Source: a virus (lineage: Duplodnaviria; Caudoviricetes). From it: a stretch of 51,929 bases of DNA. The notes under the pieces were generated by a model. That model worked only from the letters and a program-made list of their open reading frames with translations. It had not been told where the DNA came from and ran no database searches. The position numbers and the translations under genes were made by a program. This document shows positions 1 to 51,929 of this stretch, one piece after another; within the stretch, counting starts at the first letter, position 1; each line of letters opens with the position of its first letter. The stretch lies in IMG/VR virus record IMGVR_UViG_3300032017_000002, positions 1-51,929 of that record. One strand, given 5' to 3'.

Positions 1-2
1 CC

Positions 3-1298
3 CTGCCCGACACGTTCTCGAACGGGCTGGACGCGACCACCGACACCGTGTCGACGTTCTTCACCACGACGTTGCCCAACGCCGTGTCCGATGGGGTCTC
101 GGTGGCCTTCACGGCGGTGACCGATTTCTTCACCGACCTCCCCTACAAGGTCGGGTTCGCCCTCGGCCAGGTCATCGGGCACGTGGTCAATTTCGGCCAG
201 TCCGTGATCGACATGTTCGCGAACCTGCCGACCCGCATCGGGGAGATCTTCGACAGCTTCTCCGACACCGTGGTGGACGAGGCGACCGAGGCCGGCCAGG
301 GGGTCCTGGAGACCACGACGACCTGGTTCGACGACACGGTGGCCTTCCTGGCCGAGCTGCCCGGCAAGGTCGGTACCGCGATCGCTGATTTCGTCACGGT
401 GGCCGTGCAGACCGCGACGGACGCGGGGACGAGCTTCCTCGCCACCGTGCAGCTCTGGTTCGACAACACGGTCGCGTTCCTGTCCACGCTGCCCGGCAAG
501 ATCCAGGCGGCCATCGTGGGGTTTGTCGACGTCGCGGTGACGACCGCGCAGGACGCCATGAACGGGTTCTTCGCCAGCATCGTCGCCATCTGGACGCAGG
601 TGCAGATCTTCCTGCAGTCCATCCCGGGCCGGATCCAGGCGGCCATCGGCTACCTCGGCAACCTGCTGTTCAACGCCGGACGTGACCTCATCGACGGCCT
701 GGGACGCGGGATCCGGGCCGCCTATCAGGGCCTGCTCGACTTCGTGTCCGGGATCGCGGACGGGATCGCCTCAGTCAAGGGCCCGCTGTCCTACGACAAG
801 ATCGTCCTCGTGCCGCACGGCGAGGCGCTGATGGCCGGCCTCGAGTTCGGCATCCGCACCGGTGAAGAAAAGGTCCTCGAGTACGTCGCCGGGACGGCCG
901 ACCGGATCGCCCAAGCCACGCAGGCCGGCCTGGGCGCCAGCGGCCTGGGCTCGGCCGCGCAGGAGGCGCTGAGCCGGCTCAACTCCGGCGGGCGGCTGTT
1001 CGAGGACTTCACCTTCCAGGGACAGTCGGCCAACCTCGGGCGATTCAACGACGCGCTGGTGGACCGGTTCAAGGCCAGCGGCGGCGGGGACGTGCGCGCC
1101 TTCCTGGAGGCGATCGTGGCCAGCGAGACCCGCGCCGCGCAGGCGCCGGTGGCCAACTCGCCCGCCGACGAGCCGGGCATCCAGGTGCGGGTGTTCATCG
1201 GCCAGCGCGAGCTGACCGACCTGGTACTCGAGATCGTCGGCGCGCAGGACCGTACGACCGCGCAGCGCCTGCGCGCGGGCACGGGCACGACGTGGTGA
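3..1298 (+). CDS. Tape measure protein, C-terminal part (frame open to the left edge)
   Basis: Frame is open from position 3 (LPDTFSNGLD...). Periodic amphipathic repeats (WFDDTVAFLAELPGK / WFDNTVAFLSTLPGK), a typical TMP segment 'LFNAGRDLIDGLGRGI...KGPLSYDK' and a terminal 'VRVFIGQRELT'. Directly upstream of minor tail genes. Confidence 0.88.
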   Translation: MPDTFSNGLDATTDTVSTFFTTTLPNAVSDGVSVAFTAVTDFFTDLPYKVGFALGQVIGHVVNFGQSVIDMFANLPTRIGEIFDSFSDTVVDEATEAGQGVLETTTTWFDDTVAFLAELPGKVGTAIADFVTVAVQTATDAGTSFLATVQLWFDNTVAFLSTLPGKIQAAIVGFVDVAVTTAQDAMNGFFASIVAIWTQVQIFLQSIPGRIQAAIGYLGNLLFNAGRDLIDGLGRGIRAAYQGLLDFVSGIADGIASVKGPLSYDKIVLVPHGEALMAGLEFGIRTGEEKVLEYVAGTADRIAQATQAGLGASGLGSAAQEALSRLNSGGRLFEDFTFQGQSANLGRFNDALVDRFKASGGGDVRAFLEAIVASETRAAQAPVANSPADEPGIQVRVFIGQRELTDLVLEIVGAQDRTTAQRLRAGTGTTW

Positions 1299-1308
1299 GG
1301 GCGCGATA

Positions 1309-2796
1309 GTGGCCACCCGGCAGAACATCTGCATCGTCCCGGCGCTCAAGATCGACGACGGGGCGCCCGGCGCGCCCTGGAACGACCTGACCCCGGGCGA
1401 CTGGGCGCGCACCGCCAGCGCGCACGCCAGCCTGCCGCGCTCCACAGCGTTCGCCGGGACGACCGCGACGAACCTGGTCTGCAGCCTGGCCACCGGGGCG
1501 AGCGCCGGCAAGTACTACGTCGTCTCGGTCAGCGTGCGTGCGGTCGGCCCCCAGGTCGGCGTGCTGAACATCGACTGGAAGACCTCGGGCAACGTCTTCA
1601 TCTCGACCACCAACGGCGCCGGGTCCGACTACGGCGAGTTCAACCTGTCCGGTAGCTCGACCACCCGGGTCGCGGTGCTCGGCCAGGCGCCCACCAACAC
1701 GGCCCGGGTGGTGCCCGTGCTGGCCGGCATGGACGCCGGCGGTGCGCAGGCCACCGCGTGCATGATCCGTGAGTTCACCACGTTGGTCGACGCCGAGGCC
1801 GCGCTGGAGCTGGACCGGCTGGCCGCCGAGTACTTCGACGGCGACTCCGACGGCGCGAGCTGGGACGGCGCGGACGGCGAGTCGACCTCGACCATCGTGC
1901 TCGACGAGCCGCCGCAGCTGCTGGCCGCGCTGCCCGGTCCGAGCGCGGTGCTGACCCCGCAGGTCACGATCACCGCAGTCGAGCTGACCGCCGCGTTGCC
2001 GTCCCCGGCGGCGGCGATCGGCCTGCTGGTCTCGGCGCTCTACGACGACCGGCGCGGGCGCATCCGGGTCGGCGCGCAGGGCCTGGCCGGGTCGGTGGTG
2101 CGCGCCGTGGTCTCGCACCGCAAGGCCGGCACGAGCACCTGGAGCGAGGTGCGCGGCGGGCGGGTCCCGGTGGTAGACGCGGCGTTCGCGCGGACCGTGG
2201 ACGACTACGAGTTCTCCTCGGGCGCCACGATGGAATACCGCATCCAGGGTCTGTCGACCCAGGAGGGCGAGCCGGACGCGGTGGTGCAGACCCGCATCAT
2301 CGACGTCGGCCCGGTGCTCGAACGGGTGTGGATCAAGTTCATTGCTCGCCCGTTTCTGAACCGCCGCGTCGAGCTGGTCGGGTGGTCGGCGATCCGGCGC
2401 CGCTCCCGCGCGGCCCGCTTCGACGTGGCCGGGGCGAAGCTGCCGGTGGTCACCACGGACAAGCACCTGGGCCGGGAGTTCTCCGTGGACGTCGCGGTGC
2501 ACACCGTGGCCGACCGGGACACCCTGGACAACGCGCTGTCCGACGGCGTGCCCATCTTCCTGCACACGCCGAGCACGGTGGCCTGCCCGACGCTCTACGC
2601 CTCGGTGGGCGACTACGAGTACAACCGCCCGGCCAGCAGGTCCAAGCGCTCGATCTTCACCATCCCGTTGGTGGAGATCGCCGCGCCGCCCCCGTCGGTG
2701 GTCGGGGTCGGGTTGACCTACGCGGTGCTGGCCACCCAGGCGGGCACCTACGCCGACATCCCGGGGCTCTACCCGACCTACGCGGACATGGGGTGA
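1309..2796 (+). CDS. Minor tail protein (distal-tail-like, with an N-terminal extra beta domain)
   Basis: First gene after the TMP; 'DDYEF...YRI' and 'R.FTIPLVEI..P' segments resemble actinophage minor tail proteins. Confidence 0.7.
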   Translation: MATRQNICIVPALKIDDGAPGAPWNDLTPGDWARTASAHASLPRSTAFAGTTATNLVCSLATGASAGKYYVVSVSVRAVGPQVGVLNIDWKTSGNVFISTTNGAGSDYGEFNLSGSSTTRVAVLGQAPTNTARVVPVLAGMDAGGAQATACMIREFTTLVDAEAALELDRLAAEYFDGDSDGASWDGADGESTSTIVLDEPPQLLAALPGPSAVLTPQVTITAVELTAALPSPAAAIGLLVSALYDDRRGRIRVGAQGLAGSVVRAVVSHRKAGTSTWSEVRGGRVPVVDAAFARTVDDYEFSSGATMEYRIQGLSTQEGEPDAVVQTRIIDVGPVLERVWIKFIARPFLNRRVELVGWSAIRRRSRAARFDVAGAKLPVVTTDKHLGREFSVDVAVHTVADRDTLDNALSDGVPIFLHTPSTVACPTLYASVGDYEYNRPASRSKRSIFTIPLVEIAAPPPSVVGVGLTYAVLATQAGTYADIPGLYPTYADMG

Positions 2797-2802
2797 GCGG
2801 CG

Positions 2803-4752
2803 ATGGTCTATGACGTCAGTGACCGGTTCCGCCGCACGATCAGCGGCAGTCACCTGGTCGCGGTGCGGACCCAGCTGCTGGAGACGATCCAATTCGGCGC
2901 GGCGCCGACCGGTGGGACCGTGCTGCCGCTGCTGGGTGGCGGGCTGAACCTGTCGGCGTCCACGGACATCAAGGGCAGCCTTCGGATCACCGTGCCGGCC
3001 GACTACTGGGAGGCGTGCCAGCCCTACGGCACCGAGATCTTCGTGGAACGCGGGATCGACTACGGGGACGGCACCCGCGAGCTGGTACCGCTGGGCTACT
3101 ACCGCATCCAGGACGTCGAGCAGACCGACGAGCCGTTCGGGCCGATCGCGGTCACCGCCGACGACCGCACGGCCACGCTGCAGGACGTGCGGGTCATCTA
3201 CCCGTACCAGGTGCCGCCGGCCACCACGCACCGCGCGATCTTCGAGCGCCTGGTGAACGGCACCCTGGACGGCGCCGAGGACGAGTCCGGCACCTACGGC
3301 ATGTACCCGTCGGGGCCCGACGTGGCCATCGACTGGGACGACGCGGGCTACGACCCGGACGCGGTCACCGTGGCCAGCGGGCTGACCGTGGACGACTACG
3401 TCTACGACTTCCTGGCCAAGCTGGTCGACTCGCGTAACGCAGTGATCGCCTTCCGGCCGACCGGTGAGCTGGCCGTCATCGCGCGCGAGCCGGACCCGGA
3501 CGCGCCCGCGGTGCTCACCGTGCGTCCGGGTGACGGCGGCACGCTGGTGCGCCAGAGCCGGCGCACCAGCCGCAAGGGCGTCTACAACATCGTCCGCGCG
3601 ACCGGCTCGGACCCGGGGTTCGCCACCGGTTACCGGCTCGCCTACATCGCCGACACCGACTCGCCGCTGTTCTGGGCGGGCCGGATGGGCGCGCTGGTGC
3701 GCTACTACGCGTCCCCGCTGCTGCGCACCACCGAGGCAGCCGCCGAGGCCGCTCTGTCGATCCTGGGGCGCTCCACTGGCCTGCCCACCGAGCGTTCGCT
3801 GTGGACGGTGCCGGACCCGTCGCTGCAGCCGTTCGACAAGATCAACTCGATCGGCAAGGACGGCATCCCGCTCACCCACATCATCGACGGGATCGACATC
3901 CCGCTGGTGGTCGACTCGGGGTCCCCCGAGCTGCAGATCCGCACGCGCACCACCAACCCGGTCGGCGAGGTGGAGAACGACCCGACTCCGCCCCCGCCAC
4001 CGGATCCGGAGGACCCTCCGGGCGAGGACCCCGGGTCGGGCGATCCCGGCGGCGGACCCGGGGGCAGTCCGGACCCGGCCGATGGCACCCAGCAGGGCGT
4101 GCTGGGCGGGTGGGGTCCGGTCATCGCGGGTGACGAGTTCAACGACGACTCGATCGACACCAACCTGTGGGGTCTCTACAACTCCGAGGGGCACGCCGGC
4201 AACGGCCTGCGCCGGGCGTCGGCGTTCACTCAGACCGGCGGGGTGCTGCGCATCCACGGCGAGAACAAGGTCAGCGGTGGCGCGGCGTTCAAGCGCTCGT
4301 CCTACGGCTACCGGGTCGAGTGCCGGGTGCGCGTCTACCACACCGGCGGCGGCACCAACGACCGCTATCACCCGGTGCTCATCCTCTGGCCGAGCAATGA
4401 CCAGTGGCCAGCCGGCGCCGAGTACGACTACTTCGAGTGCGACGAGGGCACCGGCGAGTTCGGGCTGTTCATGCACCTGCCGAACCACACCCCGTACCGC
4501 CAGGATCATTACTCCGAAGCGCTGGACATCCAGAATTGGCACAACTACGCCTGCGAGTGGAACCCGCAGGCCAGGACGCTGCGGACCTGGATCGACGGGC
4601 GCCTGGTCTACAACGGCTCCGGCCGGGTCGCCGACGCGCCGTTCCCGATGCACCCGACCTTCCAGCTCGACGACTTCGGCGGCAACCCGCGCCCGTGCAA
4701 CTTCGAGATGGCCTGGATGCGCATCTACGGCAAGCCCAACGGCGGTGGCTGA
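2803..4752 (+). CDS. Tail tip/baseplate hub protein with C-terminal GH16-like glycoside hydrolase domain
   Basis: N-part 'PYGTEIFVERGIDYGDG..ELVPLGYYRI' and 'SRKGVYNIVRATG' fit actinophage hub proteins. A Pro/Gly linker is followed by 'GDEFN...W', 'WPAGAEYDYFE' (E-x-D-x-x-E) and 'WHNYACEW...WIDG'. Confidence 0.8.
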   Translation: MVYDVSDRFRRTISGSHLVAVRTQLLETIQFGAAPTGGTVLPLLGGGLNLSASTDIKGSLRITVPADYWEACQPYGTEIFVERGIDYGDGTRELVPLGYYRIQDVEQTDEPFGPIAVTADDRTATLQDVRVIYPYQVPPATTHRAIFERLVNGTLDGAEDESGTYGMYPSGPDVAIDWDDAGYDPDAVTVASGLTVDDYVYDFLAKLVDSRNAVIAFRPTGELAVIAREPDPDAPAVLTVRPGDGGTLVRQSRRTSRKGVYNIVRATGSDPGFATGYRLAYIADTDSPLFWAGRMGALVRYYASPLLRTTEAAAEAALSILGRSTGLPTERSLWTVPDPSLQPFDKINSIGKDGIPLTHIIDGIDIPLVVDSGSPELQIRTRTTNPVGEVENDPTPPPPPDPEDPPGEDPGSGDPGGGPGGSPDPADGTQQGVLGGWGPVIAGDEFNDDSIDTNLWGLYNSEGHAGNGLRRASAFTQTGGVLRIHGENKVSGGAAFKRSSYGYRVECRVRVYHTGGGTNDRYHPVLILWPSNDQWPAGAEYDYFECDEGTGEFGLFMHLPNHTPYRQDHYSEALDIQNWHNYACEWNPQARTLRTWIDGRLVYNGSGRVADAPFPMHPTFQLDDFGGNPRPCNFEMAWMRIYGKPNGGG

Positions 4753-5015
4753 TGAGCTTCCCCGGACTGTCCAGCGACACCGCGCGCGAGCTGCTGGGCG
4801 CGCCCGACGGCGGCACCCTGCTGGTCTACGCCGGCTACATGACCGAGTGGGACCCGGTGACGCGGGAGAACGTGGTGGCCGGCGGCGCGCAGACCTTCGT
4901 CAACCTGCACATGATCAACCCGACCGCGCTGTCCGTCGGACCGGTGCTCTTGATCGAGACACCGGCTGCGCCGATCATCCTCGGACGGATCTACAACGCC
5001 GAGCCGGCACCATGA
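4752..5015 (+). CDS. Small minor tail protein
   Basis: ATG overlaps the upstream TGA (TGATG); ends 'IILGRI' like small tail-tip proteins. Confidence 0.6.
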   Translation: MSFPGLSSDTARELLGAPDGGTLLVYAGYMTEWDPVTRENVVAGGAQTFVNLHMINPTALSVGPVLLIETPAAPIILGRIYNAEPAP

Positions 5016-5025
5016 GGGAGGGGCG

Positions 5026-5400
5026 ATGACCGCAGCGCTCTACGAGCCGCTGGCCAACATCATGCTGGACACGCTCGGCGCCACCGGCGCGGAGTACGAC
5101 TGGCTGCAGCTGCACACCGGCGATCCGGGCGCGGCGGGCACCAGCAACATCGCCGCCGAGTCGACCCGCTTCCAGGTCGTGTGGGACACGGCCGCCGACG
5201 GGTCGATCCAGCCGACCACCGAGGTGGACATCACCACGGTGGCGGCCACCGAGACCTGGCTGTTCTTCACCGCCTGGACGCAGTCCACCGGCGGCACGGT
5301 CGGCCTGGTCGGCGTCGTCTCGGTGGGGTCGGTGACCGCCGGCGCGGACGTCACGCTGCCCCCGGAGTCGATCACAGTCACGTTCCCGCTGAAGACCTGA
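5026..5400 (+). CDS. Minor tail/fibre-associated structural protein
   Basis: GAGG RBS; 'LQLHTGDPGAAGTSN' motif common in phage tail-fibre-associated proteins. Confidence 0.65.
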   Translation: MTAALYEPLANIMLDTLGATGAEYDWLQLHTGDPGAAGTSNIAAESTRFQVVWDTAADGSIQPTTEVDITTVAATETWLFFTAWTQSTGGTVGLVGVVSVGSVTAGADVTLPPESITVTFPLKT

Positions 5401-5410
5401 AGGGCCGACC

Positions 5411-6139
5411 ATGGGCGAGACGACCCGGTGGGACATCCGCTACCCGGAGCCGGGCGACGAGACGAACGTGCCGCTGGACCTGGCCGAGCTGGCCGAGGAC
5501 GTGGAGGACGGACTGGGTCGGGCGTTCGCGTGCACCTCGAGCACGCGACCCACCGGCGTGCCGGCGGGCTTCCTGATCTACGAGACCGACACCGACCTGG
5601 TGCTGGTCTACGACGGCGCCGGCTGGATCGGCACCGGCTCGGGCGGCTCCGGCGGGGGTGGGGGCGGGTCCGTGGTCGGCGGGCGCTGGTCGGCCGGGTC
5701 CAGCGCGCAGTCCATCCCGAACACCACGTCCGGGCCCGGCACGATCGTGGCGTTCGGCACCGTCGTGTCCGGCTCGGGCATCCCGGCGCCGGCTGGCGTC
5801 ACCCGGACCACCGAGGGCGCCGGCCACAAGTTCGCACTGACCGACTCCGGCCTCTGGTCGGCGGCCGCGCAGGCGCGCGTGGCCAGCTCAGCGGCGGCAG
5901 GTGAGATGAGCCTGTCGGTGTGGGCCGACCTGGCTGGCGGCACCAGCTTCGACTACAACATCGGCGCCGACGGGGCCCGGCGCGAGGGTCTGCCGCGCTC
6001 GCTGAACGCCGGCAAGCCCACCTACCTGCCCGCGGGCACCACGCTGGTCGCCTACCTCTACAACGGCACCGGCACCACGCGCACCCTCGAGCCGAACTCC
6101 GGCGCCTGGGTGCACATGGACATCTGGCGGGTGGGCTGA
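5411..6139 (+). CDS. Minor tail protein
   Basis: 'CTSSTRP..VPAGFLIYETDT..VLVYDGAGW' motif, Gly linker and beta-rich C-terminus. Confidence 0.7.
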   Translation: MGETTRWDIRYPEPGDETNVPLDLAELAEDVEDGLGRAFACTSSTRPTGVPAGFLIYETDTDLVLVYDGAGWIGTGSGGSGGGGGGSVVGGRWSAGSSAQSIPNTTSGPGTIVAFGTVVSGSGIPAPAGVTRTTEGAGHKFALTDSGLWSAAAQARVASSAAAGEMSLSVWADLAGGTSFDYNIGADGARREGLPRSLNAGKPTYLPAGTTLVAYLYNGTGTTRTLEPNSGAWVHMDIWRVG

Positions 6140-6537
6140 TGGCCGAGGTGGGCGCCCTGCTCGAGCGGCTCGACGTCGTGCATCTGGCCGGCACGCCGTT
6201 CGAGCTGCCGGTGCCGGTGCTGCAGGGCGACGGCACGGCGACCCCGACGGCCTCGGTCACCGATGCCCGCGCGCACGTGCGTGCCTCGGTGGACTCGGAC
6301 GTGATCCTCTACGTGTTCTCGGTCGACGACGACACGATCGAGCTGGTCGACGACGGCGGCGAGTCGGTGGTGCGCCTGCACGTCGACTCCGCCGAGACCG
6401 ACGAATGGCAGCTGCTCTGGCCGGGCCGCGATGGTCGCGCCGTCGTCTGGTGGGACCTGGAGATCACCACCAGCGACGGCGCCGAGCAGATCATCGCGCC
6501 CAGCACTTTCACCCTCTACCACCAGGTCACCCGATGA
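6139..6537 (+). CDS. Structural protein (BppU/Ig-like beta sandwich, tentative)
   Basis: TGATG coupling to the upstream gene; 'WWDLEIT...G...F' motif. Confidence 0.5.
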   Translation: MAEVGALLERLDVVHLAGTPFELPVPVLQGDGTATPTASVTDARAHVRASVDSDVILYVFSVDDDTIELVDDGGESVVRLHVDSAETDEWQLLWPGRDGRAVVWWDLEITTSDGAEQIIAPSTFTLYHQVTR

Positions 6538-6628
6538 CCCGCTGTTGTAGCCATAGGGCGCTCCTATGTGCCGAGCGGACAGCTTCCCCCCGCCTTCCTT
6601 CCAGGTCCACCCGATCGGAGCAGTGCCC

Positions 6629-7048
6629 GTGACGATCACCCTGTCCACCACCCTGCGCAACGCACTGGCCGACCTGCTGGCGGACTCACTGGACGGCGGG
6701 TCCGGCGCCGGCTACGTCGAGATCCGCTCCGGCACCCGCCCGGCCGGACCCGGCACCACGGCCACCGGCACCCTGCTGGCGACCGTGGTGTTCGCGGACC
6801 CCGCGTTCGGCGCGGCCAGCTCGGGCGCCTGCACGCTCACCAACCCGGCCAGTGTCGACGCGGTAGCCACCGGCACGGCTACCTGGTGCCGGTTCTTCAC
6901 CAGCGACGCCACCGCGCTGTTCGACGGCCGGGTTACCGCGACCGGCGGCGGCGGTGACATCACGCTGGAGGACACGGCACTGGTGTCCGGCGAGGCGGTC
7001 GATATCACCGGGGGCACGCTGACCCAGCCGGCCGGGACGGCTGACTGA
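6629..7048 (+). CDS. Minor virion structural protein
   Basis: GGAG at 6617-6620 before GTG; 'EIRSGTRPA...GTLLAT...DAVATGTATWCR...DG.V...GGGD' is a widespread phage structural family. Confidence 0.7.
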   Translation: MTITLSTTLRNALADLLADSLDGGSGAGYVEIRSGTRPAGPGTTATGTLLATVVFADPAFGAASSGACTLTNPASVDAVATGTATWCRFFTSDATALFDGRVTATGGGGDITLEDTALVSGEAVDITGGTLTQPAGTAD

Positions 7049-7051
7049 CCC

Positions 7052-8098
7052 GTGTCCGCCCGAGCCAACGCAGGTACCGACCTGCTGACCCGCGCATCCC
7101 CGCCGTCCGTGTCGGCGGGGATCACGCTGCTGTGCTGGGTCATGGCCAGGGTGGACACCAACGACTTCGCGACCATCGCGCGTATCCATGCGTCCGGCTC
7201 GACCATCCTCACCTGGGCGGCCAGCTCGGACGGCCTGGGTGGGCCGAACTACTTCACCGGCGGCGGCACGGTCAGCTCGTCCACCGGGCTGGCTGTGGAC
7301 GCCTGGCGCAAGGTCGCGGTCTCCTGCTCGGGCACCACGGCCAAGATCTACACGCAGGATCCCGGCAACGCGACCGAGGTGGACTCGGGCGCGGTCAGCA
7401 GTTCGGGCACCCCCACCGAGATCGCCCTGTTCAGCCGGGGCGGCGGCGACACCAGCGAGTTCCTGAACGGCCGCATCGGCTACTTCCGAGTGTTCGCCGC
7501 CGAGCTGACCCAGGGCCAGATCGAAGCAGAGTGGGACTCGGCCACCGCGATCCAGACGGCCTGGGCCGACTGGCCGCTGATCGCGGACCTGAACGACATC
7601 AGCGGCAACGCCCGCCACCTGTCCGCCGGCGCGACCGCGGTCGACTTCGAGGACGATCCGCCGCTGCCCGCCGGCACGACCGGCGAGCTGGCCGCGTCCA
7701 TCCCGCTGCAGACGGTCGCGCTCGCCGGTGACGTGATCGTCGGCGGCGCGGTGGCCGTGTCCATCCCGCTGCAGACCCTGGCTCTGCCCGGCGAGGTCGT
7801 CACCGGCGGGGCCGTGGCGGTCTCGATCCCCCTGCAGACCCTCGCGCTGCCCGGTGACGTGACCACCGGCGGCGCGGTCGCGGTGTCCATCCCGCTGCAG
7901 CAGCTCGCCCTGCCCGGCGAGGTGGTCACCGGCGGCGCACTGGCCGCGTCCATCCCGCTGCAGACCGTCCACCTCTTCGGCGCCGAGGACGTCGCGCTGG
8001 TGCGCCCGTTGCGCGCGGGTGCTGCCACCAAGACCGCCGGCCGCCGGGCCGGTGCTGCCACCAAGACCGCCGGCCGCCGGGCCGGTGTGGTGAGCTGA
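7052..8098 (+). CDS. LamG/concanavalin-like domain tail-fibre protein with C-terminal repeats
   Basis: 'WRKVAV...KIY...FLNGRIGYFRVF...LTQ.QI..E' fits LamG-like domains; five 21-aa repeats follow. Confidence 0.65.
   Translation: MSARANAGTDLLTRASPPSVSAGITLLCWVMARVDTNDFATIARIHASGSTILTWAASSDGLGGPNYFTGGGTVSSSTGLAVDAWRKVAVSCSGTTAKIYTQDPGNATEVDSGAVSSSGTPTEIALFSRGGGDTSEFLNGRIGYFRVFAAELTQGQIEAEWDSATAIQTAWADWPLIADLNDISGNARHLSAGATAVDFEDDPPLPAGTTGELAASIPLQTVALAGDVIVGGAVAVSIPLQTLALPGEVVTGGAVAVSIPLQTLALPGDVTTGGAVAVSIPLQQLALPGEVVTGGALAASIPLQTVHLFGAEDVALVRPLRAGAATKTAGRRAGAATKTAGRRAGVVS
7690..7967 (+). repeat. Five 63-bp coding repeats (SIPLQTLALPGEVVTGGAVAV-like)
   Basis: tccatcccgctgcag-type sequence recurs at 63-bp intervals; visible in the translation. 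Confidence 0.9.
8018..8087 (+). repeat. Perfect 33-bp tandem duplication (GAATKTAGRRA x2)
   Basis: ggtgctgccaccaagaccgccggccgccgggcc at 8018-8050 and 8051-8083. Confidence 0.95.
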
Positions 8099-8113
8099 GA
8101 CGAGGACTCGCCT

Positions 8114-8416
8114 TTGATGCCCCTCTGGGTGCTCGATGCCCTGCGCCTGATCAGCTGCGCACTGGCGGTGGCCATGGTGCCGGCGTCGATCGCCGCCGCG
8201 TTCATGCGGGCGCGCCCGTGGGACGAACGGCTGATGATCCTCGGGCTGGTGGGCTTCGGGGTGCTGCTGGCCTGGGCCTACCTGCAGGGGTTGGGCACGC
8301 CCGGCTCGCCGGGCGTCGGGTGGCGGATCGCGCTGCTGGCGCTGGTCACCTCCGGTGCGACTGTCGGCTCGGTGATCCACGCTGTGCGCGAGTGGCAACG
8401 CCTGCGCCGGCAGTGA
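8114..8416 (+). CDS. Three-TM membrane protein (possible holin or lysis accessory)
   Basis: Three hydrophobic segments, basic C-terminus, GAGG RBS. Confidence 0.55.
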   Translation: MMPLWVLDALRLISCALAVAMVPASIAAAFMRARPWDERLMILGLVGFGVLLAWAYLQGLGTPGSPGVGWRIALLALVTSGATVGSVIHAVREWQRLRRQ

Positions 8417-8464
8417 CATCCATGTAGTCCCGACCGGGCGGGGCCGGCCAGCGCATGCAAGGAG

Positions 8465-8767
8465 GTGGCCGGTATGTCGGTCGAAGTGGTCAACGCAGTG
8501 TTCTCGGGTCTGGTGGTGCTGCTGACGCTGTTCACCACCTCCGCGACGATCCGGGCACGTCGGGTCGCGGTTGACCGACGGGCCTACCGTGAGCTTCAGC
8601 GAGACCATGTCGTGGCCCTGCAGCACATCTACGAGCTTGAGCTGATGGTCGCGGCCCGCGGGATCACCCCACCGAAGCGGCCCGACAGACTGGAGACCAC
8701 CGACGATGACGGCACATCCGGCAACCCCCCTGCCCTTCCTCCCGCGCCCCAACCGAGTCCCCGCTGA
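8465..8767 (+). CDS. Single-TM membrane protein with coiled coil
   Basis: N-terminal TM then 'RELQRDH...HIYELE'; position typical of actinophage lysis-region genes. Confidence 0.55.
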   Translation: MAGMSVEVVNAVFSGLVVLLTLFTTSATIRARRVAVDRRAYRELQRDHVVALQHIYELELMVAARGITPPKRPDRLETTDDDGTSGNPPALPPAPQPSPR

Positions 8768-8976
8768 GCGACCCGGCCGCCTGGTGGCCGCCGGGTTGGT
8801 GGGTCTGGCCGTGGTGGTGCTGGGCGCCGGTGTCGTCCAGGCCGTGCAGGCCGGCCGGGACGCCGACCAGCGCGATCAGCTGGTGCAGGTGGTCGATCGG
8901 GCGTGCGCGCAGGGCCGCCTGCCTGCGGACGTGTGCGCGGCCGGCCAGCGCGCCGCCGAGTAGCTCACCCGACGTG

Positions 8977-9019
8977 AAACGACCCGAGCACCGTCTACGG
9001 CGCTCGGGTCGGTCCGTTT
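8977..9019. terminator. Hairpin between convergent late (+) and early (-) transcription units
   Basis: cgacccgagcaccg-tcta-cggcgctcgggtcg inverted repeat where gene orientation switches. Confidence 0.7.
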
Positions 9020-9048
9020 GTCCCTGGAAGGACGGAGATCAGGTTAGC

Positions 9049-9246
9049 TCAGCAGTAGGGGCCGGGGCAGACGCCGTTGCGGATGGTTCGCCCGCACTTA
9101 CAGGGGCGCGGACGCGGGTCGATGCCGGCGCGGCGCGCAGCCTTCGCGTGGCCGCGCTGCACGTTCGTGCAGATGCACGCCGCACGCAGGCGTTTGCAGG
9201 CCACGCAGCGCTGCTCGCGCAGGCGGGACAGACGCGGCCAGGGCAT
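9049..9246 (-). CDS. Small Cys-rich basic protein
   Basis: Several CxxC/CxC motifs; coupled to the upstream gene. Confidence 0.45.
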   Translation of the reverse strand: MPWPRLSRLREQRCVACKRLRAACICTNVQRGHAKAARRAGIDPRPRPCKCGRTIRNGVCPGPYC

Positions 9247-9527
9247 CAGCGCGGCGGGGGGTCGTCGAGCTGGGCCACCAGGTCGGGCATCTGCACGGTC
9301 AGGTCGGCGTCGTAGATCAGCCGAAGCTCGCGCTTGGTGATCAGCAGCATCGGCCAGGGGGATCCCCCTCGGCTGCCGAACAGCGAGATCAGGACGGCTT
9401 GAGCGGCCATCCAGATCGACGGCTGGTCGCTATCGCCCTCCTGGCGCTGCCAGGCGACTCCGTCGGGGTCGAGCACCACGGAGCCGACGGCCGGCTCGGG
9501 TGGCGACTGGGCGGTGAAGGTGCGCAC
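9246..9527 (-). CDS. Hypothetical phage protein
   Basis: 'EPAVGSVVLDPDGVAWQR...W...W.MLL' pattern seen in actinophage hypotheticals; TAGTG coupling. Confidence 0.55.
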   Translation of the reverse strand: MRTFTAQSPPEPAVGSVVLDPDGVAWQRQEGDSDQPSIWMAAQAVLISLFGSRGGSPWPMLLITKRELRLIYDADLTVQMPDLVAQLDDPPPR

Positions 9528-9934
9528 TAGTTCGTCCCCAGGTCCAGGTCGTAGTCCGGCAGGATGGTGGTCGGCCGAAGGATGATCCGGGTGTGGTACT
9601 GGCTGGCCACCACCGGGCCGAGCTGCGTGGACACCCAGCCAACCTCGGGACCCAGTCCGAAGTAGTGCTTCTTGTACTCGTCCGGTCCGGTCTTGCAGAT
9701 CACCACCAGGTCCCCGTCCCGGGTGATCGAGCACGCCCCCTCCGCTGAGAACAGGATCTCACCGGACCGCAGGTTCATGCCGATGATCAGTCGGTTCACC
9801 TCAAAATTGTCGGCGGCGGTGCTGACGTTCTCCGACGCTGTGCTGGCCGCCGTACCGGTGCAGCTCGCGAGCGCCAGCAGCAACGCGCCCAGCGCTACCA
9901 GCGCCCAGGTCGTGCGTCTGATCGTGCCGGTCAT
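9527..9934 (-). CDS. Conserved phage lipoprotein (family often auto-annotated as 'RDF')
   Basis: Signal peptide with lipobox LASC; 'AADNFEVNR...EG.CSI...CKTGPDEYKKHY.GL...P.TILPD'. Confidence 0.75.
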   Translation of the reverse strand: MTGTIRRTTWALVALGALLLALASCTGTAASTASENVSTAADNFEVNRLIIGMNLRSGEILFSAEGACSITRDGDLVVICKTGPDEYKKHYFGLGPEVGWVSTQLGPVVASQYHTRIILRPTTILPDYDLDLGTN

Positions 9935-10329
9935 GAGTCCTCCAGGGGTGCAGGGATCACGGTGCCGGACGCCATGACGAACAGCTGGCGCGGCACGGGG
10001 GTGGGCAGCAGCAGGGTTGGCCGGTCCAGCCTTGCGGCGCGGTCCCCCTTGTCGTGCCAGGTGACCTGCACGCCGAACAGGATCGAGCCAAGCCCGCCAC
10101 GGATCGCGGCCGCTTCGGCCAGCTGCTGGCGCACGGCGGTCTCGATGGCCTGGGCGCTGCCCTCGTCGCGCGACCACTCGGTCATCACGTCGCGGGTCAC
10201 CGCGAGCGCCTGGCGGCGAGGCCAGCCGTCCAGGATGCGCTGCAGCAGCGCTAGCTGGTCCTCGTCGGCGGCCAGGCGGCGCAGCATGGTGCCGGTGCTG
10301 GGCACGAGCGCGTCAGTGAAGTCGGCCAC
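9931..10329 (-). CDS. Hypothetical protein
   Basis: Overlapping start/stop chain; plausible amino-acid composition. Confidence 0.5.
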   Translation of the reverse strand: MADFTDALVPSTGTMLRRLAADEDQLALLQRILDGWPRRQALAVTRDVMTEWSRDEGSAQAIETAVRQQLAEAAAIRGGLGSILFGVQVTWHDKGDRAARLDRPTLLLPTPVPRQLFVMASGTVIPAPLEDS

Positions 10330-10561
10330 CGGAGCGCCCCTCCCGCTGCACCCGGTCGAGCATCTGCCCGATCCGCCGGCGGTCGACCTTGTCCAGCTCC
10401 CAGGTCATCAGCCAGGCCAGCCACAGCGAGGGTCCGGCGCCGCGGGTGAGGAACTCGTACTGGCGCGCGCTGGGCATGACCTGCTCGATCGGCTGCAGGT
10501 CGGCCAGGGTGCGGCGCAGCGCGGCCAGCTCGCGGGCGCGGGCGAGCAGTCCGCCGGCCAT
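10313..10561 (-). CDS. Hypothetical protein
   Basis: Coupled gene chain. Confidence 0.45.
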   Translation of the reverse strand: MAGGLLARARELAALRRTLADLQPIEQVMPSARQYEFLTRGAGPSLWLAWLMTWELDKVDRRRIGQMLDRVQREGRSGGRLH

Positions 10562-10908
10562 CAGCTGTCACCCCTGAGTTCGGGGGTGTCGAACCGGTCC
10601 AGGAACGCCTGGCCGGTAGGCATGGGCTCGTTCGCCTGGCGTCCGGCCGGGTGGCGCGCACGCGAGCGGGTGTAGCTCGGCGCGGGCCCGGAGACCTTCG
10701 CCACCGGGATCCGCGAGGTCGCCTCGGCATCCGCGCGCAGCGCGTCGAGCGTGCTGTCGGCCGCCTGCGCACGCCGCTCGGCAGCATCGGCGCGCTTGCG
10801 CTCGCGCTCGTAGGCCGTGTCGCAGCGCTTGAGGCCGACGGCCAGCAGCGCGGCGGCCACGATGGCCACGGCGGCGACCGCCCCGAGCGTCCAGTGCAGC
10901 CAGTCCAT
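10561..10908 (-). CDS. Membrane-anchored coiled-coil protein
   Basis: N-terminal TM, charged coiled coil, GGAGG RBS. Confidence 0.55.
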   Translation of the reverse strand: MDWLHWTLGAVAAVAIVAAALLAVGLKRCDTAYERERKRADAAERRAQAADSTLDALRADAEATSRIPVAKVSGPAPSYTRSRARHPAGRQANEPMPTGQAFLDRFDTPELRGDS

Positions 10909-11374
10909 CTCAGTCCTCCGTGAACGGGTCGGCGACCGGGCGGGCCGCTCGGGCGCGGGCGTCGCGCTGCAGGGCTTCCTGGTGCAGCTGGCCGTAGAGC
11001 GACACGGCGAGCGCGCCGGCGGCCGCCACGGCCACCAGACAGCCCAGGGCGAGCAGGTAGTTGCCCAGGGACAGCCCGACCACGCCGACGACGAGGGCGA
11101 TCAGGGCGATCAGCAGGCACAGCGTGCGAACGCCCTGGCGCTCGGCGTCCGGGCCGACCTGGCGGCGAGGCACGTCCCTCACGGCATCCCCCTGGCGAGC
11201 TGCTGGGTGCGGTCGATGAACCAGCCGACGCCGTAGGCCAGCGCGACAGGGTCGCGCATGGCGTTGGCCAGGCACAGCTCGCACAGCGCCCACCCGGCGA
11301 ACATGGTCACGGCGGCGCGACCATCGCGGCCGGGCACGGGGGGCAGTGTGGCGCACGGTGCGCAGAGCAGTGGC

Positions 11375-11647
11375 TCAGCCATCGCTGGCCGCCGCCGGCA
11401 GGTCGCGGGCCGGGCGGATGTGCGTCGGCGGCGTGGCCGGAGCCTGCGCGGGCGGGTCCAGCTCGTCGGCCCAGCGGCGCAGCTCGGCGATGTGCTGCTC
11501 GTCCTGGGTGATCTGTCGCCGGGTGAGTTCGGCGCGACCGTGGCGCAGCGTCTCGTCGGCCGTGTCGGCCTCGTCGCGCAGCAGCGCGGCCAGCCGGGCC
11601 GCCTGGTCGGGGTCGCGGATGAAGCTCGGGGTGGTGGAGCGTCCCAT
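11375..11647 (-). CDS. Hypothetical protein
   Basis: Preceded by CCCTGGAGGAC RBS motif. Confidence 0.55.
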   Translation of the reverse strand: MGRSTTPSFIRDPDQAARLAALLRDEADTADETLRHGRAELTRRQITQDEQHIAELRRWADELDPPAQAPATPPTHIRPARDLPAAASDG

Positions 11648-11679
11648 GGTGTCCTCCAGGGTGGATCGGTCAGTCTGGC

Positions 11680-11946
11680 TCAGTCCTCGGTCGAGCCGGC
11701 GGCCAGCTTGCGCCCGCTGGTGGCGCCCTCGCAGATTCGGGTGATCTGGGTGGCGCTCAGCCCGGTGGCGCGCCGGATGTCGGTGCCAATGCGCGAGCGG
11801 CCGGCCATCCAGGTGCGGATGCGGTCGCGGCGACGCCGCTGGACGGCGGCCAGCTGGCGCTGCAGCTGCTCGATCAGGTCCGTGTCGTCGGCGATGGCGA
11901 CCAGGTCGGCGTCCAGGTCGGCGTTGCTGTCCACGTCGCTCGTCAC
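11680..11946 (-). CDS. Small HTH DNA-binding protein (candidate repressor of the ACCCCGGGGT operators)
   Basis: Coiled coil followed by 'GTDIRRATGLSATQITRICEG' HTH; its own promoter carries two operators. Confidence 0.6.
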   Translation of the reverse strand: MTSDVDSNADLDADLVAIADDTDLIEQLQRQLAAVQRRRRDRIRTWMAGRSRIGTDIRRATGLSATQITRICEGATSGRKLAAGSTED

Positions 11947-11952
11947 CCCTCC

Positions 11953-11992
11953 AGGGTAACCCCGGGGTAGACGGGCGGTCTACCCCGGGGTG
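11953..11992 (-). promoter_or_regulatory. Promoter with paired ACCCCGGGGT operators (copy 1)
   Basis: Minus strand TAGACC-18 nt-TACCCT-6 nt-GTG; palindromes at about 11959-11968 and 11982-11991. Confidence 0.7.
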
Positions 11993-11998
11993 GGTCGG

Positions 11999-12391
11999 TC
12001 AGTCCAGGTCCGGGTAGCTGGCGAGCGGCTGCGCGGTGAACTCCTCGAAGCTCATCGAGTGCTGACGCTGCTCGGGGTCGGTCTCGCTGCCCTCGCGGGC
12101 GAAGCTGACCGTCTGGCCGGCCAGGTCGACCACGATGATCGGGCGCTCGTTGTCGCCGATGCGCAGCGACAGGCCGCCGCCAGTCTCCTCGTCGACCAGG
12201 TCGGCGAACACGCGCGAGGTAATGATCCGCGCCAGGTACTGGTCGTCGTTCCAGCGCTTGCGCCCGAACGCCAGCGCCTCGCGGAGGGACTCCGGCCAGC
12301 TCTCGCCGCTCCAGTGGATGTAGAGGTACACCCCGCCGCGCCCGCCGTCGGGGGTCGGCATCTCCAGGTAGATGTTGGCTCGGTCGCCCAT
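11999..12391 (-). CDS. Conserved hypothetical phage protein
   Basis: 'MGDRANI...VYLY.HW.G...RWND..YLARII' family pattern. Confidence 0.65.
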   Translation of the reverse strand: MGDRANIYLEMPTPDGGRGGVYLYIHWSGESWPESLREALAFGRKRWNDDQYLARIITSRVFADLVDEETGGGLSLRIGDNERPIIVVDLAGQTVSFAREGSETDPEQRQHSMSFEEFTAQPLASYPDLD

Positions 12392-12563
12392 GATGATCAG
12401 TCCTTCCAGGGTTGGGTCGTGCTCGGTCATCCGTAGTGCGCAGTAGCGTCGCGCTCGATCCGGTCGGCCTCCTCGTCGGCCAGCTCGTCCTGCGCCGGCT
12501 CGTCGTCGGGGGCCGACCAGGCGGAGTCCCGCTCGCAGTCGGCGGTCCACCAGAACGGGCGGC

Positions 12564-13511
12564 TCATCGGGCCCACGTCCCGGACCCCTGTGCGGCGCTG
12601 CGCACCTCGCGCAGCTCGGCCTCCAGCTCGGCGATCCGAGCATCCCGACCGTCCGCTACGGCGACGGTCGCGCCGGTCAGCTTCGAGACGATGTCCTCCA
12701 GCTCGGCGGCGCGCCCCTCCTCCGAGAGCAGCGCGTTGCGGGTCTGCTCGTGCTGCTCGCGCTCGTAGGCCAGCTCGTTGTGCTCGCGCTCGGACTCCAG
12801 CTCGGCGATCCGGAGGGCGAGCCGCGAGCGGTCGGTGTTCCACTCGTTCTGGGCGGCCAGCGCCGTGTCGACCATCCGGACCGCCTGGACTTCCAGCGCG
12901 GCGATCCGATCCAGGGCATGGCCCAGTTCGCCACGGGTCTGGTCGTCGGTCGCCTCGGCGCGCTCGGCCCGCTTGCGCTGCACGCTCAGCTCGGCCTCCA
13001 GCTCGGCGATCCGCTGGCGCACAACGCTGACGTGGTCGCGGACCAGCCCCTGGCCGCCGAGCAGATCGCGCGCGCCAGCGGCGGCCAGCTCGCCGAGCCT
13101 GTCCAGCGACGCACGCGGCTGGCCGGCCTCGGCCTCGTCGAGCGTGGCGTACGAGCCGGCCAGCCGCGTGCCGTCCGCGATGGCGGTGGCTACCTCGTCC
13201 ACGGTCGGGATGCCGGCGGGGTCGGCCTGCTCGACGGCCCGGTTGATCTCGTCCTCGGTCGGCAGCGCGGCCAGCCAGGCCAGCACGGTCTCGCGCCTGC
13301 CCCGCGAACCGGTGACTGCAGACCGCCCAGACGTGAGCAGGTCGGCGAACCGAACGGCGCCGGCCCGGGTGAACGAGACGGCGACGGCGACATCACCCCG
13401 CACGAACCGGTTGCGCCGGTCGCTGGTCGCGTACATCGACCAGCCGTGCTTGGCGGCGGTGGCGGCGATCTCGTCGCGGGCGGTCTGGCGGGGGGCGCTG
13501 GCGTTGGTCAT
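12564..13511 (-). CDS. Coiled-coil hypothetical protein, leaderless
   Basis: ATG 7 nt after the -10 box; repeated 'RIAELEAEL' heptads. Confidence 0.65.
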   Translation of the reverse strand: MTNASAPRQTARDEIAATAAKHGWSMYATSDRRNRFVRGDVAVAVSFTRAGAVRFADLLTSGRSAVTGSRGRRETVLAWLAALPTEDEINRAVEQADPAGIPTVDEVATAIADGTRLAGSYATLDEAEAGQPRASLDRLGELAAAGARDLLGGQGLVRDHVSVVRQRIAELEAELSVQRKRAERAEATDDQTRGELGHALDRIAALEVQAVRMVDTALAAQNEWNTDRSRLALRIAELESEREHNELAYEREQHEQTRNALLSEEGRAAELEDIVSKLTGATVAVADGRDARIAELEAELREVRSAAQGSGTWAR

Positions 13512-13559
13512 GGGAGTGACTCTACCCCGGGGTGGAGTGCGAGTCAACCCCGGGGGCGA
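13500..13559 (-). promoter_or_regulatory. Leaderless promoter with paired operators (copy 2; 60 bp identical to 13962-14021)
   Basis: Minus strand TTGACT-17 nt-TAGAGT-cactccc-ATG; one ACCCCGGGGT in the spacer/-10 edge and a near-copy at the -35. Confidence 0.85.
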
Positions 13560-13776
13560 GGCAGGTCAGGAGTTGCCGGCCGATGTGCTCGGTGTAGGCG
13601 GGCGGCACGGCCAGGTTCAGCGCCTCGCGGGGAAGCCAGTCGATGCCCATGGCCTCTCGCCGCTCGGCGGCGCGCCCCTGGTAGCCGCCCCGGCCGGATC
13701 CGGGTCGATGGTGGGTGGTGCCCCCGCCGCTGAACAGGTCAAGCAGGCGGGGGCGGCGCAGGGACGCGCCGCTCAC
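13522..13776 (-). pseudogene. Internally deleted C5-cytosine DNA methyltransferase remnant
   Basis: Keeps N-terminal motif I 'RLLDLFSGGG' and the family C-terminus 'AMGIDW...AVPPAYTEHIGRQLL' but lacks the PC and ENV core; only about 84 aa. Confidence 0.75.
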
Positions 13777-13973
13777 CCGTACAGCTCCGTGCGCGCCTGC
13801 TCGTCCAGGCCGATCTCGTCCAGCTCGACACCGGCGCGCCGCGCGGCGCGCGCGATGCCGGCGGCGACGCGCTGGGCGTTTGCCCGCTCGGCGAGCGTGG
13901 CGCCGGGCCGGCGCGCATCGCGCCGAGCGGCGAGGTACTCGGCTGCGTGGTCGCGAGCTGCGGCGTTGGTCAT
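13773..13973 (-). CDS. Small hypothetical protein, leaderless
   Basis: ATG directly after promoter copy 3; GTGA overlap with the next ORF. Confidence 0.55.
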   Translation of the reverse strand: MTNAAARDHAAEYLAARRDARRPGATLAERANAQRVAAGIARAARRAGVELDEIGLDEQARTELYG

Positions 13974-14021
13974 GGGAGTGACTCTACCCCGGGGTGGAGT
14001 GCGAGTCAACCCCGGGGGCGA
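13962..14021 (-). promoter_or_regulatory. Leaderless promoter with paired operators (copy 3)
   Basis: Exact copy of 13500-13559. Confidence 0.85.
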
Positions 14022-14026
14022 CACGG

Positions 14027-14494
14027 TCACCGGGACCCCGTGACGAGCAGGTACAGGCCCGGGGTCTCGTCCGGTTGCGCCTCCCGCTTGAGCGAGTGCT
14101 GGTCGGTCACCTGCGCGTCATCCGCCCAGACGACCGAGGTCAGTGCGTCCAGTGCGAGGCGCGTCAGCTTGTCGATGTCGGGTTTGCGCGTGTGCGCCGG
14201 CGTGGAGCGCTTCGGCGCGCTGCGCCGGCGCGGCAGCACGAACTCCAGCCTGATCGTCACCTCGCCGGTCAGCGGCCCCCCCTGGCCGGCCTCGCGCCAG
14301 GCGCGCTGGGTGTCCTCGCGGACCGCACCGGCCCAGGATCGTGCCGGGATCTTGTTGTCCGGCACCACCACGGCGCGCACCTTCGAGGTCTTGCCGCCCA
14401 CGACGAACGCTCGCGTCGACCCCTTCGGCACTGCGGCGCCCGGCACGAACACGGACAGCTCGACGGGCGCCGGCTGCTCGACGGGGGTGCTCAC
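14027..14494 (-). CDS. rusA: RusA-like Holliday junction resolvase
   Basis: 'VPGAAVPKGS' and 'KPDIDKLTRLALDALTSVVWADDAQV' catalytic Asp motif. Confidence 0.9.
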   Translation of the reverse strand: MSTPVEQPAPVELSVFVPGAAVPKGSTRAFVVGGKTSKVRAVVVPDNKIPARSWAGAVREDTQRAWREAGQGGPLTGEVTIRLEFVLPRRRSAPKRSTPAHTRKPDIDKLTRLALDALTSVVWADDAQVTDQHSLKREAQPDETPGLYLLVTGSR

Positions 14495-14733
14495 GACGAC
14501 TTCCGGCGGGCCCAGCGGCGCACCCGTAACCAGGTGTTCAGGAACTCCAGCGCGCCGAGCAGCAGCCACATGCCACCCAGCCCGTACGCGGTCGCCAGTG
14601 GGTCGCCGCCCAGCAGCCAGGTCACGATCATGACCAGGATCAGGATCGAGCCGGACACGACGTACGTGGCCGCCTTGCTGGCCGACTCGTTGATCTGGGC
14701 CATGGTGGGCCCGAGGTCGTCGTCCTCGCTCAT
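14491..14733 (-). CDS. Two-TM membrane protein
   Basis: Two hydrophobic helices; CCCTGGAGGAC RBS. Confidence 0.6.
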   Translation of the reverse strand: MSEDDDLGPTMAQINESASKAATYVVSGSILILVMIVTWLLGGDPLATAYGLGGMWLLLGALEFLNTWLRVRRWARRKSS

Positions 14734-14752
14734 GGTTGTCCTCCAGGGTGGG

Positions 14753-14787
14753 TCCGCCCGCCCCCGATTGCAGCGGGGGCGGGCGGA
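14753..14787. terminator. 14-bp GC stem hairpin (terminator or processing site)
   Basis: tccgcccgcccccg-attgcag-cgggggcgggcgga, intergenic. Confidence 0.6.
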
Positions 14788-14794
14788 GGTCGGG

Positions 14795-15106
14795 TCAGGC
14801 GAGGTGGCGGATCAGCTCGGCGAGGGCCGCGCCGGCGCCGGCGGCCACGGTGGCCGCCCCACCGGCGAGCGCGACGGCGAGCACAAGGCAGTTCTTCTTG
14901 CCGGTCGGCACCGGACCGGGTCCCTTGCTCTTGCCGCGCCGATCGGGCGCCCCGGTGCGGTAGCGGGGCTCGGCGTCGGGGACCTGCTTGCCCATGGCGG
15001 CGCGCCGGCGCTGCTCGCCCGAGCACCTGGCCGAGCAGACGTCGCCGGGGGTCAGGCTGGCGAACTGCGCGCCGCAGATGGGGCAGGTGTTGACGTGCAT
15101 GGGCAT
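14795..15106 (-). CDS. Zn-ribbon protein with C-terminal TM
   Basis: CPICG...CSARC plus a hydrophobic tail. Confidence 0.5.
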   Translation of the reverse strand: MPMHVNTCPICGAQFASLTPGDVCSARCSGEQRRRAAMGKQVPDAEPRYRTGAPDRRGKSKGPGPVPTGKKNCLVLAVALAGGAATVAAGAGAALAELIRHLA

Positions 15107-15309
15107 GGCGTCAGGCTCCCAGCAGCGTCAGCTGGCGGGCCACCCAGCTGCGCGCGGTCGAGTCGCGCACCGCTCGGGCCTGCGCGCGCCATGCCTGCGC
15201 GCGCAGGTTGAGCGCGTCCGGCGCGAGTTCGGCGGCGTGGCGACCCGGGCGCTCGAGGGGCGCGGGTGCCTGGTCGGTCGGGATGGGCATGCAGTCCTCC
15301 AGGGGAGTG

Positions 15310-15337
15310 GGACCGGGTCCCGATCGGGACCCGGTCC
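15310..15337. repeat. Perfect 28-bp intergenic palindrome
   Basis: ggaccgggtcccga/tcgggacccggtcc. Confidence 0.9.
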
Positions 15338-15343
15338 GGGTGG

Positions 15344-15580
15344 TCAGCGTCCGTGGGTGGTGTCGGTGACCTGGACGCGGTGGCCGTCGGCGCCGGCGGT
15401 GCGGGCGAAGTGCTGCACGTACTCGCTGACCTGGTCGCGGTCGACGAGCGGGTAGCTGGCCTCGGTCACCGCGCCGGTACGGCGCCCGACGATGCGGGTG
15501 CGCGCCTCGTAGCGGTGGTTGCGGGCTTCCACGGGCACGATGGTGGCGGTGGCGGTCGGGGTGGTGTTTCGCTTCGTCAT
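15344..15580 (-). CDS. Small hypothetical protein, leaderless (MTKRNTT...)
   Basis: ATG 7 nt after the -10 of promoter copy 4. Confidence 0.6.
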   Translation of the reverse strand: MTKRNTTPTATATIVPVEARNHRYEARTRIVGRRTGAVTEASYPLVDRDQVSEYVQHFARTAGADGHRVQVTDTTHGR

Positions 15581-15626
15581 GGGAGGAACTCTACCCCGGG
15601 GTGGAGCACGAGTCAACCCCGGGGTG
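15578..15626 (-). promoter_or_regulatory. Leaderless promoter with paired operators (copy 4)
   Basis: Minus strand TTGACT-17 nt-TAGAGT-tcctccc-ATG with two ACCCCGGGGT. Confidence 0.85.
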
Positions 15627-15627
15627 G

Positions 15628-17319
15628 TCACCGGGTCACCCAGATGTCCAGGCGCTGGCTCATGATCCGCCGGTCGATCAGCTCGGACAGCTCGCGGGCG
15701 GTGTGGCGGGCCGGGTGCGGGATCTGCAGGCGGCTGGCCTCGCGCAGCTCGCGCAGCGAGGGGGTCTGCGCGTTGGTGCGCCAGACACTCTGCGGATGCT
15801 TGAGGTACTGGTTGCGCCCGATCGCCCAGTCCTCGGCCAGCCGGCGCGCCTGGTCGAGCGTGCACCCCTCGCCGAGGCGCGCCATGTCCATCCGGCCGCG
15901 CATCGACAGGTGGCAGACCCGGTAGGTGCCGGCCCACTCTTGCATGATCGCCGCCGCTCGCCGGCCGTCGCTCGCCCGGCTCACCAGGAACGGGATCCCG
16001 GCCTCGGTGGCGAGCCAGGCGCCGTCCGAGTCGGCCACCAGCAGGTCGACGTCCTCGTAGACAGCGGGGCCGTCCAGCTTGCGCCGGCCGCCGTCCGGGT
16101 CGCGCGTGCCCTCGGCGGGCGCGCAGGTGCACGGCACGTCGCCGCAGTCCTCGCAGGGCAGCGCGTCCAGCTCGGACGTGTCCTGCTCGGCGCCCGGGTA
16201 CAGCTCGACCAGTGAGGCGAGTTTCTGCCCGCGCGAGGCGCCGACCACGTCGAGCACCATGCAGTCGGTCTTGCCGGTGTCCGGCGCCAGTCGCAGGCCG
16301 CGCCCGACGATCTGCTGGTACAGCCCGGCCAGGCGGGTGGGCCGCGCCATCAGCACGCAGCTCACCGCCGGGCAGTCCCAGCCCTCGGTGAGCACCATGA
16401 CCGAGACGAGCACCCGCGTCGTGCCGGCCGCCAGGCGTGCGTACATGCCCCGCCTGGCCGACGTGCTGGTCGAGCCGACCACGCACTCGGCAGTCACGCC
16501 GGCGGCGACGAACGCGTCGGTCAGCGCCTGCGCGGAGTCCACGGTCGGCGTGAACGCGATCGTGATCCGGTCCGAGGCGTGCTCGCGCCAGGCGTTGACG
16601 ATCTGGTCGACGTCCTGGGTGACCATCTCGCCCAGCTCGGCGTCCACGTAGTCGCCGCCGCGGACCTTCGCGGTGCCCAGCTCGACGTGGTCGGCCACGA
16701 CGACCCGGCCGAACGGGCGCACCAGCCAGCCGTGCTCGACGGCCCACGGAATGCCGCGCTCGAACGCGGCCGCCGGGTGGAAGATCCGCCCGAGGTGGTG
16801 GCGGTCGGCGCGGGTCAGGGTGGCCGACAGGCCGAGCATCCGCCGGCCTGGCTCGTGATGCTCGGGGCCGACGCCGAGCCAGTCCAGCATGCCCACGTGC
16901 GCCGGACTGGCCGCGTGGTGGGCCTCGTCGTAGAGGACGTCGTCCCAGCGGGCCCTGCGCCGCTCCAGGGCCGCCTGGGCTCGCTTGCCGCGCAGCGTGG
17001 GGGTCATGGCCACGGTGACGTCGCGCTGCGCCTGGTAGGTGCCGGCGGCGATGACCCCCACGCTGGCCGCCGGGATGTGCGCGCGGATGCGCTCGACGAT
17101 CTGGCCGGTGATCTCGTCGCGGTGTGCGAGCAGGATCGGGCGGCGTCCAGCCTCCAGGGATCGGCGCGCCAGCTCGGCCAGGTAGGTGGTCTTGCCCAGC
17201 CCGGTAGCCGCCTGCCCGGCGACCAGCTCGTCTCCGGCGTCCCAGCGTGCGCAGGTCGCGTCCACGTCCTGGAGCTGGTAGTCCCGCAGCTCGATCCCGG
17301 GGGTCAGGGTGGCGGTCAT
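15628..17319 (-). CDS. Superfamily 2 (DEAH-type) DNA helicase
   Basis: Q motif 'LRDYQ', Walker A 'ATGLGKT', 'YDEAHH', 'LSAT', 'VLTEGWDCP', 'YQQIVGRGLR'. Confidence 0.93.
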   Translation of the reverse strand: MTATLTPGIELRDYQLQDVDATCARWDAGDELVAGQAATGLGKTTYLAELARRSLEAGRRPILLAHRDEITGQIVERIRAHIPAASVGVIAAGTYQAQRDVTVAMTPTLRGKRAQAALERRRARWDDVLYDEAHHAASPAHVGMLDWLGVGPEHHEPGRRMLGLSATLTRADRHHLGRIFHPAAAFERGIPWAVEHGWLVRPFGRVVVADHVELGTAKVRGGDYVDAELGEMVTQDVDQIVNAWREHASDRITIAFTPTVDSAQALTDAFVAAGVTAECVVGSTSTSARRGMYARLAAGTTRVLVSVMVLTEGWDCPAVSCVLMARPTRLAGLYQQIVGRGLRLAPDTGKTDCMVLDVVGASRGQKLASLVELYPGAEQDTSELDALPCEDCGDVPCTCAPAEGTRDPDGGRRKLDGPAVYEDVDLLVADSDGAWLATEAGIPFLVSRASDGRRAAAIMQEWAGTYRVCHLSMRGRMDMARLGEGCTLDQARRLAEDWAIGRNQYLKHPQSVWRTNAQTPSLRELREASRLQIPHPARHTARELSELIDRRIMSQRLDIWVTR

Positions 17320-17323
17320 GGCG

Positions 17324-17539
17324 TCAGGTCCACGTTCGCGAGTGCGGCGGCGCGCACCATGGCCCGCATGGCGCGGTCGAGCGCATGGCGCGGTCGAGCG
17401 CATGGCGCTCGCGGGCGCGCTCGGGGCGGCCATGCTCGCTGTCGTCGTCCTCCAGGTCGGTGTCGCGCTGCACGGCCGCTCCGAACAGCGCTCGCGCCTG
17501 CGGTCCGGTCAGCTCGACGATCAGCTTGCGGGCGGTCAT
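17324..17539 (-). CDS. Small protein whose 3' end is frameshifted by a 17-bp tandem duplication
   Basis: gcatggcgcggtcgagc x2 at 17366-17399. Confidence 0.55.
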   Translation of the reverse strand: MTARKLIVELTGPQARALFGAAVQRDTDLEDDDSEHGRPERARERHALDRAMRSTAPCGPWCAPPHSRTWT

Positions 17540-17742
17540 CGGATCAGTCCCAGCTGGCGCGCGCGCGGCACGATCTCGTCGATCGTCTCGACGCCGAGCC
17601 GGTGGCGCAGGTTGTCGACCTGCGTGCTGGCCGCGTTCGCGGTCATGCCGAGCCGACGCCCGATGCGCACCGGGGTCCGGCACAGTGCCAGCGCGGCCAG
17701 CACGTCGGCCTGCGTCTCGGTGAGCAGCACGGGGCGGCTCAC
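17536..17742 (-). CDS. LuxR/sigma-region-4-like HTH protein
   Basis: 'LTETQADVL...IGRRLGMT...QVDNLRHRLGV...ARQLGLI'. Confidence 0.7.
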   Translation of the reverse strand: MSRPVLLTETQADVLAALALCRTPVRIGRRLGMTANAASTQVDNLRHRLGVETIDEIVPRARQLGLIR

Positions 17743-18011
17743 GGCCGCTTCCCGATGTCGTCGGCGTCCGCGTCGAGCAGCTCGGCCAGCTCCTCACGGA
17801 CCCGCCTGGACGGTCGCACGCCCGAGAGTGCGGACAGCACGGCATCGCGGTCGATGACCTCGTCCAGCAGGTCGATCAGCTGGACCGGGGGCGGGGTGAG
17901 CCGGCGCCGCACCGTGCCGTCCGGGTCGATCTCCAGCGCGTCGCCGTGCTGGCCCCACATGACGAACACGCGCCCGTCGTCCAGGGCGCCCGCGTACGGC
18001 TTGCCGGTCAT
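17739..18011 (-). CDS. Hypothetical protein
   Basis: Coupled by 4-bp overlaps. Confidence 0.5.
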   Translation of the reverse strand: MTGKPYAGALDDGRVFVMWGQHGDALEIDPDGTVRRRLTPPPVQLIDLLDEVIDRDAVLSALSGVRPSRRVREELAELLDADADDIGKRP

Positions 18012-18304
18012 CGCTTCGACTCCTCGGTGATCAGGCGGGCGGGTCGCAACTGCGCGTGCCAGCGCTCATGCTTGCTGCGAGCGTCGTCGGTCCCGTAGCT
18101 GGGAACCAGCGCGCCGCACAGCGAGCAGGACGCGACCGGGATGGGCCAGCCGTTGTCGTCGGACACCAGCGAGCCGACGTCGCTCCAGGTGATCAGGGCG
18201 TCGAGCGCGACCGTCGCCAGTGCGGTCCGGCTGACCAGCTGGCCGTCCGGGCCGAACATGTAGGCCCAGCCGCGCGCCTCCATGTAGAAGTTGTCGCCGG
18301 TCAT
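18008..18304 (-). CDS. Hypothetical protein with C2H2-like motif
   Basis: 'CSLCGALV...HERWH'. Confidence 0.5.
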   Translation of the reverse strand: MTGDNFYMEARGWAYMFGPDGQLVSRTALATVALDALITWSDVGSLVSDDNGWPIPVASCSLCGALVPSYGTDDARSKHERWHAQLRPARLITEESKR

Positions 18305-18762
18305 CACGCGCCGTCCGGTCCGCCGTCGCAGGCCAGCTCGACCGCGTGCAGGTGGCGGCCGGGCGTCGGCACCGTGATCGGTCCCGGCGCGAACGCCTGC
18401 ACGGCCGCCTGCTCGATCTGCTCGGCGCGCTGGCGCGCGTAGGCCGCGTGGCCGTCCCAGCGCTCGACGTAGTCCCGGGCCAGCGCGACCGCCGCAGACG
18501 CGGCGTTGATCAGTAGGTCGAACACGGCTCCGTCCATCTGGTCGACCAGCGGCGCGCCGACGAGGTCCCACAGTCGCATCTCGGTGCGGTAGGTCTCGGC
18601 GATGTCGTCCATCAGCTGCGCCTTGATCGCGTGGCCGGCGCCGGTCAGGCGGCTCTGCAGCGCGTGGCGCTGAGCTTGCGCAACGCGCACGTCGGCCAGC
18701 AGCTGCTCGACGGTCACGGTCGCGGTGGGCGTGCCCACGGTGTCCTCCAGGGGGTTGGTCAT
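18304..18762 (-). CDS. Hypothetical protein, leaderless
   Basis: ATG 6 nt after the -10 of promoter copy 5. Confidence 0.6.
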   Translation of the reverse strand: MTNPLEDTVGTPTATVTVEQLLADVRVAQAQRHALQSRLTGAGHAIKAQLMDDIAETYRTEMRLWDLVGAPLVDQMDGAVFDLLINAASAAVALARDYVERWDGHAAYARQRAEQIEQAAVQAFAPGPITVPTPGRHLHAVELACDGGPDGA

Positions 18763-18807
18763 GGGGAGAGTCTACCCCGGGGTTGAGCGGTAGTCCACCC
18801 CGGGGTT
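18760..18807 (-). promoter_or_regulatory. Leaderless promoter with paired operators (copy 5)
   Basis: Minus strand TGGACT-17 nt-TAGACT-ctcccc-ATG with two ACCCCGGGGT. Confidence 0.8.
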
Positions 18808-18938
18808 AGGCGGCCGGTGCAGCAGCGCCTCCACCAGCTCGATCCGCACCACGGTGGCGCCGCCGTTGCGCTGGCTGCGTAGCACCTCCCACAACGCAAG
18901 CTCGCGCCGGCGCGCCTCTCGGCACCCTGCGCACTCGC

Positions 18939-20675
18939 TCATGCCCGCCGCTCCAGCTGTAGGCGGCGCGCGGTGAACTGCGCCTTGACGTCGTCGTCCA
19001 CGTACCCGGCGCCGTCCGCGCGACGGAACAGGTCCAGTAGGTCGGCGATCGTGGCCGCCTGCTCGACTTTGCGCAGCAGCACGTTGATCGTCGCTGCGCG
19101 CTGCAGGTGCTCGGCAAGGTCCTCGCGGACCGGTGGGGCGCCGGTCGAGGGCATGGGGCGCTCCGCCAGGACCTTGCGGTACTGCGCGGCCAGCTCCGCG
19201 GTCATGTGCGCCCCGTTGGGACTCGCCAGCTCGATCGTCACCTCGCCGGGTGGCAGGTACGGGTCTGGGCACGTCATGCCATCGATGATCGGGTGGTTGC
19301 CGTCGCAGCCGGGGGTGTGCACCGGACCCGCGTCTACCCAGGTGTTCGGGTCGCCGGAGTGGTCGAGCGCTTCGCCCGCCTGCTGGCGCTGGTACTCCTC
19401 CTCGGTGACATAGTGCGGCTGCTCGCCGAGATCGTCCGCCCCGACGTAGATGCAGTGCACGCAGTCGACCGTGCCGGGATGCGGGCCGTGGTGCTCGCAG
19501 ATCTCGTCGGTGGTCAGCGACTCGCCGGACTCGTCGATCGCGGGTCGGCCGAACATCTGCCCGGTCAGCGCCTGGTCGGCGTCGGCGGCGATGTGCATCG
19601 GCACGTCGGAGTCCAGCCCGTCGGCCACCTCGCGCATGCGCCGCTCCAGCAGCTCGGGCGGGATCTCGGCGTCCAGGTCGGCCCGGACGATGGCCGCCCC
19701 GCCCAGCTTGCGATCCTCCAGGACGTCGCGCGCGTCGCGCACCAGCTTCTCGCCGATCGACAGGTCCACCCAGTGCCATTCGGCGACGCCACCCTCGGCG
19801 TTGGGCTTGCCCTGCTCGTCCAGGCCGGTGCCGGACGGGATGTGCAGGATCAGCGCCCAGCGCTTCGAGGCGCCCACCTCGGTGCGCTCCCCGGTCTCCT
19901 TGTTGTAGTCGCGCCCGTGCGCGTAGATCCACAGCTGCACGGTGAACTTCTCGCCGAAGTAGTCCGCTGAGCTGCTGGTCTTGTTGTCGACCACGATCCG
20001 CTCACCGGGCAGGATCACGTCCACGACTCGGCCGGCCTTGTCCGTGACCGGCATCGGCCGGCGCGCGGTGACGATCAGGTCGTACTTGCCGGCGGCCATG
20101 GCCTCGTCGCAGACGACGCGGCGTTCGCAGTACAGGACGTCCCAGCGGCTGAGCGCGTCGGCGAACGCGACCAGTGCGGGCACGTCCTCGTCGTCGACCG
20201 CGCCGGCGGCCACCAGATCGTCGACCGACTCGCCCTCGGCGATCCGCTGGAACAGCGAGTGCAGCGAGATGCCGTGATTGGCTGCCGAGTCGGACTCGGC
20301 GAAGGCCAGCGCCTTGTCGTAGACCTCGTACAGCTCGGATTTCTGGTCCGGGCGCGAGTAGCCGTCCAGCGCGCGGGCGCGCTTGGCCAGCGTGCGCGAG
20401 CGGACCACGCCGTAGATGCTGACCGCAGCCTTCCAGCGATGCAGGCCAGCCTGGTACTCCAGCGCGCCGCCCAGCGTGCTGGCGCGGGTGTAAGGCACCA
20501 GCTCGTGCACGGGCTGACCGTGCACGTCGCGCGGGACGACCCAGCGGCCGTTGCGCAGCTCGGCCCGGATGATCTTCGGGCGCTTCCAGCGGTCGCGCGG
20601 GAAATCCTCGAAGTCGTCGCGGCGGGCACCGCCCGGATTGGCCGGCGCGCGTGAGTCGATGTTCTGCACAGCCAT
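18939..20675 (-). CDS. PD-(D/E)XK exonuclease (RecE/Cas4-like phage nuclease) with long acidic C-terminal extension
   Basis: 'RDRWKRP...YTRAST', 'G..LH', 'AGKYD...VVDNKT', 'QLWIYAH'. Confidence 0.8.
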   Translation of the reverse strand: MAVQNIDSRAPANPGGARRDDFEDFPRDRWKRPKIIRAELRNGRWVVPRDVHGQPVHELVPYTRASTLGGALEYQAGLHRWKAAVSIYGVVRSRTLAKRARALDGYSRPDQKSELYEVYDKALAFAESDSAANHGISLHSLFQRIAEGESVDDLVAAGAVDDEDVPALVAFADALSRWDVLYCERRVVCDEAMAAGKYDLIVTARRPMPVTDKAGRVVDVILPGERIVVDNKTSSSADYFGEKFTVQLWIYAHGRDYNKETGERTEVGASKRWALILHIPSGTGLDEQGKPNAEGGVAEWHWVDLSIGEKLVRDARDVLEDRKLGGAAIVRADLDAEIPPELLERRMREVADGLDSDVPMHIAADADQALTGQMFGRPAIDESGESLTTDEICEHHGPHPGTVDCVHCIYVGADDLGEQPHYVTEEEYQRQQAGEALDHSGDPNTWVDAGPVHTPGCDGNHPIIDGMTCPDPYLPPGEVTIELASPNGAHMTAELAAQYRKVLAERPMPSTGAPPVREDLAEHLQRAATINVLLRKVEQAATIADLLDLFRRADGAGYVDDDVKAQFTARRLQLERRA

Positions 20676-20678
20676 CGG

Positions 20679-20885
20679 TCAGTACCCCATCTCGTCCAGG
20701 GAGGTGCCGGTGAACGGTTCACCGGCGTCCGCCACGATCGGGCACAACGCGTGGGACCAGCCGCCGCACTGGTCGGCGCGGATCAGCTCGCCCTCGTCGA
20801 ACTCGTCGCCGCACTCCGAGCACTCGCCCGGGTAGCGGGCAGGGAGGGCCGGCGGCTCCGGCTCGTCGATGTTCTGCACGGCCAT
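20679..20885 (-). CDS. Small Zn-binding protein
   Basis: 'ARYPGEC.ECG..F..GELI...W.H..C'. Confidence 0.6.
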   Translation of the reverse strand: MAVQNIDEPEPPALPARYPGECSECGDEFDEGELIRADQCGGWSHALCPIVADAGEPFTGTSLDEMGY

Positions 20886-21112
20886 CGGTCAGTCCTCCTG
20901 TCCGCGCGCCTGCTCGCGCAGCTTGCGGCGCAGGTAGTCGGCGATGTACTCCGCTCGGGCGGAGGTGTGGTGCACGCGCAGCAGGGCGCTCTGCGCGCGA
21001 GCGCTCCAGCGCTCCCGCTGCCGTTCGCCGAGCCGCTCCCAGGACCGATCGGCCGCGTGCAGCATCTCGCCACTGATCGGCCGCTCAAGGCCCGGTGTCT
21101 GACGCTTGGGCA

Positions 21113-21586
21113 TCAGAACCACCTGTCGGGGTCGGCGCTGACGTACGTGCCGCCGCGCCCCTCGATCTCCAGCTCGGCGGCCGCACCGACGACCTGCGCA
21201 GCCGGCGGCGCCCATGGCCCGGCATCGAGCAGCGCGCAGAGCCGGTTCCACACCTCGGTGGCGCGCACCTCGTCGTCCTGCGTGTCGAACTCGCGGTAGG
21301 TGCTCGCCGTCGCCACGACCGCATCCCGCCAGCGGCACAGCGCCACGAACGTCTCACCATCGCCATCGATCGGGCAGTCCTGCTGCGGCCCGTCGGTGTC
21401 CGGTCCGGCGTTGCACAGGCACAGCGGCGCGAGCCGGGCGACGACCTGCTGGCACCTCTGGCCGGCACGTAGCACGCTGCGCAGGCCGAGCATGTCGGAT
21501 CGCCAGCGTCGGTCGTCCTCGCTGGGCGACGATGGCGTGCCGGCTATCTCGGCGTCAACCAGCGCGATCGCCTCGTCGTGGTTCAT
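21113..21586 (-). CDS. Hypothetical protein
   Basis: 'C.C..GPDTDGPQQDCPIDG' motif; coupled gene chain. Confidence 0.5.
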   Translation of the reverse strand: MNHDEAIALVDAEIAGTPSSPSEDDRRWRSDMLGLRSVLRAGQRCQQVVARLAPLCLCNAGPDTDGPQQDCPIDGDGETFVALCRWRDAVVATASTYREFDTQDDEVRATEVWNRLCALLDAGPWAPPAAQVVGAAAELEIEGRGGTYVSADPDRWF

Positions 21587-22050
21587 CACCGCCGCCTGGT
21601 GGTCGTCGGGGTGCTGGGCTTGGGCGCGGTCGTCGGACGCGGGGCCGCCGAGCTGGGCGCCGGCGCGCGCGGCACGGTCACCACGGTGGTCGAGCGCCCC
21701 CGGTGCTCGGTCTCGTAGCGATCGGTGGGGTCCCACCAGTCCCCGTCGAGCACCTGGCCGGGCACCGGCTGCTCGTCGGGTTCGGAGACGTCGGCGGCCG
21801 GCGCGGACCACCAGCGCGCGCCGTTCGTGACGCGGGAGTCGTTCTGCGCGGCCGCGCAGCGGCTCGGGTCCAGCGCGGTCGGTGGAGTCTCGGGGGTGCC
21901 GCACGCGTAGGCAGCCGGCACCTGGCCGCAGGCCACCACCAGCACGAAGATCGCGCCGATCAGCGCCACCCAGAGCAGCACCAACGCCCAGGTCGGCATG
22001 GAGTTGGTCACCGGCTCGGGCGGTCTGCCCGGCGGACGTTCCTCGGTCAT
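21586..22050 (-). CDS. Membrane/exported protein
   Basis: TM 'WALVLLWVALIGAIFVLVVAC'; P/T-rich tail. Confidence 0.55.
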   Translation of the reverse strand: MTEERPPGRPPEPVTNSMPTWALVLLWVALIGAIFVLVVACGQVPAAYACGTPETPPTALDPSRCAAAQNDSRVTNGARWWSAPAADVSEPDEQPVPGQVLDGDWWDPTDRYETEHRGRSTTVVTVPRAPAPSSAAPRPTTAPKPSTPTTTRRR

Positions 22051-22430
22051 GCTCGGTCCTTTCCAGGGATGGGCCCCGGCGCCGGGAGGCGCGGGGTGGT
22101 CGAGCGCAGGGGGGCGATGCTGCCGCTGGTGCCGACGCTGCTCGGGCGCGGTCGGGGACTGGGGGTCGGACCCTGTCGCGGGCGCACCTCCACGCCGGCG
22201 CGCGGGAAGACCTGACCGAAGCCGGCCGGCGGGAATGGCGCCTGGCCGGACTGGATCGCCGCCTGCAGCTCGCGCCCGGTGGCCACCCCGTCGTCGTAGC
22301 TGCGCCGGCGGATCTCGGCGACGTCGTCGGCCAGTAGCCGCAGCAGCCGGCGCACTGCCCAGCGTCGCGCGACCCGCAGCGCGGCAGCGGCCAGTCCGGC
22401 CGCCGCCGCGCGCATCCGGTGGGCGGACAT
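22047..22430 (-). CDS. Hypothetical protein
   Basis: TGATG/ATGA coupling on both sides. Confidence 0.4.
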   Translation of the reverse strand: MSAHRMRAAAAGLAAAALRVARRWAVRRLLRLLADDVAEIRRRSYDDGVATGRELQAAIQSGQAPFPPAGFGQVFPRAGVEVRPRQGPTPSPRPRPSSVGTSGSIAPLRSTTPRLPAPGPIPGKDRA

Positions 22431-22969
22431 CAGAACGGCAGCTCGTCCGAGTCGCCCGCGTCGGCGTTCTGCACGCCCGGCACCGGCATGCCGGCAGCGG
22501 CCAGCTCTTCGCGCTCCAAGCCGGTGAACGGGTCCTGGCCGTACTTGTCGAACGCGGCGACGACGCGCTCGAACTCCGGGTCGGTGCACGGCTCGGCGCC
22601 GACCTGCTGCTTGTTGCGCTTGTCCGTGTAGTACGCGACGGCCAGGCAAACATCCTCGCCGGGCTGGCGCGCCATGGTCTTGACCCGGGCGCCGACCCGC
22701 TCGCGCTTGGTGCGCAGCTTGCCCGTGATCCCGGCCTTGATGATCTTCTCGTCGCGCAGCACGAGGCCAGCCCACTCGCCCGCGTTGTCCTGGTCGGCGA
22801 ACAGCACGGCGACGTCGGCGATCACCGGATGCGCCGGCGGCTGACCCGGTGTCAGGGTCTCCGGGTCGCAGACCCGCTTGATCCGGAAGGCGCACACCGC
22901 GCGCACCTTCGCCAGCTCGGCCCAGTCCTTGAAGTGGTCGCCGCCACCGGCGTCGGCATTGCTGACCAT
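22430..22969 (-). CDS. Probable single-stranded DNA-binding protein
   Basis: First gene of the leftward arm; AGGAGG RBS; acidic C-terminus ending 'DSDELPF'. Confidence 0.55.
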   Translation of the reverse strand: MVSNADAGGGDHFKDWAELAKVRAVCAFRIKRVCDPETLTPGQPPAHPVIADVAVLFADQDNAGEWAGLVLRDEKIIKAGITGKLRTKRERVGARVKTMARQPGEDVCLAVAYYTDKRNKQQVGAEPCTDPEFERVVAAFDKYGQDPFTGLEREELAAAGMPVPGVQNADAGDSDELPF

Positions 22970-23072
22970 GCTCGTCCTCCTGCTCGTCGGTGCGCGCCGA
23001 TAGCGTGCTGTGGCGCGCTGAGTGCGTGCCTGACCGTACCGGGTGCGCGGATTCTGCGCTACCGTACCCGCC
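22970..23072. promoter_or_regulatory. Divergent control region between the leftward and rightward arms
   Basis: Strand switch; TACCGT lies 7 nt before ATG 23073 (leaderless geometry). Confidence 0.55.
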
Positions 23073-23327
23073 ATGACCGACGAAACCGGCGAGGCGCCGG
23101 AGCGCGAGGAGCTGACGGGGGTGAGCGCCGCGCTGGCCGCCGAGCTGGCACGCCGACGCATCACCTGGGCCGAGGCGCGCCGGCGGATGCCCACGGACGT
23201 GGCCATCGCGCGCACCGCGTGGGAGCAGCGCATGCGCACGCCGGGCCTGTGGCGCCTGCGCGAGCTGGAGGCGCTCGCGGAGGTAGTTGGTGTCCCGCTG
23301 GCCATGTTGACGAAGGAGACGAGCTGA
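23073..23327 (+). CDS. Xre/Cro-like HTH regulator
   Basis: 'LAAELARRRIT..E..RR...W.LRELEALAEVVGVP...L'. Confidence 0.7.
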   Translation: MTDETGEAPEREELTGVSAALAAELARRRITWAEARRRMPTDVAIARTAWEQRMRTPGLWRLRELEALAEVVGVPLAMLTKETS

Positions 23328-23767
23328 TGGGGTACAGGAGCAGCCTGCGCGGCAGGATCCGGATCGAGCCGCCGGTACCGGCGAAGGTGCTGGCGCAGTC
23401 GCGGTTCATGCCGGGCGACACCTACCCGCAGACCTCGGTGGTCTACGACGTGCAGACCGTCGTGCGCGAGACCGACGAGGGCGAGCTGACGGTCCGCCGG
23501 GTCGCCGGACTGGTCTGCCCGTACGAGGAAGAGGCGAAGCACTACGCCGTCGCCGAGGAGCTGTGCGATATCGCCGCCGAGCTACCGGCGGGTCACGCCA
23601 TGGTCGGCGAGCTGATCCGGGTCGGCGAAGAGAACCCGGACGTCGAGCGGTTCCGGATGGCCGGAGACGGGCGCACGGTGCTGGTCGAGCAGGCCCGGGT
23701 GCTGTGGTCGGACGGCACGGAGTTCGACCTGCGCGTGTACTGGGCCGACCCGACGGAGCCTGGCTGA
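23327..23767 (+). CDS. Conserved hypothetical phage protein
   Basis: 'MGY.S...G.I.IEPP...K.Y...GEE..D..R'; TGATG coupling. Confidence 0.65.
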   Translation: MGYRSSLRGRIRIEPPVPAKVLAQSRFMPGDTYPQTSVVYDVQTVVRETDEGELTVRRVAGLVCPYEEEAKHYAVAEELCDIAAELPAGHAMVGELIRVGEENPDVERFRMAGDGRTVLVEQARVLWSDGTEFDLRVYWADPTEPG

Positions 23768-24210
23768 TGGGCATCGACTTCTACGCCGGCTGCCGGTGCG
23801 ACGAGGGCGCTGGCGAGTGCTGGCACGAGCCGCCGGACGCGCCGCACTGGGCCTACAGCGGGTTCCACCGGTTCCGCACCGCGGTGGCCGCGACCGTTGG
23901 TATCGACCTGGAGCGCATGGAGGGCTTCCGGGTCAGCTACGTGCCCGACGTGCTCGGCGAGCGCAGCTGGGACGACGTCCCCGAGCAGGCGCGTGCGCTC
24001 ATCCCGTTCCTGAACCACTCGGACTGCGACGACGAGCTGGGCCCGGTCGAGTGCGGCACGGTGGCGCCGGCGTTGCGCGAGGCGATCGAACGCGCCTGGC
24101 CGGGGCTGGGTCCCGAGGGTCACGATGTCTACGACCGGTGCCAGGGACTCGACCTGGTCGAGCTGATGACCTGGTGCGCCGAGCATCACGTGCCGCTGGT
24201 GTTCTGTTGA
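23767..24210 (+). CDS. Conserved hypothetical phage protein
   Basis: 'WAYSGFHRFR...PFLNHSDCD'. Confidence 0.65.
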   Translation: MGIDFYAGCRCDEGAGECWHEPPDAPHWAYSGFHRFRTAVAATVGIDLERMEGFRVSYVPDVLGERSWDDVPEQARALIPFLNHSDCDDELGPVECGTVAPALREAIERAWPGLGPEGHDVYDRCQGLDLVELMTWCAEHHVPLVFC

Positions 24211-24458
24211 CCCGCCACCCGGAGTCGCCGCTGGCCAAGGTCGCGTTCGGCGTCGGACTGCTCGGCCTGACCCTGGTCATGGGAGCCAACCCGTTCGCGG
24301 TGTGGGTCGAGAACTACGGCGGCACCCGCGAGCAGCGCCAGGGCTACATGCCGTGGTTGTGGGGGGCGCTGGGCACCGGGGTCGCGCTGCTGGTGTTGGC
24401 CGTCGCGCTCGTAGTGATCGCCGACCGACGCGACCGGATCCGGCGGTACGGCCGATGA
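24207..24458 (+). CDS. Two-TM membrane protein
   Basis: Two hydrophobic segments; TTGA overlap. Confidence 0.5.
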   Translation: MTRHPESPLAKVAFGVGLLGLTLVMGANPFAVWVENYGGTREQRQGYMPWLWGALGTGVALLVLAVALVVIADRRDRIRRYGR

Positions 24459-24994
24459 CCGACCCGCCTCGCTACGTCGCCCCGCAGGACTGGACGGGCC
24501 CGTCACATCTGCGCCCGGGACTGTTCCTGCGCCGCTGGCAGATCGACGAGCTGGTGGCGACCGAGCGGGAGTTCCCGCCGCAGCCGCCCCACGTGCACGG
24601 CCTGCGCCTGCCCGAGTGGTCCGACGAGGTGCCGACCGGCGCGCGCTCGCTGGTGAAGGGGTTGCACGGCTGGGTGTGGGTGCCGACGCTGGCGCGCGGG
24701 TTCGCCGAGCGGGCGGCCAGTACCTCGAAGGCGGCCGGGTACCGACCGCACCGCTGGGTCGACGTGGAGTCGCTCGCGGTGCGGCTGCGCCACCGGCCAG
24801 CGAGTACCGGGGCGGTGGCGGTCTGGACGCGCGACACCGGCGACGACGTGGATCCGGCGACCAGCTGGGGGACCGACGGCGCCTGGATCTGGGCGCTGCA
24901 TCCGACGCAGGACCGGCCCGCGCAGATCCCGGTGGCCGTCGGCGTGGAGGCGCTGCGGCCGATGCTGGTGCGGATCGGCGAGGAGTTCACGTGA
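24455..24994 (+). CDS. Hypothetical protein
   Basis: ATGA overlap; Trp-rich. Confidence 0.5.
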   Translation: MTDPPRYVAPQDWTGPSHLRPGLFLRRWQIDELVATEREFPPQPPHVHGLRLPEWSDEVPTGARSLVKGLHGWVWVPTLARGFAERAASTSKAAGYRPHRWVDVESLAVRLRHRPASTGAVAVWTRDTGDDVDPATSWGTDGAWIWALHPTQDRPAQIPVAVGVEALRPMLVRIGEEFT

Positions 24995-25514
24995 AAGGCC
25001 CGATGCGTGACATCGGCGACCAGGAATGCAAGCAAACGTGCACGACAGGTCGGGGAGTCTGGAGAGGGGCAGTTGATGGTCAAGGTCGAACATCAGGTCG
25101 TGGTGGCCAACCCCGCGCACCCGGTCGCGCCTGGCGCCGCCACGATCGAGCAGGTGGCCACCGAGGTGTACGCGACCGTGCGCGGGCGGGTGGGTCTGGG
25201 CTACGCGGTCTCGGTGCGCTGGGACGCGATCGTGCGGATGGTGGCCGGCACCCGCACGGCGCGCGAGTGGCGCCCCGGCGAGGTGCTGCCCGAGCAGACC
25301 GTCGCCGTGCAGTGCACCGGACTGGGGTGGACCGGGTGAGGCTCTGGGCGCTGCTCCTGCTGACTGCGCTCGCCGGGTGCGTGTCGCTGGCCAGCCTGGT
25401 GTTCGAGCTGTCCGACTGGCTGACCGTTGCCGCCGCAGTTCCGGCCGGGATCGGCGGCGCCCTGATCGGCGATCGTGTCGGCATCTGGCTGCAGGCGCGT
25501 GGATGGGGGCGGTC

Positions 25515-26003
25515 ATGACCCGCCAGCTCGATCCCGACCAGCTGCCGGGTACCCCGGGCGGCGACGGACTGATCTGCGCCGAGTGCGTACACGGCGGGAT
25601 CGCCGACGACTGGTGCGACTGTGTGGCCGACGGTGCCGATATCCAGCAGTGCCGGGGCCCGTGCCGCCAGCGGGCGCACGAGCCGGAGCGGTGCCCGTTC
25701 CGCGACGCCTACGTGCCGCTGCCGATCCGCTGGTCGCAGGTCGAGCCGGGCGACGTGATCCGCTGGCGCAACGGCGAGCTGCACATGGTGACCTGGACCG
25801 GCGGGTGCCAGTGCCACGCGCCGAACTTCCGGCCGGGCGCCTACGAGATCCAGACGGTGCGCGGGATCTACGCCGGCCAGCTGTTCCACAGCACCGACCC
25901 GGACCGACCGGTGCCCGTGCTGGTGCCCTACGCCGAGCGCGCCGCGCTGCTGACGCTGCGCGCCGGCGGACTCAACCCGACCATGATCAGGGACCGACCA
26001 TGA
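25515..26003 (+). CDS. Cys-rich hypothetical protein
   Basis: ATGA overlap; many Cys/His residues. Confidence 0.5.
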   Translation: MTRQLDPDQLPGTPGGDGLICAECVHGGIADDWCDCVADGADIQQCRGPCRQRAHEPERCPFRDAYVPLPIRWSQVEPGDVIRWRNGELHMVTWTGGCQCHAPNFRPGAYEIQTVRGIYAGQLFHSTDPDRPVPVLVPYAERAALLTLRAGGLNPTMIRDRP

Positions 26004-26212
26004 GCCATGCCTGCCCCGCGCCCGACTGCACCTCGGACCGCCCGGTGCCCTCGCACATGTTCTCCTGCCGGGCGGGCTGGTTCCGACTACCGAAGGAACT
26101 GCGCGATCGCGTGTGGGCGACCGCGGGCGACCCGTTCTCCGACGAGCGCGCCGATGTGGTCGCCGAGTGCGTCGAGTACTACCGGGCCAACCCTCGGAAG
26201 GTCCGCCGGTGA
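26000..26212 (+). CDS. Small Zn-finger-like protein
   Basis: 'HACPAPDC...VP.HMFSC...WFRLP.ELRDRVW'. Confidence 0.6.
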   Translation: MSHACPAPDCTSDRPVPSHMFSCRAGWFRLPKELRDRVWATAGDPFSDERADVVAECVEYYRANPRKVRR

Positions 26213-26553
26213 CCGAGTGCTTCGGCCAGGGGTATCCGCTGTTCGCGCGGCGCGAGGGCCGTACGTACGCCGTGGTGGGCTGGCGCGAGACCGGATCCAG
26301 CTACACGCCGGACTTCGCTCCGGTGCTTGCGCCGGTCGATGCGCCCGGCGGGCGCGCGAGCGTGTCCGAGCGCGCATACATCGAAGGCGGCGAGTTCGCG
26401 TTCTCTGTGCCCACCCCGGCGCGCGAGCTGGTCGCCGAGCTGACCGATGCGCTGGACACCTTCGAGCGGGACTCGTACCTGATCGAGCCGTACGACCGCC
26501 CGATCCGGCTGGTGGCCGACCTACGCCGACTGCTGGAGCGCTGGTCGTCGTGA
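26209..26553 (+). CDS. Hypothetical protein
   Basis: GTGA overlaps at both ends. Confidence 0.45.
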   Translation: MTECFGQGYPLFARREGRTYAVVGWRETGSSYTPDFAPVLAPVDAPGGRASVSERAYIEGGEFAFSVPTPARELVAELTDALDTFERDSYLIEPYDRPIRLVADLRRLLERWSS

Positions 26554-26733
26554 GCCTGGACCGCGAGCCGGGCGCCAGTATCGGGTGCTGGATCGCGCTG
26601 CTGCTGTACCTGTTCATGGTCTGTCTGGTGGCGCTGATCGTGCTCGGGATCATCTGGTAGCGCGCCCTGCCGGGTGTTGCACATGTGCGGTACCGTTGCA
26701 GATCTGGCTACACGTGACCCCCTGGAGGACGAC

Positions 26734-27324
26734 ATGCGCTACGAGCTGGAGCACGGCGCCGAGGTACCCGACGAGCCGGGCGACCGCGTGCTGTGGTCGG
26801 CGGACAGGACCTACATCGCCCGCTGGGACCGGGTCGGCGGGGGCGACCTGTGGCACTCGAACCACGGGTCGGACGGCAAGCTGAACCTGCTGTGGCCGGA
26901 GCTGCTGGACCGGTTCGGCCCGGTGTTCGACGACTTCGACGAGGTGCGCAGGCACCGCAACGAGCTGTCCGACGCGCTGGTGCCGGCCGTCGAGCCGGCC
27001 GAGTCGGCCACCACGTCGCCGGACGCCGACCAGTCCGACGCGCGAATCTGGTTCACCCCGCAGCAGCTGGTCGAGCACGACGAGCGGACCCGCAGGTTCG
27101 CCGCTGCCGACGAGCGCGACAAGTTCGTGCGCGAGCTGGCCGACTCGCCCGTCGACCCGACCGGCCAGCAGCTCGGCGACGGCGTGCAGGCGCTGGTGGC
27201 CGAGGTGGTCGGGACCTGGGCGCGCAAGACGGCCGGCTCACGTACCGCGACCGACTCGGACCTGCGCACCGCACTGGACCAGCTGGCCGGCGCCGCGCGG
27301 GTGATGGGTTGGGTCGAGCTGTGA
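26734..27324 (+). CDS. Hypothetical protein
   Basis: CCCTGGAGGAC RBS; 'WPELLDRFGPV' motif. Confidence 0.6.
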   Translation: MRYELEHGAEVPDEPGDRVLWSADRTYIARWDRVGGGDLWHSNHGSDGKLNLLWPELLDRFGPVFDDFDEVRRHRNELSDALVPAVEPAESATTSPDADQSDARIWFTPQQLVEHDERTRRFAAADERDKFVRELADSPVDPTGQQLGDGVQALVAEVVGTWARKTAGSRTATDSDLRTALDQLAGAARVMGWVEL

Positions 27325-27556
27325 TCGAGATCGAGCTGCATCGCGGACACCTCGCCGACGACCTGGTGCTGCAGGTGACCGTGCTCAACGGCGGCAACCT
27401 GCATGTCGACGAGTACAACGACGAGCCGGTCACCGCGCGGGTCGAGGACGCCACGCTGGTCGTGCGCGACCTGGGCGGGCTGGTGCTGGCCATCTACCGC
27501 GGGCCCTGGAAGGCGCAGATTGCCCCGCGCCGCTCCGGCACGATGCGGACCGGCTG

Positions 27557-27814
27557 ATGGGCGCCGACGAGCTGGACCAGACCGCGCTGCTGCGCTGGAT
27601 CGACGTCGAGCTAGGCACCGACGTGCCCGAGGTGAGCGTGCCGCTTCGGCGGATGGTGGCGCGCTCGGCGCAGCTGGAGCTGATCGCGCATCGGGCGCGG
27701 GACGTCGTGAGCGCGCAGGAGTTCGGCGACGAGGCAGAGGTGGCCGGCCAGGTCTGGATCCTGTCGCTGGCGCTCATCGAGCTGGACACCAACCCGATGC
27801 TGCGGGCGCACTGA
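27557..27814 (+). CDS. Hypothetical protein
   Basis: TGATG coupling. Confidence 0.45.
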   Translation: MGADELDQTALLRWIDVELGTDVPEVSVPLRRMVARSAQLELIAHRARDVVSAQEFGDEAEVAGQVWILSLALIELDTNPMLRAH

Positions 27815-27922
27815 CCGCGCTCCACTCTGCACTCCACACAGCACGGTGATCATGCATTCCTGCACGTCAACGGGCGTGCAGCTACACCGTAGGATTTCGG
27901 GAGACACGGACGGTGAGCACGC

Positions 27923-28408
27923 TTGGGCACGCCACACGAGCGCGTCGACGTCATCGCCGCCGTGTACGCCCGCTGGCGCGAGATCGAGCTGGAGGGGCGC
28001 CGGCCAGCACTGCGCGCGGTCGGACGGGAGTTCGGCCTGGACCCCTCCACCATCCGCCGCTACGTCGAGCTGGGTCGTCAGGCGGACTCGCTGCGCCCGG
28101 TCTACGACCGGATGCGGACCGGGATCGTCGTGCACGAGGCGCTCGGCGAGCTGCTGGAGGACTCGCTGGCCGACGGGCGCGCGGCCAAGGACGGCAAGGA
28201 GCGGGCGGCGCACCGCATGGTGACGCTGGCCGTCATCGACCGCGTGGTGCGCATGCACGGGCTGAACGCGCCCACCCGGGTGCGCATCGAGCAGGACGAG
28301 GCCGGACCCGATCCGGACCTGGTTGCGGCCGTGTCCGACGAGATCCGGGCGCTACAGAGCCGAGAGCGCGAGCGGGCACTGGACCCGGCGCGCGACGAGG
28401 AGGACTGA
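27923..28408 (+). CDS. HTH DNA-binding protein, terminase-small-subunit-like
   Basis: HTH 'LRAVGREFGLDPSTIRRYV'; C-terminal 'IDRVVRMHGLNAPTRVRIE' resembles the 'R.KLLGLDAP' TerS-type motif. Confidence 0.6.
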   Translation: MGTPHERVDVIAAVYARWREIELEGRRPALRAVGREFGLDPSTIRRYVELGRQADSLRPVYDRMRTGIVVHEALGELLEDSLADGRAAKDGKERAAHRMVTLAVIDRVVRMHGLNAPTRVRIEQDEAGPDPDLVAAVSDEIRALQSRERERALDPARDEED

Positions 28409-28601
28409 GTGATGACTGATTCCGGAGCCCAGGCACGTTCCTGGCTGATCGAGCAGGGACTACTGAGCCTCGACGATGCAGTGGTAGCGACGGCCCAAGA
28501 GAAGACGGCCGAGGAACTCAGAGACCGGCTCGCCGACCGCGCTGACTGGGTCGGCGAGATCTACAAGACCACCCAGCGCAACCGGAAGGGCTGAGGACTG
28601 A

Positions 28602-30071
28602 GTGATGACCGAGATCCCGACCCTGGACGAGGGCCTGCACGGACTGGCCGCGCAGCTGCGCGAAGCGCGCGAGCTGACCGACTCAGTGGACCTAGACCGC
28701 GTGCTGACCGCCGCGTCGGCGGTACTGCAGACGCTCGCTTCGGCGGGCGCGAGCGGGCCGCTGGCGGTGCCGGCGGCGCACGACGGCGACACCTGCGCCG
28801 AGGTCGATCGCCAGCTCGACAACGCGCAGGGCGAGCTGAACAGCATCGGCATGTGGCTGGTCCGTCATGGGGCGAGTCCACGTCGTCCGGACGGCAGCTA
28901 CGACATCGGCGCCGCTCTCGATGAGCTGGTGTCGGCGCAGGCCGTCCCCGCGGGCGACCCGGAAGCCACCCGCCAGCTGCGCCACGCGCTCGGCGGGGGG
29001 GTGAGCGGGGACTGGCACATCCTGCTGGGCAAGGTGCGCGATCTCGCCATGCGCGGCCACCATCGCCTGCGCGCCGTCGCCGAGCTGCTGGCCGCGCTGG
29101 GCGACGACTCCGACGTGATCGACCCGGTCGACGCGTGGGCGAGCGCGCTGGCCGAGGTGCGGTCGCGGGTTGCTCGGACCGACGACCAGGCACGCCAGCT
29201 GTCCGAGGCGCTCGGACAGCTGGATCTGCTACGCCGCACCGTGCCGCCACCGGCCGACGAGGGCGAGCCGGCCGAGCTGGTCGCCGCCGTGCTGGACCGG
29301 ATCCGCTACTCGACCAGCCACGCGGCCGAACTGCAGGGTGAGCAGGCCGGGTTCCTCGGCGAACTGCGCGAGCTGCTCGGGCTGAGCGGCGGCGTGCCCG
29401 AGCTGGACAGGGCCCGCCAGCAGGTTATCGGCAACGTTCGCACGCTGGTGCAGCGCCTGGCGGCCAAGAGCAAGCAGGCCACCTTCCAGCAGATGCACAC
29501 GCGCGACACGCAACGCTCCGAACACTCGACGCTGGTGGACATGCTCAAGGTGCTGGCGACCTACGCGCCCGGCCACGAGGAGATGAGCGCCGACGAGCTG
29601 CGCGCGGAGGTGAATGGGGTGCTCGGGCGCACGCTGGCCGACCTGCAGGTCGCCCAGCGGGAACGCGACTTCTACGGCGCCCACCTGCGCCGGATCAACT
29701 CAGCACTCGACCTGCATCCGCACGCGGACCCGGAGACGACCAGACGGGCGATCACCACACTGCAGCAGCGGGTCGAGGAGATGGGCGACCGGATCGAGCA
29801 GGTGCGTCAGCTGCACGGCGAAGGGGTCAACGGTTGGTGTGTCGCCTGCGATGAGCAGCAGTCGCCCTGCCGGACCGCCCAGGCGCTGGGCGACGAGGAA
29901 CCACCCGAGTCGGACGACGACCCGGACGAGGACGAGCCGGCGCCCGACCCGGTGCCGGTGCTGCGCCCGGACGGCTGGACGCACGGCACCGACCGGGGTC
30001 CGCGGACCTGGCAGGACTCGCCCACCACGCGGCTGCGGATCTCGCCGCCCGACGGGTCGGCCCCGCTGTGA
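28602..30071 (+). CDS. Large coiled-coil hypothetical protein
   Basis: Heptad-rich; terminal 'LH...WCVAC...SPCRT..AL' Zn motif. Confidence 0.6.
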   Translation: MMTEIPTLDEGLHGLAAQLREARELTDSVDLDRVLTAASAVLQTLASAGASGPLAVPAAHDGDTCAEVDRQLDNAQGELNSIGMWLVRHGASPRRPDGSYDIGAALDELVSAQAVPAGDPEATRQLRHALGGGVSGDWHILLGKVRDLAMRGHHRLRAVAELLAALGDDSDVIDPVDAWASALAEVRSRVARTDDQARQLSEALGQLDLLRRTVPPPADEGEPAELVAAVLDRIRYSTSHAAELQGEQAGFLGELRELLGLSGGVPELDRARQQVIGNVRTLVQRLAAKSKQATFQQMHTRDTQRSEHSTLVDMLKVLATYAPGHEEMSADELRAEVNGVLGRTLADLQVAQRERDFYGAHLRRINSALDLHPHADPETTRRAITTLQQRVEEMGDRIEQVRQLHGEGVNGWCVACDEQQSPCRTAQALGDEEPPESDDDPDEDEPAPDPVPVLRPDGWTHGTDRGPRTWQDSPTTRLRISPPDGSAPL

Positions 30072-30664
30072 ACGTCCTGGTGGCCTGCGAGTACTCGGCC
30101 AGGGTGCGCGACGCCTTCCGCGCCCGCGGACACGACGCGTGGTCCTGTGACCTTGAGCCGACCCGCGGTGATCCCACCTGGCACCTCCAGGGCGACGTGA
30201 CGGGCCGGCTCGGCGACGGGTGGGATCTGCTGGTCGCGTTCCCTCCGTGCCAGTACCTGACCAACTCGAACGCCTGGCGCTGGGACGCCATCACCGAGCA
30301 GCGTGCGCAGGCGCTGGCGTTCGTGCGCACGCTGCTCGGTGCGCCCATCCCCCGTATCGCGGTGGAGAACCCGGTGGGTGCCATCGGCACCGCGATCCGC
30401 CCGGCCGACCAGTACGTGCAGCCGTGGCAGTTCGGCGACCCGTGGCAGAAACGGACCGGCCTCTGGCTCGTCGGCCTGCCACCGCTGGCCGCTGAGGTGT
30501 CAGTGCGACCCGCAGGGATCCTCCCCTGGGCGCAGGCCGGCTACGGGCCTCGTAGTGCGAGCGGCAGCAGGACGGCGGGTGGCGCCGTTCGTCGCGCCGC
30601 CGACCGGAGTCTGACGTTTCCTGGCATCGCACGTGCCATGGCTGAGCAGTGGGGGGCGCTGTGA
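30068..30664 (+). CDS. DNA cytosine methyltransferase-like protein
   Basis: 'VLVACEYS..VRDAF...GHDAWSCDL', 'AFPPC', 'ENPVG', 'KRTGLWL', 'RSLTFPGIARAMAEQWG'. Confidence 0.8.
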   Translation: MNVLVACEYSARVRDAFRARGHDAWSCDLEPTRGDPTWHLQGDVTGRLGDGWDLLVAFPPCQYLTNSNAWRWDAITEQRAQALAFVRTLLGAPIPRIAVENPVGAIGTAIRPADQYVQPWQFGDPWQKRTGLWLVGLPPLAAEVSVRPAGILPWAQAGYGPRSASGSRTAGGAVRRAADRSLTFPGIARAMAEQWGAL

Positions 30665-30891
30665 GCGAGGTGGGGGCGCCGACGTCCTACGGCGAGCTGG
30701 CCGAGGTGCTCGGCCAGCTCGGCCTGCTGGTGCGCGAGGCGCGCCGGGTGCGGCGGCTGTCAGTGAACCAGGCCGGTGCGCAGATGGGTCTCAATGCGTC
30801 CACCGTGATGCGCCTGGAGGCCGGCCAGGCGGTCCACGTGGATACCGCGCGTGCGGTGCTGCGATGGCTGGACGCCGGACCGCGGGCGTGA
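30661..30891 (+). CDS. Xre-family HTH protein
   Basis: 'VREARRVRRLSVNQAGAQMGLNASTVMRLEAG'. Confidence 0.8.
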   Translation: MSEVGAPTSYGELAEVLGQLGLLVREARRVRRLSVNQAGAQMGLNASTVMRLEAGQAVHVDTARAVLRWLDAGPRA

Positions 30892-31086
30892 GCGGCCTGC
30901 GGCCGGTGAACGGCTGGATCCTGGACCTGATCCACGCTGCCGACCTGGGCGCGCCGTGGCCGACCCGGTGGTCGTGGGGCCCGCCGGCGCTGCCCTGGCA
31001 CCCCTCGCAGGACAAGGACCTGGTAGAGCTGCCCGACGGCACGCTCGGCGCGCCCGGTCAGTCGGTCGTGGCGGTGGCATGACGCC

Positions 31087-32709
31087 ATGGCGCTGCACCT
31101 GCCGCAGGGCTACGACCGTGAGGCGCTGCTGGAGCCGCTGACCGAGGTGGTGCGCCACCGGGGCGACTGGGTGGCGCGGTGGAAGGTCGACGGACAGTTC
31201 CGGCGCGACATCACCGTGCACTCCCCTGCCCGGTTCGCGCTGATCTACCTGCCCCACCAGCTGCGCAGCCGGGAGACCGGGATGCGCTACTCGCTGGCCC
31301 GGCTGCACCTGGACCTGGCCAAGCGGGCGCGGCGCTGGGCGCGCCCGGGCGGGTTCCGCGACGCCGTCGTGGCACCGCGGTTCTCGGCCAAGAGCACGTG
31401 GGACCTGGTCATCAATCCCATGTGGGCGCTGGCGCACCGGCATCGGCGCCTGGTGCTCGGGGTGGGTGACTCGGTCGAGCAGATCCGTCCGCACCTGGGC
31501 ACCTGGCGCGCCGAGCTGGCCGACAACGCGCTGTTGCGCCAGGACTTCCCGCATCTGATCCCGGCGCGCCGGCCAGGGGTACAGGACACCGCGAGCACGG
31601 TGACCACGCGCGACGGCTGCACGTTCGCGGTGCGCTCGCTGGGCTCGCGCACGCGCGGACTCAAGATCGGGTCGGACCGCCCGGACGTGATCGTCATCGA
31701 CGACCCGGAACCGGACGGCGCGGACTACTCCGATCGCGCCCGCGCGCGCCGGTTGGAGATCATCCGCAACACCCTGCTGCCGATGAACGAGCAGGCGGCC
31801 GTGGTGCTGCAGGGCACCGTGGTGCGCTACGGGGCGATCATGCACGACGTGGTGCTGGCGGCCGGCTCATGTGCCAACACGTCCCCGAAGGGGTCACCGG
31901 CCGCCAGCGAGAACTCCAGGTTGCCCGCAGCGCCATCCACGGTAGCCGACTGGGTCACCGAAGAGGGGTTCGCCTGTCACCATTACCCGGCCATCGTCAC
32001 CGGACCCGACGGGGTCGAGCACTCGTTCTGGGAGCAGCGCTACGCGCTGGCCTGGCTACTCGGCCAGCGACACCTGCACTCCTACGCGCTGAACTTCGAC
32101 GGCCGCCCGCCCGCGCCCGGGGGGCGGCACTTCCGCGCGGACAGCTTCGCCTACGGCCGGCGGCCGGTCCGCGAGCTGGTGATGTTCATCGACACCGCAC
32201 CCACGGTGACCGACGCGTCGGACTACACGGCCTACGTGGTCGGCGGACTGGCCGACGACGGGCGGGTGCAGCTGGAGTACGCGCGGGCGTGGCGGCTGAC
32301 CAGCACGCAGATCCGCGAGCGCGCGCAAGCGCTGTGCGCCACCGACGACCGGATCCGCACGGTCTACCTGGAGCGCAACGTGGCTCACGACTGGGCGCGC
32401 GGGGTGCTGGAGCCGATCGACCTGCGCACCCGGGAGCCGGTGCGCCTGGCGCCCGGGGTGCGCGTGGAGACCTACCTGGCCGGCGGGTCGAAGAACGGGC
32501 GGATCGCGGTGCTGCTCGACGACGTGGAGCGCGGTGACGTGCGCCTGGGAGATCGGGACTGCGCCCGCGAGCTGGTCGCACAGGCCCAGCGCTGGCCGGA
32601 CGTGGACCACGACGACCTGGTCGATGCGGGCGCCGCGCTGGTCGATCATCTGCTGCGCGGATCGGAGTCAGGACCCACCCGCGCGGGTGCTCGGACGTCC
32701 TCCAGGTAG
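31087..32709 (+). CDS. Terminase large subunit-like ATPase/nuclease (second copy, outside the head module)
   Basis: Walker A-like 'APRFSAKST', Walker B 'RPDVIVIDDPE', motif 'LQGT', RNase H-like C-terminal 'FIDTA...SDYTA...HDDLVDA'. Confidence 0.82.
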   Translation: MALHLPQGYDREALLEPLTEVVRHRGDWVARWKVDGQFRRDITVHSPARFALIYLPHQLRSRETGMRYSLARLHLDLAKRARRWARPGGFRDAVVAPRFSAKSTWDLVINPMWALAHRHRRLVLGVGDSVEQIRPHLGTWRAELADNALLRQDFPHLIPARRPGVQDTASTVTTRDGCTFAVRSLGSRTRGLKIGSDRPDVIVIDDPEPDGADYSDRARARRLEIIRNTLLPMNEQAAVVLQGTVVRYGAIMHDVVLAAGSCANTSPKGSPAASENSRLPAAPSTVADWVTEEGFACHHYPAIVTGPDGVEHSFWEQRYALAWLLGQRHLHSYALNFDGRPPAPGGRHFRADSFAYGRRPVRELVMFIDTAPTVTDASDYTAYVVGGLADDGRVQLEYARAWRLTSTQIRERAQALCATDDRIRTVYLERNVAHDWARGVLEPIDLRTREPVRLAPGVRVETYLAGGSKNGRIAVLLDDVERGDVRLGDRDCARELVAQAQRWPDVDHDDLVDAGAALVDHLLRGSESGPTRAGARTSSR

Positions 32710-32786
32710 GGGTTACCGTGATCGTCCCCCCGGTCGGATCCCCCCGGTCCGGTCGGGGGCCTCGCGCTCCCCGCGAAACGGGAAAG

Positions 32787-32813
32787 GCCGACCCAGCTGA
32801 CGGCTGGGTCGGC
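32787..32813. terminator. Hairpin downstream of the terminase-like gene
   Basis: gccgacccagc-tgacg-gctgggtcggc. Confidence 0.5.
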
Positions 32814-32936
32814 CGGCTCCCGACAGAACAAACGCTCGCTCCCCGCGTGAAAGGAAGCACCCCACATGATAGGGCATTGGTCCACATCGGACCCCATGGG
32901 TAGTGGTAACGGGTCCGGAATCGGCGGGATCGCGTC

Positions 32937-34937
32937 GTGACGGCACCCAGCTCCGGCGAGCGGCTCAACCGGTTCCTGACCCAGGCCGAGAACGGCTACC
33001 ACCTGGTGCCCTGCCGGATCACCCGGCTACCCAACGGCCGCAAGCGGGCGTTCTTCCCACGCGGCTGGAAAGGCGACGTGCCCACGACCGACCCGGAGCT
33101 GATCCGGGACTGGTTCGTGCAGCTCGGGCCCGAGACGGTGTCGTTCGCGATCGCGCACGGCCCGTCGAGCACCGAGGCCGTCGACCTGGATCCGAAGGAC
33201 GGCGGCCCGGCCAGGTGGGCAGACCTCGGGATGCCCGGCTCGCCCGACGTCGTGGAGACCCCCTCGGGCGGTGCGCACCTGTACTGGCGTCGCGTCGGGG
33301 ACGGGATCGGCACTAACGCCGGCAAGCTGGGCGCCGGGATCGACGCGCGCTCGATCGGCGGGGTGACCTTCGCGCCCGGCTCGGTGGTCATCGGCGCGGA
33401 TGGTGAGATCGAGCCGGCGCACTACGTCGGGGACCTACCGAAGGTGGCCGACCTGGAGCCGACCCCCGAGGCCGTGCTGAAGGCGTTCGCCGAGCACCGG
33501 GCGGCCGAGCGGGTCGACGACGGGCGCACCACGGTGAAGGACTACGACTGGGTGGTCTCGGCGCTGCGCGAGCAGCGCGAGCGGGTGCGCGCCTTCGACC
33601 CGCGCACCGAGTCGGGGTTCCGCGAGCTGCTGATGGGCGCGGCGATGATGCTCGGGCGGGTCGCGCAGGCCGGTGTCTGGCCGGGCGAGCGCCTGGCGGC
33701 CGCACTGGAGGCCGATGCGGCCGGCGTGTGGGGTCAGGCCGACGACGATGATCGGGAGTGGATCCGGCGCGGGATGGTCGACGGTCCGGCGCGGGAGCGC
33801 TGGGAGGTCACCGGGATTCCACAGGACCCGGTGAGCGCTTCGGAGCCGGACGCCGAGCCGGAGGTGGACTCCTGGGCACCGGTGGACCTGGGCCCCTACC
33901 TGGACGGGACGGTGGAGCCGATCGCGCCGTCGGTGGGCGTGGTCCGTTCGGACGGCTCGCGACTGCTCTATCCGGGTCTGGAACACGCGATCATCGGCGA
34001 GATGGAGTCGGGCAAGAGCTGGCTCGCGCTGGCTTGCGCGGCTGCCGAGCTGAAGGCCGGTAACCGGGTGGTCTACGTGCACTTCGAGGAGTCCAGCCCG
34101 GCCGAAACGATCGAGCGCCTGCGCCTGCTGCTGGTGCCCACCGACCGGCTGCGTGAGGACTTCGTGTTCATCGGCCCGGAGCGACGAGTGGGCCCAGGCG
34201 TGATCGCGGGGTTGGTGGCCGACCGGGCGCCGACGCTGGTGGTGCTGGACGGCCAGAACGAGGCTATGGCGCTGCACGGCCAGGGGATCCGCGAGGAGGA
34301 CGGCGCGGCGGACTTCCGGCGCCTGCTGGTGAAGCCCTTCGCACGCTGCGGGGCCGCCGTGGTGACGCTGGATCACGTCGTGAAGGACCCCGACCGCAAC
34401 GGCCAGGGCTACGCGCTGGGCAGCGTCCACAAGGGCAACGGGCTGAACGGGGCGCTGATCCTGGTCGAGAACGTCGACCCGTTCGGCAAGGGGCGCAACG
34501 GATCGTCGCAGGTCTACGTCACCAAGGATCGGCCGGGAGAACTGCGCAGGCTGGGCCGTCCGACGAGGGTGGCACGCAAGTTCTTCGTCGGGATGCTCTA
34601 CGTGGAGGCCGAGTCGGGCCCTGGTGGCATGCCGCGCTGGGTGATGCGCTTCGAGCCGCCGGCTCCGGTCGACGACGGCCCCGACGCGGAGTTCGAGCAG
34701 ATGCGCGAGGACCGTCGGAATCGTCAGGTCGACGAGCAGGTCCTGGCGGTCGTACTGGAGCTGTATGGCAAGGGCATCGAGGTGTCCACGAACAAGGTCC
34801 GGGGCGCCGTGAAGGGGCGTGCCTCGGACGTGACCGACGCGCTGTACCGCCTTGAGCGACGCCAGCTGATCCTGAACGAGTCGCTCGGCCAGGCGGCCCG
34901 TTGGGCGCCATTTCGACCCCCGCAACCGAGTCCGTGA
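32937..34937 (+). CDS. Bifunctional primase/polymerase fused to AAA/RecA-like helicase
   Basis: Prim-pol motifs 'VDLDPKDGG', 'VETPSGGAHLYW', 'GIDAR..GG...APGS'; Walker A 'GEMESGKSW'; Walker B 'LVVLDG'. Confidence 0.9.
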   Translation: MTAPSSGERLNRFLTQAENGYHLVPCRITRLPNGRKRAFFPRGWKGDVPTTDPELIRDWFVQLGPETVSFAIAHGPSSTEAVDLDPKDGGPARWADLGMPGSPDVVETPSGGAHLYWRRVGDGIGTNAGKLGAGIDARSIGGVTFAPGSVVIGADGEIEPAHYVGDLPKVADLEPTPEAVLKAFAEHRAAERVDDGRTTVKDYDWVVSALREQRERVRAFDPRTESGFRELLMGAAMMLGRVAQAGVWPGERLAAALEADAAGVWGQADDDDREWIRRGMVDGPARERWEVTGIPQDPVSASEPDAEPEVDSWAPVDLGPYLDGTVEPIAPSVGVVRSDGSRLLYPGLEHAIIGEMESGKSWLALACAAAELKAGNRVVYVHFEESSPAETIERLRLLLVPTDRLREDFVFIGPERRVGPGVIAGLVADRAPTLVVLDGQNEAMALHGQGIREEDGAADFRRLLVKPFARCGAAVVTLDHVVKDPDRNGQGYALGSVHKGNGLNGALILVENVDPFGKGRNGSSQVYVTKDRPGELRRLGRPTRVARKFFVGMLYVEAESGPGGMPRWVMRFEPPAPVDDGPDAEFEQMREDRRNRQVDEQVLAVVLELYGKGIEVSTNKVRGAVKGRASDVTDALYRLERRQLILNESLGQAARWAPFRPPQPSP

Positions 34938-35062
34938 TCTTGCTCCGGGAACCGAGTCCCGCAACCGAGTCCCACAACCGGGTCCCCCTAGAGAGGGGAC
35001 CCGGCGGACCCGGTTGTGGGGACCAGGTCCGGGACTCGGTGGACCAGGTCCGGGACTCGGTT
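34920..35062. repeat. Iterated direct and inverted repeats; candidate replication origin
   Basis: AACCGAGTCC x3 plus AACCGGGTCCC on the left; mirror GGGACTCGGT x2 and GGACCCGG on the right; directly after primase-helicase. Confidence 0.7.
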
Positions 35063-35095
35063 AGTAAGGCAGACCTAAGAGAGGGGCATGCGACC

Positions 35096-35521
35096 ATGAC
35101 CGACATGACCGAACGGACCACGCTCGCCGACGCGGTGCGGACCACGCTCGCCGACGCGGTGCGGACCACGATCGCGTCGCTGGACCCGACCGCCCGCGAG
35201 GGCATCGATGCCGGCGCCTGCGCGCTGGCGGTGCTGCTGGCCGAGGAGATCGACGGTGCCGGCCGGGTTGCCCGGCACCTGGCCGGCGTTGCTCGGGCGG
35301 TGCGCGAGGAGTTCGGGCTGGAGTCCGCGCTCTACGAGGAAGTCCAGGCGCTGACCGCGAAGCTGGCCGAGCGGACCGCGCTGGAGCGCCTCGGCGCCCG
35401 GCTGCAGGCGAGCCTTGAGAGCCTCTGCGCGGTTCCGAAGGCGCGCGGCAAGGCCGCGCTGCCCCCGAAGCCCGGATCGAGCGCCCTGGACGAACTCAGG
35501 GCGCGCCGGGACGCTTCCTGA
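35096..35521 (+). CDS. terS: Terminase small subunit (actinophage type)
   Basis: 'LAVLLAEEID...LG.RL...LESL...PKAR...SALDELRARR'. The N-terminus has a 24-bp tandem repeat (RTTLADAV x2). The exact start is uncertain (35096 or 35106 region). Confidence 0.75.
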   Translation: MTDMTERTTLADAVRTTLADAVRTTIASLDPTAREGIDAGACALAVLLAEEIDGAGRVARHLAGVARAVREEFGLESALYEEVQALTAKLAERTALERLGARLQASLESLCAVPKARGKAALPPKPGSSALDELRARRDAS

Positions 35522-35745
35522 TGGCGGGCACCAGGCACTCGCTGGATCGCTATGAGGACGGCCCCTCCGATGGCGAGCTGCAGGCGCTGCTGCGCGGGCT
35601 GGTCTGGCTGATCGCGTGCGTCGGCGGCGGTGTCCTGGCCGGCTACGCATGGGCCTACGCCGGTCTGCCCGGTGCGATCACGGTGGCGGTGTGCTGGGTG
35701 TCGCTGACTGTCGTCGCGCTCGACGAGGTGGCGGCGGCCGGCTGA
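35521..35745 (+). CDS. Small two-TM membrane protein
   Basis: Hydrophobic segments; TGATG coupling. Confidence 0.5.
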   Translation: MAGTRHSLDRYEDGPSDGELQALLRGLVWLIACVGGGVLAGYAWAYAGLPGAITVAVCWVSLTVVALDEVAAAG

Positions 35746-35829
35746 ACGGCGCGACCTGCAGCGGAGCTTGATCGGCCGCCGTACCCTCCGCAGTGAGAAC
35801 GCTCCCCCATCTCGACCCGGAGGTCTGCA

Positions 35830-36270
35830 GTGTCGGTCACCAGCTACCACGACGTCATGCACGAAGGCGGCCCGCTGGGCGGCCAGCAGGTCACCTACGC
35901 CGGAGAGCCGAAGCTGCGCATGCCCAAGCACGGCGGCACCTACGTGCGCGAGGACGTGCGTCGCGACGACGGCGCGAAGGTGCGCGAGTACCGCTACCGC
36001 TGGGAGGCCGACGACGCGCAGGGCGACGACCCGAACGCGCGCGTGCCCCAGGACGGCGACGACGCGTCGGCGATGCTGCAGCGCGGCCCGGTGACCATCC
36101 CGGAGGGCAGCTCCATGGCCGTGGGCGCCAGTCCGGTGGATGCGGACGAGAACGCGTCGGGGTCCGCCGAGGCCCGGGAGCAGAACGCGCGCGACACGGG
36201 GGCGGCCAAGCCTGCCAGCAAGGCGTCGGCCGGCACGGGTACCTCGTCCACCAAGAGCGCCGGCAAGTAG
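35830..36270 (+). CDS. Hypothetical protein
   Basis: GGAGG RBS; 'GGPL.GQ' N-terminal motif; disordered tail. Confidence 0.55.
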   Translation: MSVTSYHDVMHEGGPLGGQQVTYAGEPKLRMPKHGGTYVREDVRRDDGAKVREYRYRWEADDAQGDDPNARVPQDGDDASAMLQRGPVTIPEGSSMAVGASPVDADENASGSAEAREQNARDTGAAKPASKASAGTGTSSTKSAGK

Positions 36271-36286
36271 CCCCTGATACACCCCC

Positions 36287-36553
36287 ATGCCCTCGGGATC
36301 ACGTCACTGGCGCCAGGGGTCCACGCGCGCGCACAGGCGTGCACGTGCCCTGGTGCTGGCGCGTGACGGGCACGTGTGTCAGGTGCGCAAGCCCTGCTGC
36401 ACCTACCGGGCCACCGAGGCGCATCACAGCCTGGGCAGGGGTACGACGGGGGACGATCCGGCCTACATGGTGGCCAGCTGCAAGCCCTGCAACCTCGAGG
36501 TGGGGGACCCGACACACGTCGACCCACAGCCCATGATCAGGACATGGTGGTGA
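36287..36553 (+). CDS. HNH endonuclease (HK97 gp74-like packaging accessory)
   Basis: 'RALVLARDGHVCQ...C...ATEAHH...ASCKPCN'. Confidence 0.85.
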   Translation: MPSGSRHWRQGSTRAHRRARALVLARDGHVCQVRKPCCTYRATEAHHSLGRGTTGDDPAYMVASCKPCNLEVGDPTHVDPQPMIRTWW

Positions 36554-37087
36554 GCGTGATCGAGAGCACGTGCACCTGCACGAGCAGGCGTGCGTGCTGC
36601 TGCGCGTGCGTGTGGGGGTTCCTCCTACGAGGATCCCCCGATGTCACGCTCGGTCACCTCACTCAGCGTGAGGGGGGTCCCCGTGTGGATCATGACGCTG
36701 AGCGATCGTCACGTGGGGTGACGTGGGGGTCCGGTTCTCTGTCACAGCGAGTGACTCCGCACAGCCACTCTGTTGTGTCCCTCTCTCTCCGTCGCAGGTC
36801 AGAGGCTTGCGGGGCGGCCGCTGAGTGCCCCGCTGGCGGCCTCGCAGCGCGCCGGCGTGCGTCGGGACCCCCGGCCCGCACGCGTCGGCTCCGGCCGTCT
36901 GGCGGCGCCCCCAGAGCGCCACTGGCGGCCGTTCGGCCGGTGCCCGGGGTGATCGCGACCCCGGGCACCGGCGCCCGCCGGCCTCCCGACCTGCGATTCC
37001 TCGTACTCGGAATCCCCAACTACGCAGCGTGACTGACTCCGGAGCGTGACTGCCCCCCGGCGGCGCGCCCGCTCCCTACGGAGAGTG

Positions 37088-37429
37088 ATGACCATGTGGA
37101 CGGCCCCGACCGCCATGCAGTGGCTCAACCTGCTGATCAACTTCCTGCTGCCCATGCTGGTCGCGCTGATCACCAGCCGGGCCGCCGACGGCTGGGCGAA
37201 GGCGGTCACGCTGCTGATCCTGAGCGCCGTGTCCGGGTTCGGCCTGTCGGTGATCGAGGCATACCAGGCCGGCATGCCGCCGGACCTCGGCGTCTCGGCC
37301 TGGAACGCGCTGATCGGGCTGGTGGTGGCCATCGCGGTGCACTTCGGGCTGTGGAAGCCCGGCGGCATCACTGGGTCGCAGGGGCTCATCCAGACGCGCC
37401 TGCCGGGCGGGTTCGGGGGTCAGCCGTGA
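37088..37429 (+). CDS. Holin-like membrane protein
   Basis: Three TMs; 'LLPMLVALIT...KAV.LL.LSAV.G...AIAVHFGLWKP.GITG' actinophage holin pattern. Confidence 0.7.
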   Translation: MTMWTAPTAMQWLNLLINFLLPMLVALITSRAADGWAKAVTLLILSAVSGFGLSVIEAYQAGMPPDLGVSAWNALIGLVVAIAVHFGLWKPGGITGSQGLIQTRLPGGFGGQP

Positions 37430-37544
37430 GTCAGCGAGACGCGGGCAACCAGGTCACCCCGCCCCGGCCGAAGGTTCCCCCGCCACCGCCCCCGCCACCG
37501 GGGCCGAATGCATGCCGGTGCGGCAGTTCGTGCAGGTGCCGCCG

Positions 37545-37916
37545 ATGAGCGATTCCTCGTACGTGGAACCGTCTGCGCTGGCGCCCAGCTCGCCCGAGTC
37601 CGACGAACTCGCTCAGCTCACTGCTCAGCTCGCGGCGTGCGGTCCGGGCGACGAGCCGCTGGCCGTGTACTTCCGGGGGCGGATCGCCGAGCTGGAGGCC
37701 GGTGCGCCCGCGTATCAGAGCGCCATCCCGGAGCCGTGGTGTCCTCCGGACACGAACGGCCAGAGCGCGCACGACGGTCTACTGCTGGGCGCCCAGCTGG
37801 CCGCGCTGGTCGGCAGCTACCTGGCGTCGGGTCCCGGCGCCTCGCGCGCCCAGCTGGCGCTCGCGCTGCGCCGCTACGAGGCATGGGCCGGTCCGGCGGG
37901 CTGGGTGCCGCGATGA
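37545..37916 (+). CDS. Hypothetical protein
   Basis: ATGA overlaps. Confidence 0.45.
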   Translation: MSDSSYVEPSALAPSSPESDELAQLTAQLAACGPGDEPLAVYFRGRIAELEAGAPAYQSAIPEPWCPPDTNGQSAHDGLLLGAQLAALVGSYLASGPGASRAQLALALRRYEAWAGPAGWVPR

Positions 37917-38239
37917 CCAGCCTGATCGACCCGCCGCGTCCGGACGGCAACCAGGTGCCGCAGCCCAAGCACGTCGCGCGCCAGGTCGGCGAGTCCTATC
38001 GGGACTGGGGCGCCCGCCTGGCGGGTCAGCTGCGCGCGGCCGAGCGCGAGATCGAGGAACGCGACGTCACCATCCGGGCGAACGAGCTGGAGATCGAGCG
38101 CCTGCGCGCGGCGCGCGCCGTGCTGGCCGACCGAGACGCTGAGCTGCTCGAACTCAAGGGACCATGCAGCGGGCCGGGGTGCCGACTGCACTGCGCGCAC
38201 CGGGGCCCGTGCGACATCCGCGAGGCGCGCACCCCGTGA
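37913..38239 (+). CDS. Hypothetical coiled-coil protein with Cys/His tail
   Basis: 'KGPCS...CRLH.AH.GPCD'; GTGA overlap with terL. Confidence 0.5.
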   Translation: MTSLIDPPRPDGNQVPQPKHVARQVGESYRDWGARLAGQLRAAEREIEERDVTIRANELEIERLRAARAVLADRDAELLELKGPCSGPGCRLHCAHRGPCDIREARTP

Positions 38240-39891
38240 CCACCCTCGATCAGCGTGCCCGCCGGCCGCAGGGCCGCGCACGCCCCCCCGGCCGGCCGGA
38301 TTCCGGCCCGGTGCTGGGCTCGACCACCCCGCGGATCTGGACGCGCCCGCTGGTGGTCGGCGAGCCGGGTCCGTGCGGGTGCGGCTGCGCGCTGACCGAG
38401 CACAGTTCACTGGGCTTCCAGGCCATCCGGTTCGCCTCGGACGTGCTGCGCGTGCGGCTGTGGCCCTGGCAGCGCTGGTGGCTGATCCACGCCCTGGAGC
38501 TGCGGCCCGACAGCTCGTTCCGCTTCCGCGTGATCCTGACCCTGGTTGCGCGCCAGCAGGGCAAGACCTGGCTGCTCAAGGTGCTCAGCCTCTGGGCGAT
38601 GTACCTCGGGCACGTACAGCTGGTGCTGGGCGCCGCGCAGTCCCTGGACATCGCCGACGAGTCCTGGAAGGGCGCGGTCGAGCTGGCGCAGTCCACGCCC
38701 GCGCTCGCCGAGGAGGTTGCCTCGATCATCCGGGGCAACGGCAAGACCTGCCTGACGCTGGTCAAGCGGTCACGAACGACCGGCCAGGTGGTGCCCGACG
38801 AGATGGGTCCGCGCTACCGCACGGTGGCAGCCACTCCGTCGGCCGGGCGTGGCCTCTCAGTGGGCCTGCTGATCCTGGACGAGCTGCGCGAGCACCGGGA
38901 CTGGGCGGCCTGGGCCAGTCTGACCAAGACCACGATTGCCCAGCTCAACGCGCTGACCGTGCTGATCAGCAACGCTGGCGAGGATCGCTCGGTGGTGCTG
39001 AACGCGACCAGGGAGTCCGCGCTGGCCGCGATGGAGGATCCGGACGCGGACGACTCGATCGCGCTGATGGAGTGGTCGGCGCCCGACGGCTGCGACCTGG
39101 ACGACGAGCTGGCCCTGGCCTGCGCGTGCCCGACGCTGAACCTGCCCGGCTCCGGGTTCACCACCCGGGTGGCCGCCGGCATGCGCGCCGTCGAGCCGCC
39201 CGGGGTGTACCGGACCGAGGTGCTCTGCCAGCGGGTGTCGGCGCTGGATCCGCCGCTGGACCCGATCGCGTGGGCGAACTGCGTGGATCACTCCGGCTCC
39301 CTGGTCACGGTGCGCGAGCAGGTCTGCGTGGTGGTCGACGTGGCCGAGGACGGCGGGCACGCGGTACTGGCCGGCGCGGCGGTGCTGGGTGACGGGCGGA
39401 TCCGGGTCGAGACGATGGCCGCGTGGAACGACGTCGAGACGATGCGTCGCGAGCTGCCCGAGCTGATCGAGCGCATCCGGCCGCTCGACATGGGCTGGTA
39501 CCCCTCGGGCGGGTCGGCCGCCTACGGCGCGGAGTTCCGCTCGCTACGCCTGCGCACCCGGCGCGCGCTGGCGAAGGTGGTCGGCGAGCGCGGCGAGCGC
39601 CACGTGCAGGAGTACGACGAGGACGAGCTGACCCGCCTGGTGGCCGGCATGGAGCGCGAGGCGGCCATGGGCTTCTCGGCGAAGGTGCGCGCCGGGCGGA
39701 TCCTGCGCTCGCCGGACCCGCTGATGACCGCGCACGGCGCGGCGGCGGTGAAGATCCCGCGCCCGGGTGGGTGGACCTTCGGACGCACCGACGGCGGGCA
39801 CGTCACCGCGGTGCGCGCGGCGGCCGGCGCGGCATACCTGGCCCAGCTCGCGCCGCCGGCTGCGCCGATGCCGCGCTCGGCGGTGTTCTGA
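38236..39891 (+). CDS. terL: Terminase large subunit
   Basis: 'L.PWQ' adenine-binding motif, Walker A 'VARQQGKT', Walker B 'LLILDELRE', 'ISNAG', 'YRTEVLCQ'; upstream of the portal. Confidence 0.93.
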   Translation: MTTLDQRARRPQGRARPPGRPDSGPVLGSTTPRIWTRPLVVGEPGPCGCGCALTEHSSLGFQAIRFASDVLRVRLWPWQRWWLIHALELRPDSSFRFRVILTLVARQQGKTWLLKVLSLWAMYLGHVQLVLGAAQSLDIADESWKGAVELAQSTPALAEEVASIIRGNGKTCLTLVKRSRTTGQVVPDEMGPRYRTVAATPSAGRGLSVGLLILDELREHRDWAAWASLTKTTIAQLNALTVLISNAGEDRSVVLNATRESALAAMEDPDADDSIALMEWSAPDGCDLDDELALACACPTLNLPGSGFTTRVAAGMRAVEPPGVYRTEVLCQRVSALDPPLDPIAWANCVDHSGSLVTVREQVCVVVDVAEDGGHAVLAGAAVLGDGRIRVETMAAWNDVETMRRELPELIERIRPLDMGWYPSGGSAAYGAEFRSLRLRTRRALAKVVGERGERHVQEYDEDELTRLVAGMEREAAMGFSAKVRAGRILRSPDPLMTAHGAAAVKIPRPGGWTFGRTDGGHVTAVRAAAGAAYLAQLAPPAAPMPRSAVF

Positions 39892-39904
39892 TGGGCGCCC
39901 CGAG

Positions 39905-40138
39905 GTGACCGTCCCCGGTGACCTGCGCTCGGCGCTGGCCACGGCGGGGCAGCTGGCCGGCGCGGGCGTGATGCTGGCGGGGTTGTACCTGCTGGCCGGC
40001 CTGGCGTGGACCATGGTCGTGGCGGGCGCCGCGCTGCTGGCGGTCTCCACGCTGGTCGAGATAGTCGCCGGTCCGCGCGCCGGCGTGCGATCATCCCGGG
40101 CAGTATCCACAAGTCGATCACCAGGTGTGGAGGAGTAG
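39905..40138 (+). CDS. Small membrane protein between terL and portal
   Basis: Two TMs; a common gene at this position in HK97-like modules. Confidence 0.6.
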   Translation: MTVPGDLRSALATAGQLAGAGVMLAGLYLLAGLAWTMVVAGAALLAVSTLVEIVAGPRAGVRSSRAVSTSRSPGVEE

Positions 40139-40141
40139 CTG

Positions 40142-42193
40142 ATGGGGCTCGGCCAGCTGCTCGGGCCGGTGCTGAACCGGAACCTGGTCTACGACGTCAC
40201 CAACACCCAGTCCGGCGCGCACGACACCTACACGATCGTGACCGACGGCGGGCCGGGCATGTATCCGGACTGGAGCGCGGGCGCGTATCGCGGTTTGCTC
40301 GGGATCCCGGCCGCCGACCAGGCCATGATGCTGATCGCCGGGCTGATCGGGCGGGTGCCCTGGTGCGGCTACCGCAAGGTGGCCGGTCGGCGTCCGGTGA
40401 AGCTCGACCCAGAGCCGACCATCCTGGACTACCCGGCGGGCAGCTTCGAGATCCCGCTACGCACCTGGCACGGCTGGGCCATGGACCGGATGGCGCACGG
40501 CAACGGGGTCGGCCTGGTGGCCGCCCGCACGCCGGACGGCTGGCCGAGCGCCTACACGCCGGTGTCGGCCGAGATGGTCTCGGTGGCGCGCGCCGGCCAG
40601 GGGTGGATGCCGGCGGGGTTCGCCGAGGGCGAGATCGTCTGGTACATCGGCGGGCGGTACTACCACCAGTACGAGGTGATCCATTTCAAGGGGCCCGCGA
40701 AGCCCGGCGACCTGCGCGGCATGGGCGTGCTGGAGAACCACTTCGCCACCCTGGACCGGTCCAGGAAGCTGGACCGTCAGGCGTCGGACGTGGACGCGAA
40801 CGCGGTGCCGACCGGCCTGCTCAAGTCGCTGAACCCGGACCTGACCCAGGCCGAGGCGACCGCGCTCAAGGACGCGTGGCGCACCGCCCAGGCGACCCGC
40901 ACGGTGGCCGTGCTGAACCCGTCCACGGAGTTCGAGCCGATCAGCTGGTCGCCGACCGACGCACAGCTGCTGGAGGCCCGGCAGTACACCCTGACCGAAT
41001 GGGCCAACATCTTCGGGATCGACTCGTCGTTCCTGGGCGGGGACTCCCCGAAGGGAACCTACGCGAATCTGGAGGAAAAGGGCCTGGATCTGCTGCGATA
41101 CGGGCGACCTGGAGAAATGGTCGTGGAGTTCGAGCAGACCCTGACCATGCAGCTCCCGCGCGGGCAGTACGTCAAGGCCAATATGGATTTCACGTTGCGG
41201 CCCAGCACGCAGACCCGTTACGAGACCCATGCCATTGGCATCGCGGGCGGCTTCCTGACCCCGGACGAGGCGCGCGAGCTGGAGGACCGGGACCCGCTGA
41301 CCGAGCAGCAGCGTGCGCAGATCCAGGCGGCCAACGCGAAGGCGCCCGCAGGCCCGGCCGGTCAGCAGTCCTCGGCGCCGGTGATGCCGCAGTCCCCCGG
41401 CGAGGTGGCCGGGCGTGGACGCCTGCGGGCCCAGCTGGAAGTGCTCGACATCCTGCGCGGACGGCACTCCGCGCCGGAGCCGGGCGGCGCCGGCGGCGAC
41501 CAGCCACGGTGGCCGGAGGGCAGTCCGTTGGGCGGCCAGTGGATCGGCACCTCGTCGAGCGCGAGCCGGGGCGAGGGCGCCCCGGCCTCCGGGGTCGTGC
41601 TGTTCGACCCGAACGATTCCGGCGAGCTGGAGGAGACCCGTCCCGCCGGCGCGAAGCGGCGTAGCGGACAGGGGGGCGGCGGCGACACCGGACTCAAGCC
41701 CTACCGGCTCAACGACGAGAAGTACTGCCCGACCTGCGGCGGCAAGGCCCAGGACCCGCAGATGTCGGACCCGGAGTCCAGCGCGGGGTTCGCCGGATGG
41801 AAGCCCGACGGGACCGAGGTCTGGTACAGCGCGCCCGAGTCCTGCGACGAGCCGTATCACGACAAGTCGGACCCGGACTATCAGAACGACCGCGCGCAGG
41901 ATGCGCGCGTCTCGCGCGATCCGGCGATCACCTGGTTCGACGAGGCCGACGTCCTCGACGACGACGAGATCGTGCCGGGCGCCGACGATGCAGAGCTGCG
42001 CGCAGCGGACCTGTCCGGCGGCCGGCTCAAGGCGTACTGGACGACCGGTCCGGGCCTGGCGAAGTGGCGCGGGTCGCCGACCCCGTGGCGGGCGTTGCGC
42101 CGGCACCTGTCCAAGTACCTGTCCGGGCGCAAGCTGGATGCGACCACCTCGGCCTGGTACCGGATCGTGTTCGGAAGGCTGCCGAACGGATGA
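40142..42193 (+). CDS. Portal protein (HK97 type) with about 280-aa C-terminal extension
   Basis: 'HGNG', 'EVIHFK...G.GVL', 'ISWSPTDAQLLEAR', 'YANLE', 'GFLTPDEARELED'. Confidence 0.9.
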   Translation: MGLGQLLGPVLNRNLVYDVTNTQSGAHDTYTIVTDGGPGMYPDWSAGAYRGLLGIPAADQAMMLIAGLIGRVPWCGYRKVAGRRPVKLDPEPTILDYPAGSFEIPLRTWHGWAMDRMAHGNGVGLVAARTPDGWPSAYTPVSAEMVSVARAGQGWMPAGFAEGEIVWYIGGRYYHQYEVIHFKGPAKPGDLRGMGVLENHFATLDRSRKLDRQASDVDANAVPTGLLKSLNPDLTQAEATALKDAWRTAQATRTVAVLNPSTEFEPISWSPTDAQLLEARQYTLTEWANIFGIDSSFLGGDSPKGTYANLEEKGLDLLRYGRPGEMVVEFEQTLTMQLPRGQYVKANMDFTLRPSTQTRYETHAIGIAGGFLTPDEARELEDRDPLTEQQRAQIQAANAKAPAGPAGQQSSAPVMPQSPGEVAGRGRLRAQLEVLDILRGRHSAPEPGGAGGDQPRWPEGSPLGGQWIGTSSSASRGEGAPASGVVLFDPNDSGELEETRPAGAKRRSGQGGGGDTGLKPYRLNDEKYCPTCGGKAQDPQMSDPESSAGFAGWKPDGTEVWYSAPESCDEPYHDKSDPDYQNDRAQDARVSRDPAITWFDEADVLDDDEIVPGADDAELRAADLSGGRLKAYWTTGPGLAKWRGSPTPWRALRRHLSKYLSGRKLDATTSAWYRIVFGRLPNG

Positions 42194-42999
42194 GCGTCAT
42201 CATCCCGGCCGGCCAGCTGGTGCAGCGCGTCCGATGGGGCGCGGTCTACCCGGCCGGGTTCGGTCCGGCCCCGATGCCGGCCGCGCGGGTATGGCTGCAC
42301 CACTCCGAGACGGTCTCGGCGGGGCCGAACGCGACGCTGGACGCGGACATCGCCACCGTGCAGGCGCTGGAGCGGATCGGGCAGCAGCGGTTCGGCGGCG
42401 GGATCAGCTACACGTTCGCGGTGTGCGAGTCGGGGCGGATCTTCGAGGGCACCGGGCCGACCCGGCGCGGTGCGCACACCAAGGGCGAGAACACGGTGGC
42501 GCGCGCGATCGTGCTGGTGGGCAGCTACATGACCCGCGAGCCGACCGAGCAGCAGCTGGCCGCCGTCGCACTGCTGCTGGCGCGTGGCGCGCCGGGCTGG
42601 TGGCGCCTGCCCGAGCTGGCCGGCGGACACCGGGACGCGCCCGGCGCGGCGACCAGCTGCCCGGGCGACCGCGCGTACGCGCACGTAGGTCAGATCAACG
42701 TCAGAGCCGCGCAGCTGTGGGCCGCAGGGGAGGACGACGACATGTTCGACGAGCGCGACCGCGCGAAGCTCGACCGGGTGCATCAGGAGCTGACCCGCCA
42801 GCTGGCCAACCGGCGCGGCCCGAGCGGGCGCACCATCGTCAACGGCGGCCAGGACACGCCCGCGGGCTACGCGGCCAACGCCGATGGCATGGGCTTTCGC
42901 GCCGAGGCCGTGCTGGGCTCGCTGCTGCTGGCCCAGCAGCAGACCAACCGCGCCCTGGCAGAGCTGACTGCGCGGATCGAGAGGATGGAAGGCCGATGA
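42190..42999 (+). CDS. Endolysin, N-acetylmuramoyl-L-alanine amidase (Amidase_2/PGRP-like)
   Basis: 'WLHHS', 'ISYTF...GRIFEG...GAHT.G.N', 'GHRD...TSCPG'. Confidence 0.88.
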   Translation: MSVIIPAGQLVQRVRWGAVYPAGFGPAPMPAARVWLHHSETVSAGPNATLDADIATVQALERIGQQRFGGGISYTFAVCESGRIFEGTGPTRRGAHTKGENTVARAIVLVGSYMTREPTEQQLAAVALLLARGAPGWWRLPELAGGHRDAPGAATSCPGDRAYAHVGQINVRAAQLWAAGEDDDMFDERDRAKLDRVHQELTRQLANRRGPSGRTIVNGGQDTPAGYAANADGMGFRAEAVLGSLLLAQQQTNRALAELTARIERMEGR

Positions 43000-43643
43000 C
43001 CGCTGGGATCCCCGGGACCAACGCGACCGACCCGAACCGGCCCTACGGCGGCGAGGCGGTCTTCACCCGCACGTTCCGCCCGTTGCTCGAGGTGCGCACC
43101 GCGGGTAAGGGCGGCGACGGGCGGGTGATCGAGGGCATCGCGGTGCCCTGGCTACAGGAACAGCGCATCGATCACTCCCTGGTCGAGCAGTTCGCGCCGG
43201 GCGCGTTCGATCACCAGCTGCGCGCGGCGCACCGGGTGCCGGTGTCCTGGGAGCACATGACGCTGGGCGGCCAGCTGGTCGGGCGGGCGCTGGAGCTGCG
43301 CAACGACGCGGCCGGGCTGTGGGGCGCCTACCGGATCTCGGCGACGTCGGCGGGCGACGACCTGCTGGCGCTGGTCGGCGACGAGGTGCTCTCCGAGCTG
43401 AGCATCGGGTTCCGCGAGCGGGAGAACTTCCGCGAGCCCAACGGCACCATCACGCGCGTGCGCGCGGACCTGCGGGAGGTGGCGGTGGTCCTGGCCGGCG
43501 CCTACGGCGAGGGCGCGTCGATCCTCGCGGTGCGCTCGGACCAGCAGCAGGGCACGACCGCCTGGCGCCCGGAGCCGCGCCGGATCGACCAGGTCGACGC
43601 GCTGCTGGCGGGGATGGGCGCGTTGCCGGCGCTGCCGGAGTAG
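42996..43643 (+). CDS. Prohead (capsid maturation) protease, HK97 family
   Basis: 'IEGIAVPW...EQFAPGAF...EH...VGR...LSIGF...LREVAVV..GAY'. Confidence 0.92.
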   Translation: MTAGIPGTNATDPNRPYGGEAVFTRTFRPLLEVRTAGKGGDGRVIEGIAVPWLQEQRIDHSLVEQFAPGAFDHQLRAAHRVPVSWEHMTLGGQLVGRALELRNDAAGLWGAYRISATSAGDDLLALVGDEVLSELSIGFRERENFREPNGTITRVRADLREVAVVLAGAYGEGASILAVRSDQQQGTTAWRPEPRRIDQVDALLAGMGALPALPE

Positions 43644-43813
43644 ATGCACCGGCGCTCCGTGGATGCGGGCGGGAAACGGCACCCCGCCAGGGCCGGCTCC
43701 ATTCCAGCCGCAGCCTGCCGTAGCCGCTGCTGGGACCGTGACCTTCGATCCGAGGACTCGCATCCACGCAACGCCGGTGCCGCGTCAGGATAGCTCACTG
43801 CGTTGGCCCACGA

Positions 43814-43856
43814 CTAGCGCGTGACTTGCGCGTGAGCATGCGCTAGCTTGTGGGCT
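43814..43856 (+). promoter_or_regulatory. Dedicated leaderless promoter of the RAMP cassette, overlapped by an inverted repeat
   Basis: GTGACT(43821)-17 nt-TAGCTT(43844)-7 nt-ATG(43857); inverted repeat ctagcgcgtg...catgcgctag at 43814-43846. Confidence 0.6.
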
Positions 43857-44429
43857 ATGGCTCACGCAACGCTCACGATGCGCGGCACGGCGCCGCTGCT
43901 CATGCACAACACCCGCCTGGCCGACCCGCTCGATCCGATCGTGCGGGAGATGAAACCGATCATGGCCAAGCGCTCGCGCAAGACCGACGAGGACCGCGAG
44001 GCGCTGGCGCGCCTGGAGTACGTCGGTGGCCTCTACTTCGACCCGGACGTCGGCCCGTTCGTGCCCGGCGAGAACGTCCGGCAGTGCCTGCGCGGAGCGG
44101 CCAAGCGCAGCCGGCGCGGAGACAAGGTGCAGGCGGGCGTGCTCGTCCCGGAGCGGGTCAACCCGCTGGGCTACACCGGCCCGCGTGACCTGGACGAGCT
44201 GTGGAAGGACGCGAACTTCCGCACCGTGGACTCGGTGGTGGTCGAGCGCAAGCGGATCATGCGCACCCGCCCGATGTTCCGGGACTGGGCGCTCTCGGTG
44301 GAGATCGAGTTCGACCCGGAGATCATCGACCGCACCGAGCTGGAGGAGTTCGCCCGGCTCGCCGGATCCATCGTCGGGATCGGGGACTGGCGCCCGGTGT
44401 ACGGCCGGTTCGCGGTGGAGTTCGAGTGA
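43857..44429 (+). CDS. Stand-alone Cas7/RAMP-like RNA-binding protein (putative effector of an RNA-guided system)
   Basis: First strand 'LTMRGTAPLLMH' (RAMP beta1), 'PFVPGENVRQCLRGAA' (compare 'IPGSS.KG..R'), thumb 'RIMRTRPMF', Gly-rich loop 'AGSIVGIGDWRPVYGRFAV'; 190 aa. Confidence 0.8.
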   Translation: MAHATLTMRGTAPLLMHNTRLADPLDPIVREMKPIMAKRSRKTDEDREALARLEYVGGLYFDPDVGPFVPGENVRQCLRGAAKRSRRGDKVQAGVLVPERVNPLGYTGPRDLDELWKDANFRTVDSVVVERKRIMRTRPMFRDWALSVEIEFDPEIIDRTELEEFARLAGSIVGIGDWRPVYGRFAVEFE

Positions 44430-44971
44430 TGTCCCCGTTCACCCCGGTGGGCGCGGTCGCGCGCTGGCGCACGCTCTACGACCTGCTGCGGGCGGCGAAG
44501 GTCGGCGAGGTGGTCACCTACGTGGCCATGGCGACCGCGCTGGAGCTGCACCCGGACCAGGACCGTACGACCATCCAGCTGGCGGTGCGTCGGGCGGTCA
44601 AGGAGTTGGAGACCGAGAATCGGCGCACCGCGCGGGCGGTGCCGAACAAGGGCTACGAGATCGTCGAGCCGGGCGTGCAGTTGGACCTTGCGCGCCATCA
44701 CCAGGGCAAGGCGGGCCGCGCGCTGGTACGCGCGCAGAGTAAGGCGGTCAACGTCGACTTCAACGGCATGGACGCCGGCATCCGCCAGGCGTTCGAGCTG
44801 GTCGGCCAGGCGCTGGCCGCGCAGATCGACCTGTCGCGCCGGCTCTCGGTACGCACTGAGCGGCTAGAGAAAGCCCTGTCCAGCACGACCCAGCGCGGCG
44901 AGCGGACCGAGGCCGAGGTGGCCGCGCTGCACGAGCGGCTGGCGAAGCTGGAGAAGCTCGTGAGCGAGTAG
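44429..44971 (+). CDS. Winged-helix plus coiled-coil accessory protein of the cassette
   Basis: TGATG coupling to the RAMP gene; 'GEVVTY..M...L...AVRRAVKELE...AVPNKGYEIV' winged-helix pattern; C-terminal heptads. Confidence 0.7.
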   Translation: MSPFTPVGAVARWRTLYDLLRAAKVGEVVTYVAMATALELHPDQDRTTIQLAVRRAVKELETENRRTARAVPNKGYEIVEPGVQLDLARHHQGKAGRALVRAQSKAVNVDFNGMDAGIRQAFELVGQALAAQIDLSRRLSVRTERLEKALSSTTQRGERTEAEVAALHERLAKLEKLVSE

Positions 44972-45086
44972 GACCCGGCTCGGCATGGCACGGCGGGGCA
45001 TGGCACGGCGGGGCAGGACCCGGCTCGGCGTGGCAGGGCGGGGCGGGGCGCGGCTCGGCTCGGCACGGCATGGCCGGGCGAGGCAT

Positions 45087-45138
45087 GGACGGTTGGGCGA
45101 GCGGCACACATCCGGGTTCGAGTCCCGGACGCCCGCGC
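45087..45138 (+). repeat. 52-bp structured repeat, copy 1
   Basis: ggacggttgggcgagcggcacacatccgggttcgagtcccggacgcccgcgc. Confidence 0.95.
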
Positions 45139-45265
45139 GTGGCGCGGCCGGGCAGGGTTTGGCGTGGCGGGGCCGGGCAAGTCATGGCCTGGCAAGGCAT
45201 GGCAGTGCTGGGCAGGGCGAGGCCAGGCGCGGCAAGGCGAGGCCAGGCGCGGCGCGACGAGGCAG

Positions 45266-45317
45266 GGACGGTTGGGCGAGCGGCACACATCCGGGTTCGG
45301 GTCCTGGACGCCCGCGC
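45266..45317 (+). repeat. 52-bp structured repeat, copy 2
   Basis: Two substitutions relative to copy 1. Confidence 0.95.
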
Positions 45318-45439
45318 AAGGCGTGGCGAGGCAATGCGTGGTGAGGCTCGGCAGGGCTGGGCTATGCATGTCCGGGCTGGGCGCGGTGAGGCTGGACGTG
45401 GCAAGGCAGGGCGATGCCAGGCACGGCGAGGCGAGGCAG

Positions 45440-45491
45440 GGACGGCTGGGCGAGCGGCACACATCCGGGTTCGGGTCCTGGACGCCCGCGC
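45440..45491 (+). repeat. 52-bp structured repeat, copy 3
   Basis: One substitution relative to copy 2. Confidence 0.95.
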
Positions 45492-45640
45492 TTGGTGAGG
45501 CGTGGCGTGGACAGGCGAGGCATGGCAGGGCGCCGCTGGGCAGGGCATGGCCAGGTTGGACGAGGCAAGGCCGGGCCAGGCAAGGCAGTGCGGGGCGTGG
45601 CTGAGCGCGGCAAGGCAAGACCCGGCGCGGCATGGCAGGG

Positions 45641-45674
45641 GTACGGCCCCCGGACTTCGGTCCAGGGGCCGTAC
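45641..45674 (+). terminator. cUUCGg-capped hairpin closing the array
   Basis: gtacggcccc-c-ggac-ttcg-gtcc-a-ggggccgtac; no U-tract. Confidence 0.7.
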
Positions 45675-45844
45675 GTCGTGCGCTGGTCTGCGGGAACGTA
45701 GATCAGCTACCCTCGCGCCAGCAGCACCGAGGTCGACACCCCTCACCGAGGCCGGCACCCCGCGAGAGCAGCACCCCGGCAGGTAGGTAGGCACCCCGAC
45801 ACGTAGGTGGGTCGAGTCCATCCCCATCTGTCGGGAGTCCCCCC

Positions 45845-47179
45845 GTGCCCAACCCGTACCTGCAGACCCTGCACGACAAGTACACCCAGCTCCAGACCGC
45901 CATGGCGGCGGTCAAGGAGAAGGCCGTCACCGAGAACCGCGACCTGTCCGAGGACGAGCTGACCTCGGTGCGCGGCATGGCCGAGCAGGGCGCCCCCCTG
46001 CTGCGCCAGATCGAAGACCTCACCGAGGTGGAGCTTCGCGACCGCAAGGTTCAGGAGCTGGCCGCCCAGATCTCCGGCGACGCGACCGCCGAGGCGGTGC
46101 GCGCGCGCACCGATCCCGAGCTGACCTCGGTGACCCGCACGCGCCCGGGCGCGCAGCCGCTCGCGCGCACGCAGGATCGCGACCCCGGGCACTACACCCG
46201 GTCCGCGCCGAACTCGTTCTTCGGCGACCTGCACCGGTCGCGCCACGGTGACGACGACGCGGCGCGCCGGCTCGCCGAGCACAACCGCGCGCTGACCACC
46301 GGGTCGGCCGGCGCCGGCGTGGTGCCGCCGCACTGGCTGACCGACGAGTTCGAACTCCTGGCCCGCCAGGGCCGCGCGCTGGCCTCGGCGGTGCGCAACA
46401 TCGGACTGGGTAGCGATCCGCGCCCGATCACGCTGCCCAAGCAGACCACCGGCACCGACGCCGAGATCGTCGAGCAGTCCGCGGAGAACGACGCGACCGA
46501 GGATGACGACGCCTGGGCCTCGAGCACGGACACGGTGACCCCGAAGCCCACGGCGGGCATCCAGATCGTGTCGCGCCAGATGCTGGACATGTCCAGCCCG
46601 GCGATCGATCTGCTGATCTACGGCGACATGTTGGCCGCGTACAATCTCAAGATCGAGAAGAAGGTCGGCGCCGCCATGGTGACGGCCGCGTCCACCGCGG
46701 TGACGACCTTCGCCACCGAGGCGGCGTTCCAGACCGACCAGGACGCCTACGACGCGGTCGTGGACACCTCGATCGCGGTGCGCAACGCGCGCAAGCTGCC
46801 GGCGGACTTGATCGCCATGGGCATCGTCCGCTACGGCGAGTTCCTCAAGCTCAAGGACGCCGACGGTCGCCCGCTGATCGTCGAGAACTCCATGGGTCCG
46901 ATGAACGCCATCGGCGTGGGCACCGTGCAGGTCGACGGCCGGCTGGCCGGCCTCGGGATCATCGCCACCGACGGCGTGTCGACCGGCAGCTACCCGGAGT
47001 CGGTCATCGTCGCCCGCGCGGCGGACACGATCCTCTTCGAGTCCGACACCCTGCGCTTCCGCTACGAGGAGCCCCTCGGTCCGGAGAGCGTCAAGTTGGG
47101 CGTCTGGGGCTACAGCGCGGTCATCGTCCGCCAGGCCGGCAAGTCGGTGAAGCGCTTCGTCGTGACGGCGGCCAGCTGA
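45845..47179 (+). CDS. Major capsid protein (HK97 fold, N-terminal coiled-coil delta domain)
   Basis: 'ENRDLSEDE' delta domain, 'RALTTG..GAGVVPP.WL', 'SRQMLD.SSP', 'LKDADGRPL'; 444 aa. Confidence 0.92.
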   Translation: MPNPYLQTLHDKYTQLQTAMAAVKEKAVTENRDLSEDELTSVRGMAEQGAPLLRQIEDLTEVELRDRKVQELAAQISGDATAEAVRARTDPELTSVTRTRPGAQPLARTQDRDPGHYTRSAPNSFFGDLHRSRHGDDDAARRLAEHNRALTTGSAGAGVVPPHWLTDEFELLARQGRALASAVRNIGLGSDPRPITLPKQTTGTDAEIVEQSAENDATEDDDAWASSTDTVTPKPTAGIQIVSRQMLDMSSPAIDLLIYGDMLAAYNLKIEKKVGAAMVTAASTAVTTFATEAAFQTDQDAYDAVVDTSIAVRNARKLPADLIAMGIVRYGEFLKLKDADGRPLIVENSMGPMNAIGVGTVQVDGRLAGLGIIATDGVSTGSYPESVIVARAADTILFESDTLRFRYEEPLGPESVKLGVWGYSAVIVRQAGKSVKRFVVTAAS

Positions 47180-47388
47180 TGGCGGCCATCAAGGCACCGG
47201 CCCGGGTGGGTGATCTGTCCGGCGACCTGCGGGCGGTCACCTTCCGGGTCGGCACCGGCACCCTTGCCGCCCGCCAGTCGGCGATCACCGCACCGACCGG
47301 CGGGGGCACCGTGGATGCCGAGGCTCGCACGGCGATCAACACCGTGATCACCGTGCTGGAGACCTTCGGCATGGTCACTCCGAACTAG
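47179..47388 (+). CDS. Small head-associated (decoration/fibre-like) protein
   Basis: 'AI.APTGG.TVDAEAR.AIN.VI..LE..G'. Confidence 0.55.
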   Translation: MAAIKAPARVGDLSGDLRAVTFRVGTGTLAARQSAITAPTGGGTVDAEARTAINTVITVLETFGMVTPN

Positions 47389-47399
47389 AGGGGCTGACC

Positions 47400-47675
47400 A
47401 TGGCGTTCGCCGTCCAGAAGGTCACGGTGCTGGGCACCTTCCCGTCCAAGCTGATCTATACGGCCGGTGCGGACGACCAGGAGGTGCGGCTGTTCACCAG
47501 CTCGTCCTACGGGGTGTCCATCGGTGGCTCGGCGCTGCTCAGCGCGTCCGACGGGATCTCGTCGGACGCGCTGGACGGCTGGATCACGGTCACCGCCGGA
47601 GACGAACTCTGGGCGGTGCGCGACTCCCCCGGTGACGCGATCGTGACCCTGCTCGTGCGCAGCGAGACCGCATGA
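47400..47675 (+). CDS. Small virion structural protein
   Basis: Beta-rich; lies in the head-tail region. Confidence 0.5.
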   Translation: MAFAVQKVTVLGTFPSKLIYTAGADDQEVRLFTSSSYGVSIGGSALLSASDGISSDALDGWITVTAGDELWAVRDSPGDAIVTLLVRSETA

Positions 47676-48031
47676 GCTGGCCGCCGAGTCTGGACCTGCT
47701 CAAGCGGGACCAGAAGATCACCGATACCCGCGACGACGTGCGTCTACAGGACATGCTCGACGCGGCGGTGGCCTTCGTGCAGCGCTTCCACGACGGGCGC
47801 TTCGACTTCGGCGAGGTGCCCGAGGACGTCACGGCCGATCCGCTCCCCATCCCGGACGCCGACATGGCGCTCGGGACCGTCCGGCTGGCCGTCCGCTGGA
47901 GTGTGCGCGGGCGGTCGCCGGACGGGATCGTGCAGTCCGGCGAGCTGGGCACCAACCGGGTGCCCAGCTTCGACGCCGACATCGACCGCAAGCTGCGTAT
48001 CGGCCGTCACGCGCCCTCGGTGATCGCATGA
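47672..48031 (+). CDS. Head-tail adaptor (HK97 gp6-like)
   Basis: 'DDVRLQ.MLDAAVAFV...LGTVRLA.RW...R.SPDG...FDADI...L.IGR'. Confidence 0.8.
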   Translation: MSWPPSLDLLKRDQKITDTRDDVRLQDMLDAAVAFVQRFHDGRFDFGEVPEDVTADPLPIPDADMALGTVRLAVRWSVRGRSPDGIVQSGELGTNRVPSFDADIDRKLRIGRHAPSVIA

Positions 48032-48429
48032 GCGCCCCCGGCCAGCTCACCCCGGCCGAGCAGGCGGTCGGCTCGCAGACCGCCACCTGGGCGGCGCGCG
48101 AGGCGCTGCTGAGCGCCTGCCTGGCGGTGCCCGGCCTGCGCGCCTACCTGCCCGGCGACGACCTCGAGCCGCCGGCGGTGCTGGTCAGCCCGCCGCAGCT
48201 GACCTGGAGGACCGCTTCGTCTCAGCCCAGCGAGGCGGTCTTCCAGGTCGTCGTGGTGGTGGGCGCATCCGAGCGCGCGCTGGAGCAGCTCGATGCGCTG
48301 GTGCCGCAGGTGGCCGAGGCGATCGACGGGTCCGGGGTCGGGGTGGTCCGCACGGCCGAGCCGGGCACCTGGGACGTCGGCGCCATTCCGCTGCCCGCCT
48401 ATTTCATCGAAACGGAAGTAGCGCTATGA
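48028..48429 (+). CDS. Tail terminator-like protein
   Basis: 'PPAVLV.PP.L.W...LD.LV..V...LPAY'; directly before the major tail gene. Confidence 0.65.
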   Translation: MSAPGQLTPAEQAVGSQTATWAAREALLSACLAVPGLRAYLPGDDLEPPAVLVSPPQLTWRTASSQPSEAVFQVVVVVGASERALEQLDALVPQVAEAIDGSGVGVVRTAEPGTWDVGAIPLPAYFIETEVAL

Positions 48430-48842
48430 CCGCTGCACACAACCGCAAGCTCCGGGAGATGACCGTCACCATCGGCGGTGTCTCTTTCGAGAACCAGCTG
48501 GTGACCGCCGAGATCCAGAACAACACCGACGACGGCACCGTTTTCCACACCTTCGGCGGGGACGACGGCAGCTTCGTCGAGGCGGCCGACGACTCCTACG
48601 CGCTGAACCTGGTCATGTACTCGGACTGGCGCAGTGCGGGGGTCTCGGACTGGCTCTGGGACAACGACGGCGAGACCGTCGACTTCACGCTGGTGCACCA
48701 CCCGAACACGGTCGGCGAGACCGTGCAGTGGGACGGCGAGGTGCTGATCAAGGCGCCGACGGTCGGCGGCGAGGTGCGCACCACCGAGCAGACCTCGGTG
48801 GTGCTGCAGTGCCCGGCCAAGCCCACCAAGTCGCGGCCCTGA
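48426..48842 (+). CDS. Major tail protein
   Basis: 138 aa, acidic; 'SDW...GVSDWLW.N.G..V.F...P...W.G.V....P.VGG'. Confidence 0.8.
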   Translation: MTAAHNRKLREMTVTIGGVSFENQLVTAEIQNNTDDGTVFHTFGGDDGSFVEAADDSYALNLVMYSDWRSAGVSDWLWDNDGETVDFTLVHHPNTVGETVQWDGEVLIKAPTVGGEVRTTEQTSVVLQCPAKPTKSRP

Positions 48843-48868
48843 TGATCTGTCCGTAGGAGGACTCCCCC

Positions 48869-49378
48869 ATGGCACTCACCTCGTCTGTGCGCCTCGCTCT
48901 GCAGGGCGTGCAACAGAACACTGTCGATCTCGGCACCTCGCAGGCCCGGCGGACCGTCGAGCTGGCGGTCAGCCTGGCGGCCGGTACCGGCGCCGGCCAG
49001 GCCGACCTGGTCTTCGCCGACACCCGCACGCTGGCCGCGTCCGGCACCGAGGATCTCGACCTGGCGGGCGCGCTCGCGGATGCGTTCGGCGTCGCCCAGG
49101 TCTTCGCCCGGGTGAAGGCGATCGCGGTCAAGGCGGCCAGCGGCAACACCAACAACGTGCAGGTGACCCGCCCGGCCAGCAACGGGCTGGTGCTGTTCAT
49201 GGCGGCCGGGGACGGCATCGCCCTGCGGCCCGGGATGATGTTCGCCACGGCGGCAGGCTCGGCCGACGCCACCGGCATCGCGGTCACCGCCGGCACCGGC
49301 GACCTGCTGACCATCACCAACTCCGCCGGCTCGACCACGGTGACCTACGACATCGTGATCATCGGGTGCAGCGCATGA
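48869..49378 (+). CDS. Virion structural protein (tail-associated)
   Basis: AGGAGG RBS; 'GTGAGQAD..F.DTRTLAAS.TEDLDL.G...D.FG...F..VK...VTAGTGDLL...V.YDI..IG' conserved phage family. Confidence 0.65.
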   Translation: MALTSSVRLALQGVQQNTVDLGTSQARRTVELAVSLAAGTGAGQADLVFADTRTLAASGTEDLDLAGALADAFGVAQVFARVKAIAVKAASGNTNNVQVTRPASNGLVLFMAAGDGIALRPGMMFATAAGSADATGIAVTAGTGDLLTITNSAGSTTVTYDIVIIGCSA

Positions 49379-49656
49379 TCAGCTACCGCTGCACTCCCGA
49401 GGACGGGGAGACCTACGACCTGGTTGCCGACTCCCGCGACATCCTGGAGTGGGAGCTGGCCAAGCCCTCGCGGTACTTCGGCCAGCTGCAGGCCAAGCCC
49501 GCGCTCGCCGACCTGGTGGAGATCGCCTACTTCGCCTCGCGCCGGCGCAAGTTCTGGACCGGCGAGTACGGCGAGTTCCGCCGCCAGGTGCAGGTGGAGC
49601 CGACCGCGGGCGCCGAGGAGTCCGGCGTCATGGACCCTACCCAGTCGGAAGTCTGA
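49375..49656 (+). CDS. Tail assembly chaperone (lambda G-like)
   Basis: 'RDILEWE' and C-terminal 'MDPT'; located between the major tail and TMP genes. Confidence 0.7.
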   Translation: MISYRCTPEDGETYDLVADSRDILEWELAKPSRYFGQLQAKPALADLVEIAYFASRRRKFWTGEYGEFRRQVQVEPTAGAEESGVMDPTQSEV

Positions 49657-49787
49657 GGCGGCTCATCGTGCAGCTCGCTCTGACGACCGGGATCCCGGTG
49701 GTGTCGTGGCTCGCGGGTGACCCGCGAGACATCGACACGGCGCTGGCGATCCTGGTCGAGCAGCAGGAGCGACGCGATGGCCCGTGA
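49632..49787 (+). other. Probable -1 frameshift extension of the tail assembly chaperone (GT-like)
   Basis: The -1 frame reads 'PYPVGSLRRLIVQLALTTGIPVVSW...DIDTALAIL' with no convincing own RBS/start; candidate slip site GGACCCTACCC. Confidence 0.6.
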
Positions 49788-50226
49788 CTTCCTGGACATC
49801 AAGGTGCGCGGCGCGCGTGAGGTGATGCGCGCGCTGGACGCGCTGCCCGCCGACGCGCGGCGCGAGGCGCGCCGAGGCGCGGTCGAACTCTCGCGCGAAC
49901 TCGCGCGCATCGTGCGCGCGGCTGGGCGGGCGGACACCCGCCAGAGCGCGCGGGCCGCGCGCACAGTGCGCACCGCGACCGCGGGCACCAACCCGGCGGT
50001 GGTGGCCGGTCCGCACCCGCTGCTGTTCGGCAGCGAGTTCGGGATCAAGCGTCGGACCGGCTGGTACGCCGCCGGGCGTTACGACGACTCGCCCGCCAGG
50101 CAGTTCCGTCGGCACCGGGGCAACCAGTCCTACTGGTTCTTCAAGGCCCAGGACGAGGCCGCCCCGAAGATCCGCCGGGCGCACCAGGAGATGGTTGACG
50201 CGATCGTGCGCAGCTGGAGCGCGTAG
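49777..50226 (+). CDS. HK97 gp10-like tail completion protein
   Basis: 'IKVRGAREV.RAL..LP...LFGSEFG...QF..H.G..SYWFF'. Confidence 0.65.
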   Translation: MARDFLDIKVRGAREVMRALDALPADARREARRGAVELSRELARIVRAAGRADTRQSARAARTVRTATAGTNPAVVAGPHPLLFGSEFGIKRRTGWYAAGRYDDSPARQFRRHRGNQSYWFFKAQDEAAPKIRRAHQEMVDAIVRSWSA

Positions 50227-51929
50227 TGGCATCGGTCAGCAGCGTTATCAGCATCACGATCGCCGCGTCGGTGGTCGGGGTGGAGCGCGCCGCGCTGCGG
50301 GTGCGTGCGGCCGTGCGCTCGATGAACGATGCCGTCAAGGAGAACGAGGAGCTACTAGACAAGTCCACCACGGCGATCCGTGGGTTCGCGGGCGTGGTGA
50401 CCAAGCTGGGCACGATCGGCACCGTCGCGCCGCTGATCGCTGGCGTGACCACCTCGCTGGCCAGCCTGGCGCCGGTCGCCTTCGTGGCGGTCGGCGCGAT
50501 CGGCGCCCTGGTGGCGGCGAAGGCGACGTTCAAGCTGGCCACCCAGGGATTCGCCGATGCGGTCGGCGGGGATGCCGATGCGCTGGCCAAGCTGGCGCCG
50601 GCGGCACGCCAGACCGTGCGCGCGATCGATGAGCTGCGTCCGGCGTTCGACGGCCTGCGCCGCGAGACCCAACAGCGGTTCTTCGAGGGGTTCGCCGACG
50701 ATCTGCGCGCCATCAGCAACACCTACCTGCCGGTACTGAAGGCGCGCCTGCCCGAGATCGCGGGCGAGTTCAACGCCATGGGTCGGGCGTTGACCAAGGC
50801 GCTGACCGCGCCGTCCGGCCAGAACGACGTCAACGAGGTGCTGATCAGCACCGTCGACACGCTGCGCAACATGCGCCCGGCGCTGGCCGACGTGGCTGAC
50901 GGCATCCTCGGTATCGCGGGCGTGGGCGCGCGCCACCTGCCCGGACTGGGCACCGCGATCAGCGACGTGGCGGCCCGGTTCCGGGACTGGGTCGACACCT
51001 CGGTGGAGAACGGCGACCTGGAAGACATGATCGACCGGGCGCTGGCGGGGTTCGCCAGCCTCGGGCGCACCGTCGGCAACGTCGGGGCGATCATCGGCGA
51101 CGTGTTCACCGGCCTGGCACAGGGGGCCGGCAAGGACTTCCTGACCACGATCGAGGACGCGACCGGCAAGCTGGCCGACCTGGCGGGCAGCGAGCAGATC
51201 CAGGCCGGCCTGGGCGCCATCGGCGAGACCTTCGCGACCGCGGGCGAGCAGATCCAGAACGTGTTCTTCACCGCGTTGAACGAGGCTGTCGCCCCGGCGC
51301 TGGTGGAGCTGCAGCCGCTGCTGACCGAGATCGTCGAAGTGGTCGGCACGGCGCTGACCAACGCGCTGGCGATCGTCGGGCCGCTGCTGCGTGACTTCGC
51401 CCGGTTCCTGTCGGACAACAAGGAGATCATTGCGGACCTGGCGCCGCTGGTGATCGGGTTGTGGGCAGCATTCAAGGGCTACACGATCGTCACCACCGCG
51501 TCGGCGGCCCTGGCGCCGCTGGTCGCCCGGCTGGGCGGGCTGTCGCGGATCCTGCGGGTCGGTGGCCTGATCGTTGGGCTGGGCGCGGTCGCGGTCGAGA
51601 TCGACAAGATCAACCAGGCGGCGGCCCAGAACGAGGGTCGCCCGCTCACCGACATGGAAGACAACCTCGCCGACATCGTCGGCGGGGGCCGCCAGATCGC
51701 TGAGCTGGACTTCCCTGGGATCTTCGCCGACATCGGCGACGAGATCCACACGCTGCGGACCGGGTTCCTGGAGGGGACCAGCCCGATCGGCGCGTTCAAG
51801 GACAAGTTCCTTGAGCTGAACCTCACCGTGCGTGATTTCTTCGTCGATGCCGGCAATCGGGTCATCGGGTTCTTCACCACCGACTTCCCGAATGCCATCA
51901 ACGGGATTGCCGACAGCATCGGGACGTTT
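50226..51929 (+). CDS. Tape measure protein, N-terminal part (open to the right edge; missed by the ORF track)
   Basis: GTG at 50226 overlapping TAG; by my reading 568 codons without a stop (ASVSSVISITIAAS...ALAKLAPAAR...QQRFFEG...FFTTDFPNAINGIADSIGTF). Confidence 0.88.
   Translation, partial: MASVSSVISITIAASVVGVERAALRVRAAVRSMNDAVKENEELLDKSTTAIRGFAGVVTKLGTIGTVAPLIAGVTTSLASLAPVAFVAVGAIGALVAAKATFKLATQGFADAVGGDADALAKLAPAARQTVRAIDELRPAFDGLRRETQQRFFEGFADDLRAISNTYLPVLKARLPEIAGEFNAMGRALTKALTAPSGQNDVNEVLISTVDTLRNMRPALADVADGILGIAGVGARHLPGLGTAISDVAARFRDWVDTSVENGDLEDMIDRALAGFASLGRTVGNVGAIIGDVFTGLAQGAGKDFLTTIEDATGKLADLAGSEQIQAGLGAIGETFATAGEQIQNVFFTALNEAVAPALVELQPLLTEIVEVVGTALTNALAIVGPLLRDFARFLSDNKEIIADLAPLVIGLWAAFKGYTIVTTASAALAPLVARLGGLSRILRVGGLIVGLGAVAVEIDKINQAAAQNEGRPLTDMEDNLADIVGGGRQIAELDFPGIFADIGDEIHTLRTGFLEGTSPIGAFKDKFLELNLTVRDFFVDAGNRVIGFFTTDFPNAINGIADSIGTF

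Follow-up and report, generated by a model that had tools for sequence, protein, structure and literature searches.

A putative VIPR guide in an actinobacterial phage matches codons of predicted excision-factor genes

The question raised by this locus is which DNA would be read by a series of dinucleotides set at regular intervals between GGC triplets in a phage genome. The window, i.e. the whole stretch of 51,929 nt analysed here, is a soil phage sequence (51.9 kb, approximately 72% G+C) with genes for terminase, portal, protease, capsid, lysin and primase. At 45022–45086 it contains exactly 13 perfect GGC+NN pentamers with the NN series TC GT AG GG GG GC TC TC AC AT CG GA AT. The original prediction had read the reverse complement of these dinucleotides as first and second codon positions with the wobble base skipped, a decoding that was reproduced exactly, and had likened the resulting peptide to a motif of small proteins in phiRv1-type satellites (Rv1584c-like). 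The answer favoured here, with good confidence, is that the segment is a type II VIPR guide matching codons of predicted recombination directionality factors (RDFs), and that a Vipr-guide complex likely binds resident prophages and satellites, where it would block excision and early replication.

The VIPR cassette and its array

In the cassette, two small genes precede a pentamer array, and the whole is located between the prohead protease and capsid genes within the late operon (Table 1). The 190-aa product of the first gene is related to the 'SUSP1 Vipr protein' in PDB 36PP (chain 36pp_D, E 3.8e-34) and to ALH47069.1 of phiSUSP1 (35% identity over 189 aa). The product of the second gene matches phrog_5926 (E 1e-9) and, in a weak and positional match, the product of the gene following SUSP1 vipr (37% over 70 aa, E 7e-6 pairwise). 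Neither Pfam nor NCBIfam holds a family for Vipr or for the target protein described below. With a gene for Vipr, a RAMP homologue, intergenic GGY/NN tracts carrying a constant structured tail, and a vap1-type accessory gene (of weak homology) next to the tailed array, the locus can be assigned, from homology and layout, to VIPR, a system newly reported as a CRISPR relative, with type II as the closest form.

Table 1. Features of the VIPR cassette (coordinates of the whole window)
Feature	Position	Strand	Remark
vipr (RAMP-fold Vipr protein, 190 aa)	43857..44429	+	homology to PDB 36pp_D and phiSUSP1 ALH47069.1
vap1-like accessory gene (180 aa)	44429..44971	+	start overlaps vipr stop; match to SUSP1 neighbour gene, phrog_5926
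Tract 1, 5' part, 10 pentamers with repeated leader, no target found	44972..45021	+
vrRNA1 guide units, 13 GGC/NN	45022..45086	+	antisense to coding strand of Rv1584c-like predicted RDF genes
Tail 1, tRNA-elbow-like	45087..45138	+
Tail 1, outer stem	45095-45099/45130-45134
Tail 1, GG	45103-45104
Tail 1, T-stem	45111-45116/45124-45129
Tail 1, T-loop	45117-45123
Tract 2, 25 units	45141..45265	+
Tail 2	45266..45317	+
Tract 3, 24 units	45320..45439	+
Tail 3	45440..45491	+
Tract 4, 29 units, without tRNA-like tail	45494..45638	+
Strong hairpin closing the array, no U-run	45640..45675	+	z -5.05, 0/200 shuffles

As in the type II VIPR of Escherichia phage SUSP1, vipr and vap1 form a two-gene locus with tailed GGY/NN tracts downstream, the guide skips one base per codon, at the wobble position, and a self target is absent (best score in the window 17/22). 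The present locus differs from that of SUSP1 in belonging to an actinobacterial phage, in the length of its tracts (23–29 units compared to 9–16), in a tail that is tRNA-elbow-like instead of a pseudoknot, and in that no vrRNA was seen upstream of vipr. The tracts are approximately twice as long as published guides. Tract 1 truly starts at 44972 and comprises 23 units in all; the leader motif is present in it twice (at 44970 and 45015), and only its last 13–14 units match the target family. A 52-base tail recurs three times in the array, while the fourth tract ends in the hairpin instead. Neither a sigma-70 promoter nor a U-tailed terminator was predicted, the closing hairpin receiving no terminator call, and no tRNA gene was found in the window. 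The letters of the array show no difference from contigs of a possible source run, which is not an independent comparison.

The three tails resemble mascRNA/menRNA and other tRNA-elbow mimics in that a short outer stem carries a stacked T-loop hairpin, with a GG at fixed distance; the Rfam match is below threshold (18.3 bits compared to 42.5, E 0.85), and no homology is claimed. A tRNA-elbow-like tail was found in 26 of 72 loci with a tract. In a survey of 73 distinct tails from 35 loci (among L050–L132), selected for the T-loop hairpin, GG was at the fixed place in 64 tails, and the outer 5-bp stem, which was not selected for, was paired in 285 of 320 cells (142–162 in slid controls) or, with one row per locus, in 137 of 150 compared to 86.7 ± 4.7 after shuffling. 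From these features the vrRNA tails are predicted to fold as tRNA-elbow mimics across the clade, with a covarying outer stem, and might offer host tRNA enzymes a route to cut the array. The likeness to tRNA is not mentioned in the main texts of the three VIPR papers or in one supplement, as far as these were available, and a literature search returned no paper on it.

A sister phage (contig L003) has a Vipr protein with 97% identity and the same tails, but its guides are mostly different and the tract 1 guide is absent. The first six units of tract 1 are common to the first tract of the sister phage and 11 units of tract 4 to its last tract; moreover, blocks of 5–11 units are common to different tracts of the two phages. 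Because of the duplicated leader and these common unit blocks, the guides appear to be shuffled by recombination within the GGC scaffold. Tract 4 of the sister phage (L003 5554–5645) was considered as a guide against the terminase Walker-A motif, with 19/22 at the terminases of Streptomyces prophages L033 and L035. This reading is unproven and was rejected: 8 of 432 shuffles reached at least 19, the exact scan gave no match, and indel-like errors are present in the contig.

Searches of the window with six integrase queries, with the family HMM and with Pfam on 56 ORFs detected neither an integrase nor an RDF, and for this reason a non-integrating phage with nothing to lose from an RDF target would fit. 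The motif read from tract 1 is absent from the window as well, as originally stated, with 0 matches at ≤3 mismatches and no hit of the family HMM at E ≤ 10. Among the best 120 relatives of the lysin, three carry names (two Pseudonocardia, one Actinoalloteichus), which hints at a host within the family of genome G422; this family was searched for targets because of these named relatives. The lysin gene itself (42190–42999) is placed between the portal and prohead protease genes. Two genes resembling the large terminase subunit belong to different families (31087–32706 and 38164–39888; phrog_38, E 1e-49, and TerL_ATPase), the former lying in a region that the sister contig does not cover. In the left arm, a short repeat occurs three times between 13404 and 15626 (near 13509–13555, 13962–14017 and 15573–15626).

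Matches of the guide and the elements that carry them

According to the parts of the VIPR reports that were available, Vipr forms filaments that skip one base between NN pairs when reading double-stranded DNA, transcription is silenced whichever strand is targeted, and natural targets occur on both strands (10.64898/2026.04.26.720920). The one-base skip, the alignment on the wobble position, the resulting proofing against synonymous escape and the targeting of satellites and prophages are all published for VIPR in these texts (10.64898/2026.04.26.720920; 10.64898/2026.10.15.759431; 10.64898/2026.04.26.720927). The original idea of an anti-satellite guide that blunts synonymous escape therefore matches VIPR, although it is already published and not new.

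The exact 13-unit regular expression, proposed earlier as a check, gave no match in GTDB, in the JGI metagenomes or in the window. A relaxed 10-unit pattern, in which units 2, 7 and 13 were opened and A/G was allowed at unit 4, gave 31 matches at 29 distinct sites (7 in IMG/VR, 24 in GTDB); the opened units were chosen post hoc, guided by the phiRv1-type motif. The reversed-order control pattern found none in IMG/VR, compared to seven. All 24 GTDB matches are in records titled as Actinomycetota. As predicted, every one of the 31 is in codon register, the skipped base being the third of each codon; the guide runs antisense to the coding strand, and each site lies near the 3' end of a gene of one and the same small-protein family. 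Past the footprint, D/E, Q and R, which the pattern does not constrain, are kept in 24, 30 and 24 of the 31, the Q standing two codons beyond. On the full 26 bases, the matches score 20 (6 matches), 21 (10), 22 (8), 23 (6) and 24 (1), and 25 of them reach 21/26, which was taken as the threshold (80% match, as in the VIPR papers); with the single-nucleotide skip on the wobble base, these sites correspond to natural targets as defined for VIPR. The best match, L026, scores 24/26, with 22/22 over units 3–13.

In the available parts of PMC5311408, PMC6379469 and PMC12268328, Rv1584c is described as the RDF of phiRv1, with a gene one or two genes away from that of the integrase. This role as an excision factor is the informative point, and the original prediction had missed it. 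The phiRv1-type motif proved real. An HMM built exclusively from the pattern matches recognised P0167, a 'putative PhiRv1 phage protein', with E 1.5e-17. The same-family HMM found the 73-aa protein P0157 (E 3e-15), which is taken here to be Rv1584c itself. The targets share with the phiRv1 RDF (Rv1584c/Xis) a small size, a C-terminal PPL motif and a large serine integrase encoded one or two genes away; the guide fits the phiRv1-like proteins themselves less closely, with at most 19/26 possible for P0157 and 21/26 for P0167. A large serine integrase is found within 3.3 kb of 25 of the 31 matches and a tyrosine integrase within 4.7 kb of two, while none was seen near the remaining four, each of which has only 0.2–3.6 kb of upstream sequence. 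Large serine integrases are also near 14 of 17 family members fetched by HMM and not by pattern, all from the likely host family. Downstream of the target gene, Pfam identified a primase or helicase family in many cases. A PHROG of unknown function (phrog_24177) matches four of six targets.

A complex modelled for the L026 protein and the neighbouring integrase scored 0.77, compared to 0.01 for the best control, and 10 of the 13 guide-read residues (37–49) lie within the modelled integrase interface. Among 157 solved pairs, 116 attain the mark applied to such scores, compared to 2 of 215 mismatched ones (run agreement 72% of contacts or more, partner pLDDT 70 or above), and the model may draw on solved integrase-RDF complexes. 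The model supports, but does not show, binding of the L026 protein to its integrase. From family membership and gene neighbourhood, the target family is predicted to consist of excision factors (RDFs) of large serine integrases, the activity being that expected of Rv1584c relatives. The element of L026 abuts a DUF222 gene (L026 2342–3664); phiRv1 inserts into genes of this type. In P0226, P0233, P0235, P0238 and P0240, the RDF-like motif is fused behind an excisionase-type HTH_17 domain.

Integrase-bearing mobile elements contain 27 of the 31 matches. The expectation of satellite targets in Actinomycetota held for the phylum and for the integrases, but four Streptomyces matches turned out to lie in tailed prophages. 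Two of them, L010 and L035, have genes for terminase, portal, protease, capsid, tape measure and lysin. In the other two, L033 and L020, genes for terminase, capsid and tape measure were found, and none of the four tailed elements qualifies as a satellite. Elements of the phiRv1 type are classed as putative satellites in the available part of PMC10085698. Within the 10 kb seen, L015, L024, L025 and L029 are compatible with satellites, many contigs ending early. Targets include tailed prophages and probable satellites.

The guide might be aimed at full temperate prophages and not at satellites, a sub-case of the favoured explanation and not exclusive of it, to which somewhat less than an even chance is given. 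The original satellite reading would then hold only in part. The tailed-phage genes of L010/L035, L033 and L020 point in this direction, as does the position of five of the six 23/26 matches of the relaxed pattern in or beside the Streptomyces-type subfamily. On the other side, the best match, L026, as far as its contig extends (it ends 0.3 kb past the target gene), and the metagenomic L045 are of the short integrase-RDF-primase type, and within 10 kb only a capsid gene was found at L025 and only a small terminase at L015.

Chance resemblance and strand

A second possibility is that the VIPR locus is real and the RDF resemblance is due to chance, the true target lying elsewhere or the guide having decayed. 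A perfect site was found neither in GTDB nor in the JGI metagenomes, and the three dropped units were chosen post hoc. When these held-out units were scored, unit 13 matched fully in 11 of the 31, unit 7 in three and unit 2 in none; the last of these adjoins the tail, next to which the filament is reported to assemble first (10.64898/2026.04.26.720927, available in part). A match of 23/26 exists outside the family (L046/L049; rejected, having no integrase and chromosomal neighbours), and the sister phage lacks the guide. A search of 400 random Actinomycetota genomes at ≤3 mismatches added no new match (control 0). A nine-unit core gave two IMG/VR matches, both regarded as chance and rejected, the first lying in an unrelated ORF of a phage and the second being out of frame.

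Other guides give no parallel. The last 13 units of tract 2 had no match in 201 genomes at ≤3 mismatches, nor did those of tract 3 in 201 genomes, and no other tract rose above the shuffle tail in the fetched elements. Two guide-side scans found no convergent guide, and 154 distinct tracts from 83 related VIPR loci reached at best 16/20 against RDF genes, which is the shuffle level.

The 17 members fetched by HMM have a median of 17/26, and four reach 21/26. With shuffled unit order, the median is 14.6 ± 0.5 (maximum 16 of 500), and with skips of 0, 2 or 3 nt it is 14–15; only the 1-nt skip is above background. As these members score lower than the pattern matches, the guide fits a subset of the target family, and its exact partner is not among the sampled genomes. 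L016 and L019 among the 31 matches and L145 among the four HMM-fetched members at 21/26 are from unpublished genomes; the conclusions hold without them.

Against chance stands the background determined with 28,188 unit-shuffled guides at 1.4 M sites, which is 6.4e-9 per site at ≥21/26 and 7.6e-11 at ≥23/26, yet nine family loci reach at least 23/26. Patterns free of holes land in the target family as well: the contiguous units 3–12 gave one match in the metagenomes, at the family member L045 (23/26), with primase and helicase directly downstream. In 381 genomes of G422's family, two sites agreed with the full pattern at ≤3 mismatches (control 0), one in a target-family member 1.9 kb from a serine integrase and the other unrelated. 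Furthermore, a wobble-register match to an excision gene of a mobile element belongs to the class published for VIPR, and the match falls on the predicted integrase-binding surface. A single good match in the whole of GTDB would not be significant; significance arises because the matches converge on one mobile-element family in register. Assuming 1e7 conserved mobile-element protein positions, two orientations and about eight guide windows, a rough look-elsewhere estimate puts the chance of such a resemblance at a few percent, and less if function is counted. Overall, a chance resemblance is considered unlikely.

Because the guide pairs with the coding strand, it could also act as antisense to RDF mRNA, the complex binding RNA instead of DNA; this is very improbable, as VIPR in the available parts of the reports binds double-stranded DNA and targets both strands (10.64898/2026.04.26.720920), and its structures contain an RNA-DNA triplex (10.64898/2026.04.26.720927).

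Proposed action and relation to known VIPR targets

If tract 1 is a VIPR guide against RDF genes, the array would be transcribed together with vipr-vap and then cut into guide-plus-tail RNAs, whose GGC units would be coated by Vipr. By binding the RDF gene at the start of the element's early operon, the complex would block transcription, and the element would neither excise nor start replication during phage growth. With this we infer that the vrRNA is expressed, that binding occurs at a match of 81–92%, that the targets act as RDFs, that the block is polar on primase and helicase, and that the phage benefits.

The nearest precedent is vrRNA4 of SUSP1, directed against F5 satellites, which likewise covers codon positions conserved in an excision gene and for which the predicted outcome is the same, an element locked in the chromosome. 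In the available part of the report, SUSP1 VIPR stops satellite excision by silencing the excision recombinase; there, the recombinase itself was the bench-tested target, in a satellite of E. coli (10.64898/2026.10.15.759431), whereas the target here would be a predicted directionality factor of large serine integrases, common to satellites and tailed prophages. The system and its code are known, and what is plausibly new is the inferred target class, the excision switch of large serine integrases. Actinobacteria, directionality factors and excisionases are not mentioned in those VIPR texts that could be searched, the supplementary data of which may list such targets.

A broader version, given slightly better than even chances, is that one guide acts as a phylum-wide lock, reading codons of the integrase-binding surface of RDFs and leaving satellites and prophages unable to excise, with the guides cut at the tRNA-elbow tails by tRNA-processing enzymes of the host. 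If this holds, VIPR would, with SUSP1 included, have converged on excision control in two phyla, and RDFs could be found by decoding guides. Such a natural target of an actinobacterial VIPR would lend support to the view that phages with VIPR prevail by keeping resident elements in place, and would extend this view from one satellite family of E. coli to prophages and satellites of Actinomycetota. It would also point to likely RDFs in a widespread family of small proteins labelled 'hypothetical', RDFs being in demand for integrase tools. Unannotated Vipr genes (46–54% identity) are present in the cultured actinophages Trine, prophiBWHA-1, MakoManhole and LittleE (L005, L050, L051 and L052), three of which show GGY tracts; these phages are ready test systems for actinophage VIPR.
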